The notes beneath the pieces are model-generated. The model did not search any database and was not told the origin of the DNA. It was given only the letters and a program-made list of their open reading frames with translations. A DNA stretch of 58,922 bases from Bryobacteraceae bacterium (GTDB taxonomy: Bacteria; Acidobacteriota; Terriglobia; Bryobacterales; Bryobacteraceae): the NCBI GenBank assembly GCA_049802535.1, contig JBARMQ010000462.1, positions 1-58,922 on the forward strand. Direction: 5' to 3'. Position 1 is the stretch's first letter. The number at the start of each line of letters is the position of its first letter. This document shows, one piece after another, positions 1 to 58,922 of this stretch. The translations under genes were made by a program, and so were the position numbers.

Positions 1-2398
1 GAATATAGCTTGCCGCCAAGGCCACCAGCAGGAACAGCAAAGCCACCAATGCAAACGTCAGCGGATCCGTCGGGCTGACATTAAATAACAGGCTCTCCAT
101 CAGGCGAGTCAAGCCAATGGCGCCGACGACCCCGACGCCCACCCCCGCCACGACGAGACGAAAACTCTGTCCCACTACCAAGCCCAAAATGTCACTCTGC
201 TGTGCGCCCAGCGCGCGCCGGATGCCCATCTCCTGCGTCCGTTGAGTCACCGAATAAGCGATGATGCCGTAGATTCCCATCAACACTAACAGCATCGCCA
301 TGCTCGCGAACGATCCTAATAGAATTGCCAGCAAACGCCGTTCACCCACCTGCTCATCCACCAGTTCGTCCATGCTCTTGACCTCCGAAATGGATTGGTC
401 CCGATCTAACGCCGTCACCTGTTCGCGCACCGTGCTGGTGGAGTCCAGCGGCTTGCCTACCGTCCGCACTGCCAAAATTCCAAAAGGCTGAGGATTTTGC
501 GCGAATGAGAGGTACACGGTCTCTGGCCAGCCATTATTTTCGAGACTCTGATGAACGTTGGCGACGATTCCCACAATTTCCGCGGGATTCGGATTCACCC
601 CGCCCACCCACATGCGCTGACCGATGGGATCTTGGCCGCTGGGGTACGAGGGCCAAAATTTACGGGCCATCGCTTCGTCGATAATCGCTACTCGCTGCGC
701 GCCTTCCTTGTCCCTGATGGTGAAGTCTCGCCCTCGCCGAAAGGGAATTTCCAGCGTGTGGAAATACCCGGGCGTCACGACTCCAAGCGTCGCAATCAGC
801 CGCTCATTCAATTTGAGAACCGGTTTGGCCGCGTCCTGGACCGGCGTTCCCGCGAAACCCATCATGGGGAGAAACATTGCGGCCGCTGCACTGCGTATGC
901 CCGGTGACGTTCCTACGCGATCGACCAGTTCCTGGAAGTAGAGTGCCCGCTTCTGATCCGTCCCGTAGCGTGACGCCGAGAGCGAAATATTGGCTGTCAG
1001 TAAATTCGCTGGATTGAACCCAACGTCAACGCCGCGCAGCCGGCTCACACTCTCGATCAGTAGAGCCGTGCCAATCAACAACACAATCGAAAGGGCGACT
1101 TGGCCGACCATCAAAAAACCGCGCGCATCGAAGCCCGGTATCAATCCACCACCGTGCGCAGTCTGACGCGCACCCTCGCCGGTCGCTCGCAACACGCCAA
1201 TGATGTCGGGCCGCGATGCGCCCAATGCTGGCGCCAATCCAAACAGCACGCCCGTCGCGATCGAAATAGCCAAAGTGAATCCAAGCACCATAGCATCCAG
1301 ATGAACCTCGTGCGCCCTCGGCAGGTCAAACGCCGTCATGCTGTGGATCGCCCGCAGACTCCATCCGGCAAGTAGCAAACCAAGCATTCCGCCGGCAAGC
1401 GACAACACGACACTTTCACTGATAAGTTGCCTAATCAATCGGCCGCGAAGCGCTCCTAGAGCGGAACGCACGGCAATCTCGCGCGAACGTGATGCCGATC
1501 GGGCCAGCAATAGGCTCGCCACATTTGCGCAAGCGATCAACAACACAAAACCCACAGCGCCTAGCAGCATCCACAGCATTGAGCGGACGCTCGCTACCAG
1601 GCTGTCCTTCATCGCCGTCACTTTGACTGGATTCTTCGGCTTGGCATCGAGCATCGCCGGATGCGCCATTGCGTACTGGTGATGAATTACCTTCGCTTCC
1701 GCGCTCGCCTGGTCTAAGCTCACGCCCGGTTTCAGCCGCCCAAAGATGGTTAGAAACGGGCTCAAAGCTCTGGACTTTGCAGTCATCCTCGACCATTGCG
1801 CAGGCGCCGTCATCCACACTTGTACATCTGCCGATGGAAAGGCAAAGTGCGGCGGCAGCACGCCAACAATGGTGTACGGCGTTCCCCCAAGATCCGCAGT
1901 CTTACCCAAAATTTCGGGGTCTGCCGCGAATCGCGACTGCCAGAGCTCATATCCGATCATTACGACAGGCGGAGCGCCCTGCAAATCCTCCGCCGTTCTG
2001 AAACTCCGCCCACGCAATGGCGCAACGCCCAGTATGTCAAGGAAGTTAGCCGAAACACGAACGCTTTTCAGAACCACCGGCTCTCCCGATCCCGAGATTG
2101 TCGGGTTCTCCTCTCCGGTATATGCGCCGATGCCCGTAAAGGATTGGGCACTAGCCTTCATCTCAGTCAGGCGTGAAGGAGTTGCACCTCCTGAGATCAG
2201 AACCAGCCGTTCGGAATCGGGGTAGGGAAGTGGCTTCAACAGAACGGCGTGGATCACGGTGAACATCGCCGTGATTCCGCCGATGGCGAGTGCCAGCGTC
2301 AAAACAGCCGTGATTGCGAACACCGGTTCCTTACGCATTGTTCTGAATGCGTATGAAGTGTCTTGCCAGATCGACTCGAGATACTTGACCCGATTCAT
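1..2398 (-). CDS. MacB/FtsX-type ABC permease, ADOP (acidobacterial duplicated orphan permease) family; 3' end lies outside the window
   Basis: The minus-strand frame is open from the ATG at 2398 to the window edge, which is why the track does not list it. My translation gives MNRVKYLESIWQDTSYAFRTMRKEPVFAITAVLTLALAIGG at the N-terminus, MLWMLLGAVGFVLLIACANVASLLLAR internally, and ...ALVALLFLLVALAASYI at the edge. This is the same architecture as the three complete paralogs in the window. Confidence 0.85.
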   Translation of the reverse strand, partial: MNRVKYLESIWQDTSYAFRTMRKEPVFAITAVLTLALAIGGITAMFTVIHAVLLKPLPYPDSERLVLISGGATPSRLTEMKASAQSFTGIGAYTGEENPTISGSGEPVVLKSVRVSANFLDILGVAPLRGRSFRTAEDLQGAPPVVMIGYELWQSRFAADPEILGKTADLGGTPYTIVGVLPPHFAFPSADVQVWMTAPAQWSRMTAKSRALSPFLTIFGRLKPGVSLDQASAEAKVIHHQYAMAHPAMLDAKPKNPVKVTAMKDSLVASVRSMLWMLLGAVGFVLLIACANVASLLLARSASRSREIAVRSALGALRGRLIRQLISESVVLSLAGGMLGLLLAGWSLRAIHSMTAFDLPRAHEVHLDAMVLGFTLAISIATGVLFGLAPALGASRPDIIGVLRATGEGARQTAHGGGLIPGFDARGFLMVGQVALSIVLLIGTALLIESVSRLRGVDVGFNPANLLTANISLSASRYGTDQKRALYFQELVDRVGTSPGIRSAAAAMFLPMMGFAGTPVQDAAKPVLKLNERLIATLGVVTPGYFHTLEIPFRRGRDFTIRDKEGAQRVAIIDEAMARKFWPSYPSGQDPIGQRMWVGGVNPNPAEIVGIVANVHQSLENNGWPETVYLSFAQNPQPFGILAVRTVGKPLDSTSTVREQVTALDRDQSISEVKSMDELVDEQVGERRLLAILLGSFASMAMLLVLMGIYGIIAYSVTQRTQEMGIRRALGAQQSDILGLVVGQSFRLVVAGVGVGVVGAIGLTRLMESLLFNVSPTDPLTFALVALLFLLVALAASYI

Positions 2399-2543
2399 AG
2401 AACCAGAATAGTCGTCCAAACTTGATAGAATCTGAACGGGTCTCGCGGCTAGCGCCAACAGACTATACAAGCCTCGCCAAGTCCGCCGGTTTGTGCGCGG
2501 AAACCTAAGGTTTCGCGACGCGACAACAGGAAGGAGAGCTTCG

Positions 2544-3656
2544 TTGAAGAACCAAGTTATTGTGCTCTGCGTTTTTTCCGCATGCCTTGGAGTTGGCTTA
2601 GCGGCGACGAAATCCGAGGTTGCGCCCACAGCTGAGACGGGATGGAATAAAGCAGCTGCGGCCAGTTATCTAGACAGTCGCGAGGCATGGTGGCTCACGT
2701 GGCCGAAGGCGGAACGCGACCACGATACCCATTGCGTTTCTTGTCACACTGCTGTCCCCTATGCGATGGCGCGGCCGGACTTGAGAACATCGTTGGGCCA
2801 AACGTCACTGGCGCCGGCGGAGCAGGGGATGCTCGCGAACATCACCAAGCGCGTCACTCTGTGGAGCGAAATGGAACCCTTCTATAGCGATGCTAAGTCG
2901 GGCCCTAACAAATCTGTCGAATCGCGAAATGCCGAGTCGGTTTTGAATGCTTTAATTTTGGCGCGATATGACCAGGTTCAAGGAAATTTGAGCCCGGTCA
3001 CCAAGCAAGCCTTCGATCATATGTGGGCCCTTCAATCGAAAACGGGCGAGAAAACGGGCGCCTGGGTTTGGCAGAACTTCCATTACGCGCCGTGGGAAGG
3101 CGACGATTCTGAATATTGGGGCGCCACCATGGCCGCGTTAGCCACCGGTATCGCTCCGGATCATTACAGCGCCGATCCGACGATTCAAGACAATCTTGCG
3201 CTACTGCGTCAATATCTGGTCTCGAACTTCGATAAACAGCCTGTGTACAACAAGCTGATGCTGTTATGGACGTCCACAAAGGTTTCCGGGCTGCTCACAC
3301 CGGAAAAACGCGCCTCCTTCGAAGACACGTTGTACGGGATGCAGCAGGCCGACGGCGGATGGAGTCTTACGCCAATGGGACCGTGGAAGCGGAAAGACAA
3401 TACGCCGCTAGAAACTAAGAGCGACGGGCTTGCGACTGGATTAACCGTGTTCGCGCTGGAAGAAGCCGGCGTGCCGCGCAGCCAGGCGCAGGTGAAAAGG
3501 GGACTGGGCTGGCTGCTGAAGAATCAAGATCCATCGCAGGGCTCTTGGATCGCTTATTCCTTAAATAAGCAGCGTGATCCCGCGAGCGACATTGGCAAGT
3601 TTATGTCGGACGCCGCGACCAGCTTCGCTGTGCTCGCGCTTGAAACGGAGCGATAA
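2544..3656 (+). CDS. Exported hypothetical protein with one CxxCH heme-binding motif and C-terminal terpenoid-cyclase/prenyltransferase-like repeats
   Basis: The track ORF is 2493..3656. I prefer the TTG at 2544, which follows AGGAGA with a 7-nt spacer and gives a signal/lipobox-like N-terminus (KNQVIVLCVFSAC). Motifs seen: HCVSCH, QQADGGWS and QDPSQGSW (QW-like repeats). Confidence 0.55.
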   Translation: MKNQVIVLCVFSACLGVGLAATKSEVAPTAETGWNKAAAASYLDSREAWWLTWPKAERDHDTHCVSCHTAVPYAMARPDLRTSLGQTSLAPAEQGMLANITKRVTLWSEMEPFYSDAKSGPNKSVESRNAESVLNALILARYDQVQGNLSPVTKQAFDHMWALQSKTGEKTGAWVWQNFHYAPWEGDDSEYWGATMAALATGIAPDHYSADPTIQDNLALLRQYLVSNFDKQPVYNKLMLLWTSTKVSGLLTPEKRASFEDTLYGMQQADGGWSLTPMGPWKRKDNTPLETKSDGLATGLTVFALEEAGVPRSQAQVKRGLGWLLKNQDPSQGSWIAYSLNKQRDPASDIGKFMSDAATSFAVLALETER

Positions 3657-5583
3657 CTTTCCACGCGACCTTCTCTTAGACGAGTGGCTGGAGACGAATG
3701 GCATCGGCGGGTTCGCCTCCTCCACTATTTCGGGATTAAACTCGCGGCGTTACCACGGGCTGCTGGTCGCTGCGGTAGAAATCCCTGTCCGCCGCGCGGT
3801 CCTGCTCTCAAAAGTGGAGGAGACGCTTGTTGTAAGCGGCGAACGCTTTGAACTCGGTACCAATCAATACCCGGGAGCTATCCATCCCACGGGTTACCGG
3901 CACCTCACCAGCTATCAACTAGATCCGTTTCCCACATTCCATTTTGAAGTGGGGAATGTGGCTATTGAGAAGCGCGTTTTCCTGGTTCATGGCGAAAACA
4001 CTGTCGTGATCTCTTACCAGTTGCTGGATGGCGGCAACGCGTCCGGCGAACTCTCGTTGGAGTTAAGACCGCTGCTCGCCTTTCGTGACTATCACGCGAT
4101 GGCGCATGCGAATCCGGCAATCTGTGCAGATTTTGAAGAAGACGCTGGTGGCGTAATCCACCTTCGCCCGTATCCCGATCTTCCGGATCTCTACATCGCC
4201 CACAGTGGGGGCCTGCCTCAAGTTACAGGCGAATGGTATTACAACTTTCAATATGCGCGCGAACAGGAGCGCGGGTTCTCAGAATGTGAAGATCTGTTTC
4301 AGCCGTTTGTTCTCCGTTTCAAAATCAATGGCGGCCAAGCCGTTCATCTCGTCGCCTCCACTCAGCGCCGGACCACCGCCGAAGTTGACTCCCTAGTCGA
4401 AGCGGAACAAAAACGAAGGATCTCACTGATGCCGAAAACGGCAACAGGCGAGATGACAGCCATTCTGACCAAGGCTGCCGATCAGTTTATCGTCCGGCGC
4501 GGGGTGGGCCATACGGTGATCGCCGGCTATCACTGGTTCACCGATTGGGGTCGCGACACCATGATTTCGCTCCCCGGGCTTACGCTGACGACGGGCCGCT
4601 TTTCGATCGCCCGGGAGATTCTTCAAACTTTCGCCGCGAACGCGAGCGAAGGCATGATTCCCAATCGCTTTGGAGATTCCACCGGAGCTCCTGAATGGAA
4701 CACGGTTGACGCGGCCCTCTTGATGTTCGAGGCGGCACGCTGCTACCTGGAAGCGACCGATGATTGGGGCTTCGTACACGATCAACTTTATCCTGTCCTG
4801 AAGGACATGGTCGCCTGGCATAGGCGAGGTACACGCTACGGCATCCACATGACTGCCGATGGAGGGCTAAGTGCCGGCGAGGCGCTTACCTGGATGGACG
4901 CGCGAGTAGATGGCCGAGCCGTAACTCCGCGTGCGGGAAAGGCCGTGGAAATACAGGCGCTCTGGTTCAATGCACTCTCATTCCTGTGCGCTTTGGCGTG
5001 GCGAGCCGGTGATGAAGCCGACGCCGAAGATCTGGCCGCTTTGATCGCTTGCGCCAAAGAATCTTTCCTTGAACAGTTTTGGAATGAACAGACAGGCTGC
5101 CTATTCGACGTCGTCAGTGATGACGGGCGCGATGCGGCAATCCGCCCCAATCAGGTTCTTGCGGTAAGTCTCAAATATCCGCTTGTCGAAGGACGACGGG
5201 CCGAGCAAATCCTCAACGTCGTCCGGGAAAAACTGTTGACGCCCCGCGGTCTCCGCACGCTGGCGCCCGACGATCCCCAGTATCGAGGACACTACGCCGG
5301 CGATGCTCACAGCCGGGACAGCGCCTATCACCAGGGAACAGTTTGGCCGTGGCTTGCGGGTCCTTTTTGGTCTGCGTGGCTAAAGGTCAACAAGTATTCC
5401 GAAGGCAGCAAAGCGCTCGCCTTACAATGGTTAGTCGATTTTGGCCCGCATCTGCGGGAAGCGGGTCTTGACCAAGTCTCCGAAGTATTCAGCGGCGACG
5501 CGCCGCACGAACCTGGCGGCTGTATTGCGCAGGCTTGGTCGGTCGCCGAGCTACTGCGTTTGTGCCAATTGCTGGCACGGTAA
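3640..5583 (+). CDS. Glycogen debranching enzyme family protein (GDE_N domain plus amylo-alpha-1,6-glucosidase, archaeal/bacterial type)
   Basis: DEWLETNGIGGFASSTISGLNSRRYHGLL at the N-terminus, then YHWFTDWGRDTMISLPGL, and a C-terminal GCIAQAWSVAELLR. The track start 3574 (GTG) would overlap the upstream gene by 83 nt. TTG 3640 is the last in-frame start before the conserved block, so the start remains uncertain. Confidence 0.8.
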   Translation: MKRSDNFPRDLLLDEWLETNGIGGFASSTISGLNSRRYHGLLVAAVEIPVRRAVLLSKVEETLVVSGERFELGTNQYPGAIHPTGYRHLTSYQLDPFPTFHFEVGNVAIEKRVFLVHGENTVVISYQLLDGGNASGELSLELRPLLAFRDYHAMAHANPAICADFEEDAGGVIHLRPYPDLPDLYIAHSGGLPQVTGEWYYNFQYAREQERGFSECEDLFQPFVLRFKINGGQAVHLVASTQRRTTAEVDSLVEAEQKRRISLMPKTATGEMTAILTKAADQFIVRRGVGHTVIAGYHWFTDWGRDTMISLPGLTLTTGRFSIAREILQTFAANASEGMIPNRFGDSTGAPEWNTVDAALLMFEAARCYLEATDDWGFVHDQLYPVLKDMVAWHRRGTRYGIHMTADGGLSAGEALTWMDARVDGRAVTPRAGKAVEIQALWFNALSFLCALAWRAGDEADAEDLAALIACAKESFLEQFWNEQTGCLFDVVSDDGRDAAIRPNQVLAVSLKYPLVEGRRAEQILNVVREKLLTPRGLRTLAPDDPQYRGHYAGDAHSRDSAYHQGTVWPWLAGPFWSAWLKVNKYSEGSKALALQWLVDFGPHLREAGLDQVSEVFSGDAPHEPGGCIAQAWSVAELLRLCQLLAR

Positions 5584-5587
5584 TGCT

Positions 5588-6007
5588 TTACTTCTTCGCT
5601 TCAGGCTCTTGCAGTTCCAAGATACGGACAATATCGGGCGTGCGGTCGTACTGGCTTAGTTTCCGCGGTGTACTGGCCTGATCCCGGTACTTGGCGACCA
5701 CGTCATAGTCCTTGTTAAAACTGAGGTCGGCGAAGTTAAACCGGCCATCTTTCTTGGTAATAAATGTCAATTTGTCTTTGGTCGAATCGTCGGTCAGCGT
5801 GACCAAAGCACCAGCCATCGGTTGGCCGGTGTCATCGGTGACGGTGCCGCGTAAGGTGCGCGAAGTGGGAGCTTTTTCCTTCTTGTTCTTAACGCCGCCG
5901 ATCTCCGGATTATCGTGGACGACACTATGGTCGGTGATCTGTTGCGCGGATAGCAAAGCGCCCGATGCCGTTAGGAAAATTGCGGTCGCCAAAAGACGTT
6001 GAAACAT
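5588..6007 (-). CDS. Small secreted CarboxypepD_reg-like (carboxypeptidase regulatory-like) domain protein
   Basis: Signal peptide MFQRLLATAIFLTASGALLSAQQ. LRGTVTDDTGQPMAGALVTLTD...DGRFNF is the typical first beta-hairpin of this fold. It is a paralog of 32717..33106. Confidence 0.65.
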   Translation of the reverse strand: MFQRLLATAIFLTASGALLSAQQITDHSVVHDNPEIGGVKNKKEKAPTSRTLRGTVTDDTGQPMAGALVTLTDDSTKDKLTFITKKDGRFNFADLSFNKDYDVVAKYRDQASTPRKLSQYDRTPDIVRILELQEPEAKK

Positions 6008-6106
6008 GCCAAAAACCTCTGTTCAGAGACTGCTTGGGGGCTTGACCCTAAACGGTATCGTACCAATTTTGCCCACTGTCATTTAAATCCGAGCAACAAT
6101 CGAATC

Positions 6107-6700
6107 ATGAAGTGGAAAGCCATCGCCGTCGTCTCCCTCAGCTTGCTGCTGTTCTTCCTCTTCATAGCCGTCGTCTATTTCGGAGTGGTCGGCGCCGGTT
6201 TCGGACTGCGCCGCTTCGACTCTGCGGCTGTCGTGACGCAAATTCAGCAACTAAAACAGCTTGTGACGGTGCGATATAGCATTCAACGGGTGGTCGGCCT
6301 TACTGAACAGAAGCAGCCGTTTGGGGAGGAGTCATTGTTGCTAATGGTCCAAGGCGAAGCGCTCGCGGGAGTCGATCTTTCCGTTATCAAAGCCGGCGAT
6401 GCGACGTATCAGGGACACGTCGTCACCATTTACCTTCCGCCGGCGCGGGTATTCAACGTGTTCATCGACGAAAAGCAAACGAAAGTTTGGGATCATCACA
6501 TCACCTGGTGGACGCCGTGGGTCCCCTACGATCCTGACCTGGAACATCGCGCTCGCCTGTCAGCCTTAGACGATATTCGCTCGGCCGCTTTGAAAATGGG
6601 CATTCTCGATACGGCCCAACAAAACGCCCAAAGCGCGATCCGAGACTTTCTGCGTGCACTTCACGTGGAGGCGCGGTTCAAGACCAAGGGGCTCGACTAA
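6107..6700 (+). CDS. DUF4230-like membrane-anchored protein
   Basis: The internal ATG at 6107 gives MKWKAIAVVSLSLLLFFLFIAVVYF (an N-terminal TM anchor) followed by VTQIQQLKQLVTVRYSIQRVVG, as in DUF4230 proteins. The upstream part of the track ORF overlaps the neighbouring gene. Confidence 0.55.
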   Translation: MKWKAIAVVSLSLLLFFLFIAVVYFGVVGAGFGLRRFDSAAVVTQIQQLKQLVTVRYSIQRVVGLTEQKQPFGEESLLLMVQGEALAGVDLSVIKAGDATYQGHVVTIYLPPARVFNVFIDEKQTKVWDHHITWWTPWVPYDPDLEHRARLSALDDIRSAALKMGILDTAQQNAQSAIRDFLRALHVEARFKTKGLD

Positions 6701-6703
6701 CGT

Positions 6704-7417
6704 CTACGCGAGCAGATTTCCCGCTGCTTCTTTCAGAGTCACGCCACTCAACTTGCGCCGCCGGGATTCGGTTATCAAGAACGCGAGCTTATAAGCTGCC
6801 TGATCATAGGTAAGCCCCTGCGCGTGGATATTTGAGACGCAATTGCGTTCAGCGTCCGTGCGTCCCGTCTTTGGATGCCAGGTAAGATAAGCTCCCAAGC
6901 TGTCTGGTGCGCTTAGGCCTGGACGTTCGCCAATCAGAACGATGGCCAGGTCTGCTTGTAAAATCTCGCCGATACCATCGCCAATCGCCACGCGCGCTTG
7001 TTCTGCGACGATGATTGGCCCGATATCGGCGGGATCGAGAGATGGCAGGAGCCTTTCGAGCAAGGACACCGCATGGCGATGGACAGCTAGCGCGGACAAA
7101 CCGTCGGCGATGACGAAAATCAATTTCGCCTTCGGCGCGGTTGCAAGTTTCTGCAGGGACGAGTCATCAAGGCGCCGCCCTAACTCGGGCCGCCGGAGAT
7201 ATTCCTGGCGATCATGCGCGGCGCTGTGCACGGTTAACGACATCCAAGCGTGCCCAGCTAATTCGGCCAAAATCGAATGAACGTCCAAGGGGAAATGCAC
7301 CGCGTCGCGGGCTCGCGCATGCGCCAGCCGCAGTTCCATCAGCGGCTTTACGGGTAGGCTTTGACCCGTCAGACCTAAACTGACCCGCGCCGGCGTGAAG
7401 TCTCCCAATCGCTTCAT
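6704..7417 (-). CDS. eutC: Ethanolamine ammonia-lyase light (small) subunit
   Basis: Motifs FVIADGLSALAV and IGERPGLSAPDSLGAYLTW. The start overlaps the eutB stop by 4 nt. Confidence 0.9.
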   Translation of the reverse strand: MKRLGDFTPARVSLGLTGQSLPVKPLMELRLAHARARDAVHFPLDVHSILAELAGHAWMSLTVHSAAHDRQEYLRRPELGRRLDDSSLQKLATAPKAKLIFVIADGLSALAVHRHAVSLLERLLPSLDPADIGPIIVAEQARVAIGDGIGEILQADLAIVLIGERPGLSAPDSLGAYLTWHPKTGRTDAERNCVSNIHAQGLTYDQAAYKLAFLITESRRRKLSGVTLKEAAGNLLA

Positions 7418-8763
7418 TTGTTCAGCAGCGCCATCATCTCGGGCAGCTCCGGCCGGCGTGTCTCAAGCCACGTCTCAAACTCCGGTGCAGGCCGAAGACC
7501 GAACAGCTTGCGCAGATAGAGCGCATCGTGAAAGGAAGTGCTCTGGTAGTTCAGCATCACGTCATCGGATCCCGGTACCCCCATGATGTAGTTCACGCCC
7601 GCAGCCGCCAGCAGTGTCATCAACCCGTCCATATCATCGCCGTCGGCTTCGGCGTGGTTTGTGTAGCACACGTCGCAGCCCATCGGAAGGCCAAGGAGCT
7701 TACCGCAGAAGTGGTCTTCGAGGCCCGCGCGGGTTATCTGCTTCCCGTCGTAGAGATATTCAGGTCCTATGAAACCGACGACGGTATTGACAAGCATTGG
7801 ATCAAAATGCCGCGCCACAGCATACGCCCGGGCCTCACACGTTTGTTGGTCGATGCCGTGATGCGCATTGGCCGAAAGCGCACTGCCCTGACCAGTCTCA
7901 AAATACATGACGTTCCTGCCCACCGTGCCGCGCCTCAACGCCAGAGCGGCGTCCTGCGCCTCCTTCAAGATTCCGAGATTGATGCCGAAGGAAGCGTTAG
8001 CAGCCTCAGTGCCGGCGATCGACTGAAACACCAGATCGACGGGCGCACCCGCCTCGATCGCCTCAATTTGGGTGGTGACATGAGCCAATACGCAGCTCTG
8101 GGTGGGTATTGCATAACGCTCGCGAACGGCATCGATCAGGTGCAGCAGCGTGCGCACCGTCTCTGGATTGTCCGACGCTGGATTGATGCCGATGACGGCA
8201 TCGCCGCTGCCAAGCGACAGGCCGTCGATGATCGATGCTGCAATGGCCGTGGCGTCATCCGAGGGGTGATTCGGCTGTAAGCGGGTGGAAAGCCGCCCGG
8301 CCAGTCCTACGGTCGTTCGAAACCGGGTAACTACACGAATTTTTCGTGCGACCTGGATCAAATCCTGGGCACGCATCAGCTTTGAAACAGCAGCAACCAT
8401 TTCGGGCGTAATTCCGCGTGCCAACGCCTGGAGCACTTGGCCATCAGTGCGGTCTTCGAGCAAATAATCGCGGAATTCGCCTACCGTAAGATGAGCAATT
8501 GGATCAAATGCATTGCCATCGTGCGTGTCGACGATCAGACGAGTAACCTCATCAACCGCATACAGGATTAGCGGTTCCCCTAGGAGAGCGCGGAGCGGCA
8601 GATCGGCCAAAGCCATTTGGGCCGCGACCCGCTCCTCGGCCGACCGTGCCGCGATACCCGCCAACTCGTCCCCCGAACGTAGGGGAGATGCCTTCGCAAG
8701 CAGCGTCTTGAGATCTTCGAAATGATAAACGAGCGATCCTACTGTGCAACGATAACCGCTCAT
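7414..8763 (-). CDS. eutB: Ethanolamine ammonia-lyase heavy (large) subunit
   Basis: MSGYRCTVGSLVYHFEDLKTLLAKASPLRSGDELAGIAA parallels the E. coli EutB N-terminus as I recall it, and the length from this ATG (450 aa) matches. The track ORF extends to an upstream ATG at 8853, which is an alternative start. Confidence 0.9.
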   Translation of the reverse strand: MSGYRCTVGSLVYHFEDLKTLLAKASPLRSGDELAGIAARSAEERVAAQMALADLPLRALLGEPLILYAVDEVTRLIVDTHDGNAFDPIAHLTVGEFRDYLLEDRTDGQVLQALARGITPEMVAAVSKLMRAQDLIQVARKIRVVTRFRTTVGLAGRLSTRLQPNHPSDDATAIAASIIDGLSLGSGDAVIGINPASDNPETVRTLLHLIDAVRERYAIPTQSCVLAHVTTQIEAIEAGAPVDLVFQSIAGTEAANASFGINLGILKEAQDAALALRRGTVGRNVMYFETGQGSALSANAHHGIDQQTCEARAYAVARHFDPMLVNTVVGFIGPEYLYDGKQITRAGLEDHFCGKLLGLPMGCDVCYTNHAEADGDDMDGLMTLLAAAGVNYIMGVPGSDDVMLNYQSTSFHDALYLRKLFGLRPAPEFETWLETRRPELPEMMALLNK

Positions 8764-8972
8764 ATGCCATCCAGTATCGGACGGACGATTAGCAGTCGCA
8801 TTCGAAAAATTTAACGCCACGTTCCTTGGGTGTACCGAATCTGCTAATGGCATCGTCTATGCTGCTTTCTGGAGGTCGATCCGGCCACGGTTTTTTAATG
8901 TGATTTGCTTCAACGGCTAATGCATGATAAAAACTACGAGATTTCGATATTTACAAATGAGGAGAATCTTCG

Positions 8973-9236
8973 ATGTATTTGGAGTGTGAATTCACAACCG
9001 CCCTACCCGTATTCGCCCCATCCGCGTTAACTTTTCCTAAACGCGCCTTGTTGCCCGCCGAGGACGAGGACGAAGAAGAGGATCTCGAGGACGATGACGT
9101 CGACATCGATGATCTCGACGATGAGGATCTAGACGACGAGGAGCTCGATGACGAGGATGACGAAGATCTTGACGATGAAGACGACGAAGATCTCGACGAC
9201 GAGGAGGTTGACTTAGACGAAGAGGAAGAAGATTAA
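8973..9236 (+). CDS. 87-aa extremely acidic Asp/Glu repeat protein (hypothetical)
   Basis: The ATG is preceded by GAGGAGA with a 7-nt spacer. A 28-aa neutral N-terminus is followed by about 58 residues that are almost entirely D/E/L, with a DLDDE-like periodicity. Confidence 0.6.
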   Translation: MYLECEFTTALPVFAPSALTFPKRALLPAEDEDEEEDLEDDDVDIDDLDDEDLDDEELDDEDDEDLDDEDDEDLDDEEVDLDEEEED

Positions 9237-9290
9237 GGGCTCTTTCGACAAATAAGGGTGCGGTGCTACGCTGAGAGGCGCCCCACTCTT

Positions 9291-10160
9291 ATGTCGCCAA
9301 AATTACTGGTATGCACCCTGTTCGCCGCGGCACTTTGCGCGCAAACGCCTAACATTTCCGGCGTTTGGAAAGCCGATTTACAAAGGAGCAAGTTTCCCGC
9401 TCCTCCCGGTGGTCAGGGCCCCCCAAGAGTGCCGTCGAATTACTTGGTGATCATTGAACAGAACGGCGACAAAGTGGTCGAGAAGACCGGCGTCTACATG
9501 GGGCACAACGAGGAGCGTTCTACCCTCGCGTTTGCTGCCGACGGTAAGCCCAACATCACGAATTTTCACGGAGTGCCAACCCAGGTGACCGCGTCCTGGA
9601 GCGGGAACACGCTGACCTTGAGCGAAGATACTGTGGGCGCCCACGCCACTTCTACGAAGGAGACCGACGAAGTATCTGCCGATGGCCAAACTCTTACCGT
9701 CGATTTAACTGCGTCGTCCGGGGATCACCAGCAGCACACGCTCTTAGTTCTGACCAAACAGCCCGATTCGGCAGGCGATCCGTTGCGCAAGCCCGAACAG
9801 ACGGCCGCCGAACGATTCAAGAATGTGAAGACGGGCCTGAAGACGCTTCCGGTTTCCGAGTTCATCGATACCATGCACTACTTCAGCTTTTCGCTGGGCC
9901 AGAACTGCGAATTTTGTCATGTAGCCCATCACTTCGATTCAGACGACAAGAAGCCAAAATTGGCCGCACGGGCGATGATTGCGATGGTGCATACCGCCGA
10001 TACAGAGACTTTCAAAGGTAAACCGAAAGTGCTCTGCTACACCTGCCACGCAGGCTACAAGAAACCGCTAAGCCGCCCGTTGTTTCCCGGCGAAACGCGA
10101 AAAGATGAGGATGAGCACCTGACATCCGCTACCCAGGGCACCCCGAAGCCGGTGAATTAG
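9291..10160 (+). CDS. Exported c-type cytochrome: N-terminal beta-rich domain fused to a CytoC_RC-like (photosynthetic reaction-centre cytochrome c subunit family) dihaem module
   Basis: The ATG at 9291 gives signal peptide MSPKLLVCTLFAAALCAQ. The C-terminus FKNVKTGLKTLPVSEFIDTMHYFSFSLGQNCEFCHV...AARAMIAMV...VLCYTCHAG matches the CytoC_RC pattern and carries two CxxCH motifs. Confidence 0.7.
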   Translation: MSPKLLVCTLFAAALCAQTPNISGVWKADLQRSKFPAPPGGQGPPRVPSNYLVIIEQNGDKVVEKTGVYMGHNEERSTLAFAADGKPNITNFHGVPTQVTASWSGNTLTLSEDTVGAHATSTKETDEVSADGQTLTVDLTASSGDHQQHTLLVLTKQPDSAGDPLRKPEQTAAERFKNVKTGLKTLPVSEFIDTMHYFSFSLGQNCEFCHVAHHFDSDDKKPKLAARAMIAMVHTADTETFKGKPKVLCYTCHAGYKKPLSRPLFPGETRKDEDEHLTSATQGTPKPVN

Positions 10161-10663
10161 TCTTCTTCAATTGCGCGAAGCGGCACCACGATGCCTCCGT
10201 CGATCTGCAAGGTGGCGTCGGTTACTTCGGCTTCGCCATTCTTAGTGACGATGTAACTTTCAAGCGTCTCGGGATCAATTATCCAGGCGTAAACGGCGCC
10301 GAACTGGATCACTTGACGAACTTTGCGGTTGACCCGGACCGGCCGGTCTTCGCTCGATAGAATCTCAATCCAAATGAACGGAGGCTCAGTGACAATTTTC
10401 GTCCGAGGTTCGGGCCCGGAGAGTACGCAGATATCAGGCATTAAGAATTGCGATGCCGATATTTGAACGCGCTGTGCAATGATCGGCGTGATATTCCACA
10501 GTTTTCTCCGCCGGAGAAAATAGGCATATAGCAGCCCCTGCAATTTGCTGTGCGGATACTCGCCCACAGACCGCTCTACAACCTGTCCGTCAACGTACTC
10601 GCAGTCCGGATCGTACGAGGTGCGCAGGTATTCTGCAACTGGTACCGCGATGCCGGCGGCCAT
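10157..10663 (-). CDS. Uma2 family (DUF820) putative endonuclease
   Basis: EYLRTSYDPDCEYVDGQVVERS...MPDICVL...PFIWIEILSSEDRPVRVNRKVRQVIQFGAVYAWIIDPE follows the PD-(D/E)xK Uma2 layout. Confidence 0.8.
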   Translation of the reverse strand: MAAGIAVPVAEYLRTSYDPDCEYVDGQVVERSVGEYPHSKLQGLLYAYFLRRRKLWNITPIIAQRVQISASQFLMPDICVLSGPEPRTKIVTEPPFIWIEILSSEDRPVRVNRKVRQVIQFGAVYAWIIDPETLESYIVTKNGEAEVTDATLQIDGGIVVPLRAIEED

Positions 10664-10697
10664 ATTGCCTTATAGTACCGCTGTAACCCAAACGCGA

Positions 10698-11657
10698 TTA
10701 CGATTTCCCGATCAAAATGCCCACCGCGAAAACCAGCGCGCCTCCCAGCATCACCTGGACGGCGGCGCGGCCAAACGGCGTGTCCATGTAACGATTGCGA
10801 ATCCAACTGATCACGATCAACTCCACGATCACGACGCAGATGGCAATAGCGGTTGCGAGGCGGAAATCGCCGATCAGAAACGGCAGGGTGTGCCCAATCC
10901 CGCCCGCAGTGGTCATCAAGCCGCACACAGTTCCACGCAACAGAGGTTGGCCGCGCCCCGTCAGCACTCCGTCGTCCGATAGCGCTTCGGCAAAGCCCAT
11001 GGAGATTCCCGCTCCTAGCGACGCCGCCATTCCCACGAGAAATGCGTCCCAACTCAGGCGCGTTGCGAAGGCCGCGGCGAAGACCGGGGCCAGCGTGGAC
11101 ACCGATCCGTCCATCAAACCCGCAAGTCCCGGTTGAACGACTTGCAGGACAAACGTGCGCCGTTGATGTTCGCTCTCTTGGGCTCGTGCGTCAGGCGTCA
11201 GGTGCTCCTTTTCCAGTTGACCTGCCATATCGTAGTGTTTCTGTTCGGCGTCGGCTAGGTCGCCCAGTAATTTGCGCGTAGATGCGTCTGTCACTTTACC
11301 GATGGCCATCTGGTAGAAGCGCTGTGTCTCCAGTTCCATCGTCTCCACCTGACGCCGCACCGCATCCAAACCCAACGGCCGTACCAGCCAAACCGGCCGC
11401 CGCTCGACGAACCCCTTCACATCATGCCGGCGGATCAAGGGAATGTGGTCGCCAAACTGGCGCTGATAAAGGTCGATCAGAACCGACCGGTGTTCGGACT
11501 CTTCCACCTGCATTTCCAGCATTAACTTCGCCGTGGCGGGATAGCTGTCGCGCAGCCCCTCGGCGAAATCGCCCAATATGCGGCCATCTTCTTCTTCAAG
11601 CGATATCGCCAACGCAAGAATCTCCCGCTCTGACAAGTCCTTGAAATTTTTGGCCAT
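10698..11657 (-). CDS. mbfA: Membrane-bound ferritin-like protein (erythrin/ferritin-like domain fused to a VIT1/CCC1 iron transporter domain)
   Basis: The N-terminus [26 protein letters not shown]...[10 protein letters not shown] has the ferritin-like EExxH pattern. The C-terminus [23 protein letters not shown] plus hydrophobic helices looks like VIT1. Confidence 0.75.
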
Positions 11658-11872
11658 TTCTTACCCTCGATTGTGGCCCGTTCCCCGGTTTGGGCCGCTC
11701 AAGTCATCTTAGCGACGTCTCGCGCCTGACCTCAAAAGCGCAAAGGGCACGGCTGCGTGCCACCAGACAGGAGAGGAACCCGCTAGTTCTTTGGGTGGCA
11801 CGCTTGATTCCTTGCCCGTCTTGCGCGCCTGATCCTCAAAGACGCGTGAAAGACAATAGAAGTAGCCCCCGA

Positions 11873-14635
11873 ATGTTAGATCGTATTTCTGTGCATGGCG
11901 CTCGCCAGCACAACTTGAAAAATATCAGTGTCGAGATTCCGCGGAATACCTTCACCGTGATTACCGGACTCAGCGGTTCCGGCAAAAGCTCGCTCGCGTT
12001 CGACACTATTTACGCCGAGGGCCAGCGGCGGTACGTCGAGACACTGTCGCCTTACGCCCGCCAGTTTCTCGATCAAATGGAACGGCCCGATGTCGATTCC
12101 ATCGACGGGCTAAGTCCTGCGATCTCGATTGAGCAGAAGACCACGTCGCGCAGTCCGCGTTCCACGGTTGGAACCGTGACTGAAATCTACGATTATTTGC
12201 GGTTGCTCTATTCGGCGATCGGCATTCCGCACTGCCCGTTTTGCGGCGCTGAAATTAGCCGCCAATCTCCGTCCCAAATCCTCGAACAAGTGTTGGCTCT
12301 AGGCCAGGATGAGCGTGTCATGATCCTCGCGCCCGTTGTCCGTGGCCGAAAGGGCGAGTACAAGAAGGAACTCGACGGCTGGGCACGGCGTGGATTCGTT
12401 CGCGCGCGCATCGATGGTGAGCTGCGCGGATTGGACGAGCCGATTCGATTAGACAGACGCAAAAACCATACGATCGACGTGGTGGTGGACCGCCTTTTGG
12501 TGAAAGCGGGCATTGAGCAGCGCCTTGAGAATTCCATTCAAACAGCGTTGAAGATTGCCGACGGACTCGTTATTATGGCTGTCGTCAATCGCGGCGAAAC
12601 GCTATTTTCAGAAAAGCTCGCCTGTCCGAATGACGGCACCAGCGTCCCTCAACTCGAACCGCGTTCGTTTTCCTTCAACAGTCCTTACGGCGCGTGCGAC
12701 GTCTGCCATGGCGTCGGCAGCACCTGGGCCTTCGACCCCTTGAAAGTAATAGCGGATGTAACCAAGCCGTTGCTCGATGGTGGACTTGGCCCTGGTTCCA
12801 CCTCGACGTTTATCATCTCCAATCTGACAGATGCGGCGGGAGCCCTCGGGATCGATCTCAGTACTCCGTTTGAAGGCTTTCCGAAGAAAACTCAAGCCAT
12901 CCTGCTCAGGGGCAATTCGCAGTTCCCGGGCATTTTGAAGCTGCTGGATGATTCGTATCGCCAAGCGAGCGAAGGCTATCGTGACTGGTTGATGGACTTC
13001 ATGTCACCGACCGAATGCCCCGAATGCAAAGGCCGGCGTCTGAAGGCCAGCAGCCTTGCGGTTCAAGTGAAAGGCATCTCAATCGCGGACTTTACCGCCA
13101 TGCCTATCGCTCGTGCTCTAATGCTCATTCGGAGTTGGGAGTTCACAGGGCGGGAACGGAAACTCGTCGCGCGGGTTGTGGAGGAGATTCAAAACCGTCT
13201 CGATTTTCTTCGCGCCGTGGGGTTAGATTACCTCAGTTTAGAAAGGTCTTCCGCGACCCTGTCAGGCGGCGAAGCGCAACGCATCCGGCTTGCCACGCAG
13301 ATCGGATCCAAGCTCCGTGGCGTGCTGTATGTGCTGGATGAACCGTCGATTGGCCTTCATCCCCGCGACAACCATAAGCTGCTGGACACGCTGCACCGGC
13401 TTCGAGATCTCGGCAACACGGTGTTGGTGGTCGAGCATGACGCCGAAACCATAGAACGCGCCGACTATGTAATCGATCTCGGCCCGCGCGCCGGGCGACT
13501 AGGCGGCGAGTTAATCGCGCAAGGCAGTCCCGCGCAAATCGAAGCTTCCAAGGGTTCGTTGACGGGCGATTATCTTTCTGGCCGCGCGGTGATTACTCCA
13601 CCATTAGTGCGCCGGCCTGGAAATGGATTGAAATTGACTGTTAAGGGGGCACGCGAACACAACTTGAAAGACATCGACGTCGATTTCCCCCTCGGCACGT
13701 TCATCGCCGTTACTGGTGTTTCCGGTAGCGGGAAATCCACCTTGATCACCGACATTCTGTACCGCGCCCTGGCGAAGGAGATTTATGGTTCGCACGCGGA
13801 CCCCGGCGCGCACGACTCCATCACTGGTTTGGAGCACATCGATAAGGTGATCGAAATCGATCAGGCGCCGATCGGCCGTACGCCTCGTTCAAACCCAGCC
13901 ACCTACACGGGCGTCTTCTCACCCATTCGAGACCTGTACGCGATGCTGCCGGAATCTCGCGAACGCGGCTACAAAGCCGGCCGCTTCAGTTTCAACGTCA
14001 AGGGCGGCCGTTGCGAGGCGTGTCAGGGCGATGGACTCAAACGGATAGAGATGAATTTTCTGCCCGACGTTTATGTCACCTGCGATGTCTGCCGCGGGCG
14101 GAGGTATAACCAGGAGACGCTGCAGGTGAAGTATAAAGGCAAAAGCATTGCCGACCTGTTGGAATCGAGTGTCGACGACGCTCTCGAAATTCTGACAAAC
14201 ATTCCGCAGGTGCATGCCAAGCTCAAGACGTTGAGCGAGGTAGGCCTCGGCTACCTTCATCTGGGCCAATCGTCCACCACTTTGTCTGGCGGTGAGGCGC
14301 AACGCATCAAATTAGCGAAGGAACTCAGTAAGCGGCAGACGGGCCGCACCTTTTATCTGCTGGACGAACCCACCACCGGGCTCCACTTCGATGATGTGAG
14401 GCATCTTCTCGAGGTGCTGCAAAGACTGGTCGACCTTGGGAATACCGTGTTGGTGATTGAGCATCATTTGGACGTCATTCGCAATGCCGATTACGTCATC
14501 GATTTGGGACCTGAGGGAGGCGAAGCGGGCGGATCGATTGTCGCGGCGGGTACTCCGGAAGAAGTGATGGAGAATCGCCATAGTCATACCGCCCAAGCTT
14601 TGCGCCAGATGCACAAACGTGGACAGGCCGCCTGA
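11873..14635 (+). CDS. uvrA: Excinuclease ABC subunit A
   Basis: The ATG at 11873 gives [56 protein letters not shown]. There are two ABC modules, zinc-finger CxxC pairs, and a second Walker [11 protein letters not shown]. The upstream 61 codons of the track ORF have no homology context. Confidence 0.97.
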
Positions 14636-14649
14636 ACGATCCTCGCAAG

Positions 14650-15396
14650 ATGGATACTGAGTTTCCACCCGCCACCGAGACCCCGCCTGTTCGCCCGCGC
14701 GAGCCATTCTGGGATTACGTGGACCTTCTGCTGGTCGGCGGTCTGTGCGTGGCTTCGGCTTTGATTATTCTCTTGATGGCCGCCGGTCTCGCGACCATCC
14801 ACCCGGCGTTCCGCAAGGATCCAACGCCTCTCGCACTGCCCCTGCAGATCGTTTTCTACGTACTAATCTATCTGGCGTTCAAGGTGACTTTCCTCGTGCG
14901 CCACAATGCTCCCGTTTTCAAATCGCTGGGCTGGCGCGAAGTGCAAATCTCGCCTTTATTGCTTGCCTTGGGAGGGGTATTGCTCGCTCTCGGCGTCTCC
15001 GCGATCGCGGCCCTGTTGCACACGCCGCAAGTGAAATCTCCCTTCGACAAATTGCTGGGGTCCTGGTGGATGGTTGCGTTGTTGGTCATCTTCGCCATCT
15101 TTCTAGGGCCGATTAGTGAGGAACTAGTATTTCGCGGATTCCTCCAGCCGCTGTTATCGCGAACTTTCGGAGTGGCCGCCGGCATCAGTCTAACAGCTGC
15201 GACCTTCGGATGCCTGCATGGTCCCGAATACTCGTGGGCGTGGCAATATGTTCTTGCGGTTTCGCTGGCCGGCGCGGTCTTTGGAGTTCTGCGCGCAACC
15301 ACCAACTCCATCATTCCGTCCACCATCATGCATGGCGCATACAATGCCCTATTTGTGGTGGCGATGATCGCTCAAAAATACGGAAAATTCAAATGA
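14650..15396 (+). CDS. CPBP family intramembrane glutamic endopeptidase (CAAX protease-like)
   Basis: A multi-TM protein with [16 protein letters not shown] and IMHGAYN, which are the three CPBP motifs. Confidence 0.8.
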
Positions 15397-16460
15397 CAAC
15401 TTCTATGGCTGTTGAAAAGAGTACGGTCGAAACCATCGAATGGACGCCCAAAGGCGTGGTCATGATCGACCAAACGCGCCTGCCGCATGAAACCGTTTTT
15501 GTTACTTGCCGCGATTATCGCCAAGTGGCCGATGCTATTCGCAACATGGTTATCCGCGGCGCTCCGGCAATTGGCGTCGCGGCGGCGATGGGCGTGGCTT
15601 TGGGAGCGCTTTATTCCACCGACCTTGATGCCGATATGCCGGTCATCTGCGAAACGCTGGCTCAAACACGCCCCACTGCGGTTAACCTGTTCTGGGCCAT
15701 CGATCGCATGCGCAACCTCTACACTTCGATCCGCGATCGCACGCTCGGGGAAATTCGTGATCGCCTTGTCGCGGAAGCCATTTTGGTGCGCAGTGAGGAC
15801 ATCGCCATCAATCAAGCCATTGGCCGCCACGGCGCGCCGCTGGTGCCGGACGGCAAAACCGTCTTGACCCATTGCAACGCAGGCGCGCTGGCTACCGCCG
15901 GCTTCGGCACGGCACTCGGTGTTATTCGTGCCGCCGTACAGGCCGGAAAAAAGATCGACGTGTTTGCCGATGAAACGCGGCCATTCCTGCAAGGCGCTCG
16001 CCTCACTGCGTGGGAATTGCAACGCGATGGCATTGAAACTACGCTGATCACCGACAACATGGCAGGCCATTTTCTGCATAGCGGGCGGATCGGGTGTGTT
16101 GTGGTGGGTGCGGACCGCATTGCCGCCAATGGCGATGTGGCCAATAAGATCGGCACGTACAGCGTGGCCGTGTTGGCTAAAGAAAACGGCGTGCCCTTTT
16201 ACGTTGCCGCGCCCATCTCAACACTCGACCTGACGCTGCAAAGCGGTGCTCAAATTCCGATTGAGGAGCGCAATGCCCGTGAGGTGACTCATGTCCAGAA
16301 CGTGCACGTTGCCCCTGAAGGCGTTCGAGTCGCGAACCCGGCTTTCGACGTTACGCCCAACCGCTATGTGACCGCCATCATCACAGAGCGCGGCGTGGCG
16401 CGGGCGCCATTCACCGATTCCTTGAGGCAACTCGCCAATTCGTCAAAGGAACCGGCGTAG
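15393..16460 (+). CDS. mtnA: S-methyl-5-thioribose-1-phosphate isomerase
   Basis: The ATG at 15393 overlaps the upstream stop (ATGA). Motifs [43 protein letters not shown] and [21 protein letters not shown]. Confidence 0.9.
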
Positions 16461-16468
16461 AGCTAGCA

Positions 16469-17365
16469 ATGTTGTTTATCCGCATAGTCCCGCCGGCTAT
16501 CGCATTGCTGCTCACGTGGGTAGCCTTTAACGGTAGCGCCGATGATACGTTACCCAATGTTTTCAATAATCCGCGGCAATCCGTGGCGCTGCCTTCCGAT
16601 GGAAGCGTCAAGACCGCTGCGGTGGTGACGTGGAACATCGATCGCGGCACTGAATTGACTACCATCGGATCGGTTTTAGAGAAGCGGCCGGCGGATCTGT
16701 ATCTGCTGCAGGAAGTCGATTGGAATACCAAACGCGGCCATGATCTGGATGAAGCGGCCGAATTAGCGCGCCGGCTGCACGTGAATTTCGTCTATGGCAC
16801 CGAATTCGAAGAGCTCAGCCAGGAAGATCATGGCGCCGCCTACACGGGTCAAGCCACTCTTACGCGGCTGCCCATCCGGCAATCGCGGATTCTGCGCTTT
16901 CACCGGCAGTCTAACTTCTGGAGGCCTCATTCCTGGCTGCCATCAAACCTTCCTCTAATGCAACGCAGGGAAGGGAACCGCATTGCGCTGGTGACCGACC
17001 TCACCTTTAATAACCAATTACTGGTGGTCTACAACACTCATCTCGAAAGCCGCAGCAATGGCCGCATTCAAGCGGCACAGTTGGATGAGATCTTCGAAGA
17101 TGCCAAGCGCTACCCGCCGAACACGGCAATCTTGTTAGGCGGCGATTTGAATTCGAAATATTTCCCTTCGTACTTTCTCAAAAAGCTCGAGAAAAACGGA
17201 TTCCGGAGCGCGCTCGGCGAAAAAATCGAGCGATCTCACCGCATCATGATGGCATTAGACTGGATATTCGCCCGTGGCCCAGTGACGCTGTCGTCGGGTG
17301 AGATTGATCGCTCGGCCGCTGGATCGGACCACTATCCCATTTACTCCGCCATGCACGCCAAGTAG
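16469..17365 (+). CDS. Endonuclease/exonuclease/phosphatase (EEP) family protein, probably exported
   Basis: Hydrophobic N-terminus. Motifs VVTWNIDRG, ADLYLLQEVD, VYNTHLES, GGDLNS and SDHYPIYS. Confidence 0.8.
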   Translation: MLFIRIVPPAIALLLTWVAFNGSADDTLPNVFNNPRQSVALPSDGSVKTAAVVTWNIDRGTELTTIGSVLEKRPADLYLLQEVDWNTKRGHDLDEAAELARRLHVNFVYGTEFEELSQEDHGAAYTGQATLTRLPIRQSRILRFHRQSNFWRPHSWLPSNLPLMQRREGNRIALVTDLTFNNQLLVVYNTHLESRSNGRIQAAQLDEIFEDAKRYPPNTAILLGGDLNSKYFPSYFLKKLEKNGFRSALGEKIERSHRIMMALDWIFARGPVTLSSGEIDRSAAGSDHYPIYSAMHAK

Positions 17366-17370
17366 CGCGG

Positions 17371-18303
17371 CTAAACGGCTTGGGGCTTATACGGCTTGCT
17401 GTAGTGAGTATTCCAATCCACCAGGTCCAGGTTCAAAAACTGGTGGCTGACGGTCCGGGTATCGGCTTCGACAATCAGATACGCGTTCGGATCGTAGCGT
17501 GTCGCCGCCATCACCAATGCCGGAGGCCCGTATGACCGTCCAAATTCAAACCATTTGTGCCAGTGGCCCGAAACAACTTGCTGAATGGAGTCGCGATGCT
17601 TCTTGATCAGCGCATGCACGCTATAATCCTGGAACTCGCGATCCTGGACGATGATCAGCGGATAGTGAATGAAGACAAACGATGGCTTGTGCTGCTGCAA
17701 TTCCGCTTCAAACCAGTTCAATTGTTCTTCGCCGAGCGAACCCTTCCCGGGATCGAATTTCGCATTACCCTTGGCCCATGTGTCGCCTAAGAAATTATTG
17801 AGATGGATGAACTTCCAACCGCGATATTCCATCGAATAATACGGTTTCAGGCCCAGCTTGCGCCGAAACAGCTCGTGTGATGTTTCGCGCGGCATGCCAG
17901 TCGCCCAATAGTCGTGGTTTCCAAACCCTACATGTACGGGGGCTTGGAATTTGTCAGTAATTTCCTTTGCATGATCGATGCGCGTGTAGTTCTGGAAATA
18001 GAAATCGATATCGGGCGACGGGTAATTGTGGAAGTAATCGCCGACCAAAAAGACTTGCTCCATTCGCGGCGTCAGGCCATTGATGACATCGCGCGCCGAT
18101 TCGAGCCGCTCGGCAGTCTTGAACATCGACTCTGTATCTTCTTGATTGCTTTCGGGACCCTTGTAATACTTATCGATGATGTGTGAATCGGCGACAACCG
18201 CGAAATAAAACTTCGAATCCGTCGGCGCAGCTTCACTAAAGGGACTCATCGCTAGATACCCAAGCGCGGATCCGCCAAGGCGGAGAAATTCTTTTCGATT
18301 CAT
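17371..18303 (-). CDS. Calcineurin-like metallophosphoesterase with a Tat-like signal
   Basis: N-terminus MNRKEFLRLGGSALGYLAMSPFSEAA. Motifs VVADSHI, LVGDYFHN, GNHDYW, FIHYP and GHWHK. Confidence 0.8.
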   Translation of the reverse strand: MNRKEFLRLGGSALGYLAMSPFSEAAPTDSKFYFAVVADSHIIDKYYKGPESNQEDTESMFKTAERLESARDVINGLTPRMEQVFLVGDYFHNYPSPDIDFYFQNYTRIDHAKEITDKFQAPVHVGFGNHDYWATGMPRETSHELFRRKLGLKPYYSMEYRGWKFIHLNNFLGDTWAKGNAKFDPGKGSLGEEQLNWFEAELQQHKPSFVFIHYPLIIVQDREFQDYSVHALIKKHRDSIQQVVSGHWHKWFEFGRSYGPPALVMAATRYDPNAYLIVEADTRTVSHQFLNLDLVDWNTHYSKPYKPQAV

Positions 18304-18404
18304 TTCGACCTCAGTATACAGCCGAAATATGTTTCGAGGATGACGGTCTCAGTAAAGATGGGGGTGCCTGCGGTGCTCAACATTTTGCTGTACACTACCT
18401 CTGT

Positions 18405-19739
18405 TTGGACAAGCGAAACTTTCTCAAAACCTCGGCGGCGATCCTTGCCGGAAATGTGCTGTCCCGCGTGAGCGGTTTTCCGTCCGATGACCCGCGCACC
18501 AATTGGTCCGGCAATTACCACTACCATGCCGCTCATCTCTACCAGCCGCAATCGGTGGATGAAGTTCGTAAGATCGTACGCAATTGCAAGACCTTGAAGT
18601 CGTTAGGCACGCGGCACTCCTTCAATGACATCGCCGACAACAGCGAAAATCAGATCTCGTTGAAGAAGATGACCAACATGACGCTCGATGCCGGCCGGCG
18701 CACGGTCACCGTCGAATCAGGCGTTCGCTATGGCCTGCTTGCGCCTTATATCGATAGCCGCGGCTTTGCCCTGCATAACCTGGCGTCCCTGCCACACATT
18801 TCTGTTGCGGGCGCTCGCTCAACAGCCACGCACGGTTCCGGCATCAAGAATGGCAACTTGTCCACTGCCGTTACCGGCCTCGAACTAATCACTGCGGATG
18901 GGGAGATCGTCAAAGTATCGCACGATGAGACGTCATTTGCGGGCATGGTCGTCGACTTAGGCGCTCTGGGGGTGGTCACTAAGGTCACGTTGGCTGTGCA
19001 ACCCACCTTTCTCATGCGTCAGGTCGTCTACGAAAATCTCTCGTTTCGAGAACTCGAAAAGAATCTCGACGCCATTTTCTCCGCAGGTTACAGCGTTAGT
19101 TTGTTTACCGACTGGCAGAATCATCGCGCGACGCAAGTGTGGATCAAGAGCAAGGTTGATCCGAATGAAAAATTTGAGATTGCTCCGCTGTTTTATGGCG
19201 CCACTGCAGCCAAGACCAAGCTGCATCCACTGGCAGGACACTCGGCAGAGAGTTGTACGGATCAATTGGGCATCCCTGGCCCCTGGTATGAACGCCTGCC
19301 CCATTTCCGCATGAATTTCACTCCTAGCAGCGGCGACGAATTGCAAACCGAATATTTGGTGCCTCGAGCCCGCGCCTGGGAAGCGATTCAAGCGGTAGAG
19401 GGCCTGCGCGATTCCATAACGCCGCATTTGTTCATTACGGAGCTGCGTACGATTGCACCCGATGCGCTTTGGATGAGCTCTGCTTATCAGCGGCCATCGT
19501 TGGCCATTCACTTCACCTGGAAGCCGGAATGGCCCGAAGTGCAGCGAGTGCTTCCTCGTATCGAAGCGGTGCTCCAACCCTTCGATGCACGGCCCCACTG
19601 GGGCAAACTGTTTACCGTTCCCGCCTCTCGATTCCCGTCACTTTACGAAAAACTGCCCGACTTTCAGGCACTTGTGAAGCAATACGACCCTTCGGGCAAG
19701 TTCCAAAATCGGTTCTTAAAGAGGACCGTGTTCGCTTAA
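18405..19739 (+). CDS. FAD-binding oxidoreductase of the D-arabinono-1,4-lactone oxidase / alditol oxidase family, with a Tat-like signal
   Basis: N-terminus MDKRNFLKTSAAILAG. Motifs TNWSGNYHY and SLGTRHSFN (FAD_binding_4), plus a C-terminal ALO-like RPHWGKLF. Confidence 0.8.
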   Translation: MDKRNFLKTSAAILAGNVLSRVSGFPSDDPRTNWSGNYHYHAAHLYQPQSVDEVRKIVRNCKTLKSLGTRHSFNDIADNSENQISLKKMTNMTLDAGRRTVTVESGVRYGLLAPYIDSRGFALHNLASLPHISVAGARSTATHGSGIKNGNLSTAVTGLELITADGEIVKVSHDETSFAGMVVDLGALGVVTKVTLAVQPTFLMRQVVYENLSFRELEKNLDAIFSAGYSVSLFTDWQNHRATQVWIKSKVDPNEKFEIAPLFYGATAAKTKLHPLAGHSAESCTDQLGIPGPWYERLPHFRMNFTPSSGDELQTEYLVPRARAWEAIQAVEGLRDSITPHLFITELRTIAPDALWMSSAYQRPSLAIHFTWKPEWPEVQRVLPRIEAVLQPFDARPHWGKLFTVPASRFPSLYEKLPDFQALVKQYDPSGKFQNRFLKRTVFA

Positions 19740-19887
19740 CGGCTCACGAGCGTTTAGCCCGAATACCTAGGATCTCTGCATAAGAACCGGAATATTCGGG
19801 AACAGCCGGCGCGTCTCAGCCGTAGGATGATCGACGAAGGAATACCAAGAAGAAGCCCGTGCCGCGGCCCGGAGAAAGTTTGGAAAC

Positions 19888-22356
19888 GTGACTTTGAAGG
19901 CCGAAGAATCTCGCAACACATGGATCTCGCGTTGGATGAGCGACGCCTCGCAGGACTTTCGTTACAGTGTCCGTACTCTTGGGCGCGACTTGGGGTTCAC
20001 CACCTTTGTTGTGCTCATTATCGCGCTGGGAATCGGCGCAAGCTCTACGGTCTTTAGTGTCTTGGATACGATTCTTATCCGGCCGCTCCCGTTTAAAGAT
20101 CCGGGAAGCCTGGTCTGGATCGCAAACGAAGTCAAGGAAGAAGGCGATTTGTCCGGCCAAACTGTTCAAGTGGGCCGGATGCAAGATCTGCGAAAGCGCA
20201 ATCGATCTTTCTCCGATATCGCAGGCTACTTCGCCTTCTACGGTGTCGGCGACAGCGTGCTCACGACTAGTGGTGAGCCCGAACGGTTAAGCACGGTCCC
20301 GGTCTCGCAAAACTTCTTCTCTTTGCTCGAGGTCCAACCATTGCTGGGCCGATATTTCAGCGCGGACGAATGCAAATTCAACGGAGCGGCCGCCGTGATG
20401 ATGAGCTATGGGCTGTGGGTGCGGCGTTTCGCTTCCGACCCCGGCATCATCGGTAAAATCGTTCGGATCAACGATCAAGACGTCACCGTGGTCGGAGTAT
20501 TGCCGCGCTCGTTTGATTTCGGGTCCATCTTTGCTCCCGGCTCGCATATCGACCTCTACTCTGCGTTCCCGCTAACGGCGGAGACGGACCGCTGGGGTAA
20601 TACTTTGGCGCTGGTAGGACGGCTGAAGCACGGCGTCTCCATCCAACAGGCGCAGGCGGAGGTGACTGTATTGGGCGATCATATTTCAGATGAGCATCCG
20701 AGGCAAAACTCGATCCATCCCAAACTCACATTTCTGCCGCAACACGTGATTGGAAAGCTGCGGCCCGCGCTCTTCACACTTGCTTGCGCGGTTGGCGTCG
20801 TCATGCTGATTGTGTGCGCCAATCTTTCAAATTTGCTGCTCGCCCGCACGGCCACCCGGCAACAGGAGATGGCGGTTCGTACGGCCATTGGCGCTGGACG
20901 GTATCGTCTCATTCGCCAATTGTTGACGGAAAGTCTTGTACTCACGTCCGGTGGCGCGGTGCTCGGTCTCGTATTGGCCGTTCTGGCAACTCGCGGGATC
21001 GCGCACCTCAGCGCGTTTAACATCCCGTTGCTGTCTAGCGTTCGTTTGAACCTTGTTGCGCTGGGCTTCACGTTGGCCGTGGCAGTCGCCGCCGGTTTGG
21101 TGTTAGGAATGGCGCCGGCCCTGCAGGTCTCAGCTCTTCCTTTGAGTGCTTCGCTTGCGCAACGCGGCGGCAGCGAATCGCGAGGCCAAATGTGGATGCG
21201 CGGCACACTGGTGGTCACGGAGATTGCCCTCGCCTGTATCCTGCTGGTGGGCGCCGGTCTGCTGATTCGCAGCTTTCTGCATGTGCTGGACGTGAATATG
21301 GGGTTTCGCCCCGAAAGCGCCGCAACCGTGCGCGTCGATCCGGATCGGCGCAACGCAAAACAAGCGCAGACCAACGCGTACTTCGATGAAGTTCTCCGTC
21401 GAGTTGGTTCTCTATCCGGAGTTCAGGCCGCCGGTATGACCGATGCATTACCGCTCGGGCACAATCGCACGTGGGGATCGCCGGCCAAGGGCCAAGTCTA
21501 CGTGAAACCGGAGGATTTCCCGGAAGCCTTCGTCCGCATCATCAGCGATGGCTACATCAAAGCCATGGGAATGAGCTTGCGAAAAGGCCGCGACTTCACC
21601 CAGCGGGATGTTCCTTCAAGTACTCAAGTGATCATTGTCAACCAAACCATGGCACGCAATCTCTGGCCCGGTCGAGATCCAATCGGTCAGGTGATCCAAG
21701 GCGATTGCGGCGCGGATCGCCAAGTCGTGGGTGTCGTCGCCGACGTCCGGCACATCGTGCTGGAGAAAGGCTCCGGCAACGAAATGTACATTCCGATTCG
21801 GCAGTGTCAGGATTACGGCAACGTCGACCTGGTGGTGCGCTCAACGCTGCCGTTCCCTGTCTTGGCTTCGAATGTAGAGGGCGCGCTCCGGCCCATTCTG
21901 CCTGAGCTGCCAAGAGGCAGTGTCCACCCCTTGACGGACCTTGTCGACAGAGCCGTCTCCCCGCGCCGATTTATCGTCCTCTTGCTGGGAGGATTCGCGG
22001 GCTTCGCGCTGCTGCTTGCCTCGCTCGGAATCTACGGAGTCATTTCCTATTCGGTGAACCGCAGGACGCAGGAAATTGGCATCCGCATGGCGCTCGGCGC
22101 TTCGACGGGAACCGTACAAAGCCGCATCATGACGCAAACGCTCGGGCTGGCGGCGCTCGGAATGCTGCTCGGCGCCGCCGCTTCACTTGCTTTATCCCGC
22201 GGCTTAAGCGGTCTTCTCTACGGAGTGACCTATGGCGATCCGTTTACCTTCTTCGCGACTTCGGCAATATTGCTCGCTGTCGCTGTCTTGGCCGGCTACT
22301 TGCCGGCCCGGAGGGCCTCGCGAATCGATCCGATGATCGCGCTACGAGTCAGTTAG
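19888..22356 (+). CDS. MacB/FtsX-type ABC permease, ADOP family
   Basis: Motifs QDFRYSVRTLGRDLGFTTFVVLIIALGIGASST and MLIVCANLSNLLLAR, a duplicated FtsX domain, and C-terminal YLPARRASRIDPMIALR. An alternative ATG start lies at 19936. Confidence 0.9.
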   Translation: MTLKAEESRNTWISRWMSDASQDFRYSVRTLGRDLGFTTFVVLIIALGIGASSTVFSVLDTILIRPLPFKDPGSLVWIANEVKEEGDLSGQTVQVGRMQDLRKRNRSFSDIAGYFAFYGVGDSVLTTSGEPERLSTVPVSQNFFSLLEVQPLLGRYFSADECKFNGAAAVMMSYGLWVRRFASDPGIIGKIVRINDQDVTVVGVLPRSFDFGSIFAPGSHIDLYSAFPLTAETDRWGNTLALVGRLKHGVSIQQAQAEVTVLGDHISDEHPRQNSIHPKLTFLPQHVIGKLRPALFTLACAVGVVMLIVCANLSNLLLARTATRQQEMAVRTAIGAGRYRLIRQLLTESLVLTSGGAVLGLVLAVLATRGIAHLSAFNIPLLSSVRLNLVALGFTLAVAVAAGLVLGMAPALQVSALPLSASLAQRGGSESRGQMWMRGTLVVTEIALACILLVGAGLLIRSFLHVLDVNMGFRPESAATVRVDPDRRNAKQAQTNAYFDEVLRRVGSLSGVQAAGMTDALPLGHNRTWGSPAKGQVYVKPEDFPEAFVRIISDGYIKAMGMSLRKGRDFTQRDVPSSTQVIIVNQTMARNLWPGRDPIGQVIQGDCGADRQVVGVVADVRHIVLEKGSGNEMYIPIRQCQDYGNVDLVVRSTLPFPVLASNVEGALRPILPELPRGSVHPLTDLVDRAVSPRRFIVLLLGGFAGFALLLASLGIYGVISYSVNRRTQEIGIRMALGASTGTVQSRIMTQTLGLAALGMLLGAAASLALSRGLSGLLYGVTYGDPFTFFATSAILLAVAVLAGYLPARRASRIDPMIALRVS

Positions 22357-22389
22357 CAGCTACAATGCGGCTATCTACAAGGAGGCACA

Positions 22390-22710
22390 TTGATTGCCAG
22401 AATTTGGCGCGGCTATACCAAGCCCGAATATGCTGACGCATACGAATCCTTGCTCAAGCCAGAGCTTCTTCCCGGTCTCAGCAAGGTGAAGGGATATCGC
22501 GGCAGTTATCTATTCCGCAACGACGCCGGCGACGAGGTCGAATTCATCACGATCATTCTCTGGGATTCTCTCGATTCCGTTCGCGCCGTCGCAGGGCCGG
22601 ATTACGAAACAGCGGTCATTCCCAAAGAGCGGCTGCAGTATCTATCTCGTTGGGATGCGAAGGCAGCGCACTTTGAAGTCGCGTCTATGCACATGCCGGT
22701 CGATTTGTAA
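22390..22710 (+). CDS. Antibiotic-biosynthesis-monooxygenase-like (ABM, dimeric alpha/beta barrel) protein
   Basis: A 106-aa protein: IARIWRGYTKPEYADAYESLL...GYRGSYLFRN...EFITIILWDSLDSVRAVAG. It uses a TTG start. Confidence 0.6.
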   Translation: MIARIWRGYTKPEYADAYESLLKPELLPGLSKVKGYRGSYLFRNDAGDEVEFITIILWDSLDSVRAVAGPDYETAVIPKERLQYLSRWDAKAAHFEVASMHMPVDL

Positions 22711-22720
22711 TCCGATAGCG

Positions 22721-22776
22721 CCAAAAAGAGAGCGGACCGCTCGGCTTGCTCTCGAAAAAGCCGAGCCGTCCGCTCT
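22721..22776 (-). terminator. Intrinsic terminator downstream of nrdJ
   Basis: A 19-bp stem (22729-22747 pairs with 22758-22776, one C:C mismatch) with a 10-nt loop. On the minus-strand transcript it is followed by CUUUUUGG. It lies between the convergent ABM gene and nrdJ. Confidence 0.75.
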
Positions 22777-22804
22777 TGCACTTCACGCCCACAGACCGCA
22801 ATTT

Positions 22805-25624
22805 CTACGAACAGCCGCTAGTGCCCCCGCAGTTTTCGCACTTATAGCAGGATCCGTTCCGTGTCATCATGCTCCCGCACTCGGAACACATCGGTGCGTC
22901 GCTCACCACATTAGCCTCGAAGGGAAGCGCCTGTTGCGGCTCCGGCTCCGTCGGCCGCAGCTTCGGAGTAATCACCGCCTCGCTCGCTTCCGTGATGCCC
23001 AGGAACCGCGCGCCTAACCACCGGAAAATGTAGTCGATAATCGATTTTGCATAGGGCACCTGCTGATTACCCGTCCAGCCGCTCGGCTCAAAGCGTACAT
23101 GGCTGAACTTGTCGACGAAAAACTTCAGCGGAACGCCATACTGCAGCCCGTAGCTAATCGACGTCGCCAGCGTATCCATCAAGCCGGAAATCGTCGACCC
23201 TTCCTTCGCCATGGAAATGAAAACTTCGCCCGGCGTGCCGTCTTCGTAGAGCCCTACGGTGATGTATCCTTCGTGGCCGCCAATCGAAAATTTGTGGGTA
23301 ACCGAGGCCCGCTCATCCGGCAGCTTGCGACGAATCGGCCGGTAAACCACCTTCTCCACGGTTTGCATAGCAGGAGTGGCGGCGGTTGCCTTCTTCTCGC
23401 CCTTACCCGTCCCGGAACTCAATGGCTGTACGCGCTTGGAATTGTCGCGGTAAATGGCCACTGCCTTGAGGCCGATTTTCCAGCTCTCCACATACGCATC
23501 CATCACTTCTTCGACGGTGCACTCTTCGGGCATGTTGATGGTCTTCGAAATGGCGCCCGAGATGAATGGCTGGACGGCAGCCATCATCCGCACATGGCCC
23601 ATATAGTGGATCGACCTCTTACCGTTTTGCGGCCGGAAACTGCAATCGAATACGGCCAAATGCTCCGGCTTGATGTGAGGAGCGCCTTCGATGGTGCCGC
23701 TCGAATCGATATGATTCACAATCTGGTTGACTTGCTCAGAGGAATAACCCAGCTTGATCAATGCCTGCGGCACAGTGTTATTCACGATCTTAATGACGCC
23801 GCCACCCACCAGCTTTTTGTATTTCACCAACGCCAGATCGGGCTCAATTCCGGTGGTATCGCAATCCATCATGAACCCGATCGTTCCTGTCGGCGCCAGT
23901 ACGGTGGTCTGTGCATTGCGGAATCCAACGCGCGAACCTAGTTCATAGCTGCTTCGCCAGCATTCTTCCGCAGCCTTAAACATCGCCGGCGACACGCGCT
24001 TGCTGTCGATCGAATTGACCGAATTCCAGTGCATCCGAATGACATCCAGGAACGGCTCTTCGTTCGCCTCATATCCCACACAGGGACCAACCGCTTCCGC
24101 GATTCGGGCACTGCTCAAATAGGCCTGCCCGCACATGATCGACGTAATCGCTGCTGCAAAATCTCTGCCGAGATCGCTGTCGTACGGCAGTCCCAGCGAC
24201 ATCAACATCGCGCCAAGATTTGCATACCCCAGGCCCAGTGGCCGGAAATCGTGCGAATTCTTTGCGATTCTTTCCGTCGGGTAGCTGGCGTTGCCGACCA
24301 GAATCTCCTGCGCCACAATGACCGTATCCACCGCGTGCCGGAACGCTTCGACATCAAACACGCCATCGGGGCCTACAAACTTCATCAGGTTCAAAGACGC
24401 CAAGTTGCAAGCCGAGTCGTCCAGGAACATGTATTCCGAACATGGATTCGAGGCATTGATCCGGGCCGTGTTCTTCGATGTATGCCAACGGTTAATCGTG
24501 GTATCGAACTGCATACCAGGGTCGCCGCACTGATAGGTGGCTTCCGCGATTTGACGCATCAGGTCGCGCGCCTTGTACCGGTTAATCGGTTGCCCGGTAA
24601 CCACTCCACGCGTCCACCAATCGCTGTCATCCGCTACCGCTTGCATGAACTCATCGCTAGCGCGCACCGAATTGTTGGCGTTCTGGAAGAAAATCGAGCT
24701 GTAGGCGTCTCCATCTAGCGACGCATCGTAGCCCGCGTCGATCAATGTGTGCGCCTTCTTTTCTTCCTTCGCCTTGCACCAAATGAATTTCTCTATGTCC
24801 GGGTGATCGCTATTCAGGATCACCATCTTCGCTGCGCGCCGCGTCTTGCCGCCCGACTTGATGACGCCTGCGAATGCATCGAAGCCCTTCATGAAGCTCA
24901 ATGGGCCGGAAGCCCGGCCGCCGCCCCACAAATGCGCGTCCTCTTCACGAATGCTCGATAAATTCGTTCCGGTTCCCGATCCCCACTTGAACAACATTCC
25001 TTCGGTCTTCGCCAAATCTAAAATCGATTCAAGAGAATCGTTCACCGAATTGATGAAGCACGCCGAACACTGCGGATGATTCTCGCCCGGCACCATTTTC
25101 CGGACGACCTGTTCGGCCTCATCGAAATAAAATCCATAGCCGCGCGATTCGCGAACGCCGACGTTGAACCAAACCGGCGAATTGAAACATGCCTTCTGCT
25201 TCAGCATCAGGTGCGCCAATTCCATCCGGAAATTCTCGCCGTCCTGCTTGGTCTTGAAGTAATTGCCTTCCAGTCCCCAATCGGCAATGGTGTCCACTAC
25301 GCGATGGATCAATTGCGCTACGCTGGTCTCGCGCTCCGGCGATCCCATTCGTCCATGGAAATACTTGCTGACGACAATGTTGGTCGCCGTTTGCGACCAA
25401 TCGGCCGGTGTCTCCACATCCCGCTGCTCGAATATGACCGAGCCTTTGTCATTCCCGATTGTCGCCGTCCGCAACTCCCAGGAAACCTCATCGTAGGGAG
25501 TCTTGCCAGACTCCAATTTCGAGGTGAAATAACGGGGGAATGACACTCCCGTACGCTCCTCTTTGGGAAGCGGCTGGTGATGTTCTTTGACCTTCAGGCC
25601 GACATTAACGCTCAGTAAACCCAT
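22805..25624 (-). CDS. nrdJ: Adenosylcobalamin-dependent ribonucleotide reductase (class II) with a C-terminal CxxC...CxxC zinc ribbon
   Basis: Motifs NPCSEYMFLDDSACNLASLNL, VLAPTGTIGFMMDCDTTGIEPD and GAISKTINMPE, with C-terminal CSECGSMMTRNGSCYKCENCG. The ATG at 25624 follows AGAAAGG; the track ORF starts 15 codons earlier. Confidence 0.95.
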   Translation of the reverse strand: MGLLSVNVGLKVKEHHQPLPKEERTGVSFPRYFTSKLESGKTPYDEVSWELRTATIGNDKGSVIFEQRDVETPADWSQTATNIVVSKYFHGRMGSPERETSVAQLIHRVVDTIADWGLEGNYFKTKQDGENFRMELAHLMLKQKACFNSPVWFNVGVRESRGYGFYFDEAEQVVRKMVPGENHPQCSACFINSVNDSLESILDLAKTEGMLFKWGSGTGTNLSSIREEDAHLWGGGRASGPLSFMKGFDAFAGVIKSGGKTRRAAKMVILNSDHPDIEKFIWCKAKEEKKAHTLIDAGYDASLDGDAYSSIFFQNANNSVRASDEFMQAVADDSDWWTRGVVTGQPINRYKARDLMRQIAEATYQCGDPGMQFDTTINRWHTSKNTARINASNPCSEYMFLDDSACNLASLNLMKFVGPDGVFDVEAFRHAVDTVIVAQEILVGNASYPTERIAKNSHDFRPLGLGYANLGAMLMSLGLPYDSDLGRDFAAAITSIMCGQAYLSSARIAEAVGPCVGYEANEEPFLDVIRMHWNSVNSIDSKRVSPAMFKAAEECWRSSYELGSRVGFRNAQTTVLAPTGTIGFMMDCDTTGIEPDLALVKYKKLVGGGVIKIVNNTVPQALIKLGYSSEQVNQIVNHIDSSGTIEGAPHIKPEHLAVFDCSFRPQNGKRSIHYMGHVRMMAAVQPFISGAISKTINMPEECTVEEVMDAYVESWKIGLKAVAIYRDNSKRVQPLSSGTGKGEKKATAATPAMQTVEKVVYRPIRRKLPDERASVTHKFSIGGHEGYITVGLYEDGTPGEVFISMAKEGSTISGLMDTLATSISYGLQYGVPLKFFVDKFSHVRFEPSGWTGNQQVPYAKSIIDYIFRWLGARFLGITEASEAVITPKLRPTEPEPQQALPFEANVVSDAPMCSECGSMMTRNGSCYKCENCGGTSGCS

Positions 25625-25700
25625 GCGGTGCCTTTCTCTGGGGAGGCGAAACGATTTGGGTTGACGCAAATTACATTTGTGTCAACCCTAAATACATATA

Positions 25701-25746
25701 CCGCTATATCTAGTGGCCGTCAATACTTTTAATCTATATCCTGTGG
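25701..25746 (-). promoter_or_regulatory. Two tandem NrdR-box-like operators upstream of nrdJ
   Basis: CCGCTATATCTAGTGG (25701-25716) and AATCTATATCCTGTGG (25731-25746) lie 30 bp centre to centre and 77-122 bp upstream of the nrdJ ATG. Each matches the NrdR consensus acaCwAtATaTwGtgt at about 11-12 of 16 positions, by my own count. Confidence 0.55.
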
Positions 25747-25932
25747 AAGATTTCCCTTGAAGCAACCTTAGGCACGCCTCTAATGATTGACCGTCTCCGG
25801 ACACTTCGTCTCAAAAACGCACCAGTGCGCCCGCTCTAAAAGACACGCTTCCGGCCGTATCTAACTGAATTTATTCCCTTCTTCTCAACCAGCCGATCCG
25901 GCGTCTAAAATGCATTCAGGCTTCATAGATCT

Positions 25933-28482
25933 ATGCAAAATTTTCTCGCCGATCTTCGGTACGCTGCGCGACAGTTTCGCCTCTCCCCCATTTTCAGCAT
26001 CACCGCTATTTTGACGCTCGCCCTGGGCATCGGCGGAACCACAGCGATCTTCTCTTTGATTCACACCATCATGTTGCGGTCGCTTCCGGTGGTCGATCCC
26101 GCCAGCCTTTACCGCATCGGGGACGGAACGGACTGCTGCGTCGAAGGCGGTCCCCAGGATCGTTGGGGCATGTTTACCTACCCGTTCTTCCAAGTCATCC
26201 AGGCCAACACCCCCGAGTTTGAACTGTTGACCGCATTTCAGGCCTCCGGAACCCAAATGAGCGTTCGCCGTCAGAGGACAGAACACATTGGCCGCACGGT
26301 CCGCTCCGAATTCGTCACCGGCAATTACTTCGAGACATTTGGAATTCGCGCCTTCGCCGGTCATGTCCTCTCGCCCTCCGATGACCACGCTTCCGCCCCG
26401 CCTGTTGCCGTCCTCAGCTACCACGCCTGGAAAGCCTTCTACGCTTCTGACCCATCTATCATTGGGTCCACCTTGATCGTTCAAGACCATCCCGTCACTG
26501 TAATCGGCATTTCGCCGCCCGGCTTCTATGGGGAGACGCTCCGCAGCGATCCGCCTGATCTGTGGATCCCGCTGCAACAGGAGCCGCTGATCGATGGTCA
26601 GAACTCGTTGCTTCATCAATCGATTTCTGCATGGCTCCGCGTCATCGGCCGCGCGCGTCCGGGTGCGAACATATCCTCCGTCGGCCCGCGACTCACCGCA
26701 ATCCTGCGCCGCTGGTTGAAAGATAATGCCGGCTTCCCGTCTGCTTGGATACCGGAAATCGTCCGGTTGCTGCCGCGCCAGAACATCACCGTTGTCCCAG
26801 CCGGTTCGGGTGTGGAGGCGATGCAAGAAGATTACGGCCGCAGCCTTGAAATTCTGCTGGCGGTCTGCGGTCTGGTCCTCTTGATTGCTTGTGCCAACGT
26901 TGCCAATCTCATGCTGGCGCGCGCTATGGCTCGCCGCAGTCAAACGTCCCTACGGATCGCCATCGGCGCCTCGCGCGGCCGTCTCATCAGCCAGTCACTC
27001 ACCGAAAGCCTATTCCTCTCGATTGCCGGATTTTTGGCTGGCCTTATCGTGGCTGACGCCGTGGGCAGGCTGCTGCTGAATCTGGTCTTTCACAGTGACC
27101 ATCTGCTTGCTCTCGATACCACGCCGTCCCTGCCGGTCCTCGCTTTTTCTCTCGGCATCGCCCTCTTTACGGCTTTGCTCTTTGGCGCCGCTCCGGCGTG
27201 GTTTGCCACTCGCACCGATCCGATTGAAGCTCTTCGCGGCGTCAATCGTAGCACTCGCGATCGCTCATCCTTTTCTCGCCAGGCTCTCCTTGTGCTGCAA
27301 GCGACGCTCTCGGTTGTTCTGGTCGCGGGGGCTGCCATGCTGACTCGCAGCCTGTTTAACCTCCAAGATCAAAAATTCGGATTTGAGATGGCCCACCGCA
27401 TCGAAGTCAATCTCAATTCGCCGCCAGCGACTTATTCCGTCGACCGGCTGAACGCCCTCTACCAGAACCTGGAGCGCAGCCTATTACAGATTCCCGGTGT
27501 CCAACAAGCCGGCCTTGCCATGTACAATCCGCTCACAGATAATTGGGGCGAACAGATCGTCGTCGACGGCCATCCCACGCCAACCTTTACCGACAATTCC
27601 AATTCGTCGTGGGACCGCGTCAGCGTCGGCTACTTCAAGACTCTCGGTCAGCGTTTGCTGCGCGGCCGGGCATTCTCGGAATCGGATATCACCTCCAGCA
27701 CGCCTGTTGCGGTTGTCAATGAAACCTTTGTGCATCAGTTCTTCCCGCACGAAGATCCCATCGGGAAGCGCTTCGGCATGGACCTTCCGGAAAATGCGCG
27801 TACGTTTCAAGTTGTCGGCGTCGTCGGCGACGCAAAATACACTGAGCCGCAGCGCCCGGCTCGTCCCATGTTTTTCGTGCCTCTCCAGCAGAGCGTCCGC
27901 TACAGCAATCCCATAATGGACAGATTGGAGGGCTGGTCGCACTATATCCGCGGCGTGCTGATTGTTTCGACCCTCGATACCGGCGTTTTGGAGCCCATGC
28001 TCAAAAAGACACTTGCCGATACTGATCCGAATCTCACGATCATTGACGTTCGAACGCTCAAGCAACAGGTCGATCTCGATTTCGACCAACAGCGCGCAGT
28101 CGCCAGTCTCGCGGCACTCTTTGGCGGCATCGCCCTTCTGCTGGCCGCCATCGGACTCTACGGCGTCACCGCCTATGCCGTCGCGCAACGCACCAGTGAG
28201 ATCGGCGTTCGAATGGCACTTGGCGCGGACCGCTCCATCGTTGTCAATTTAGTTCTGAAATCTGCTTTCCGCAAGGTGCTTCTCGGCCTTTTGCTCGGAA
28301 TTCCGCTCTCCATCGGCGCTGGCCATCTCATCTCTTCCCAGCTTTACAACGTCGCCGGCTGGGATCCCATCGCTCTCGGCGCCGCCGTCGGCTCTCTCGC
28401 TATAGCCGCGTTCGTGGCCGCACTTATTCCCGCGGCTCGCGCTTCGTCCATCGACCCGATCCGCGCCCTTCGCATTGAATGA
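25933..28482 (+). CDS. MacB/FtsX-type ABC permease, ADOP family
   Basis: Motifs MQNFLADLRYAARQFRLSPIFSITAILTLALGIGGTTAIFS and LLIACANVANLMLAR, with C-terminal LIPAARASSIDPIRALR. Confidence 0.92.
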   Translation: MQNFLADLRYAARQFRLSPIFSITAILTLALGIGGTTAIFSLIHTIMLRSLPVVDPASLYRIGDGTDCCVEGGPQDRWGMFTYPFFQVIQANTPEFELLTAFQASGTQMSVRRQRTEHIGRTVRSEFVTGNYFETFGIRAFAGHVLSPSDDHASAPPVAVLSYHAWKAFYASDPSIIGSTLIVQDHPVTVIGISPPGFYGETLRSDPPDLWIPLQQEPLIDGQNSLLHQSISAWLRVIGRARPGANISSVGPRLTAILRRWLKDNAGFPSAWIPEIVRLLPRQNITVVPAGSGVEAMQEDYGRSLEILLAVCGLVLLIACANVANLMLARAMARRSQTSLRIAIGASRGRLISQSLTESLFLSIAGFLAGLIVADAVGRLLLNLVFHSDHLLALDTTPSLPVLAFSLGIALFTALLFGAAPAWFATRTDPIEALRGVNRSTRDRSSFSRQALLVLQATLSVVLVAGAAMLTRSLFNLQDQKFGFEMAHRIEVNLNSPPATYSVDRLNALYQNLERSLLQIPGVQQAGLAMYNPLTDNWGEQIVVDGHPTPTFTDNSNSSWDRVSVGYFKTLGQRLLRGRAFSESDITSSTPVAVVNETFVHQFFPHEDPIGKRFGMDLPENARTFQVVGVVGDAKYTEPQRPARPMFFVPLQQSVRYSNPIMDRLEGWSHYIRGVLIVSTLDTGVLEPMLKKTLADTDPNLTIIDVRTLKQQVDLDFDQQRAVASLAALFGGIALLLAAIGLYGVTAYAVAQRTSEIGVRMALGADRSIVVNLVLKSAFRKVLLGLLLGIPLSIGAGHLISSQLYNVAGWDPIALGAAVGSLAIAAFVAALIPAARASSIDPIRALRIE

Positions 28483-28493
28483 CGTCGTTCCGG

Positions 28494-30941
28494 CTACTCG
28501 TGCCGCAGCGAAACCGCCGGATCGACGCGCGCCGCCCGCATCGATGGCAGCCCGGCCGCCAGCAGCGCCGCGAACAACAGAACCACTGACGCTACGAGGA
28601 AAGCCGCCGGGTCTTGCGGAGAGACATTGAATAGCAATCCATGGATCAGCCGCGCCAGGAACGCCGCAGAAACTAACCCGGCCACGATTCCCACGGCCGT
28701 CCACTGAAGAGCAAAACGTAACACATGCACAGCGACGCGAGACGGACTTGCGCCCATCGCCATCCGAACGCCGATCTCGCGCGTTTGCTGTGCAACCAGG
28801 AACGAAACCACGCCGTATAGGCCCACCGCCGCCAGCACCAGTCCAAAGCCGGCAAAACTGCCGAGTAGCGCTGCCACGAAGCGCGGCTGCGTCGTCAGAT
28901 CATTGATACGCATTGTGAGTGTTTGAATACTGATCGGCATCCTGGGATCAAGCGACGCGAATTCAGCGCGGACCATCCGGCTCACACTTTCGAGCGGCAG
29001 AGACGTTCGCAGGATTGCCACGGCGGACCGCCCCAAATTATCTGCATTCCAGGTGCGCAAATGATAGTATTCAGGCGCCGCATCCGAAGCCAATCCTCTG
29101 TTCTTAACATCACGCGCCACCCCCATAATCGGCGACCAAACCGTATGCGCACCATCCAAGCCCCTCAGTGCAAGCTGATGACCTATTGGATTCTCCCGGC
29201 CAAACAGTTTTCGAGCCAAGCTTGCGCTCAATATGATTGCCGATTGAGTCGAATTGCGATCCTCTTCACGGAACGGCCGTCCTGCAATTATCCGAATTCG
29301 TAAAGCGTCGAAATATCCCGGGGAAACATATCGAAACGCAACGATGCCGCCTTGCTCCGGCAGCGGAGGACGCCCGGCAATGCGCATATTTGAGAACGGC
29401 CGCCCATGCATGACTCCGCTCGGCGGAACTGTGTCGCTGAGGCCCGAAGTGGCAATGCCAGGAATAGCAGCCAGCCGGGTTTCGAGTGCTCGATAGAACG
29501 CATTCTGCGCCGCCGCTTGCGGATAACGGTGGCTATCCAAGAGGAAAGAAACGGTGATGACGCGTTGCGTCTGCATGCCCAATTGCTGGCTTTCGAGCTT
29601 CAGCAAACTGCGCACGAATAAAGATGAGCCGGTTAATAGCACCAACGAGATGGCAATTTGGAAGGCAACCAGCGCTTGACGAAATCGGCCGTGTCCAAGC
29701 CCCAGCACGTGCCAACCGGCCAGTTCTTCGGCTCGTGGCCGCCGCAAAGCCGCAGCCGCTCCGAACAAGACGACTGCCAACAACGATGTCACAAACGCGA
29801 AAACGAGAACCCGTAAGTCAATCCCCACTTGGTTGAGACGCAGGAACGCGCTGGGAGACATTTTGACCAGGGCTTTCAACAAACCCCACGCCAGTAGCAC
29901 GCCGCTAGCACCGCCCGCCACGCCGAGGAACAAGCTTTCACTTAGAGACAGCTGAATTAATCGGAGACGCGCCGCGCCCATTGCGGCACGCATGGCCAAT
30001 TCCCGCCCGCGCTGATTGCTCCGGGCAAGTACGAGATTAGCGACGTTACTGCACGCGATCAAGAGCAGCGCCGCCACCGTCCCCAGTAGCAGCCACGACG
30101 CGAGCCGCTCATCATGTATTTGGCGATCACGCAAGCCCCGCATCATGAAGTGCACTTCACCGCGCAGCATCGGCGGCACATCGGCCAAGCTCGATACATA
30201 CAGCGGTTGCATCTGCTCTCGCGCCTGCTCCAAAGTAAGCTTGTCCTTAAGACGTGCGAAGCATCGCAAGAATGCGCCGGTCTCGTCGCGGAGTTGCGCC
30301 GTCTGATCAAGCTGTTCCGTCATCAAAACATCCGCTTCCGCCAACTGCGGCATTTCGAAGCTTGCCGGCAGCACGCCAATTACCCGCGTCGGCTGATCCT
30401 CAATTAGCAACGTCTTTTGAAGCGCATTGGGATTTCCCGCAAATCGCGCCTGCCACAGTGCATGGCTGATCAGCGCAACTCGTGGAGCATTCGGCCGGTC
30501 TTCATTTTCCGTAAAATTGCGCCCAATTATAGGAGAAATGCCAAGCGTGGGAAGAAAATCCGCCTCAACATAAACGCAGTGGATACGAACGGGATTTTGG
30601 TCTCCCAGATCGCACTCCGCGGCCGGCAGCATCGATGTCAGCGATTTAAATGGAGTCGTCCGCCTCCGCCAATTGAAATATGTGCGGCCCATCATAAATT
30701 CGTTGGCATCAATCGGCCCGCTAATTCCGACGGAAACCAGACGATCCGCACGTGGATATGGCAAACTGCGGAACAGCAACCGGTCAACCATGCTAAAAAC
30801 CGCAGTCGAAGAACCGATGCTGATCGCGAGCGTCACTATGACCAGCAAGGCAAACAGTGGACTGCGCCGCAGAGATCGCAACGCGTAGCGGCCATCCTGG
30901 CCTACCGCGTCAAACCAAGCCAAAAGTGGCCGCTTCGCCAT
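28494..30941 (-). CDS. MacB/FtsX-type ABC permease, ADOP family
   Basis: Motifs QDGRYALRSLRRSPLFALLVIVTLAISIGSSTAVFS and LLIACSNVANLVLAR, with C-terminal GLPSMRAARVDPAVSLR. It is convergent with the previous paralog, with an 11-bp gap. Confidence 0.92.
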   Translation of the reverse strand: MAKRPLLAWFDAVGQDGRYALRSLRRSPLFALLVIVTLAISIGSSTAVFSMVDRLLFRSLPYPRADRLVSVGISGPIDANEFMMGRTYFNWRRRTTPFKSLTSMLPAAECDLGDQNPVRIHCVYVEADFLPTLGISPIIGRNFTENEDRPNAPRVALISHALWQARFAGNPNALQKTLLIEDQPTRVIGVLPASFEMPQLAEADVLMTEQLDQTAQLRDETGAFLRCFARLKDKLTLEQAREQMQPLYVSSLADVPPMLRGEVHFMMRGLRDRQIHDERLASWLLLGTVAALLLIACSNVANLVLARSNQRGRELAMRAAMGAARLRLIQLSLSESLFLGVAGGASGVLLAWGLLKALVKMSPSAFLRLNQVGIDLRVLVFAFVTSLLAVVLFGAAAALRRPRAEELAGWHVLGLGHGRFRQALVAFQIAISLVLLTGSSLFVRSLLKLESQQLGMQTQRVITVSFLLDSHRYPQAAAQNAFYRALETRLAAIPGIATSGLSDTVPPSGVMHGRPFSNMRIAGRPPLPEQGGIVAFRYVSPGYFDALRIRIIAGRPFREEDRNSTQSAIILSASLARKLFGRENPIGHQLALRGLDGAHTVWSPIMGVARDVKNRGLASDAAPEYYHLRTWNADNLGRSAVAILRTSLPLESVSRMVRAEFASLDPRMPISIQTLTMRINDLTTQPRFVAALLGSFAGFGLVLAAVGLYGVVSFLVAQQTREIGVRMAMGASPSRVAVHVLRFALQWTAVGIVAGLVSAAFLARLIHGLLFNVSPQDPAAFLVASVVLLFAALLAAGLPSMRAARVDPAVSLRHE
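29931..29971. repeat. Copy A of a 41-nt direct repeat, internal to the ADOP permease CDS
   Basis: caagctttcacttagagacagctgaattaatcggagacgcg. On the minus strand it encodes ..RLRLIQLSLSESL.. of the permease. Confidence 0.9.
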
Positions 30942-30990
30942 AGCAACAATAGAATACTACATAGCCGCTGTGCGTCTCTTCAAATGAAGG

Positions 30991-31031
30991 CAAGCTTTCA
31001 CACAAAGACAGCTGAATTAATCGGAGACGCG
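30991..31031. repeat. Copy B of the 41-nt direct repeat, non-coding, 50-90 bp upstream of the same gene's start
   Basis: caagctttcacacaaagacagctgaattaatcggagacgcg. It is 38/41 identical to copy A, including a 26-nt perfect run, and is offset by 1060 bp in the same orientation. Confidence 0.9.
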
Positions 31032-31449
31032 GCCCCCCAGGTATAAAGACGGTGAAGCCAACTGGAAGAGCTCAGACAGTTCTAACGGTGATGATTTCTT
31101 GTTGCTTGCGAAAGTAGCCGACATGGCGCACCGTGAAATTGACGAGCTACGCAAGGAACGACAAACAGGCGCAGCCAGAGCAACAGGGCTAAAACCACGT
31201 CACTTTACCGGCCCCAAGGTAATGCTCGACTGAACGACCTCACCCGGAGCTGCATTGAAATTAAGATGCGGCTAATAGCAGGTGCGTTTATTTCTGGGTT
31301 TCATCTTGACCAGCGGCAGCAACGGCACCGGCCATGAGCAGCGTACATGCACACAGAATTTTAGCCGTCATATTCGGCTGATTGTACTGAAAGATTCCTC
31401 GCACTAATTGCGTTTGCCTTCGCGGTGCTTTTTCCGTACTCTGGAAGGC

Positions 31450-31695
31450 ATGGAAGTACATTTCGCGCCAGACCTGCAAGCCAAGATTGACCAGTTGGTC
31501 ACTGAAACCGGACGCACACCGGACAAGCTTCTTGCGGATGCCATGGCCGGTTACGTTGCCGAGCTTGCCGAGACGCGCGAAGTGCTCAACAGTCGTTACG
31601 ACGACCTCAAAAGCGGTAAGGTAAAGCCCATTGACGGCGAAGCCTTCTTTGAGAGCCTTCGCAAGCGTGAAGATGAACTGTTGAACAAGCAATGA
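31450..31695 (+). CDS. parD: Type II antitoxin, ParD family-like
   Basis: MEVHFAPDLQAKIDQLVTETGRTPDKLLADAMAGYVAE...LKSGKVKPIDGEAFFESL. The stop overlaps the ATG of the downstream ParE-like frame (ATGA). The track ORF starts at TTG 31408. Confidence 0.7.
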   Translation: MEVHFAPDLQAKIDQLVTETGRTPDKLLADAMAGYVAELAETREVLNSRYDDLKSGKVKPIDGEAFFESLRKREDELLNKQ

Positions 31696-32015
31696 CCGCA
31701 GGGGAGGGCTTTGACCTTCATCCCCTTGCGGCTCAAGACATCACCGACGTTTGGGAATATATCGCCGACGACAGCCCACAGGCAGCGCGGCGGGTGCGAT
31801 AGGAAATTCTGGCCGCTATTCGCGCATTGGTGCGGTTTCCCAATGTTGGCCATAGACGAACAGACCTCACCTCACGCCCTTTGCGGTTCATCGTCGTTCG
31901 TGAATATCTGATTGCCTACGCACCGGATGAAAAGCCTTTATGGGTTGTTGCCGTGATGCATGGACGGCGTAGCCCTCGCGTGATGGCCGCAATTCTCAGA
32001 GGCAGAGAAGAATAA
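31692..32015 (+). pseudogene. parE: ParE/RelE-family toxin interrupted by an in-frame TAG at codon 37
   Basis: My translation is MTAGEGFDLHPLAAQDITDVWEYIADDSPQAARRVR*EILAAIRALVRFPNVGHRRTDLTSRPLRFIVVREYLIAYAPDEKPLWVVAVMHGRRSPRVMAAILRGREE. The TAG lies at 31800-31802, and both halves are in the same frame. Confidence 0.75.
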
Positions 32016-32049
32016 GCAATACACTCATGAGGGGAAAGCCTTACCCTAG

Positions 32050-32703
32050 CTAGTGTATGTTGCGGGCGAGGCCCACAGCCTCTTGAAATTTGATTGCCAG
32101 GTCTCTGATCACGTGGTAGTGTCCGGCCGCAATTGCCTTATTGTCTACTAACTCTCCGCCGACGCCAACCGCGCTTGACCCCGCTGCGAAAAATTCCCCA
32201 ATCGTTTCCAGATTGACTCCTCCCGTCGGCACCAGGTCGATGTGCGGAAACGGGCCTTTCAGTGCCTTGATGTACCGCGCTCCACCCATCGCGCTACAAG
32301 GGAACACTTTGACACCATCGGCGCCGGCCTCCCAGGCGGTCGCAATTTCTGTCGGTGTCAGAGCGCCCGGGAAAATAGCCTTACTGTACCGCTTTGCCAT
32401 TTCGATGGTCTTGACGTTGAGGCTCGGCGTGACAAAGAATTGCGCCCCGGCCAGCATGCAGGCGCGCGCCGTTTCTGGATCCAGCACTGTCCCCGCGCCG
32501 AGTAGGACCGAGTCGCCATAGCGATCGGCGACAGCTTCCAATGCCCGAATCGCTCCCTGCACCGTCATTGTAATTTCAATGCAGGGTATGCCTCCCGCCA
32601 GGATAGCCTCGACTGCGGCTAAAGCAGCGGCGGCGTTCGGCGTCCGAACGATCGGAACGATTCCGATCTCCCGAATGCGGCCGGTCATCTGCGCGGAATT
32701 CAT
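32050..32703 (-). CDS. eda: 2-dehydro-3-deoxyphosphogluconate / 4-hydroxy-2-oxoglutarate aldolase
   Basis: Motifs IVPIVRT, GIPCIEITM, GAGTVLD, FFVTPSLN, PGALTPTEI and VKVFPC. Confidence 0.88.
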   Translation of the reverse strand: MNSAQMTGRIREIGIVPIVRTPNAAAALAAVEAILAGGIPCIEITMTVQGAIRALEAVADRYGDSVLLGAGTVLDPETARACMLAGAQFFVTPSLNVKTIEMAKRYSKAIFPGALTPTEIATAWEAGADGVKVFPCSAMGGARYIKALKGPFPHIDLVPTGGVNLETIGEFFAAGSSAVGVGGELVDNKAIAAGHYHVIRDLAIKFQEAVGLARNIH

Positions 32704-32716
32704 GCGTTCGACTCAG

Positions 32717-33106
32717 CTACGACTTTAGCTTCAAATTTATGGTGATGTTTTTGTGTTCGTTAAAGGAACTCACCGTTTTGGTTCCACTGGTTTGCTTGCC
32801 GTGTTCCGCCCGCACTTCATAATTGACATCGGAGCCCAGCCCGTAGAAATGATAGGATCCATCTTTTAAAGTGATGAACGATCGTACCTGCAGGGTTTTG
32901 CTATCCGTCAGCAAAACAACCGCGCCCTCAATCGGTTCGCTATTCGCGCCACTAACGACACCACCCACCGATCGCATCGCTGTCGGGCCTGCGACGCCTG
33001 AATGAGTATCTTGTCGAGCTAGGCAAACATTTCCTAGAAGCGCGACGCTCAATAACAATGTGCCGATCCCGGCGGTCCTGAAGAACTTCACAGTACAACT
33101 CCACAT
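32717..33106 (-). CDS. Small secreted CarboxypepD_reg-like domain protein (paralog of 5588..6007)
   Basis: A hydrophobic N-terminus, then VGGVVSGANSEPIEGAVVLLTDSKTLQVRSFITLKDGSYHFYGL. It aligns without gaps to the 5588..6007 product. Confidence 0.65.
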   Translation of the reverse strand: MWSCTVKFFRTAGIGTLLLSVALLGNVCLARQDTHSGVAGPTAMRSVGGVVSGANSEPIEGAVVLLTDSKTLQVRSFITLKDGSYHFYGLGSDVNYEVRAEHGKQTSGTKTVSSFNEHKNITINLKLKS

Positions 33107-33151
33107 TCAAAAACATCTCGACTCAAATAAAGGCGTGCGGCACATTAGCCG

Positions 33152-33385
33152 CTATTCCCACTCTTCCTCGACCGATTCGCCCTCCTCTTCCTCTTCGTCG
33201 TCTTCATCGTCGTCGAAATCGAGGTCTTCATCTTCGTCGGCCTCCTCCTCGGAGTTCAATTCCACCGGGTGCAAGCTGGCGACGGTCAGGGCCGCGCCGC
33301 ACTCATCGCAGGAAAGTACATCACCTTCATCCAATTCTTCTTCTTCGACATCTATGGTCGCATCACACTTGGGGCAAGAAACCAT
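33152..33385 (-). CDS. LysW-like zinc-ribbon protein with an extended acidic tail (putative amino-group carrier-like protein)
   Basis: MVSCPKCDATIDVEEEELDEGDVLSCDECGAALTVASLHPVELNSEEE... ends in EEEWE. Compare Thermus LysW as I recall it: MVGTCPECGAELRLENPELGELVVCEDCGAELEVVGLDPLRLEPAPEEAEDWGE. Confidence 0.6.
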   Translation of the reverse strand: MVSCPKCDATIDVEEEELDEGDVLSCDECGAALTVASLHPVELNSEEEADEDEDLDFDDDEDDEEEEEGESVEEEWE

Positions 33386-33507
33386 GGCTATTCCATTTGT
33401 ACAACCGAACGTAGATTCCTGTCGCGGAGACTCAGCCGCATCCGTTTAAAATCGCTCTCGTTCGTCTTCCTACCTTTAACACGTGCCAAACGCAAAAAGG
33501 ACGTGGC

Positions 33508-33885
33508 TTATCGGTGCGCTAGAGAAGCAGTTTCCTTCATTTGTTCAAAGTATCGCGCGAGCTCCGCAGGTAACACTGTCACTAAGGTCTTCTCCATGTC
33601 TTCGGAGGTCTCTATCATGTACCGCAGATGTGCCGCTGCAATGCGCATACACAGCGAATCGGTCAGTCTGCGGTCGCTATTCGCGGTAAGCGTCAGAAGT
33701 TCGTGGCGCGGAAGCGCGATCACTTTTTCCTCGGTCGAATATCCTTCGGAAGAAACAAAAAACTTCACGTCGATGGTATCGGCGTGGCGTATGGAAATGG
33801 CCGTCTGCAGCCAGCGAAATTGCACCGTCCACATGCGTCCAAAAGGGTCTGGACCAGCTTCAAAAAGGCGGCTTTGCTCGCTCAT
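33508..33885 (-). CDS. Hypothetical 125-aa protein downstream of folE
   Basis: The internal ATG at 33885 (MSEQSRLFEAGPDPFGRMWTVQFRW...) avoids the overlap with folE that the longer track ORF would create. I recognise no motif in it. Confidence 0.45.
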   Translation of the reverse strand: MSEQSRLFEAGPDPFGRMWTVQFRWLQTAISIRHADTIDVKFFVSSEGYSTEEKVIALPRHELLTLTANSDRRLTDSLCMRIAAAHLRYMIETSEDMEKTLVTVLPAELARYFEQMKETASLAHR

Positions 33886-33944
33886 GCAACCCAATCCTAA
33901 CACGCGGTTGAGCAGTTTTGATGCCCAAGACCGCCCGTCAGAAC

Positions 33945-34562
33945 CTACATGGAATTCAGCCGTTGGCCGACGAGTGACAACAGCTCGTTCCGCGTCTCCT
34001 GTTGGGTCCGGAAAGCGCCCAACATGGCACTCGTAATTGCGCCCGAGTGTTGCTTCTCGACGCCGCGCATCATCATGCAAAAATGCCGCGCTTCGCAAAT
34101 CACTCCCACTCCGCGCGGCTTAACCAGGTCCTGAATCGTCTCCGCCACCTGCTGCGTCAGCCGTTCCTGAATTTGGAGCCGCCTGGCGAATACATCCACG
34201 ATGCGAGGAATTTTGCTTAGGCCGATGACCTTCTCATCCGGCAGATAAGCCACGTGCATCCGGCCGAAAAACGGCAGCATGTGGTGCTCGCAAAGGCTAA
34301 AAAACTCGATGTCCCGCACAATTACCATCTCGTCGTACTTCACCGGAAATAGCGCACCATTGACAATCTGCCGGGCGTCCTGCTGGTATCCGCTGGTCAA
34401 AAAGCGCAGCGCCTTGTCTGCTCTTTCAGGCGTATTCTTCAAGCCCTCGCGCGATCCATCCTCGCCCAAAGCAAGCAACACTTCCCGCAGGTTATCCGCA
34501 ATCGAGATTTTCTTCGCCTTCGACTGAATGTCGACCACCCTGCTATTCTTCTTCGTCATCAA
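33945..34562 (-). CDS. folE: GTP cyclohydrolase I (type IA)
   Basis: Motifs [51 protein letters not shown] and [12 protein letters not shown]. Confidence 0.95.
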
Positions 34563-34571
34563 AACTCTCTT

Positions 34572-35048
34572 TCAAACGCCAGCCAAAACTCTCTCGCGCA
34601 TCGAACCTTGTTTTCGGCTTACCACGCCGGGAAATACCTCGAAGCCGTTTCGATCTGTCTCCTGCAGGCTTACCCGGCTCAGCCGGACGTTCGAATTCGG
34701 CACGTAATCGCTCCAGTGCTCTCCCAGCAAATCGGCGATATAGAGAAGCACATTCTCCGTCGTAGGCGCCAAAACGCGAAATGCCGGGACATCTATATTG
34801 ATGTAGCGATAGGCAAAAAGCCGCAACGCCTGCTCCGTCACCAGCCGATCCAGATGCCCGGTGGGTACTATCAAGCCGCTCTCGGGGTCGATCTCGCCCG
34901 TTGCCGCCACTTCTAAGATGTAATCGTGGCCGTGCCCATAGGGGTTATTGCATTTTCCATAAAGCTCACGGTTCTGAGCATCGGTTAAATGACTTGCATG
35001 CAGCCGATGCGATGCCGGGAACCGGTAGCGCCGCGTCACACTAATCAT
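34572..35048 (-). CDS. 6-pyruvoyl-tetrahydropterin / 6-carboxy-tetrahydropterin synthase family protein (paralog 1: Cys present, Asp-His absent)
   Basis: FPASHRLH...YGKCNNPYGHGHDY...LQETD. The start overlaps the stop of paralog 2 (ATGA). Confidence 0.85.
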   Translation of the reverse strand: MISVTRRYRFPASHRLHASHLTDAQNRELYGKCNNPYGHGHDYILEVAATGEIDPESGLIVPTGHLDRLVTEQALRLFAYRYINIDVPAFRVLAPTTENVLLYIADLLGEHWSDYVPNSNVRLSRVSLQETDRNGFEVFPGVVSRKQGSMRERVLAGV

Positions 35049-35467
35049 GCTGCCTGCCGGTCTCTAACGACATCTACAAACAAATCTGCCGTCTCAAACA
35101 GCCGGACCCGAGCGAGCTGGGTTCCAGTGTGGTGCAACCGCAAATCGAGTCTTCGCCAGATCTCTTGAGCTATATTTGGCGCCGTCGGCACCACCCGGTC
35201 AAAGGGCTTCACCTCGTAATTTAAGAACCGATGATCCATCGGCGTCACTACTTCTTCTTCCAGCATCTCCTTCAGATCCTTAAGATCGATGACCATCCCG
35301 GTCAGAGGATCCGGATCGCCTTCCACGGTTACTTCTACAATGAAATTGTGGCCGTGGCCGGAAGGATTCGCGTCGTCCGCAAATAACGCCCGATTCTGTT
35401 CCTCGTTAAGGGATGGCAGACGGCAGACGTGCGAGGCGGAGAACTCGGCTTTTCGGGTGACGAACAT
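35045..35467 (-). CDS. 6-pyruvoyl-tetrahydropterin / 6-carboxy-tetrahydropterin synthase family protein (paralog 2: Cys absent, Asp-His present)
   Basis: FSASHVCR...FADDANPSGHGHNF...PMDHRFLN...LFETAD. Confidence 0.85.
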   Translation of the reverse strand: MFVTRKAEFSASHVCRLPSLNEEQNRALFADDANPSGHGHNFIVEVTVEGDPDPLTGMVIDLKDLKEMLEEEVVTPMDHRFLNYEVKPFDRVVPTAPNIAQEIWRRLDLRLHHTGTQLARVRLFETADLFVDVVRDRQAA

Positions 35468-35563
35468 TCCTACTTTTGGATGTGCGGGCAGATTCGTTAG
35501 ATACTGTTAAATTATCTCGTAACCGGAATTCTTACATGGGCTCCCCTGGCCCGCTTTAGTAAT

Positions 35564-36088
35564 GTGACCAAGACCCAAATCAACACCAACGTAGCTCTCT
35601 GGGGGCTTCTCGGCCTCCTGACGGCCGCATTTGCAGGCGTTCTTGCCTGGAATTTGCGTGATACCTCGGCTAAGGAAGGCGGCCCGGCGCCATCATTTAC
35701 CCTGCACACCGATCAGGGGCAGCAAATTACAGCATCTTCCTTCGGCGGCAAAGTCCTGGTGCTGAATTTCTGGGCAACCTGGTGTGCCCCTTGCGTCGAA
35801 GAAATCCCCTCACTCAGTGCCTTTCAACGCAAGTATGAGAATTCGGGAGTGGTGGTGCTGGCGGTCAGCGTTGACAAGAATCCCCAGAAATACAAAGCCT
35901 TCTTGAATCGCATTCATGTTGCCTTCGACACCGCACGCGATCCCTCGGAAGATGTTAGCAGTGAGTACGGCACATTCCAATTCCCAGAGAGTTACATCAT
36001 CAAAAACGGCCGCGTCATGCGAAAATTCCCGCAAGCCGAGGACTGGCTCAGCGACGATATCGACTCCTACGTGAAAAGCCTTCTCTGA
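35564..36088 (+). CDS. TlpA-family thiol:disulfide oxidoreductase (thioredoxin fold), membrane-anchored
   Basis: An N-terminal TM helix, the motif VLVLNFWATWCAPCVEEIPSL, and a GTG start. Confidence 0.85.
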   Translation: MTKTQINTNVALWGLLGLLTAAFAGVLAWNLRDTSAKEGGPAPSFTLHTDQGQQITASSFGGKVLVLNFWATWCAPCVEEIPSLSAFQRKYENSGVVVLAVSVDKNPQKYKAFLNRIHVAFDTARDPSEDVSSEYGTFQFPESYIIKNGRVMRKFPQAEDWLSDDIDSYVKSLL

Positions 36089-36095
36089 GGCGGCC

Positions 36096-37520
36096 ATGTC
36101 ACTCGATTCACAACTTATCTCGACGATGGAGGCGCGCCTTGGGAAAAATGGCGTTTTGACGCGCGCTAATGACCTGAGGCTCTACGAGTACGACGGCGGC
36201 GTGGACAAATCGCTGCCGGAAGTTGTTGTATTTCCCCGCTCGACGGAGGAGGTTGTCGAGTTGGTTAGATTGGCCTGTCAATACAACCTCGCCATCGTCG
36301 GACGCGGCGCCGGGACCGGTCTCAGCGGCGGCTCGATCGCCAGGTCCGGCGGCATGGTCATCTCCTTCTCCCGCATGAATCGCATTCTGGAGATTGACCT
36401 TGAGAATGAACGTGCGGTACTGCAGCCGGGCGTTGTCAATCTTGAGGTGACCCTGGCGGTCCAGCCGTTCGGCTATCTTTACGCCCCCGATCCATCAAGC
36501 CAAAAGGCCTGCACCATTGGTGGCAACGTGGCTGAAAACGCGGGCGGTCCGCACACTCTGGCGCACGGTGTAACCACCAACCATGTCTTGGGCCTTGAAG
36601 CGGTTCTTCCGGATGGCACCGTGATCGAAATGGGTGGCAAAGAGCTGGATTGTCCGGGTTACGATTTGACTGGCCTGCTGACCGGCTCAGAGGGCACTAT
36701 GGTGCTTGTCACGAAAATAATCGTTCGCCTGGTACGTCAGCCGGAGTCGATCAAGACGCTGCTGGCTGTCTATGGATCGACGGATGAAGCAGGCAATACA
36801 GTGGGCGAGCTCACCGCGCAAGCCATCATGCCGGTCGCTCTCGAAATGCTGGATGGACCCATGCTTCGGTTGGTCGAAGAGGCCACTCATGCCGGCTATC
36901 CAACCGATGCCGCTGCCGTCTTATTGATTGAACTCGAAGGCCTTACCGAAGCGGTAGAAGAACAGGCTGTGCAGATCGACACGGTCTGCCGCGCTTGCGG
37001 TGCTCGCGAGGTGCGTGTCGCCCAATCCATGGCTGAGCGCGACTTGCTTTGGAAAGGCCGCAAGAATGCCTTTGGCGCGATCGGACGCGTCAGTCCGACC
37101 TATTACGTGCAAGATGGCGTAGTGCCGCGAACGAAAATCGCCAGCACTCTCCGCGCGATTGACGAAATTGGCAAGAAGCACGGCATTGCCATTAGCAACA
37201 TCTTCCACGCGGGCGACGGTAACATGCACCCGATTCTGCCTTTCGATCCTCGCAAGGAAGGCGACCTGTTCCGAGCGCAGCTCGCCGGCGAAGAGATCCT
37301 CGATTACTGCATCTCCGTCGGCGGATCCATCACCGGCGAGCACGGCGTCGGGATGGAGAAGATGGAGCTGATGGGCCATCTCTTTCCAGAGGCGACACTC
37401 GATCTCATCAAGTCATTTAAATCCTTGTTCGACCCGCAATGTACCCTGAATCCAGGAAAGCTCTTGCCCACGGGTAAAGGATGCCTCGAAATCCGCCAAC
37501 CGCCCTCGATGGTTCTTTGA
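36096..37520 (+). CDS. glcD: FAD-linked oxidase, glycolate oxidase subunit GlcD-like
   Basis: Motifs VVFPRSTEEVVELVRLA, GRGAGTGLSGGS, HAGDGNMHP and GSITGEHGVGMEK. No glcE or glcF follows it. Confidence 0.8.
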   Translation: MSLDSQLISTMEARLGKNGVLTRANDLRLYEYDGGVDKSLPEVVVFPRSTEEVVELVRLACQYNLAIVGRGAGTGLSGGSIARSGGMVISFSRMNRILEIDLENERAVLQPGVVNLEVTLAVQPFGYLYAPDPSSQKACTIGGNVAENAGGPHTLAHGVTTNHVLGLEAVLPDGTVIEMGGKELDCPGYDLTGLLTGSEGTMVLVTKIIVRLVRQPESIKTLLAVYGSTDEAGNTVGELTAQAIMPVALEMLDGPMLRLVEEATHAGYPTDAAAVLLIELEGLTEAVEEQAVQIDTVCRACGAREVRVAQSMAERDLLWKGRKNAFGAIGRVSPTYYVQDGVVPRTKIASTLRAIDEIGKKHGIAISNIFHAGDGNMHPILPFDPRKEGDLFRAQLAGEEILDYCISVGGSITGEHGVGMEKMELMGHLFPEATLDLIKSFKSLFDPQCTLNPGKLLPTGKGCLEIRQPPSMVL

Positions 37521-37673
37521 GTTCTGCTTTGCTTTCGACCGCTTTAAGTGTAGGCGTAGTTCGTACTTCACGTACTCCCAGGTTTTGGATACCGAGATCT
37601 AGACACGTAAAGGTACGTAAACAATAAACACTCAAAGTTACGTCTAACGGATGGAGTGGAGGGTAAACAAGAA

Positions 37674-38075
37674 ATGAAACGAATCATGGCTGTAGGCACG
37701 GTTCTGCTGGCATCGCTGGCAGTGAATGTCTTTGCTCAAGATTGGTATCACGAACGAGACGAGCGGTTTCGGGGTGAACAATGGCGAGCTCATTTGTTAG
37801 AGCAGGTGCGGATGGATTTAGATCACATCGGCAGCGCATGGCGGGCGGCGGACAGAGAACGCCGGCGGCTCGATAAGACCAAGGAAGAGTTGACCGACTT
37901 ACAAACGAAGATGGATCATGGCCGCTACGATGGGGGCGAACTGAACGACGTGATCGACTCGCTCACCAAGTCAGCTAATGACCAACGCTTGTCCGGTCGC
38001 GATCGGGACGTGTTGCACGACGATACAAACCGGCTCATGGACTACCGTGAGCATCACGATCACTGGAATAGGTAG
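37674..38075 (+). CDS. Hypothetical secreted, highly charged helical protein
   Basis: The ATG at 37674 gives signal peptide MKRIMAVGTVLLASLAVNVFAQ, with GGAGG-like sequence upstream. I recognise no motif. Confidence 0.5.
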   Translation: MKRIMAVGTVLLASLAVNVFAQDWYHERDERFRGEQWRAHLLEQVRMDLDHIGSAWRAADRERRRLDKTKEELTDLQTKMDHGRYDGGELNDVIDSLTKSANDQRLSGRDRDVLHDDTNRLMDYREHHDHWNR

Positions 38076-38142
38076 CCCAATCCGAGTACGGCTAACATAA
38101 TTCGTTGCCGTGTCATGGCGGCCTGAAGGAGAATAGCTCTTT

Positions 38143-39267
38143 ATGGAAAAACGAAGACGCTTTCTCGGCGGCCTTGGCGCGGCAACGGCTGGAATGCTTG
38201 TTGGTTCTACCGCCTCCGCCCGGCAACCCGCAGGCCCAATGGCCGCAACTGGATCTCTTCCGGAATATGCCCGGCGGCACGACTATAAAACTCTGAGGCA
38301 GTCGAGCTACGACCGAACCGGCGGCAATCGCGATTCCGTCACCGTTGCTCCAGGCCAAACTGCGGAGGTTCTGAAGTCCGACGGGCCCGGCGTCGTCACG
38401 CATGTATGGTTCACCATCGCAAGTCCGGCTGAGCATCATCTTAAAGAACTGGTGTTTCGGATCTACTGGGATGGGCAAGATAAGCCAAGCGTCGAAACGC
38501 CGATCGGCGATTTCTTCGGATTGAACCTGGGAGAGTATTACCTCTATCAATCGGCGTTTCTGAATTGTTCGTCGGTAAAGGCTCTGAACTCGTATTTCGC
38601 CATGCCTTTCAAGCGTTCGGCGCGGGCGACGGTAACGAATGAAGGGACAAAGCAGGTTAACGCCCTCTACTCAAACATCGATTACCAAATCGTTCCCTCG
38701 TTGCCTGAGGATGCACTCTATTTTCACGCGCAATATAGACAGTCGATTCCGGAACAGGCGGAATCATACCCCAGCGGTACTCCAGAATTAAATATCGATG
38801 GCAAGGGCAACTACGTTTTCTGTGAGACACGTGGCGCTGGCCATTTAATGGGCGTAACTCTAGGCGTCGTGCAGAACCGTGACGGTTGGTTTGGCGAAGG
38901 CGACGACATGACCTTCATCGACGGGGAGACCAAGCCGTCGATTAATGGAACGGGAACGGAGGATTATTTCTGCGGCGCTTGGGATTTCGGCGGTCGCGAT
39001 AACGGAAAGCCCTTCGCGAACTTGTACAACGGCGCTCCGTACATGCTCGCTCCGGAGATCACCAATGGCCATTACTGCCTCTACCGTTGGCACGCCGACA
39101 ATCCCATCGCGTTTACCCAATCGCTGAAACACACCATCGAGCATGGTCATGCAAACGATCGCGGTGATTGTTTTTGTTCCGTCGCCTACTGGTACCAGAC
39201 CGAGCCTTCTTCAGATTTTCCAGCCCTGCCGCCCGTCGCCGATCGCCTCATTAGCTTGCGACGGTAG
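38143..39267 (+). CDS. DUF2961 (glycoside hydrolase family 172-like) protein with a Tat signal
   Basis: N-terminus MEKRRRFLGGLGAATAG. Motifs SSYDRTGGNRD, VVTHVWFT and NGTGTEDYFCGAWDF. Confidence 0.8.
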   Translation: MEKRRRFLGGLGAATAGMLVGSTASARQPAGPMAATGSLPEYARRHDYKTLRQSSYDRTGGNRDSVTVAPGQTAEVLKSDGPGVVTHVWFTIASPAEHHLKELVFRIYWDGQDKPSVETPIGDFFGLNLGEYYLYQSAFLNCSSVKALNSYFAMPFKRSARATVTNEGTKQVNALYSNIDYQIVPSLPEDALYFHAQYRQSIPEQAESYPSGTPELNIDGKGNYVFCETRGAGHLMGVTLGVVQNRDGWFGEGDDMTFIDGETKPSINGTGTEDYFCGAWDFGGRDNGKPFANLYNGAPYMLAPEITNGHYCLYRWHADNPIAFTQSLKHTIEHGHANDRGDCFCSVAYWYQTEPSSDFPALPPVADRLISLRR

Positions 39268-39300
39268 TAATCCGTCATCGGCGTTAGCATAGTTAGGACT

Positions 39301-40710
39301 ATGCAGAAGTACGTCCTTCTTTTGAGGAACCCACGCAAGACGGGCACGGAATCAAAGCGTCCCACCCGAAATAATAACGAGTTCCTCCCCGTCTGGTGGC
39401 ACGCAGCCGTGCCCTTTGCGCTTCTAATGCTTTTGGCTGCCTCGGCCGACGCGGAGACTCATTCTCTTACGCTTCGCGAAGCACTCGATATTGCGTCCCG
39501 CCAAAATTCCGATATCGCTTTAGCCCACCTGGACGAGCAACGCACGGAACAGGGTATAAAGATCGCCCGCGATCCCTTTCGGCCCAAGGTATATGGCGGC
39601 AGCGGACTCGCCTATACTTACGGCTATCCCAATAGCATTGACGGCAATGCGCCCAGCCTCTTCGAAATTAAGACGGACATGGCGCTATATAACCGGCCCG
39701 ACACTTTCTTGCTCGCGCAAGCCAAGGAAAATGCCCGGGGAGCCAACCTCGGCGCTCAGGCTAAGACGGATGAGGTCGCTTATCAAACCGCCAGTTTGTT
39801 CCTGGACGCCCGCCAAGCGGAGAATATTGCTGAAACCGTCTTCGCCGAAATTCCCGATCTGCGCAAAGTGGTGGAGGTCACCTCGTCCCAGGTTTCCGGA
39901 GGCGTGGAATTGCCGGTTGAGCTGAAGCAGGCCAACGTCAATCTGGAAAGTGCCCAATATCGGGTGGACACGGCTCGCATGGATGCCGACTACCTGGAAA
40001 TGATGTTAGCCGTCACCCTGGGCTTCCCCGTGACCGATCGGGTTCATCCCATCGAATCGCAATTGCCTGGCGTTCCCAAGCTTGGCTCCGAAGAAGATGC
40101 CACCCGCATTGCACTCGCCAACAACAAAGAATACAGCCAAATGCGTTCGAACGTTTTGGCCAAGGAACTGGAGTTGCATTCCTATCGGTCTCAGCGTCTT
40201 CCGCAGGTCAACCTGGTCGCGCAGTACGCCTTGTTTGCAAAATACAACTACGAACAATATTTTCAGAAATTTCAAGCGAACAACCTTCAGATAGGCGCAT
40301 CCATCACCATTCCGTTCTTAGTCGGTTCATCCTTCTCGGGACGGGCGGATCAGGCCGCTACCGACATGCAAAAAATTCGCATTCAGATGGAGCAAGTGCG
40401 AAATCGAGTGACAACCGACACGCGGCACGCGTATCAGGAATGGCAGCGGGCACAGGAATTTTTGCACTTCGCCCACACCCAGCTCGATTTAGCCCGCGAA
40501 CGTTTAACCATCTTGCTTGCCCAAAATGCGGAAGGCAAAGTGACCATGGCCGCGTTGGAGCAGGCGCGCGTGACGGAAAGCGACCAGTGGATTGCTCTCT
40601 TCCAGGCGCAGAACACTGAAATGCGCGCCCAACTTGCTATCCTCCGTCAGATGGGAACGCTGATGGCTGCGGTTCGCAGTGGACCTGCGGAGGAATCAGC
40701 TCGCCCATGA
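39301..40710 (+). CDS. TolC-family outer membrane efflux protein
   Basis: LTLREALDIASRQNSDIALAHLDEQRTEQGIKIARDPFRPKVYGG, followed by two repeated coiled-coil/beta halves. The N-terminal start is uncertain. Confidence 0.8.
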   Translation: MQKYVLLLRNPRKTGTESKRPTRNNNEFLPVWWHAAVPFALLMLLAASADAETHSLTLREALDIASRQNSDIALAHLDEQRTEQGIKIARDPFRPKVYGGSGLAYTYGYPNSIDGNAPSLFEIKTDMALYNRPDTFLLAQAKENARGANLGAQAKTDEVAYQTASLFLDARQAENIAETVFAEIPDLRKVVEVTSSQVSGGVELPVELKQANVNLESAQYRVDTARMDADYLEMMLAVTLGFPVTDRVHPIESQLPGVPKLGSEEDATRIALANNKEYSQMRSNVLAKELELHSYRSQRLPQVNLVAQYALFAKYNYEQYFQKFQANNLQIGASITIPFLVGSSFSGRADQAATDMQKIRIQMEQVRNRVTTDTRHAYQEWQRAQEFLHFAHTQLDLARERLTILLAQNAEGKVTMAALEQARVTESDQWIALFQAQNTEMRAQLAILRQMGTLMAAVRSGPAEESARP

Positions 40711-41516
40711 TCGAAAATTCCGCCCCGTCTGTGCTCGCGGCCGACGTTCCGCCCGCTATCCCGGCGATTGAGTTGCATGATTTACGGAAAGATTACAACG
40801 GATTTGCCGCTGTCGATGGCTTAACCATCACTGTGCCGCAAGGTTGCTTTTTCGGCTTCCTCGGGCCGAATGGGGCAGGGAAGACAACTACCATTCGCAT
40901 GCTGATGGGCCTGGCACAACCCACGTCCGGCTCAATATCTGTACTGGGAATGCGGTTGCCCGGCCAGTCTTATGAGATTCGTAAGGAAATTGGCCTGATC
41001 CCCGACGATACGCTGCTCTTCGATCACTTGACAGGTCCCGAATATCTTGAATTCGTCGCTCGCATGTACAGCATGGAGCGTCCGCTTGCCCGCGAACGTT
41101 CGGCTGAATTGCTCTCGCTCTTCGAGCTATCCGATGCCGGCCGAAAGCTGATTGGCGAATATTCAAAGGGGATGCGAAAGCGGGTAGCCATGGCCGCCGC
41201 CTTGATCCACCGGCCGCGTTTGTTTCTCATGGACGAGCCATTTGAAGGTGTCGATGCTGTCGGCGCGCGCCTGATGAAAGACATCCTTCTCGAACAGGTT
41301 CGGCGCGGTGCGACGATCTTTCTGACCTCGCATGTTCTGGAGGTTGTGGAGCGCATTTGCGACCGTCTCGCCATCATCAACAAAGGTAAATTGATCCTCT
41401 CAGGCACCATGGATGAACTTCGCCAGCAGGCTGCGGCCGGCTCGCAGTCTCTTGAGGAGATCTTCGTCAAAGTGGTCGGCGCGGAACATGTGCGCGAATC
41501 GTTGAATTGGCTATAA
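40707..41516 (+). CDS. ABC transporter ATP-binding protein (ABC-2/DRA-type)
   Basis: GPNGAGKTTTIRML (Walker A), YSKGMRKRV (signature variant), LFLMDEPFEGVD (Walker B) and TSHVLE. The ATGA overlaps the TolC stop. Confidence 0.92.
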   Translation: MIENSAPSVLAADVPPAIPAIELHDLRKDYNGFAAVDGLTITVPQGCFFGFLGPNGAGKTTTIRMLMGLAQPTSGSISVLGMRLPGQSYEIRKEIGLIPDDTLLFDHLTGPEYLEFVARMYSMERPLARERSAELLSLFELSDAGRKLIGEYSKGMRKRVAMAAALIHRPRLFLMDEPFEGVDAVGARLMKDILLEQVRRGATIFLTSHVLEVVERICDRLAIINKGKLILSGTMDELRQQAAAGSQSLEEIFVKVVGAEHVRESLNWL

Positions 41517-41520
41517 GATC

Positions 41521-43116
41521 ATGTGGCCGCAAATTAGGGCGCTCGCCTGGGTCCATTTCCGATCGATGCGCAATCGCTTTCCGCGCACTGGTTGGGGCAC
41601 CATTCTCATTTGGTTTCTCTCCCTTCTTTGGTACGGTCTGTTCGTCGGGCTGGGCACATTGTTGGCGTTCGCCCTGCCACTGATCGATCTGAAGACCCTG
41701 CGTATAGCGATTCCGCTGGCGCTGATCGCCATCATGATCTACTGGCAGATCTTTCCCTTGGCCACGCTGAGCGGAGGTTGGTCCCTCCAGATGGGCAAGC
41801 TGCGTGTCTATCCCATCAAGCTAAGTGCTCTCTTTACGATTGAAGTCTTCCTTCGCCTCACCACGGCCCCGGAGGCGATTGCGGTTCTGCTAGGAGGTGT
41901 CATCGGTTTGGCGAGACACCCACATGTTCCCTTCGCCGGGGCCCTCGCTCTTCTGCTTTTCATCCCGTTTAACCTGTTCCTCTTGATCGGCCTTCGCGAA
42001 GCGCTGATGCGATCCGGGCGCAACAAGAAGTTTCGCGAACTGCGCCCCCTCATCTTCATTCTGTTCGCGATCACGCCGCAATTCATTGCGCGACCTCCCA
42101 TTCGCGACTATCTGAAACCGTATGCCATCGCGGTGGCGAGAGTTCCGGCGACGCCTTGGCGCGAATGGACGGCCTTGAGTCTCGGCAGTTTCTCATTACT
42201 GTCGGTCCTATCCGTTGTTGGCTGGTTGGCCGCCGCCTATTACTTTGCCCGCTGGCAATTTGCGCTATCCCTTCGAGAAGACGAACTTGTAAGTCTTCCT
42301 TCCTCCCCCGCCTCCCGCAAAACATCGTGGCTCGATGCTCTGTGGAGCCTACCCGACCGTCTCACACGCGATCCTCTAGCTGCTTTGCTCCAAAAGGAGT
42401 TTCGCTCGCTTGTCCGAATGCCTCGCTTCCGTGTCCTCTTCGGCCTCGCGTGCGTCTTCAGCGTGCTGGTATTCCTTCCGATGATTCTTCGGGGCGGCCG
42501 TGTCGGGTTTATCGCCAACAATTTCCTGCCCATCGTGAATGTTTACGGCATGCTGATCCTGAGTGAAGTAATGGTCTTCAACGTCTTCGGATTCGATCGC
42601 AAAGCGGTCCAGATCTACCTGATTTCGCCGGCTCCGTTTGAGATCGTACTCAAGGCAAAGAATCTCGTCGCCCTGTGTTTCATCATGCTTCAAAGCGCAT
42701 CGGTAATTATCATCGCTGCTCTCTTCCGCATTCGCGTTACGCCCATTGATGCCGTAAACGCCCTCGGCACCACCTTGGTGATCACGCTTTTCTTGATGTG
42801 TGCGGGGAATCTGGCGTCTGTGCATATGCCGCGCCCTACCGATCCGAATCAAACATTCCGCCGACAGACCGGAGGCAAGTTACAACTCTGGATAATGGGT
42901 AGCTTCATCGGCTTAAGCGTGCCGATCGGCTTCGCGTTTCTGGCCCGTTGGGCCTTCAACACGGAGTGGGCCTACCTCGGAGTTCTTGCGGTGGATCTTG
43001 TCATCGGATGGATTGTCTATCGCCTCTCGCTCGAATCCGCCGTTAAACGAGCCCTCGAAAAAACCGAAGATCTCATCGACAAGCTGTCAAAGGGCGGCGA
43101 TCCCGTAGGTACGTAG
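41521..43116 (+). CDS. Internally duplicated polytopic membrane protein, putative ABC exporter permease
   Basis: About 12 predicted TM segments. The two halves begin with similar amphipathic motifs: IRALAWVHFRSMRNRFPR and LAALLQKEFRSLVRMPRFR. It starts 4 nt after the ATPase stop. Confidence 0.65.
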   Translation: MWPQIRALAWVHFRSMRNRFPRTGWGTILIWFLSLLWYGLFVGLGTLLAFALPLIDLKTLRIAIPLALIAIMIYWQIFPLATLSGGWSLQMGKLRVYPIKLSALFTIEVFLRLTTAPEAIAVLLGGVIGLARHPHVPFAGALALLLFIPFNLFLLIGLREALMRSGRNKKFRELRPLIFILFAITPQFIARPPIRDYLKPYAIAVARVPATPWREWTALSLGSFSLLSVLSVVGWLAAAYYFARWQFALSLREDELVSLPSSPASRKTSWLDALWSLPDRLTRDPLAALLQKEFRSLVRMPRFRVLFGLACVFSVLVFLPMILRGGRVGFIANNFLPIVNVYGMLILSEVMVFNVFGFDRKAVQIYLISPAPFEIVLKAKNLVALCFIMLQSASVIIIAALFRIRVTPIDAVNALGTTLVITLFLMCAGNLASVHMPRPTDPNQTFRRQTGGKLQLWIMGSFIGLSVPIGFAFLARWAFNTEWAYLGVLAVDLVIGWIVYRLSLESAVKRALEKTEDLIDKLSKGGDPVGT

Positions 43117-43127
43117 CGGGTGCAGAT

Positions 43128-44369
43128 TTAAGGCGTCTGCCGGCGCTCAAATAAAAATGCGCAACCTGCTAGAATGGCCGCCCAAACCGCCCACACCGTC
43201 AAATACCGTTGACCGATCAGGAACCCTGCAATCAGTGGTGCAATGATCTGTGCCACTGACGTTAGCGACTGTGTCAATCCAAGGATGACGCCTTGCTCCC
43301 GCCGATCCGCCTTTTGGGTGATCAAACTTGTCAGCGCCGGCCTCAATCCCCCGCCGCCCACCGAGGAGATGGCCGTTACACCCAACAATTGCGGCAATGT
43401 TCTGGTGAACCCGGTCGCCGCGTAACCTACGAAAGAGCTGAAAAAACCCAAGCGCACCACGTTACGCTCTCCCATCCACTTCACCATCCGCCCCACTAAA
43501 CCGCCTTGCATGATAATGCCGATAAAGCCGGTATACGCGAATAGATAACCAACTTCGCGCGCGCCCAATGGGTGGCCGTGGTAGACGAACCTCCGCTCCG
43601 CGAATAGCGCAAAGCCCGATACAAACGTGGAGAACGAGAACGCGAAACAAAGCCACTGACCCAGCAGCAGCGCCAATTCCCGATTCTTGAAAAATCGCCG
43701 ATACTCTCCCCACGAGAGCAGCGAAAGGCGTTTGCCCCCGGGACCCGTCTCGCCCGCCTCTTGATTTTGTTGATGAACGATTTCGCGGCGCGGCAGAATG
43801 AAAAACGTGCACAAAATGCTGGTGAACGATAACCCGCAAGCGGCAAAGATCGGCGCTTGGTAGCCGAATTGAGCAAGATACCCCGAAATCGCCGGTCCCA
43901 CCAGAAATCCCAACCCGAATGCAATGCCAATCAATGCAAATGACTTGGCACGGTTCTCGGGCTTCGTCACGTCGCTGATGTACGCCTGCGCGATGCTTAG
44001 ATTTCCCGCGGTAATGCCATCGATGGCGCGCGCGAAAAAGACCATCCAGATTTGTGTCGAAAATGCCAGCATTAAGAATCCGGCCAAAGTTCCGGCTTGG
44101 CTGATCAGCAAGACCGGGCGGCGCCCGATTCGATCTGACAGCTGTCCCAATACCGGTCCGGCAAGCAATTGGCAGAAAGCATAGGTCGAAATGAGAGCGC
44201 CCACCACGGAAGGCGAAGCACCTAAATGCTCGGAATAAAAGGGCAGAAGGGGAAGAATAATGGTGAAGCCGAGAACGTCAACGGCAACAATCAGGAAGAT
44301 AGGCAATAAGGGCGAAGAAAACCGCCCGACAGGCTTCCCCTCGGCAGGCTCAACGGGAGATGGGGTCAC
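43128..44369 (-). CDS. MFS transporter (TetA/TCR-like drug:H+ antiporter family)
   Basis: A 12-TM profile with GQLSDRIGRRPVLLIS (MFS motif A) and ITAGNLSIAQAYISD. Confidence 0.85.
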   Translation of the reverse strand: MTPSPVEPAEGKPVGRFSSPLLPIFLIVAVDVLGFTIILPLLPFYSEHLGASPSVVGALISTYAFCQLLAGPVLGQLSDRIGRRPVLLISQAGTLAGFLMLAFSTQIWMVFFARAIDGITAGNLSIAQAYISDVTKPENRAKSFALIGIAFGLGFLVGPAISGYLAQFGYQAPIFAACGLSFTSILCTFFILPRREIVHQQNQEAGETGPGGKRLSLLSWGEYRRFFKNRELALLLGQWLCFAFSFSTFVSGFALFAERRFVYHGHPLGAREVGYLFAYTGFIGIIMQGGLVGRMVKWMGERNVVRLGFFSSFVGYAATGFTRTLPQLLGVTAISSVGGGGLRPALTSLITQKADRREQGVILGLTQSLTSVAQIIAPLIAGFLIGQRYLTVWAVWAAILAGCAFLFERRQTP

Positions 44370-44388
44370 TACTCACGATTTTAGCGGG

Positions 44389-46119
44389 TCACCACGATGC
44401 GGCCGCCGCTTCCGCCTGACGCTTCACCAGCAGAATCGTAAAGTCATCCGCGAACGCCCATTGGCCGCTCCAATCGCGCACTTTCCCAAGCAGCGATTCG
44501 ATCATTTCCTCGGCCGGCCGATCTTTATGCGATAGCAGGAAATGCGCCAACCGTTCATCTCCGAACTCTTCCTCGCTCTTGCGCGCCCGCGCTTCCGTGA
44601 CGCCGTCGCTAAATAGCACCAGCACGTCGCCCGGCATCATGTCTACCTGGTACGCCTGATACTGCGCATTCGCCACAATGCCCAGCACCATGCCGTTCCC
44701 GCGCAGTTGCTCCACCGAACCATCCGCCCGTATCAACAGCGGATAGTTGTGGCCCGCATTGGCGTAGAGCATCCGGCCGGTTGACGGCTCAAGCAAGCCG
44801 TAAAACACAGTCACGAACCTGCCCAGCGGACACCGCGGAGCGATATTGCGGTTTAGCGCCTCAACAGCCGCCGCTGGCTCCGGGCTGGTTTCGGCCAACA
44901 TGTGCACGCGGGCCTGTAGGCTCGACATCATGAGTGCGGCCGGCAATCCCTTGCCCGCAACGTCCCCAACGACCAGGCCCATCCGGCCGTCCGTGTAAGG
45001 CAGGTAGTCGTAGTAGTCTCCGCCGACGGTGCGGCACGGTAAATTCGACCCGGCAAGTTCATAGCCCGGGCATTTCGGAATTTCTGTGGGCAGCAGACTG
45101 CGTTGGATCTCGCTTGCCTGGTTGAACTCCGACTCCATCAGCTTCTCGGATTGTTCTACCTGTGCCAGGCGCGCATGCTCGATTCGTATGGCGGCGACAT
45201 TGGCCATTACCGTCAGTAGGTCCAAATCTTCTTGGGTAAACGGCCGTATTAATGCACCCGTGTCCACATAGATCAGTCCAATCACCCGGTCGCCCGTTTG
45301 CAATGGCACGGCCATGATGCTGCGTACTCGCTGAGTAACAATGCTGTTCTGCTCCCGAAACGCCGCATCCACCTGCGCATCGCTGATCATTAACGAACAC
45401 TTCTCGCTTAATACGCGATCGCGCACCGATGTGCTGATGGTAAATCCCTCGCCCTTACTCGCGCGCAGCACCAGTTCGCCGTCTTCCAGCGTCAAAATAA
45501 CGCCGCGCATCGCCTCGACCGCCGCCAAAGACAAATCCAAAATGACGCGAAAAACTTCCTCCAACGGACGATGGCTCGCCAATTCCTGGCCCGCGTGAAT
45601 CAGGGCCCGAACGACACGCGCCGTACTCAGGGTGGAATCGCGGGAAAGCCGGGCTTGTCCAGTCGTCTGGCCCAAGACTTTTTCAAGATTCGTAACTACC
45701 GTCGCTTCGCGCAAGAATTGGTCGTTCTGCGCGACGAAGGCAATCAACCGATTTCCGGTGGAACCACTTTTCGAAATGGGAGCAACGGGCGGTGGTGGAG
45801 TAATTCCTGTAATCGCCGCGGACGTACCGCCCGATTCGCGTATCTCAATGACTAAGTGCCCCGCGTAAATGCGATCTCCCGGGCGCAGCCGATGAGCCTC
45901 TTTTAAGCTCATCGCGTTGACGATGGTTCCGTTACGGCTGGCGCAGTCCTTGACGAACCACTTATCGTCCTGGCGCTCAAAGCGCAGGTGAGCCCGCGAT
46001 AACCACGGATCCTCCGGATACGCCAAGTCGTTATCCGCCGAACGCCCAAGCGAGACGGCCTCCGCCTCTAGCGGTACCGTGGTTGAGGATCCTTCCGGTC
46101 CTGAAATCAACAATTCCAT
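44389..46119 (-). CDS. FHA - GAF - PP2C/SpoIIE-type serine phosphatase
   Basis: N-terminal FHA (VSLGRSADNDLAYPEDPWLSRAHLRFERQDDKWFVKDCASRNGTIVN), a central GAF-like region, and C-terminal EIQRSLLP...GGDYYDY...VGDVAGKGLPAALMMS...FSDGVTEA. Confidence 0.85.
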   Translation of the reverse strand: MELLISGPEGSSTTVPLEAEAVSLGRSADNDLAYPEDPWLSRAHLRFERQDDKWFVKDCASRNGTIVNAMSLKEAHRLRPGDRIYAGHLVIEIRESGGTSAAITGITPPPPVAPISKSGSTGNRLIAFVAQNDQFLREATVVTNLEKVLGQTTGQARLSRDSTLSTARVVRALIHAGQELASHRPLEEVFRVILDLSLAAVEAMRGVILTLEDGELVLRASKGEGFTISTSVRDRVLSEKCSLMISDAQVDAAFREQNSIVTQRVRSIMAVPLQTGDRVIGLIYVDTGALIRPFTQEDLDLLTVMANVAAIRIEHARLAQVEQSEKLMESEFNQASEIQRSLLPTEIPKCPGYELAGSNLPCRTVGGDYYDYLPYTDGRMGLVVGDVAGKGLPAALMMSSLQARVHMLAETSPEPAAAVEALNRNIAPRCPLGRFVTVFYGLLEPSTGRMLYANAGHNYPLLIRADGSVEQLRGNGMVLGIVANAQYQAYQVDMMPGDVLVLFSDGVTEARARKSEEEFGDERLAHFLLSHKDRPAEEMIESLLGKVRDWSGQWAFADDFTILLVKRQAEAAAASW

Positions 46120-46291
46120 CTGCCGATTTCTAAGCTAACATCACGACGTCCCAACTAGCGTTGCTTTTCTAAGGCCGCCCGGAAGGAAAGTTTGTTCACG
46201 CTGTCGCAGGCCCCCTCCAAGTACTAGAGAGTTCCCGCTGTTCGCTTGAGTGGCAATCTTGGTGCCGTGCCGTCTTCCGCGTCTTCAAAAC

Positions 46292-47617
46292 TTATCGCTT
46301 TTCCGATGTCTCCAAAGCTTCGGCTTCCTCAACCCTGCCAGCGCTTGAGGAACCGGTGATCAGCCGCGCCCCCCTGCCGTATGTCAGATACTGCAGTCCC
46401 CATTGCACAAACACCAAAACACGGCTCTGAAACTCCACGATGTACATCAAGTGTATGAACAGCCAGACCAGCCACGCGGGAAGGCCGGCCAAATGAAGCC
46501 CGAAGACTTCGGCCACCGCACTGGCCCGGCCAATCACAGCAATATTGCCTTTATCGAAGTAATGGAACGGCTGAACGGGTTTCCGCTTGAGCTTTTTGAT
46601 GATGGTGTTCGCCGCATACTTGCCGCCCTGCATCGCCACCTGCGCCACGCCTGGCAGTGGTTGGCCCTTCTTGTTCTTCCCGGATTCCAGGTCGCCGACC
46701 GCATAAATGTCCGGAAAACCGGGGACCGTCAAATCGGGCTCTACCAGGATCTTTCCCGATTTTTCGGTCGGCGCCCCGGTACGCCGGGCCAGCGTCCGGC
46801 CAAAGGGTGAAAGGGCCACACCCGCCGCCCACAACACCGTCTTTGAGCAAATGCTGTCATGCTTGCCCAGCTTGTCCTCGACAATTACACCCTGTCCGTC
46901 AACGCATATCACCTTCAGGCCGCCGCGAAAGCGGACGCCCAGGTGAATCAACGATTCTTCAGCCTTTCGGGACAAATCCTGCGGAAAATTGGCCAGGACG
47001 CGCGTTCCCGGGTCGACAATCAGGATCTTTGCTTCCTGCGGCCGTATCGATCGGAATTCGTGCTTTAACGTATGATTGGCAATCTCGCCGAGAGCCCCGC
47101 CCAACTCCACTCCCGTCGCTCCGCCGCCAACGATCACAAACGTCAGCCACGCCCTTCGCTCTTCTAAATCTGTCGTGCGCTCTGCAATCTCGAACGCCAG
47201 CAGAATTCTCTGCCGCACATTGGTCGCATCCTCAACCGACTTCAGTGGGGGGGCCCATTGTTTCCATTCGTCATGGCCGAAATAGACGCTCTGCGACCCG
47301 GTCGCAACGATTAACGAGTCGTATTCAACTTGGGCGCCGTCTTTGAGCAGGACTTTCTTGCCCTGGGGATCAATGTCCACCGCCTCACCCAGCAAAACCT
47401 GCGTATTCTTCTGCTTGCTCAGCACGCCGCGCAAGGGCGCCGCGATCTCGCCTGGCGACAACGATCCAGTTGCCACCTGATACAGCAACGGTTGAAACAA
47501 ATGAAAATTTCGCTGGTCGATTAACGTCACTGCTACCGGCGCGTGCTTAAGGGCCTGGGCGGCGTAGAGTCCACCAAAGCCACCTCCTAAAATCACGACT
47601 CGATGTTCGGCTGCCAT
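46292..47617 (-). CDS. ndh: Type II NADH dehydrogenase (NDH-2)
   Basis: Motifs VVILGGGFGGLYAAQAL, FVIVGGGATGVELGGAL and IYAVGD, with a C-terminal hydrophobic segment. Confidence 0.85.
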   Translation of the reverse strand: MAAEHRVVILGGGFGGLYAAQALKHAPVAVTLIDQRNFHLFQPLLYQVATGSLSPGEIAAPLRGVLSKQKNTQVLLGEAVDIDPQGKKVLLKDGAQVEYDSLIVATGSQSVYFGHDEWKQWAPPLKSVEDATNVRQRILLAFEIAERTTDLEERRAWLTFVIVGGGATGVELGGALGEIANHTLKHEFRSIRPQEAKILIVDPGTRVLANFPQDLSRKAEESLIHLGVRFRGGLKVICVDGQGVIVEDKLGKHDSICSKTVLWAAGVALSPFGRTLARRTGAPTEKSGKILVEPDLTVPGFPDIYAVGDLESGKNKKGQPLPGVAQVAMQGGKYAANTIIKKLKRKPVQPFHYFDKGNIAVIGRASAVAEVFGLHLAGLPAWLVWLFIHLMYIVEFQSRVLVFVQWGLQYLTYGRGARLITGSSSAGRVEEAEALETSEKR

Positions 47618-47658
47618 GGACTTTTAGATGTCCCGGCTACAGAATTTGACGCCCGGAA

Positions 47659-49740
47659 TCATCCGTCGCTCTCCGGCTGTTCAACCCCTGGCAGACTGAA
47701 CGAAATTTGTGCGCCTTGTTCTATATTTGCGTCCACCCAAATCCGTCCCCCATATCGTTCGAGGATTTTCTGGCAAATCGCGAGACCAATGCCGGTTCCC
47801 GGATATTGTTCCGTCCCGTGCAGCCTTTTGAAAAGTCCGAAAATCTGTCGCGCATATTGCGGATCGATGCCGATACCGTTGTCTCGTACCGAGATCACCC
47901 ACTCCTCATTCCGAGGTGTCGCGAAAATGGAAATCTGTGGACGCTTTGCGCTCCGATATTTTAAAGAATTGCCAATGAGGTTTTGGAAAAGTTGCGTGAG
48001 ATGCACTTCATCAACGGCTAACTTCGGTAGTTGTCCGGTGACCTCGATTATTGCGTTGGTGCTTCGTATCGAGCTGTGCAATTGTGAAAGGGCTTTGTCG
48101 AGCGCCGCCCGGGTGTCTATCGGGGGCGCGTCCGTCGCCGCTGGCGCGCTTCCCGCCTTCACGTATAGCAGCAAGTCGCGCATCATTTCTTCCATGCGCT
48201 TGGCGCTATCCACCACCAGTTGAATCATCTCTTGCGAGTCTCGATCGAAGCGGCCCGAATTACGTCTTGCAAAAAGCTGTGTGAACATAATCACATTCCG
48301 CAACGGCTCCTGCAAATCGTGACTCGCCGAGTAAGCAAACTGACTCAGGTCTTCATTCGCCTGCCGCAGCGCTACCTCCGATCGCTTTCGCTCATCGATG
48401 TCAGTGAAGGTGCCAAACCATTTCTGCGGCGCCCCTGTGTCGTCCCTTACCGGGATCGCCCGGCAAAGATACCAGACGAAATGTCCGGTGTATGCATTTC
48501 GCACCCGGCACTCTACCTGGAACCCTTCGCCGTCCTGCCGCGTGCGATCCCACGCACTTTCAAAATATTCCAGATCTTCTGGATGGAGAACCGCCGGCCA
48601 CAAATCCTCCGTTCGGCCCTTAGGCAGCAGGCCCACGCGTTCGCGCCAACGTTCGTTGCCGTAATCAAGCGCGCCATCGGGTGTTGCAGTCCACACGATC
48701 TGAGGCATGGAATCCGCTAACTGCCGATATCGCTTCGCCGACTCTTCGATCATTCGTTCGGTTCGCCGGCGTTCGCTGACGTCCCGAAACACCATGACCA
48801 CGCCGCTAAACTTTCTCTCGTCCCCCAAGATCGGCGCGCCGCTATCGTCAATCGGAATTTCTTTGCCATCGCGGCGAATCAACAGCGTGTGGTTGGCCAG
48901 GGCGGAGATCGCGAGCGACCGGCGCACTTTTTCAACCGGGCTCTCTACCGTCTCGTGTGTCCCCTCCCTTACGATCTGGAAGACTTCACTCACTGGTTTT
49001 CCATGGGCCTCCGCTGCCGGCCAACCCGTCAGCCCCTCGGCAACCGGGTTTAAGAACTGAACGTTGCCCCCAACATCAGTCGTGATCACCGCATCGCCAA
49101 TGCTCTTCAGCGTCACTTCCAAGGTATGCCGCGCCGCCTCCTTCTCGGCCCTTGATTCCCGCAACTCGGCAATCAAGCCTTCTCGCCGCTCGGCAATCGC
49201 GCCAATCGTGAAGCTGCTGAAGCACAAAAATACAAATAAGGCTGCGCTTCCAATGCTCGCTACTGCCAAAGTGCGGCTCTCAAGCTGATCCTCCCGCCCG
49301 CTTCTTTGCTTCAGTACCCTGTCTTCATATCGAATCGCGCCTTTGACGATGCCGCGGATCCGCTCCATATCGTCGCGGCCGCGATTCGTATTTACTACCG
49401 CTAAGCCGGCTTCGGGACCGAGCTGGTCATGCTGCCGGATCGCAAAGGCCAACTCGCTCATCTTCGCTTGTGTCAAACGGCGCAGCGATTGCGCCGTTTG
49501 CGGATCCAGTTGCGGCTCGAGAGCGTCCATCCTTTCAGGAACAGCCGTCAGAGCTTCCAGGTAGGGCCTCAGATACTCGCGATTATTGGTCAATAGATAG
49601 CCGCGCTGTCCCGTTTCGGCCTGGGTCACCGATGATTGGAAAGCGTCCAGATCTTCGATCAACAGCTGCGCCCGATCGCTGGCCTCGCGGCTTCGCTCCA
49701 GCTCCGACCAGTTCCGAGCGGAAACGATGACGATCGCCAC
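47659..49740 (-). CDS. Sensor histidine kinase: CHASE3-like sensor, TM helix, two PAS domains, HisKA, HATPase_c
   Basis: Motifs QAETGQRGYLLTNNREYLRPY (CHASE3), GDAVITTDVGGNVQFLNPVAEGLTGW and MPQIVWTATPDGALDYGN (PAS), FAYSASHDLQEPLRN (H-box) and GTGIGLAICQKILERYGGRIWV. The true start is probably upstream of the track's GTG (see findings). Confidence 0.88.
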   Translation of the reverse strand: MAIVIVSARNWSELERSREASDRAQLLIEDLDAFQSSVTQAETGQRGYLLTNNREYLRPYLEALTAVPERMDALEPQLDPQTAQSLRRLTQAKMSELAFAIRQHDQLGPEAGLAVVNTNRGRDDMERIRGIVKGAIRYEDRVLKQRSGREDQLESRTLAVASIGSAALFVFLCFSSFTIGAIAERREGLIAELRESRAEKEAARHTLEVTLKSIGDAVITTDVGGNVQFLNPVAEGLTGWPAAEAHGKPVSEVFQIVREGTHETVESPVEKVRRSLAISALANHTLLIRRDGKEIPIDDSGAPILGDERKFSGVVMVFRDVSERRRTERMIEESAKRYRQLADSMPQIVWTATPDGALDYGNERWRERVGLLPKGRTEDLWPAVLHPEDLEYFESAWDRTRQDGEGFQVECRVRNAYTGHFVWYLCRAIPVRDDTGAPQKWFGTFTDIDERKRSEVALRQANEDLSQFAYSASHDLQEPLRNVIMFTQLFARRNSGRFDRDSQEMIQLVVDSAKRMEEMMRDLLLYVKAGSAPAATDAPPIDTRAALDKALSQLHSSIRSTNAIIEVTGQLPKLAVDEVHLTQLFQNLIGNSLKYRSAKRPQISIFATPRNEEWVISVRDNGIGIDPQYARQIFGLFKRLHGTEQYPGTGIGLAICQKILERYGGRIWVDANIEQGAQISFSLPGVEQPESDG

Positions 49741-49869
49741 CAGCAGAAGGGCGGCAAAAATGAGCTGTAGAGTCTCGGATGGACGTAATCGTCTACTCGG
49801 CAGGTCCTACCTCCAACGAGGCTTCCTGGCTGGAAGTCGCCATTTTAAGCCATCAATCGCGTAGACGCC

Positions 49870-50286
49870 CTAGGCCGAAGAATGCTTCCGCAATATTCGA
49901 TATACCCGACGCATTCCAGGATCGGCAATCGCGTTCGCTTCATCGTCGTGGGACGATGTTTCACTCTCGAGGGATTCAACGCGCTGCGGCTGCCGGCGCG
50001 GGATGGCGATTCGAAACTCCAGGTCCTCGACGAAGGTACTTCCCGTTAATTTTCGGAGGCGTCCCAAAATCTGTGCAGTCAACCGGTGCAATTGACGCTG
50101 CCAGATCGCGTCTTCGACTTCCACTACCAGCGTTGCCCGCACCAGCCGTATCCGCGACGTGTGCGTCGCAATCACCTTGCCTACCGCTTCAGGCCATATC
50201 GCCCGCGCAACTTCCTCGCCGCAGGCAAGGTCTTTGGCCAGCTTGCTGTTCTGAAACAAACTCACTGCTCTTTGCATTCGGGACAA
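49870..50286 (-). CDS. DUF721 / DciA-like protein
   Basis: ARAIWPEAVGKVIATHTSRIRLVRATLVVEVEDAIWQRQLHRLTAQILGRL is the typical DUF721 core. Confidence 0.65.
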   Translation of the reverse strand: MSRMQRAVSLFQNSKLAKDLACGEEVARAIWPEAVGKVIATHTSRIRLVRATLVVEVEDAIWQRQLHRLTAQILGRLRKLTGSTFVEDLEFRIAIPRRQPQRVESLESETSSHDDEANAIADPGMRRVYRILRKHSSA

Positions 50287-50411
50287 CCAATTTCTGAATC
50301 AGGGGGAGGAGGCGAAAAACCGCAGGTCCTCAGGGTATCACGTCCCCGCCGCCGATATTTGCTTTGAGGTACGCCGCACCGTGCTTCGATATAGTCTCAA
50401 AGGCGACCTCT

Positions 50412-51404
50412 ATGTTTACCGTACACAGCGATTCCACGGCGATTGTGCTGTGCGTTCTCACCATGATCGGCTGGGGCTCTTGGGCAAATACGCAAAAGCT
50501 CGCGCGCCGTGGCGCGTGGCCGTTTGAGCTTTTCTATTGGGATTACTCCATCGGAGTTGCGCTTACCGGCCTGCTCCTCTGTGTCACTTTAGGCGCCGCC
50601 GGCACGGCCGGTATGCCCGCATTTTCAAATTTGCAAACCGCCTCAACGTCCGCCGAGGCACGCGCCCTTGTGAGCGGCGCCATCTTTAACCTCGCTAACA
50701 TTTTGCTGGTCGCGGCCATTGATGCAGCCGGAATGTCCGTCGCCTTCCCGGTCGGCATCGGCCTGGCGCTCGTCATCGGCACTGGCTTAAGTTATGCTCA
50801 GGTCCCCAAGGGCAATGTCGTACTCATTACGCTGGGAGTCCTCGCGATCCTTGTCGCCATGATCGTCTCGGCAATTGCCCATGGACGCCTGCGGCACGCG
50901 ACCAACAGCCGTCGATCCGGCCTCCTTTTCGCCATCGCAGCGGGTTTACTAATGGGCTTCTTCTATCCGCAATTGATGCGATCCATTTCTCCCGACTTCA
51001 ACAATCGGCCGATCGTACCGGGCATGTTAACGCCTTATACGTCTTTGCTGTTCTTTGGCATCGGGGTAGTCATCAGCTCCATTCCGATTAACGGCTGGTT
51101 CATGCGCTCTCGTCATTCACGCTTCTCCGATTATTTGCGCGCCCGGCCGGTGGTTCACCTCCCCGGCATCCTCGGCGGAGTGATTTGGATGGTCGCGTTA
51201 GGCCTCAATGTCATCGCCTCCGGAGTCGCTGGACCCGCTATCTCCTACGCTCTCGGCCAAGGCGCGACGCTCATTGCGGCGCTGTGGGGGGTTTTCGTCT
51301 GGCGAGAATTTCGCGCAGCACCGGCGGGAACGAACCGCCTTGTCGCCTTGATGTTCGCCGCCTATGCCGTCGGTATCGTACTCATCGGCCGCGCCACGCT
51401 GTGA
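50412..51404 (+). CDS. DMT-superfamily 10-TM permease, GRP/ureide-permease-like
   Basis: The ATG at 50412 gives MFTVHSDSTAIVLCVLTMIGWGSWANTQKLARRGAWPFELFYWDYSIG, with ALWGVFVWREFR near the C-terminus. It sits next to the uricase operon. Confidence 0.65.
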   Translation: MFTVHSDSTAIVLCVLTMIGWGSWANTQKLARRGAWPFELFYWDYSIGVALTGLLLCVTLGAAGTAGMPAFSNLQTASTSAEARALVSGAIFNLANILLVAAIDAAGMSVAFPVGIGLALVIGTGLSYAQVPKGNVVLITLGVLAILVAMIVSAIAHGRLRHATNSRRSGLLFAIAAGLLMGFFYPQLMRSISPDFNNRPIVPGMLTPYTSLLFFGIGVVISSIPINGWFMRSRHSRFSDYLRARPVVHLPGILGGVIWMVALGLNVIASGVAGPAISYALGQGATLIAALWGVFVWREFRAAPAGTNRLVALMFAAYAVGIVLIGRATL

Positions 51405-51419
51405 CGTCCGCGCTCACGT

Positions 51420-52253
51420 TCAGTTAGAGGCCCGGATGCGGGCTTCTATGTAGCCCGAAGGCTCATCTGTCGGCACAAAAATCTGATTCGGGTTGTCTAA
51501 GCCGAATCGGGATAGATCAAACAGCAGCCGGTGCTTATTGGGCATAACTAAGTGGATCTCTGCGAGCACCGCATGCGTGGCTAGCGCCTGTTCCGCCATT
51601 GCATACAGAGTCTCTTGCACCGACCGGCTGGTGTGCGCCGCAAAGCTGTCAAGCAGCGTTTGTCTAACTGCCGTGTGTGTCGCGTTAAAGTCAATCGCCC
51701 CTGACCGATATGTCCAGTGCGCGTCTAAGACCGTCCCCAACAATCGATCATGGGTCTCGGGAAGCGTGGTGTACTCATCCTTTATGTAATCGGCGAAGCC
51801 GGAGTTACCGGTTTTCAGAATTTCTAAGTCGCTTATGCCAGATGTGTAGACTTCCCGTTCCCGATCGGCGTCAACGGCGGCGGAACGGGTCTCCTCCCCA
51901 TTCTTCAGGAAGGCCGTAGCGTAGGACCCGATCCGGCCCCACAACGTTTGCTCAATTTCAACCTTTACCTTGCGAAGCGGTGGCACATGCGAAAGAAAAT
52001 GCCGCGCCAAGTCGCCGGCGAACGCCTCGATGCTATCGATGCGGCGTTTCCGGGCTAGCGCATAAACCGTATTTTTCATCGTGTCGGTTGGCAAAATGCT
52101 GCTGTTATCGCCAGCCGTATACGACTTCTCGAAGCCGCCTTCAAATAGAATGCGAACTGAGATCTCCAAAACCTCGTGTGCGCCGTTATCCCGCAATACC
52201 TGTGTTAGTCGAACGCGCGTCTTACCGTACGTGTCGAACGTTAAATTGGCCAT
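51420..52253 (-). CDS. uox: Urate oxidase (cofactor-independent uricase)
   Basis: YGKTRVRLTQVLRDNGAHEVLEISV...NSSILPTDTMKNTVYALAR, a two T-fold repeat architecture. Confidence 0.9.
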   Translation of the reverse strand: MANLTFDTYGKTRVRLTQVLRDNGAHEVLEISVRILFEGGFEKSYTAGDNSSILPTDTMKNTVYALARKRRIDSIEAFAGDLARHFLSHVPPLRKVKVEIEQTLWGRIGSYATAFLKNGEETRSAAVDADREREVYTSGISDLEILKTGNSGFADYIKDEYTTLPETHDRLLGTVLDAHWTYRSGAIDFNATHTAVRQTLLDSFAAHTSRSVQETLYAMAEQALATHAVLAEIHLVMPNKHRLLFDLSRFGLDNPNQIFVPTDEPSGYIEARIRASN

Positions 52254-52256
52254 TCG

Positions 52257-52574
52257 TTAACTCCCGCGATACGTCGTAAATCCGAACGGACTGATCAGCA
52301 GCGGCACGTGATAATGCGCCGATGAATCGCGTACCGCAAACGTGATACTGACTTCCGGATAGAAGCCATCGGGAAATCTGTCCGCAATTTCAAAAACGAT
52401 ACGGTAAACGCCTGTCGTAAGATCCGTCCCTTTGTCCAACAGAGTTGCGCACCGGCCATCGGCATTCGTAACGCCGGATCCGATCTCGGTCTCGCCGGAG
52501 AACAGCCGCACGCGCACATTCTTCGCGGGCTGTCCCACAGACGTATCCAGGACATGAGTCGAAATGGTGCTCAT
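52257..52574 (-). CDS. uraH: 5-hydroxyisourate hydrolase (transthyretin-like)
   Basis: STHVLDTSVGQPAKNVRVRL...YHVPLLISPFGFTTYRGS, including the C-terminal YRGS signature. Confidence 0.92.
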   Translation of the reverse strand: MSTISTHVLDTSVGQPAKNVRVRLFSGETEIGSGVTNADGRCATLLDKGTDLTTGVYRIVFEIADRFPDGFYPEVSITFAVRDSSAHYHVPLLISPFGFTTYRGS

Positions 52575-53056
52575 TCGGCGAGCATCTTCCGAAGCCGTAG
52601 GCGGGTGATCTTCGCCTGTTCTTGCGCGGCAATCCGCATCTCCGCCGCCGGTTCATTCCCTATTCGCTGGTCGATCGCCGACAGCATCTCTTCAGCCGTC
52701 TTTCCCGTGGCGCACACGATGAAAATAAACCCAAATCTGTTCTCGTACTCGACATTCCGTTGGTACATCCGCTCTGCCGCATCTCGGCCCGCTTCCGTCA
52801 TGCCAACCTGCTCGGCAGCCGGCCATTTCGCGTTGTCCCGTTGCTGTCCAATTTTGGGGTGCTTCGCAAACGCGTCGAGCCAGTCCTGATCGGTCAACTG
52901 CCACCACACTTCTTCTGCTTGCGCTTCGAATGCCTCCGCGTCTGCGAATGGCCGGTTTGCCACCATTCGCATGGCCCAGGCCTCCGATCCGCAACAGGCC
53001 AGCAACACTTCGCGTGCATGTTCCTCCCGCGCCCCGTTCAAATCATGCAAGGTCAT
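52571..53056 (-). CDS. uraD: 2-oxo-4-hydroxy-4-carboxy-5-ureidoimidazoline (OHCU) decarboxylase
   Basis: Motifs MTLHDLNGAREEHAREVLLACCGSEAWAMRMVANRPF, AFAKHPKIGQ and FIFIVCATGKTAEEML. An alternative ATG at 53077 is the track start. Confidence 0.85.
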   Translation of the reverse strand: MTLHDLNGAREEHAREVLLACCGSEAWAMRMVANRPFADAEAFEAQAEEVWWQLTDQDWLDAFAKHPKIGQQRDNAKWPAAEQVGMTEAGRDAAERMYQRNVEYENRFGFIFIVCATGKTAEEMLSAIDQRIGNEPAAEMRIAAQEQAKITRLRLRKMLAE

Positions 53057-53906
53057 CGCGCCCCAGCAGAAATTCATCCAGCAAGTTCAACGCCACTTGC
53101 AACCGGTACTCGCTCGTCGACCGGATGTCGTCGATCGGCTGAATTTCGCTACGCAGCGTCGCTCGGGCCCGCTCCAGCGTCTGAGGATTTAGCATCTGCC
53201 CGCACAGAGCCTCCTCGGTTTTCAAGCATCTCAGCGGTACCGGTGCAACACTGCCCAGCCCTATTCGCACGTCCAGAATGCGGCCGTCCTTCATGTTCGC
53301 TGCAGCCGCCATCCATACTTTCGCAATGGCCTGAGCCTTACGCGCGCCCACTTTGCGGCTGTATTGGCGTGTCCAACGTTGCCGTGGCAGGCGGATGCTC
53401 AAAATCATTTCGTCCGGCGTCATTTCCATGCGTTTATAACCGCTATGGAAATCTTTCATCGCAACTCGCCGTCGTCCGCGTTGTGATGCAAGCTCCAATT
53501 CCGCGTCGTATACCAGCAGCGCAGGCGCCGAATCTGCCGCCGGCGAAGCATTCGCAATGTTGCCGCCGAGCGTACCGCGATTTTGATTCGCGATACTGCC
53601 CGTCCAACTCGCCGCCGTCACAAGCAATGGAAACGCCCCGCACAAAATAGCGCTCCTTCGAATCTGCGTGTACGTAGCGGTGGCGCCAATGCGTAGTTCG
53701 TTCTCGCTTTCTTCGATCGCCCGCAACTCCGAAATGCTTCTGATTCCGACAAGCCTCCGAAAGCTTAACTTACCGGCGTTAAACAGCACCATGAGGTCCG
53801 TTCCGCCCGCAATCGGCCGCCATCCTTCGCCATTCGACAGCAGATTCAGCGCCGTCGGCAGGTCCCTCGCCGCAACCATTGCATACTCACCGGCATGTGA
53901 CCTCAC
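53043..53906 (-). CDS. Xanthine dehydrogenase family, FAD-binding (medium) subunit
   Basis: Motifs WRPIAGGTDLMV, ANQNRGTLGGNIANASPAADS and a CO-dehydrogenase flavoprotein C-terminal pattern (DIRSTSEYR). Confidence 0.88.
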   Translation of the reverse strand: MRSHAGEYAMVAARDLPTALNLLSNGEGWRPIAGGTDLMVLFNAGKLSFRRLVGIRSISELRAIEESENELRIGATATYTQIRRSAILCGAFPLLVTAASWTGSIANQNRGTLGGNIANASPAADSAPALLVYDAELELASQRGRRRVAMKDFHSGYKRMEMTPDEMILSIRLPRQRWTRQYSRKVGARKAQAIAKVWMAAAANMKDGRILDVRIGLGSVAPVPLRCLKTEEALCGQMLNPQTLERARATLRSEIQPIDDIRSTSEYRLQVALNLLDEFLLGRDDLA

Positions 53907-54373
53907 ACGCCCGGCTCGCTCGCTCTCTCGACTGCCTCAAAAATTCTGATATAGCCCGTACAGCGGCACAGATTGCCCGACAATCCTTCGCGAATCTCCT
54001 CACGTGCCGGCTTCGGATTGTTTGACAGCAACGCGATCGTTGCCATAATCATGCCCGGGGTACAAATGCCGCACTGCGCTCCGCCCGCCTCTGCGAACGC
54101 TTGCTGAACAGGATGCAAGCTGCCCTCGCTGGCCACGGATTCAATGGTGCAAATCAGCGATCCTCCAGCATCCAGCACCGGGACCAGGCAGCTATTCACC
54201 AATTCGCCGTTGATCAACACTGAGCAAGCACCGCACTCGCCTTCGCCGCACCCTTCTTTCGTCCCCGTCAGCCCCAGGTCTTCGCGCAGTACATCCAGCA
54301 AACGCTTCATGGGAGGCGTCTCGACTTCATGCCGCACGCCATTGACGGTCAGAGAAATGTGCTGAGTCGTCAT
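53903..54373 (-). CDS. Xanthine dehydrogenase family, [2Fe-2S] (small) subunit
   Basis: Motifs GCGEGECGACSVLINGELVNSCLV, QCGICTPGMIM and NLCRCTGY. Confidence 0.92.
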   Translation of the reverse strand: MTTQHISLTVNGVRHEVETPPMKRLLDVLREDLGLTGTKEGCGEGECGACSVLINGELVNSCLVPVLDAGGSLICTIESVASEGSLHPVQQAFAEAGGAQCGICTPGMIMATIALLSNNPKPAREEIREGLSGNLCRCTGYIRIFEAVERASEPGV

Positions 54374-56601
54374 GCGGCTGCACGTCCGCTGTGCAAGGCG
54401 CTCAATATGTGTTCCGGCATTACCGGAGCATGGTCGAACGGAACGCCCAACGCATTCTCAATCGCATTGAGAACCGCCGGCACAGGACCATCCATGGGTA
54501 GTTCCCCAATCCCCTTCGCCCCAGTACCGCTATGCGCGTACGGTTGTTCTTCAAAGAACACGCGAATCGGAGGAATGTCGCAGGTCGTCGGTATTACATA
54601 ATTTGTCATCTGGCTATTCGCCATCACGCCATTGCGCCAAACCACGTCCTCGTATAGCGCAAGCCCAATGCCCTGCGCCACGCCGCCTTCAATTTGGCCG
54701 GCCGCGAGCGTCGGATTTAAAACGCGTCCTACTTCCTGCAGCGCCACAAAATCCTCCACCTGCACTTCGCCGGTTACCGTATCCACCGCAACCTGCGCCA
54801 CATAAACGGCCCACGAATAAGCCCCATATGCGTCACCCTGGTACTTGGTGTCGTCCCAGAATATGTTCGGCGGCTCTTTGTATTGCACGCTAGCGCGCAA
54901 CGCACCGCACTGGTCTATATACTTTTCGGCCGCTGCTGCGAACCCGGCCTCTGAGTACTCATCCGCCAAGAGATGGTTATCGAACAAAATTTGCTTCAGC
55001 TTCACCGCGGCCGATTGCACCAGACCGCCAATCACCATTGCCGTGCGCGATGCTACCGTCGGGCCGCTGTTAGGCACACACGCCGTATCGGGCCGCGGCA
55101 CGTTCACGCGGGCATACCCGATACCCAGCGTTTCCGCCGCGATCTGCGCCAGAATTGTGTTCGTACCCTGACCCATCTCCGTCATCGAACTGAGAATGGT
55201 CACGCTGCCGTCGCGCTCGGCCTCAATCGTCACGATCGATTGCAAATATCGCTCGCCCGATCCCGTAAAGCCTGCTCCGTGAAAAAATGTGGCAAAGCCC
55301 ATGCCTCTTTTCACCGGTCGGGATGGATTCTGCGCGGAGAACTCCTTCCGCTTCTCGTCATAGCCTGCAAGATCAAGCGCGCGGCGCTGCAACGCCGGCA
55401 TATCGATCGGTTCAGTTACCAACTGGCCGGTAGAGGTGGTATCGCCAGGTCGAAGTAAATTCCGTGCGCGAAACTCTTCCGGACTCAGTCCCACTGCCCG
55501 TGCCACCTTATTCATGTGACGCTCTAATGCGAAGAGGCTTTGTGGCGCACCGAATCCCCGAAAAGCTCCGTGTGGCGGCGTATTTGTCGCGACCGCGGTG
55601 CTGGTCACACGCACGTTATCGCAGCGATAAGGACCGGCGGCATGAATCGTGCCGCGTGAAAGCACCACCGGCGTCAACGTGCAATACGCGCCGCCATCGA
55701 TGACAAATTCAATCTCCATTGCAAGCAATCGCCCATCCGCTGAAACCGCAGTCCGATGCCGCGTGCGGGACGGATGCCGCTTCGTCGTCGCCGCCATGTC
55801 CTCCTCGCGGTCGTAAATCAGCTTCACCGGTTTGCCTGATTTCCATGCCAGCAGCGCCGCATGCCCCGCAATCATCGACGGATATTCTTCCTTGCCGCCA
55901 AAAGCGCCGCCGGTTTCTTGCTGGATCACGCGAACCTTTTCCGGCGGCATGTTGAACAGCGGCGCCAGCGCTTTTTGCACGTAAAACGGGCATTGCATCG
56001 ATCCCCAAACCGTCACGCCATCCGCATTCGCTGTCGCGACCATCCCATTCGGCTCAATGTAGAGCTGTTCCTGCGCGCCGGTTGAATACTCGCCTTCGAC
56101 GATGAAAGCCGCCTCGCTCCACACTGAGTCGACATCGCCCTTGTTGATCTGGAATCGCTTGAAAATGTTCTCCTGCCCCCAGACCACGGTTTGGCCCGAG
56201 AGCGCATCGTCCATGTTGAGTACTGCGGGAAGCGGCTCATACTCCACTCGCACGCACGCGCGCGCTTTGTGCACCAAGTCTTCATCCGCATGCGCCAGCA
56301 GCACAATGGGCTCCTGCGAGTGATTGACGTACTCGGCCGCCAAGAAAGGTTGATCCTCCACTAATAGCGTGACAAGGTTTTTGCCCGGAATATCGGCCGC
56401 CGTCACAATGGTGAATTCATCCCAAGGAATGCCTGCGAGGAACTCTATGCCGGTAATTCGGCCGCGCGGTATCTCGCTACGGATCGTCAATCCATGCAGC
56501 ATCCTGGGAAGCTTCATGTCATCGACATACTGCGCGCTTCCTGTGACCTTCGACCGCACTTCCTTCCGAAGAACGGATGTGCCCACCACACTCGACCGCA
56601 T
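54370..56601 (-). CDS. Xanthine dehydrogenase family, molybdopterin-binding (large) subunit
   Basis: The ATG at 56601 (MRSSVVGTSVLRKEVRSKVTGSAQYVDDM) follows GGTGGAG. Motifs GGAFGGKE, AFRGFGAPQ and GIGELP. The longer track ORF overlaps the 3' end of allantoinase. Confidence 0.9.
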   Translation of the reverse strand: MRSSVVGTSVLRKEVRSKVTGSAQYVDDMKLPRMLHGLTIRSEIPRGRITGIEFLAGIPWDEFTIVTAADIPGKNLVTLLVEDQPFLAAEYVNHSQEPIVLLAHADEDLVHKARACVRVEYEPLPAVLNMDDALSGQTVVWGQENIFKRFQINKGDVDSVWSEAAFIVEGEYSTGAQEQLYIEPNGMVATANADGVTVWGSMQCPFYVQKALAPLFNMPPEKVRVIQQETGGAFGGKEEYPSMIAGHAALLAWKSGKPVKLIYDREEDMAATTKRHPSRTRHRTAVSADGRLLAMEIEFVIDGGAYCTLTPVVLSRGTIHAAGPYRCDNVRVTSTAVATNTPPHGAFRGFGAPQSLFALERHMNKVARAVGLSPEEFRARNLLRPGDTTSTGQLVTEPIDMPALQRRALDLAGYDEKRKEFSAQNPSRPVKRGMGFATFFHGAGFTGSGERYLQSIVTIEAERDGSVTILSSMTEMGQGTNTILAQIAAETLGIGYARVNVPRPDTACVPNSGPTVASRTAMVIGGLVQSAAVKLKQILFDNHLLADEYSEAGFAAAAEKYIDQCGALRASVQYKEPPNIFWDDTKYQGDAYGAYSWAVYVAQVAVDTVTGEVQVEDFVALQEVGRVLNPTLAAGQIEGGVAQGIGLALYEDVVWRNGVMANSQMTNYVIPTTCDIPPIRVFFEEQPYAHSGTGAKGIGELPMDGPVPAVLNAIENALGVPFDHAPVMPEHILSALHSGRAAA

Positions 56602-56609
56602 ATTTAAAA

Positions 56610-57950
56610 TTACTCCACCCGCCGGCACTCTCGCCCGCCCGGCAGTTCCGCCCAAAGCCCGGCGGAATAAACAATTTCCCCACGCAAGTAGGAGGCCTTC
56701 ACCGCTCCCGACAATTTTCGTCCAAGATATGGTGAAATGGCATGGCGAAAATGCAGCCGGTCTTCTGTAACCGTGAACTCGGCGTCTGGATCGAAGATCA
56801 CGAAATCGGCGTCGTAACCAGCCGCTATGCTGCCTTTCCGGCGCTGTACACCCGCCAGCGCAGCTGGATGCTCGCACATCCATCGGGCAATGTCATCTAA
56901 GCCGAAGTCTCTCCGCCGTGCTGCCGTCCAAGTTGCCGCCAAGCTAAGCGACAGCGATGCTATGCCGCCCCACGCGCCGAGAAAATCGCCTTGTTCGCGC
57001 CGCTTCATCGCCGGCGGACAAGGCGAGTGATCCGTCACCACCATGTCGATCACTTCTGTCCGCAATGCCCGCCATAGTAATTCCTGATTCGCCGCATCGC
57101 GCACCGGCGGCGCGCACTTGTACTCCGTCGCACCCGCCGGAATGTCTTCGGCGACGAACGACAAGTAATGAGGGCACGTCTCCACCGTAATCGGCAGCCC
57201 TTCGGCCCGTGCCTTCTTTAGATCGGCGACCGCCTCCGCAGCCGACAAGTGAACCACATGGATCGGATGACGATATTCTCTGCAAAGTTCGATCAGAAAC
57301 CGTATCGCCTCCGTCTCCGCCTTAGCCGGACGCGTCCCCAAGTATGTTGCGTACAATCGGCTGTCCGCTTGTGCGTCCGCCGCCAATAAATATTCAGGCA
57401 ACTCGGCATGCACCAGCAGCGGCAGCCCTGTTTCGACCAGGTGTGGCATCCCTGATCGCAAGTCATTGGGAGAAAGCGCCGTGAATTCTTCCGTTCCCGT
57501 TGGTGACAAAAAACACTTGAATCCGCACACGCCCGCTTCTGCCAGCGCCGCAAGTTCATGCTCGTTTCCAGGAACGACACCGCCCCAAAACGCATAGTCA
57601 ACCGCGCATTGCCCCGCCGCAGCTTCCCGCTTCTGCTCCAAAGCCGTGACATCGGTCGTCGACGGAATCGAATTCAGCGGCATATCCACAACACAAGTAA
57701 TTCCGCCCGCCGCCGCTGCGCGTGTCCCAGTGGCAAAACCTTCCCACTCGGTCCGCCCCGGTTCATTAATATGAACGTGTGTATCGATCAGGCCCGGCAG
57801 TAAAGCGTCCTCCCCGATATCGAGGATTTCGCCCGCAACCGGCGGCGGCGAACTGACGACAGACACAATGCGGCCATGTTCAAACGTGACCCAAGCCGCT
57901 CGCGTTCCCTCCGGCGTCACCACCCGATTCGAATGAATACTTCGCCGCAT
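56610..57950 (-). CDS. allB: Allantoinase (cyclic amidohydrolase)
   Basis: LLPGLIDTHVHINEPGRTEWEGFATGTRAAAAGGITCVVDMPLNS, FKCFL, HAE and VTDHSP, in a purine-catabolism context. Confidence 0.88.
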   Translation of the reverse strand: MRRSIHSNRVVTPEGTRAAWVTFEHGRIVSVVSSPPPVAGEILDIGEDALLPGLIDTHVHINEPGRTEWEGFATGTRAAAAGGITCVVDMPLNSIPSTTDVTALEQKREAAAGQCAVDYAFWGGVVPGNEHELAALAEAGVCGFKCFLSPTGTEEFTALSPNDLRSGMPHLVETGLPLLVHAELPEYLLAADAQADSRLYATYLGTRPAKAETEAIRFLIELCREYRHPIHVVHLSAAEAVADLKKARAEGLPITVETCPHYLSFVAEDIPAGATEYKCAPPVRDAANQELLWRALRTEVIDMVVTDHSPCPPAMKRREQGDFLGAWGGIASLSLSLAATWTAARRRDFGLDDIARWMCEHPAALAGVQRRKGSIAAGYDADFVIFDPDAEFTVTEDRLHFRHAISPYLGRKLSGAVKASYLRGEIVYSAGLWAELPGGRECRRVE

Positions 57951-58009
57951 CGCCCCGTCCTACTCACCTCATCCTAGCCGTTGCTATACTGCTGCACGTC
58001 GCTGCACAT

Positions 58010-58486
58010 ATGCCTAAATCGCATGAAGAATGGATGCGGCAAGCCATCGATCTGGCGGTTGATAATGTGCGCCAAGGCCACGGTGGTCCCTTCGGCGCCC
58101 TTGTCATTAAAGGCGAAAAACTGGTCGCCACCGGCGTCAACTCGGTCACCGCCAATAACGATCCTACGGCGCATGCTGAAGTTATGGCGATCCGCGCCGC
58201 CTGCCTTGCTCTCGGCGCTTTTCAGTTGGATGGCTGCACGCTCTATACCAGTTGCGAACCATGTCCCATGTGCCTGGGAGCTATCTTCTGGGCGCGTCCC
58301 GTTGCATACTATTACGCCTGCACCCGAACCGGTGCGGCCCAAGCTGGCTTCGACGATGCATTCATTTACGATCAGGTAGCGCTTGCGCCCGGGGAACGAT
58401 CGATACCCGGCCATTGCGTCCAAACAGCACACTTTCGGGACCCCTTCGCCGAATGGGCAAAGAGCAACGAAAAGACGCCCTACTAG
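58010..58486 (+). CDS. guaD: Guanine deaminase (CDA-fold, GuaD type)
   Basis: GGPFGALVIKGEKLVATGVNSVTANNDPTAHAEVMAIRAAC...LYTSCEPCPMCLGAIFWA. Confidence 0.8.
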   Translation: MPKSHEEWMRQAIDLAVDNVRQGHGGPFGALVIKGEKLVATGVNSVTANNDPTAHAEVMAIRAACLALGAFQLDGCTLYTSCEPCPMCLGAIFWARPVAYYYACTRTGAAQAGFDDAFIYDQVALAPGERSIPGHCVQTAHFRDPFAEWAKSNEKTPY

Positions 58487-58489
58487 CGC

Positions 58490-58922
58490 TTATTGTGCTA
58501 GACCTCGAAGCGCATCAGCCAGTACACACGTGCCCGTTTCGATACTCTCCGGCGAAGCGTATTCGTCGGGCCGGTGGCTCACTCCATTCCGGCACGGAAT
58601 GAACAGCATGCCTGTCGGCGCAATTCGCGACATGAACAACGAATCGTGATACGCGCGGCTTACCATCTTGCGATATGAGTAATTCTGCTCCGTACATGCC
58701 GCTGCGAGCGCCGCGATCACTGCCGGACTGCCCTGCGCCGGCGCGTCTGCGTTGCGCAGCGTGCAATCGACCGGCACACCACGTCCCGCCGCCGTCTTCC
58801 GTGCTGCTTGCTCGATCGTGCGCAATACTTCGTCGCGCCGTCCTTCATCGGTATCCCGCACATCCAACTCCATCCGCACACGGCTCGGCACGCTGTTCAC
58901 TGCTCCGGGAAAGACTTCGCAA
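58490..58922 (-). CDS. allC: Allantoate amidohydrolase / M20-family Zn hydrolase, C-terminal part (5' end outside the window)
   Basis: The frame is open to the window edge: ..CEVFPGAVNSVPSRVRMELDVRD...MVSRAYHDSLFMSRIAPTGMLFIPCRNGVSHRPDEYASPESIE. Confidence 0.8.
   Translation of the reverse strand, partial: CEVFPGAVNSVPSRVRMELDVRDTDEGRRDEVLRTIEQAARKTAAGRGVPVDCTLRNADAPAQGSPAVIAALAAACTEQNYSYRKMVSRAYHDSLFMSRIAPTGMLFIPCRNGVSHRPDEYASPESIETGTCVLADALRGLAQ

Follow-up and report, generated by a model that had tools for sequence, protein, structure and literature searches.

A tandem pair of PTPS-family genes with complementary catalytic residues in Bryobacteraceae suggests a heteromeric enzyme

Gene organization of the locus

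The window analyzed here is a 58,922-nucleotide stretch of DNA from a Bryobacteraceae bacterium (contig JBARMQ010000462.1, assembly GCA_049802535.1). Four genes on its minus strand are considered in this work, in the order P2 (upstream), P1, folE and orfX (Table 1). P2 and P1 are members of the PTPS family, and the stop codon of the one overlaps the start codon of the other. The ATG of folE starts 12 nt past the P1 stop codon, and orfX starts 59 nt downstream of folE. An earlier reading of the sequence alone (hereafter the sequence-only reading) had reported the ATGA overlap, which is present, and had placed both paralogs at the correct coordinates; on the minus strand, however, its "paralog 2" is the upstream gene and its "paralog 1" the downstream gene.

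The product of GTP cyclohydrolase I is 7,8-dihydroneopterin triphosphate, the substrate of PTPS. OrfX may belong to the operon as its fourth gene; it had zero matches in Pfam, PDB sequences or Foldseek, and its AF2 model has a pLDDT of 85. A promoter and terminator scan hit the real sequence no more often than a shuffled one, and an Rfam scan of the window returned no match.

Table 1. Positions of the genes, the overlap and the key codons in the window
Feature	Coordinates	Strand	Evidence
P2: PTPS-family subunit, 140 aa, without catalytic Cys	35045..35467	(-)	PF01242 102.7 bits; rat PTPS 1B66 E=3e-29
P1: PTPS-II-type subunit, 158 aa, Cx5HGH, without Asp-His	34572..35048	(-)	PF01242 76.4 bits; human PTPS 3I2B E=9e-26
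ATGA, P2 stop / P1 start overlap, read as translational coupling	35045..35048	(-)	sequence checked directly
P2 Asp32 codon, at the catalytic Cys42 position of rat PTPS	35372..35374	(-)	HMMER alignment and codon check
P2 Cys15 codon, family-specific near-invariant Cys, at the rat Leu25 position	35423..35425	(-)	orthologue conservation
P2 Asp78-His79 codons, at rat Asp88-His89, proposed trans-acting half of the triad	35231..35236	(-)	codon check
P1 Cys33 codon, at rat Cys42, catalytic base	34950..34952	(-)	codon check
P1 Ala79-Tyr80 codons, at rat Asp88-His89	34809..34814	(-)	alignment and codon check
folE, GTP cyclohydrolase I	33945..34559	(-)	PF01227 246 bits, TIGR00063 249 bits
orfX, conserved 125-aa protein	33508..33885	(-)	after folE in 82/122 loci with room

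Catalytic residues of P1 and P2

PTPS/QueD enzymes are homo-oligomers in which subunits share an active site. One subunit provides the zinc with its three His, the catalytic Cys and the Glu that anchors the pterin, and the opposite ring contributes, from one of its subunits, the His that activates the Cys, together with an Asp. Mutants of Asp88 and His89 of PTPS reportedly lost activity in a 1995 mutagenesis study. "Intersubunit catalytic triad" is a phrase from the title of Burgisser et al. 1995, as that paper is cited elsewhere. For QueD and QueD2, the His of the triad is written with a double prime, and the zinc site spans the two rings (PMC9894224).

Both P1 and P2 exceed the PF01242 gathering score of 22.4. 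The closest solved structures for both are human (3I2B) and rat (1B66) PTPS, with E values of 1e-22 to 3e-29 and 36-42% identity to the mammalian enzymes. Residues were assigned from HMMER alignments to 1B66 and 3I2B, gap-free across the motif regions, and the codons were checked directly. In P1, His14, Cys33, His39, His41 and Glu130 correspond to rat His23, Cys42, His48, His50 and Glu133, and Ala79-Tyr80 occupy the place of Asp88-His89; P1 also has Glu98 and a C-terminal extension of about 20 aa. P2 has the zinc ligands His13, His38 and His40, as well as Asp78-His79 and Glu125. Its Asp32 occupies the Cys42 position and, in the organism of the window, Pro97 stands at the Glu107 position.

The zinc His triad and the pterin-anchoring Glu are complete in both proteins, as the sequence-only reading had held. 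Its description of P1 as having the Cys and lacking the Asp-His agrees with the alignment and the codons, as does its statement that P2 keeps the Asp-His, and profile alignment did not restore the missing residues of either protein. The Asp that it saw in place of the P2 Cys is indeed at the Cys42 position, but it is not a conserved replacement, as described below.

The PTPS-II signature CxxxxxHGH is found in P1 (CNNPYGHGH; 153/154 orthologues) and is absent from P2, where Asp32 stands in place of the Cys (Cys in 0/154). The Asp88-His89 dyad is not on the same chain as the Cys in P1; it is present in P2 only. Judged by these residues, neither P1 nor P2 singly is a canonical PTPS-II.

Co-occurrence in related genomes

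P2 and P1 were adjacent and on the same strand in 159/160 related loci, collected by independent searches with each protein. P2 was present in all 80 loci found by P1, and P1 in 79 of the 80 found by P2, the exception being a contig end. Independent occurrence of the paralogs in relatives was checked, and P1 and P2 were never found apart. Some stop/start overlap exists in 73 of the 80 genome loci (~90%): 4 nt (NTGA) in 58, 1 nt (TAATG) in 11 and an apparent 13 nt in 4. The gene next after P1 is folE in 79/80 genome loci and 65/80 loci from metagenomes; the remainder are short contigs. A pattern scan matched at least 589 genome stretches, and the pair occurs in the genomes of many Terriglobia species. 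The P2-P1 arrangement is common in soil Acidobacteria, and Terriglobia rank among the most abundant soil bacteria.

Conservation of the two proteins

The catalytic positions were compared in 154 paired P1/P2 loci from genomes and metagenomes. Cys42 is present in 153/154 P1 and 0/154 P2 sequences, and Asp-His in 154/154 P2 and 80/154 P1 sequences; the other P1 sequences have xH (36) or another pair (38). Among the best 120 hits per protein, Cys42 was found in 89/89 single-module hits of P1 and 0/120 hits of P2, Asp88-His89 in 120/120 hits of P2, and Asp88 in 1/89 single-module hits of P1. The asymmetry thus extends through both families and is not due to chance. The Cys42 position of the P2 orthologues holds Ala (74), Glu (36), Asn (22), Gly (15), Asp (6) or Ser (1). 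This variation rules out Asp32 as a substitute base in P2.

Parsimony on the tree gave about 19 changes for the loss of Asp-His in P1 and none in P2. By this reconstruction, the loss in P1 is derived and has been repeated many times. The P1 columns were screened for an internal replacement accompanying the loss, and none was found; the sole shift was Arg to His at position 130. The strict complementary state is confined to the clade of the window. The claim that neither homomer has a complete site is upheld within this clade but not across the family, where P1 is a complete PTPS-II in 80/154 pairs. Such a P1 might function by itself, and the sequences therefore do not compel a heteromer family-wide.

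Lys41, Cys42 and Asn43 do not vary in P1, whereas in P2 these positions vary or hold other residues; the Lys41 and Asn43 of P1 are shared with rat PTPS. P2 has lost Glu107 in 24/74 pairs in which P1 lost Asp-His and in 0/80 of the other pairs. P2 is the more conserved protein in 154/154 pairs, with a mean identity of 64.6% as against 51.0% for P1, and by this measure it is not a decaying gene. Two residues past the first zinc ligand, His13, P2 carries Cys15 in 120/120 best hits and 153/154 paired orthologues; an equivalent was found in few modules of other PTPS clusters. Cys15 and the higher conservation of P2 are points absent from the sequence-only reading.

Fused relatives

Two- and three-module chains make up 23 of the best 150 PTPS cluster representatives and come from Fimbriimonadia, Nitrospirota and other groups. 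Their first module lacks the Cys and has Asp-His, and their last module has the Cys and lacks Asp-His, which repeats the partition of P2-P1 and its order from the N to the C terminus; they differ from P2/P1 in being single polypeptides, and they are annotated generically. In some fused forms both modules are complete. All 31 C-modules from the bimodular hits to P1 are closer to P1 by score. A neighbor-joining tree suggested that the fused N-modules belong to the P2 lineage; this was dropped, as HMM scores were ambiguous for 30/31 N-modules. The sole clear P2-like N-module, P0023, comes from a contig whose genes are fragmented; a frameshift may have produced the fusion. Most fused relatives lack the Cys15 of P2.

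In an AF2 model of one fused relative, the modules lie side by side in one sheet. No solved structure aligned with both fused modules at high similarity, and literature searches returned no paper on fused PTPS proteins. A short-chain dehydrogenase gene follows one bimodular relative.

Proposed heteromeric enzyme and alternative explanations

The distribution of residues, the adjacency of the two genes in 159/160 loci, their coupled translation and the fused homologues indirectly suggest that P1 and P2 probably form a hetero-oligomeric enzyme of PTPS-II type, in which P2 would supply Asp-His in trans to the zinc/Cys site of P1. P2, P1 and folE, possibly with orfX, would be one operon that turns GTP into a pterin. 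Upon co-assembly, each P1 would lie opposite a P2 over the ring-ring interface, and the P1 site (Zn, Cys33, Glu130) would be completed by Asp78-His79 of P2. The reciprocal site, with the zinc of P2, no Cys and Ala-Tyr from P1, would be catalytically dead, and in the organism of the window it would also lack Glu107 (Pro97). The complex would thus have half as many active sites as a homomer, and each protein by itself would fall short of full activity. The assembly may consist of stacked P1 and P2 homotrimers, or of alternating P2-P1 rings, as suggested by the fused relatives. The sequence-only reading had proposed a heteromer whose triad would be rebuilt at a single class of interface, and every comparative test run here points to such a heteromer, with one class of live site.

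Besides its zinc ligands and Glu133, P2 has a new Cys, and it is more conserved than P1. A mere donor of Asp-His would not seem to need all of this, and P2 may therefore have a function of its own. Speculatively, Cys15, beside the three zinc His, closes a structural His3Cys site, which would explain the retention of the P2 zinc ligands. A bolder and rather unlikely extension is a two-site enzyme, in which the P1 sites would make 6-pyruvoyl-tetrahydropterin and the zinc/Cys15 sites of P2 would run a second reaction or bind a pterin effector. If true, this would be a bifunctional or self-regulating heteromeric T-fold machine for a pterin not yet described in Acidobacteria.

The strong conservation of P2 also invites explanations without a shared site. 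P1 and P2 may be separate, co-expressed homo-oligomers, P1 a PTPS-II without the dyad and P2 an enzyme with Cys15 as a relocated catalytic Cys and its own Asp78-His79 from the opposite ring, perhaps acting on the product of P1. The near-invariant Cys by the zinc ligands, the invariant Asp-His and Glu133, and a conservation above that of P1 are in keeping with this, and since Glu107 is kept by P2 in 80/80 pairs with a P1 Asp-His, the P2 site could bind pterin there. Cys15, however, is invariant even where Glu107 and the pocket of P2 decay, which is easier to reconcile with a structural than with a catalytic role; P2 has lost the Lys41 and Asn43 that P1 and rat PTPS share; about 19 uncompensated dyad losses are not expected of a homomeric P1; and the fused chains with the same split place both module types in one oligomer. 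Two independent homo-oligomers are thus improbable. A catalytic/regulatory pair without catalysis in trans would make P1 the enzyme and P2 a partner that stabilizes it, buffers or retains zinc, or senses pterin, with a structural Asp-His. An intact zinc site with an extra Cys and Glu133 in a very strongly conserved protein that has no catalytic Cys would suit such a partner, and in QueD2 an extra Cys near the zinc site tunes metal retention (PMC9894224). It would leave unexplained why exactly the Asp-His of the triad never varies in P2 while P1 can do without it, and why the same partition recurs in fused relatives, and we consider it about as improbable.

The product bears on a further alternative, which keeps the architecture of the heteromer and changes its chemistry. 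The Cx5HGH of P1, the identity to mammalian PTPS and the linkage to folE suggest 6-pyruvoyl-tetrahydropterin; Cx5HGH is the PTPS-II signature (PMC5041015), and PTPS-II clusters neighbor folE (PMC5041015; PMC5445326). The product may instead be that of QueD (6-carboxy-tetrahydropterin, for queuosine) or of the FolB bypass (6-hydroxymethyl-dihydropterin, for folate). COG0720 members are often mis-assigned and single residues switch the product (PMC5041015; PMC2229834), folE feeds all three pathways, no sepiapterin reductase gene was found in the window or in locus L081, and NCBI names the relatives "6-carboxytetrahydropterin synthase". On the other hand, the QueD motif CxxxHGH is in neither P1 nor P2, both of which fall below the cut-off of 89.25 of the QueD equivalog TIGR03367 (36.8 and 62.8 bits), and the window and locus L081 contain no que or fol genes. 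The PTPS-III motif ExxHGH is absent as well, with Pro three positions before the first His of HGH (NPYGHGH in P1, NPSGHGH in P2), which rules out PTPS-III-like chemistry for P2. A different product is therefore unlikely, although less so than the explanations without a shared site, and the NCBI name, or a generic PTPS annotation, is probably wrong or incomplete. All of these genes currently bear one of these two labels, which hide a pterin pathway; its steps past the predicted product are not encoded in the window.

Comparison with known systems

The homohexameric PTPS-II enzymes (rat 1B66, human 3I2B; EC 4.2.3.12) share with P1/P2 the fold, family, zinc His triad, Glu and folE linkage, and with P1 the Cx5HGH. 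They have one gene and six identical sites, whereas P1/P2 have two genes, with the Cys and the Asp-His apart and at most half of the sites complete. A parallel in architecture is bimodular QueF (YqcD or V. cholerae type), in which active-site elements are also split between duplicated T-fold modules; the catalytic Cys is gone from the N-module, and the elements come together again at an inter-module site (PMC5372742). QueF, however, has fused modules, belongs to another T-fold family and reduces nitriles, whereas P1 and P2 are separate, coupled genes of the PTPS family rather than one polypeptide, and their fused versions were found in other taxa only.

Literature searches of limited coverage returned nothing relevant on heteromeric or tandem PTPS. 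Within the literature searched, P1/P2 would be the first split two-gene heteromeric PTPS found. The relatives preserve intermediate steps, from both copies complete (as in some fused forms), to P2 without the Cys, to P1 without Asp-His many times over. The P1/P2 family thus offers a natural case in which to study the change from a homomer to an obligate heteromer through complementary degenerative changes, and complementary loss would entrench the mutual dependence of the two proteins.

Other members of the family resemble P1/P2 in single features. QueD and QueD2 belong to the same Pfam family and take the triad His from the other ring, and in QueD2 a further conserved Cys lies close to the zinc site; unlike P1/P2, they carry Cx3HGH or Cx4HGH, are homomeric and have a queuosine gene context. 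The ring size of QueD2 differs from that of QueD (PMC9894224). In the Plasmodium PTPS and PTPS-III (FolB bypass), the canonical Cys is missing as in P2, but a conserved Glu in ExxHGH takes over as base and alters the product, whereas the Cys position of P2 is not conserved. Phillips et al. 2012 are said to have divided COG0720 into subfamilies that include an unexplained PTPS-V, and P2 may be this "PTPS-V".

Organization of the P2-P1-folE operon

Two PTPS (6-pyruvoyl-tetrahydropterin synthase)-family genes, P2 upstream and P1 downstream, overlap; the ATGA is as the sequence-only reading had it. The start of folE follows the P1 stop by 12 nt, and 59 nt separate folE from orfX, our working name for the ORF 3' of it. 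A thioredoxin-fold gene and an FAD-linked oxidase gene are located 5' of P2 in the opposite direction. The operon promoter should lie within the divergent region between P2 and the former, where a search found neither a sigma-70-like site nor an Rfam element.

Features of the window, in forward-strand numbering
Feature	Coordinates	Strand	Remarks
P2	35467..35045	-	140 aa, PF01242 member
P2 Cys15 codon	35423..35425	-	H-V-C motif
P2 stop/P1 start overlap	35045-35048	-	ATGA
P1	35048..34572	-	158 aa, PF01242 member
folE	34559..33945	-	GTP cyclohydrolase I; PF01227 246 bits, TIGR00063 249 bits
orfX	33885..33508	-	125 aa, without known family
Divergent intergenic region	35468..35563		96 nt, P2/thioredoxin-fold gene
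LysW-like carrier gene	33152..33385	-	zinc ribbon, acidic tail (PF21344)
Paralogous ORF	19888..22356	+	about 820-850 aa
Paralogous ORF	25933..28482	+	about 820-850 aa
Paralogous ORF	28494..30941	-	about 820-850 aa
Uricase-like ORF	51420..52253	-	bimodular T-fold
Adjoining region	53903..57950	-	N-termini resembling xanthine dehydrogenase subunits and allantoinase or amidohydrolase

The closest relatives of the pair are found in Acidobacteriota, class Terriglobia (Acidobacteriaceae, Bryobacteraceae). A pattern scan with the P1 alignment, one genome per species, gave at least 599 matching stretches, at least 589 of them coding for a relative. Among the best 80 of these at least 589 loci, all Terriglobia, P2 is immediately upstream of P1 in all 80 and folE follows P1 in 79, the exception being a contig end. 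The reciprocal scan with the P2 alignment placed P1 beside P2 in 79 of 80 metagenome loci, the exception again a contig end, and neither gene was otherwise seen without its partner in the 80 genome and 80 metagenome loci. The adjacent co-occurrence that the sequence-only reading asked about holds in both directions, contig ends apart. In the genome loci the two genes overlap by 4 nt (NTGA) in 58 and by 1 nt (TAATG) in 11; four show an apparent 13-nt overlap, and the rest are mostly 3-11 nt apart.

The orfX product is strongly conserved: among 120 listed homologues (of 1953, all "hypothetical") identities are 65-94%. It is encoded directly 3' of folE in 82 of 122 related loci. No match was found in Pfam, PDB sequences or Foldseek, although AF2 gives a confident model (pLDDT 85, pTM 0.81). 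The protein is a possible fourth component of the pterin operon. The LysW-like gene 3' of orfX is also a neighbour in the 6.58-Mb genome contig L081.

Catalytic residues and their evolution

The top solved relatives of P1 and P2 are human and rat PTPS (E-values 1e-22 to 3e-29). Residues were matched by HMMER alignments that are ungapped in the motif regions, which makes the assignments independent of the mammalian sequence used in the earlier reading. P1 has His14, Cys33, His39, His41 and Glu130 at rat His23, Cys42, His48, His50 and Glu133, and Ala79-Tyr80 at rat Asp88-His89. P2 keeps His13, His38, His40, Asp78-His79 and Glu125, with Asp32 at the Cys42 position and Ala-Pro at rat Thr106-Glu107. 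The earlier assignments therefore hold under profile alignment: both proteins retain the three zinc histidines and the C-terminal Glu, P1 has the Cys without Asp-His, P2 has Asp-His, and the missing residues stay missing. Neither protein alone classifies as PTPS-II, since one of the defining catalytic elements is missing from each.

Among 154 P2-P1 pairs from genomes and metagenomes, Cys42 (rat numbering) is present in 153 P1 proteins and in no P2, while Asp88-His89 is present in every P2 and in 80 P1 proteins. The proposal of complementary halves thus stands for the window's clade but does not extend to the whole family. Strict complementarity is typical of that clade; among the 120 best P1 matches, Asp88 is absent from 88 of 89 single-module proteins. 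At the Cys42 position, P2 carries Ala in 74 orthologues, Glu in 36, Asn in 22, Gly in 15, Asp in six and Ser in one. The Asp reported earlier is present in the window, but this variety rules it out as a conserved alternative base and indicates an unconstrained site.

Changes were counted by parsimony on a quick neighbour-joining distance tree, built from the joined P2 and P1 sequences after masking the trait columns. Loss of Asp-His from P1 took about 19 changes, with diverse substitutes (AH, EH, AY, AN, AS, RN, SG and others); P2 never lost it. Together with the absence of Cys from all P2 proteins, this argues that the P2 Cys was lost first, once and early, and that the redundant Asp-His of P1 was then lost repeatedly. 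A column comparison of the 154 pairs found none changing as an internal replacement in P1 upon dyad loss; the one position that shifts systematically is 130, where Arg becomes His. Lys41 and Asn43, invariant in P1 and rat PTPS, are variable or replaced in P2. P2 Glu107 is lost in 24 of 74 pairs without P1 Asp-His versus none of 80 with it (Fisher p = 2e-9, pairs counted without phylogeny correction; about seven events on the tree), and the pocket of P2 itself is eroding.

P2 is not a decaying gene. In each of the 154 pairs P2 shows higher conservation than P1 (64.6% versus 51.0% identity, on average, to the respective window protein), and it retains all three zinc histidines and Glu133. Overlooked previously, Cys15 of P2 (S-A-S-H-V-C-R; rat Leu25) lies two residues past the first zinc His, in 120 of 120 and 153 of 154 orthologues, and few modules of other PTPS clusters have it. 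Its role could be that of a fourth zinc ligand or of a catalytic Cys that has moved. Its invariance even where the rest of the pocket decays favours a structural role, speculatively that of a fourth ligand closing the zinc site, an idea that comes from reasoning about how strands 1 and 2 pair.

Fused PTPS relatives

An exhaustive phmmer search of 1.84 billion cluster representatives with P2 gave 4150 relatives, and many of the best matches are PTPS chains of two (about 270-300 aa) or three modules (about 400-420 aa). When modules in the top 150 of the 4150 were sorted by catalytic residues, 23 representatives had a first module with Asp-His and without Cys42 and a last module with Cys42 and without Asp-His, which is the P2-then-P1 pattern in one polypeptide. 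A further 14 combine a Cys-less first module with a complete last one, and in 11 both are complete. Named members belong to Fimbriimonadia, Nitrospirota and a cyanobacterium, all generically annotated. In fused chains found via P1, 31 of 31 C-modules are nearer the P1 than the P2 profile; N-modules are ambiguous.

In the AF2 model of one fused protein (pLDDT 94, pTM 0.89), strand 4 of module 1 continues into strand 1 of module 2, which would place the modules next to each other within a single sheet. Against the PDB, its single modules reach TM 0.92 with human and rat PTPS. For the whole chain the only matches are uricase and GTP cyclohydrolase IB (TM about 0.45), and no entry covers both modules at high similarity. 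We regard the fusions as Rosetta-stone evidence that both module types probably work in one oligomer.

Fused two- and three-module chains are widespread in other phyla; examples among the homology-search proteins P0241-P0390 are P0268, P0278 and P0300 (two modules) and P0272 and P0293 (three). Single modules within fused chains lack zinc ligands, Cys or Asp-His in complementary combinations. Another search protein, P0023 (contig L162:260-1090), is an apparent P2-type/P1-type fusion whose P2-like half has Cys42, lacks Cys25 and may be the ancestral state. Housekeeping genes of L162 are fragmented (PNPase in three pieces), so this fusion is possibly a frameshift artefact.

Proposed mechanism and product

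In the PTPS family, a single subunit contributes zinc, the catalytic Cys and the Glu anchor, and another provides the activating His. Nar et al. 1994 reportedly assigned Cys42 and Glu133 to subunit A and His89 to subunit B of the other trimer. "Intersubunit catalytic triad" is a phrase from the title of Burgisser et al. 1995. In QueD (6-carboxy-tetrahydropterin synthase) and QueD2, the triad His is double-primed, i.e. not from the adjacent in-ring subunit, and the zinc site is described as bridging both rings (PMC9894224).

From sequence conservation and gene context we infer the assembly, activity and product of P1/P2. P1 would face P2 across the ring-ring interface, P1 Cys33 would be activated by P2 Asp78-His79, and the mirror-image site would be inactive. 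The rings could be stacked P1 and P2 homotrimers, or the alternating P2-P1 rings to which the fusions point. High conservation of P2 leaves room for an extra role, and it is conceivable, if improbable, that the proteins form two independent homomers, with Cys15 as the relocated base of P2. A catalytic/regulatory pair without trans-catalysis seems a shade more improbable still. Neither reading explains why exactly the triad residues are under opposite constraint in P1 and P2, or why the fusions repeat the same split.

For the trans-acting P1/P2 site, folE would supply dihydroneopterin triphosphate. The P1 motif is Cx5HGH, the PTPS-II signature (PMC5041015), and PTPS-II clusters adjoin folE (PMC5445326); together these make 6-pyruvoyl-tetrahydropterin the likely product. 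The same architecture with another product, QueD-like or FolB-bypass, is a doubtful but less remote alternative; against QueD, the motif differs and both proteins fall below the TIGR03367 cut-off. Next to one fused relative, on its downstream side, is a gene for a short-chain dehydrogenase, the family that includes sepiapterin reductase. No reductase gene was found in the P2-P1-folE cluster of the window or the L081 locus.

The closest family to P1/P2 is homohexameric PTPS-II. In function, the nearest parallel is bimodular QueF, in which duplicated T-fold modules share out active-site elements and the N-module has lost the catalytic Cys (PMC5372742). The literature searched, to which the Phillips et al. 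2012 subfamily paper did not belong, describes no heteromeric, tandem or multi-module PTPS. Neither the fold and chemistry nor the principle of dividing a T-fold site is without precedent; as far as we can tell, the two-gene split PTPS and its degenerate-site series are new.

Other features of the window

The uricase-like ORF is another bimodular T-fold protein. Together with the adjoining region, identified by eye from N-terminal sequences only, it probably forms a purine catabolism cluster unrelated to the pterin operon. The three paralogous ORFs have similar N-termini; the minus-strand copy, the one scanned, matches MacB-like periplasmic core and FtsX permease domains.
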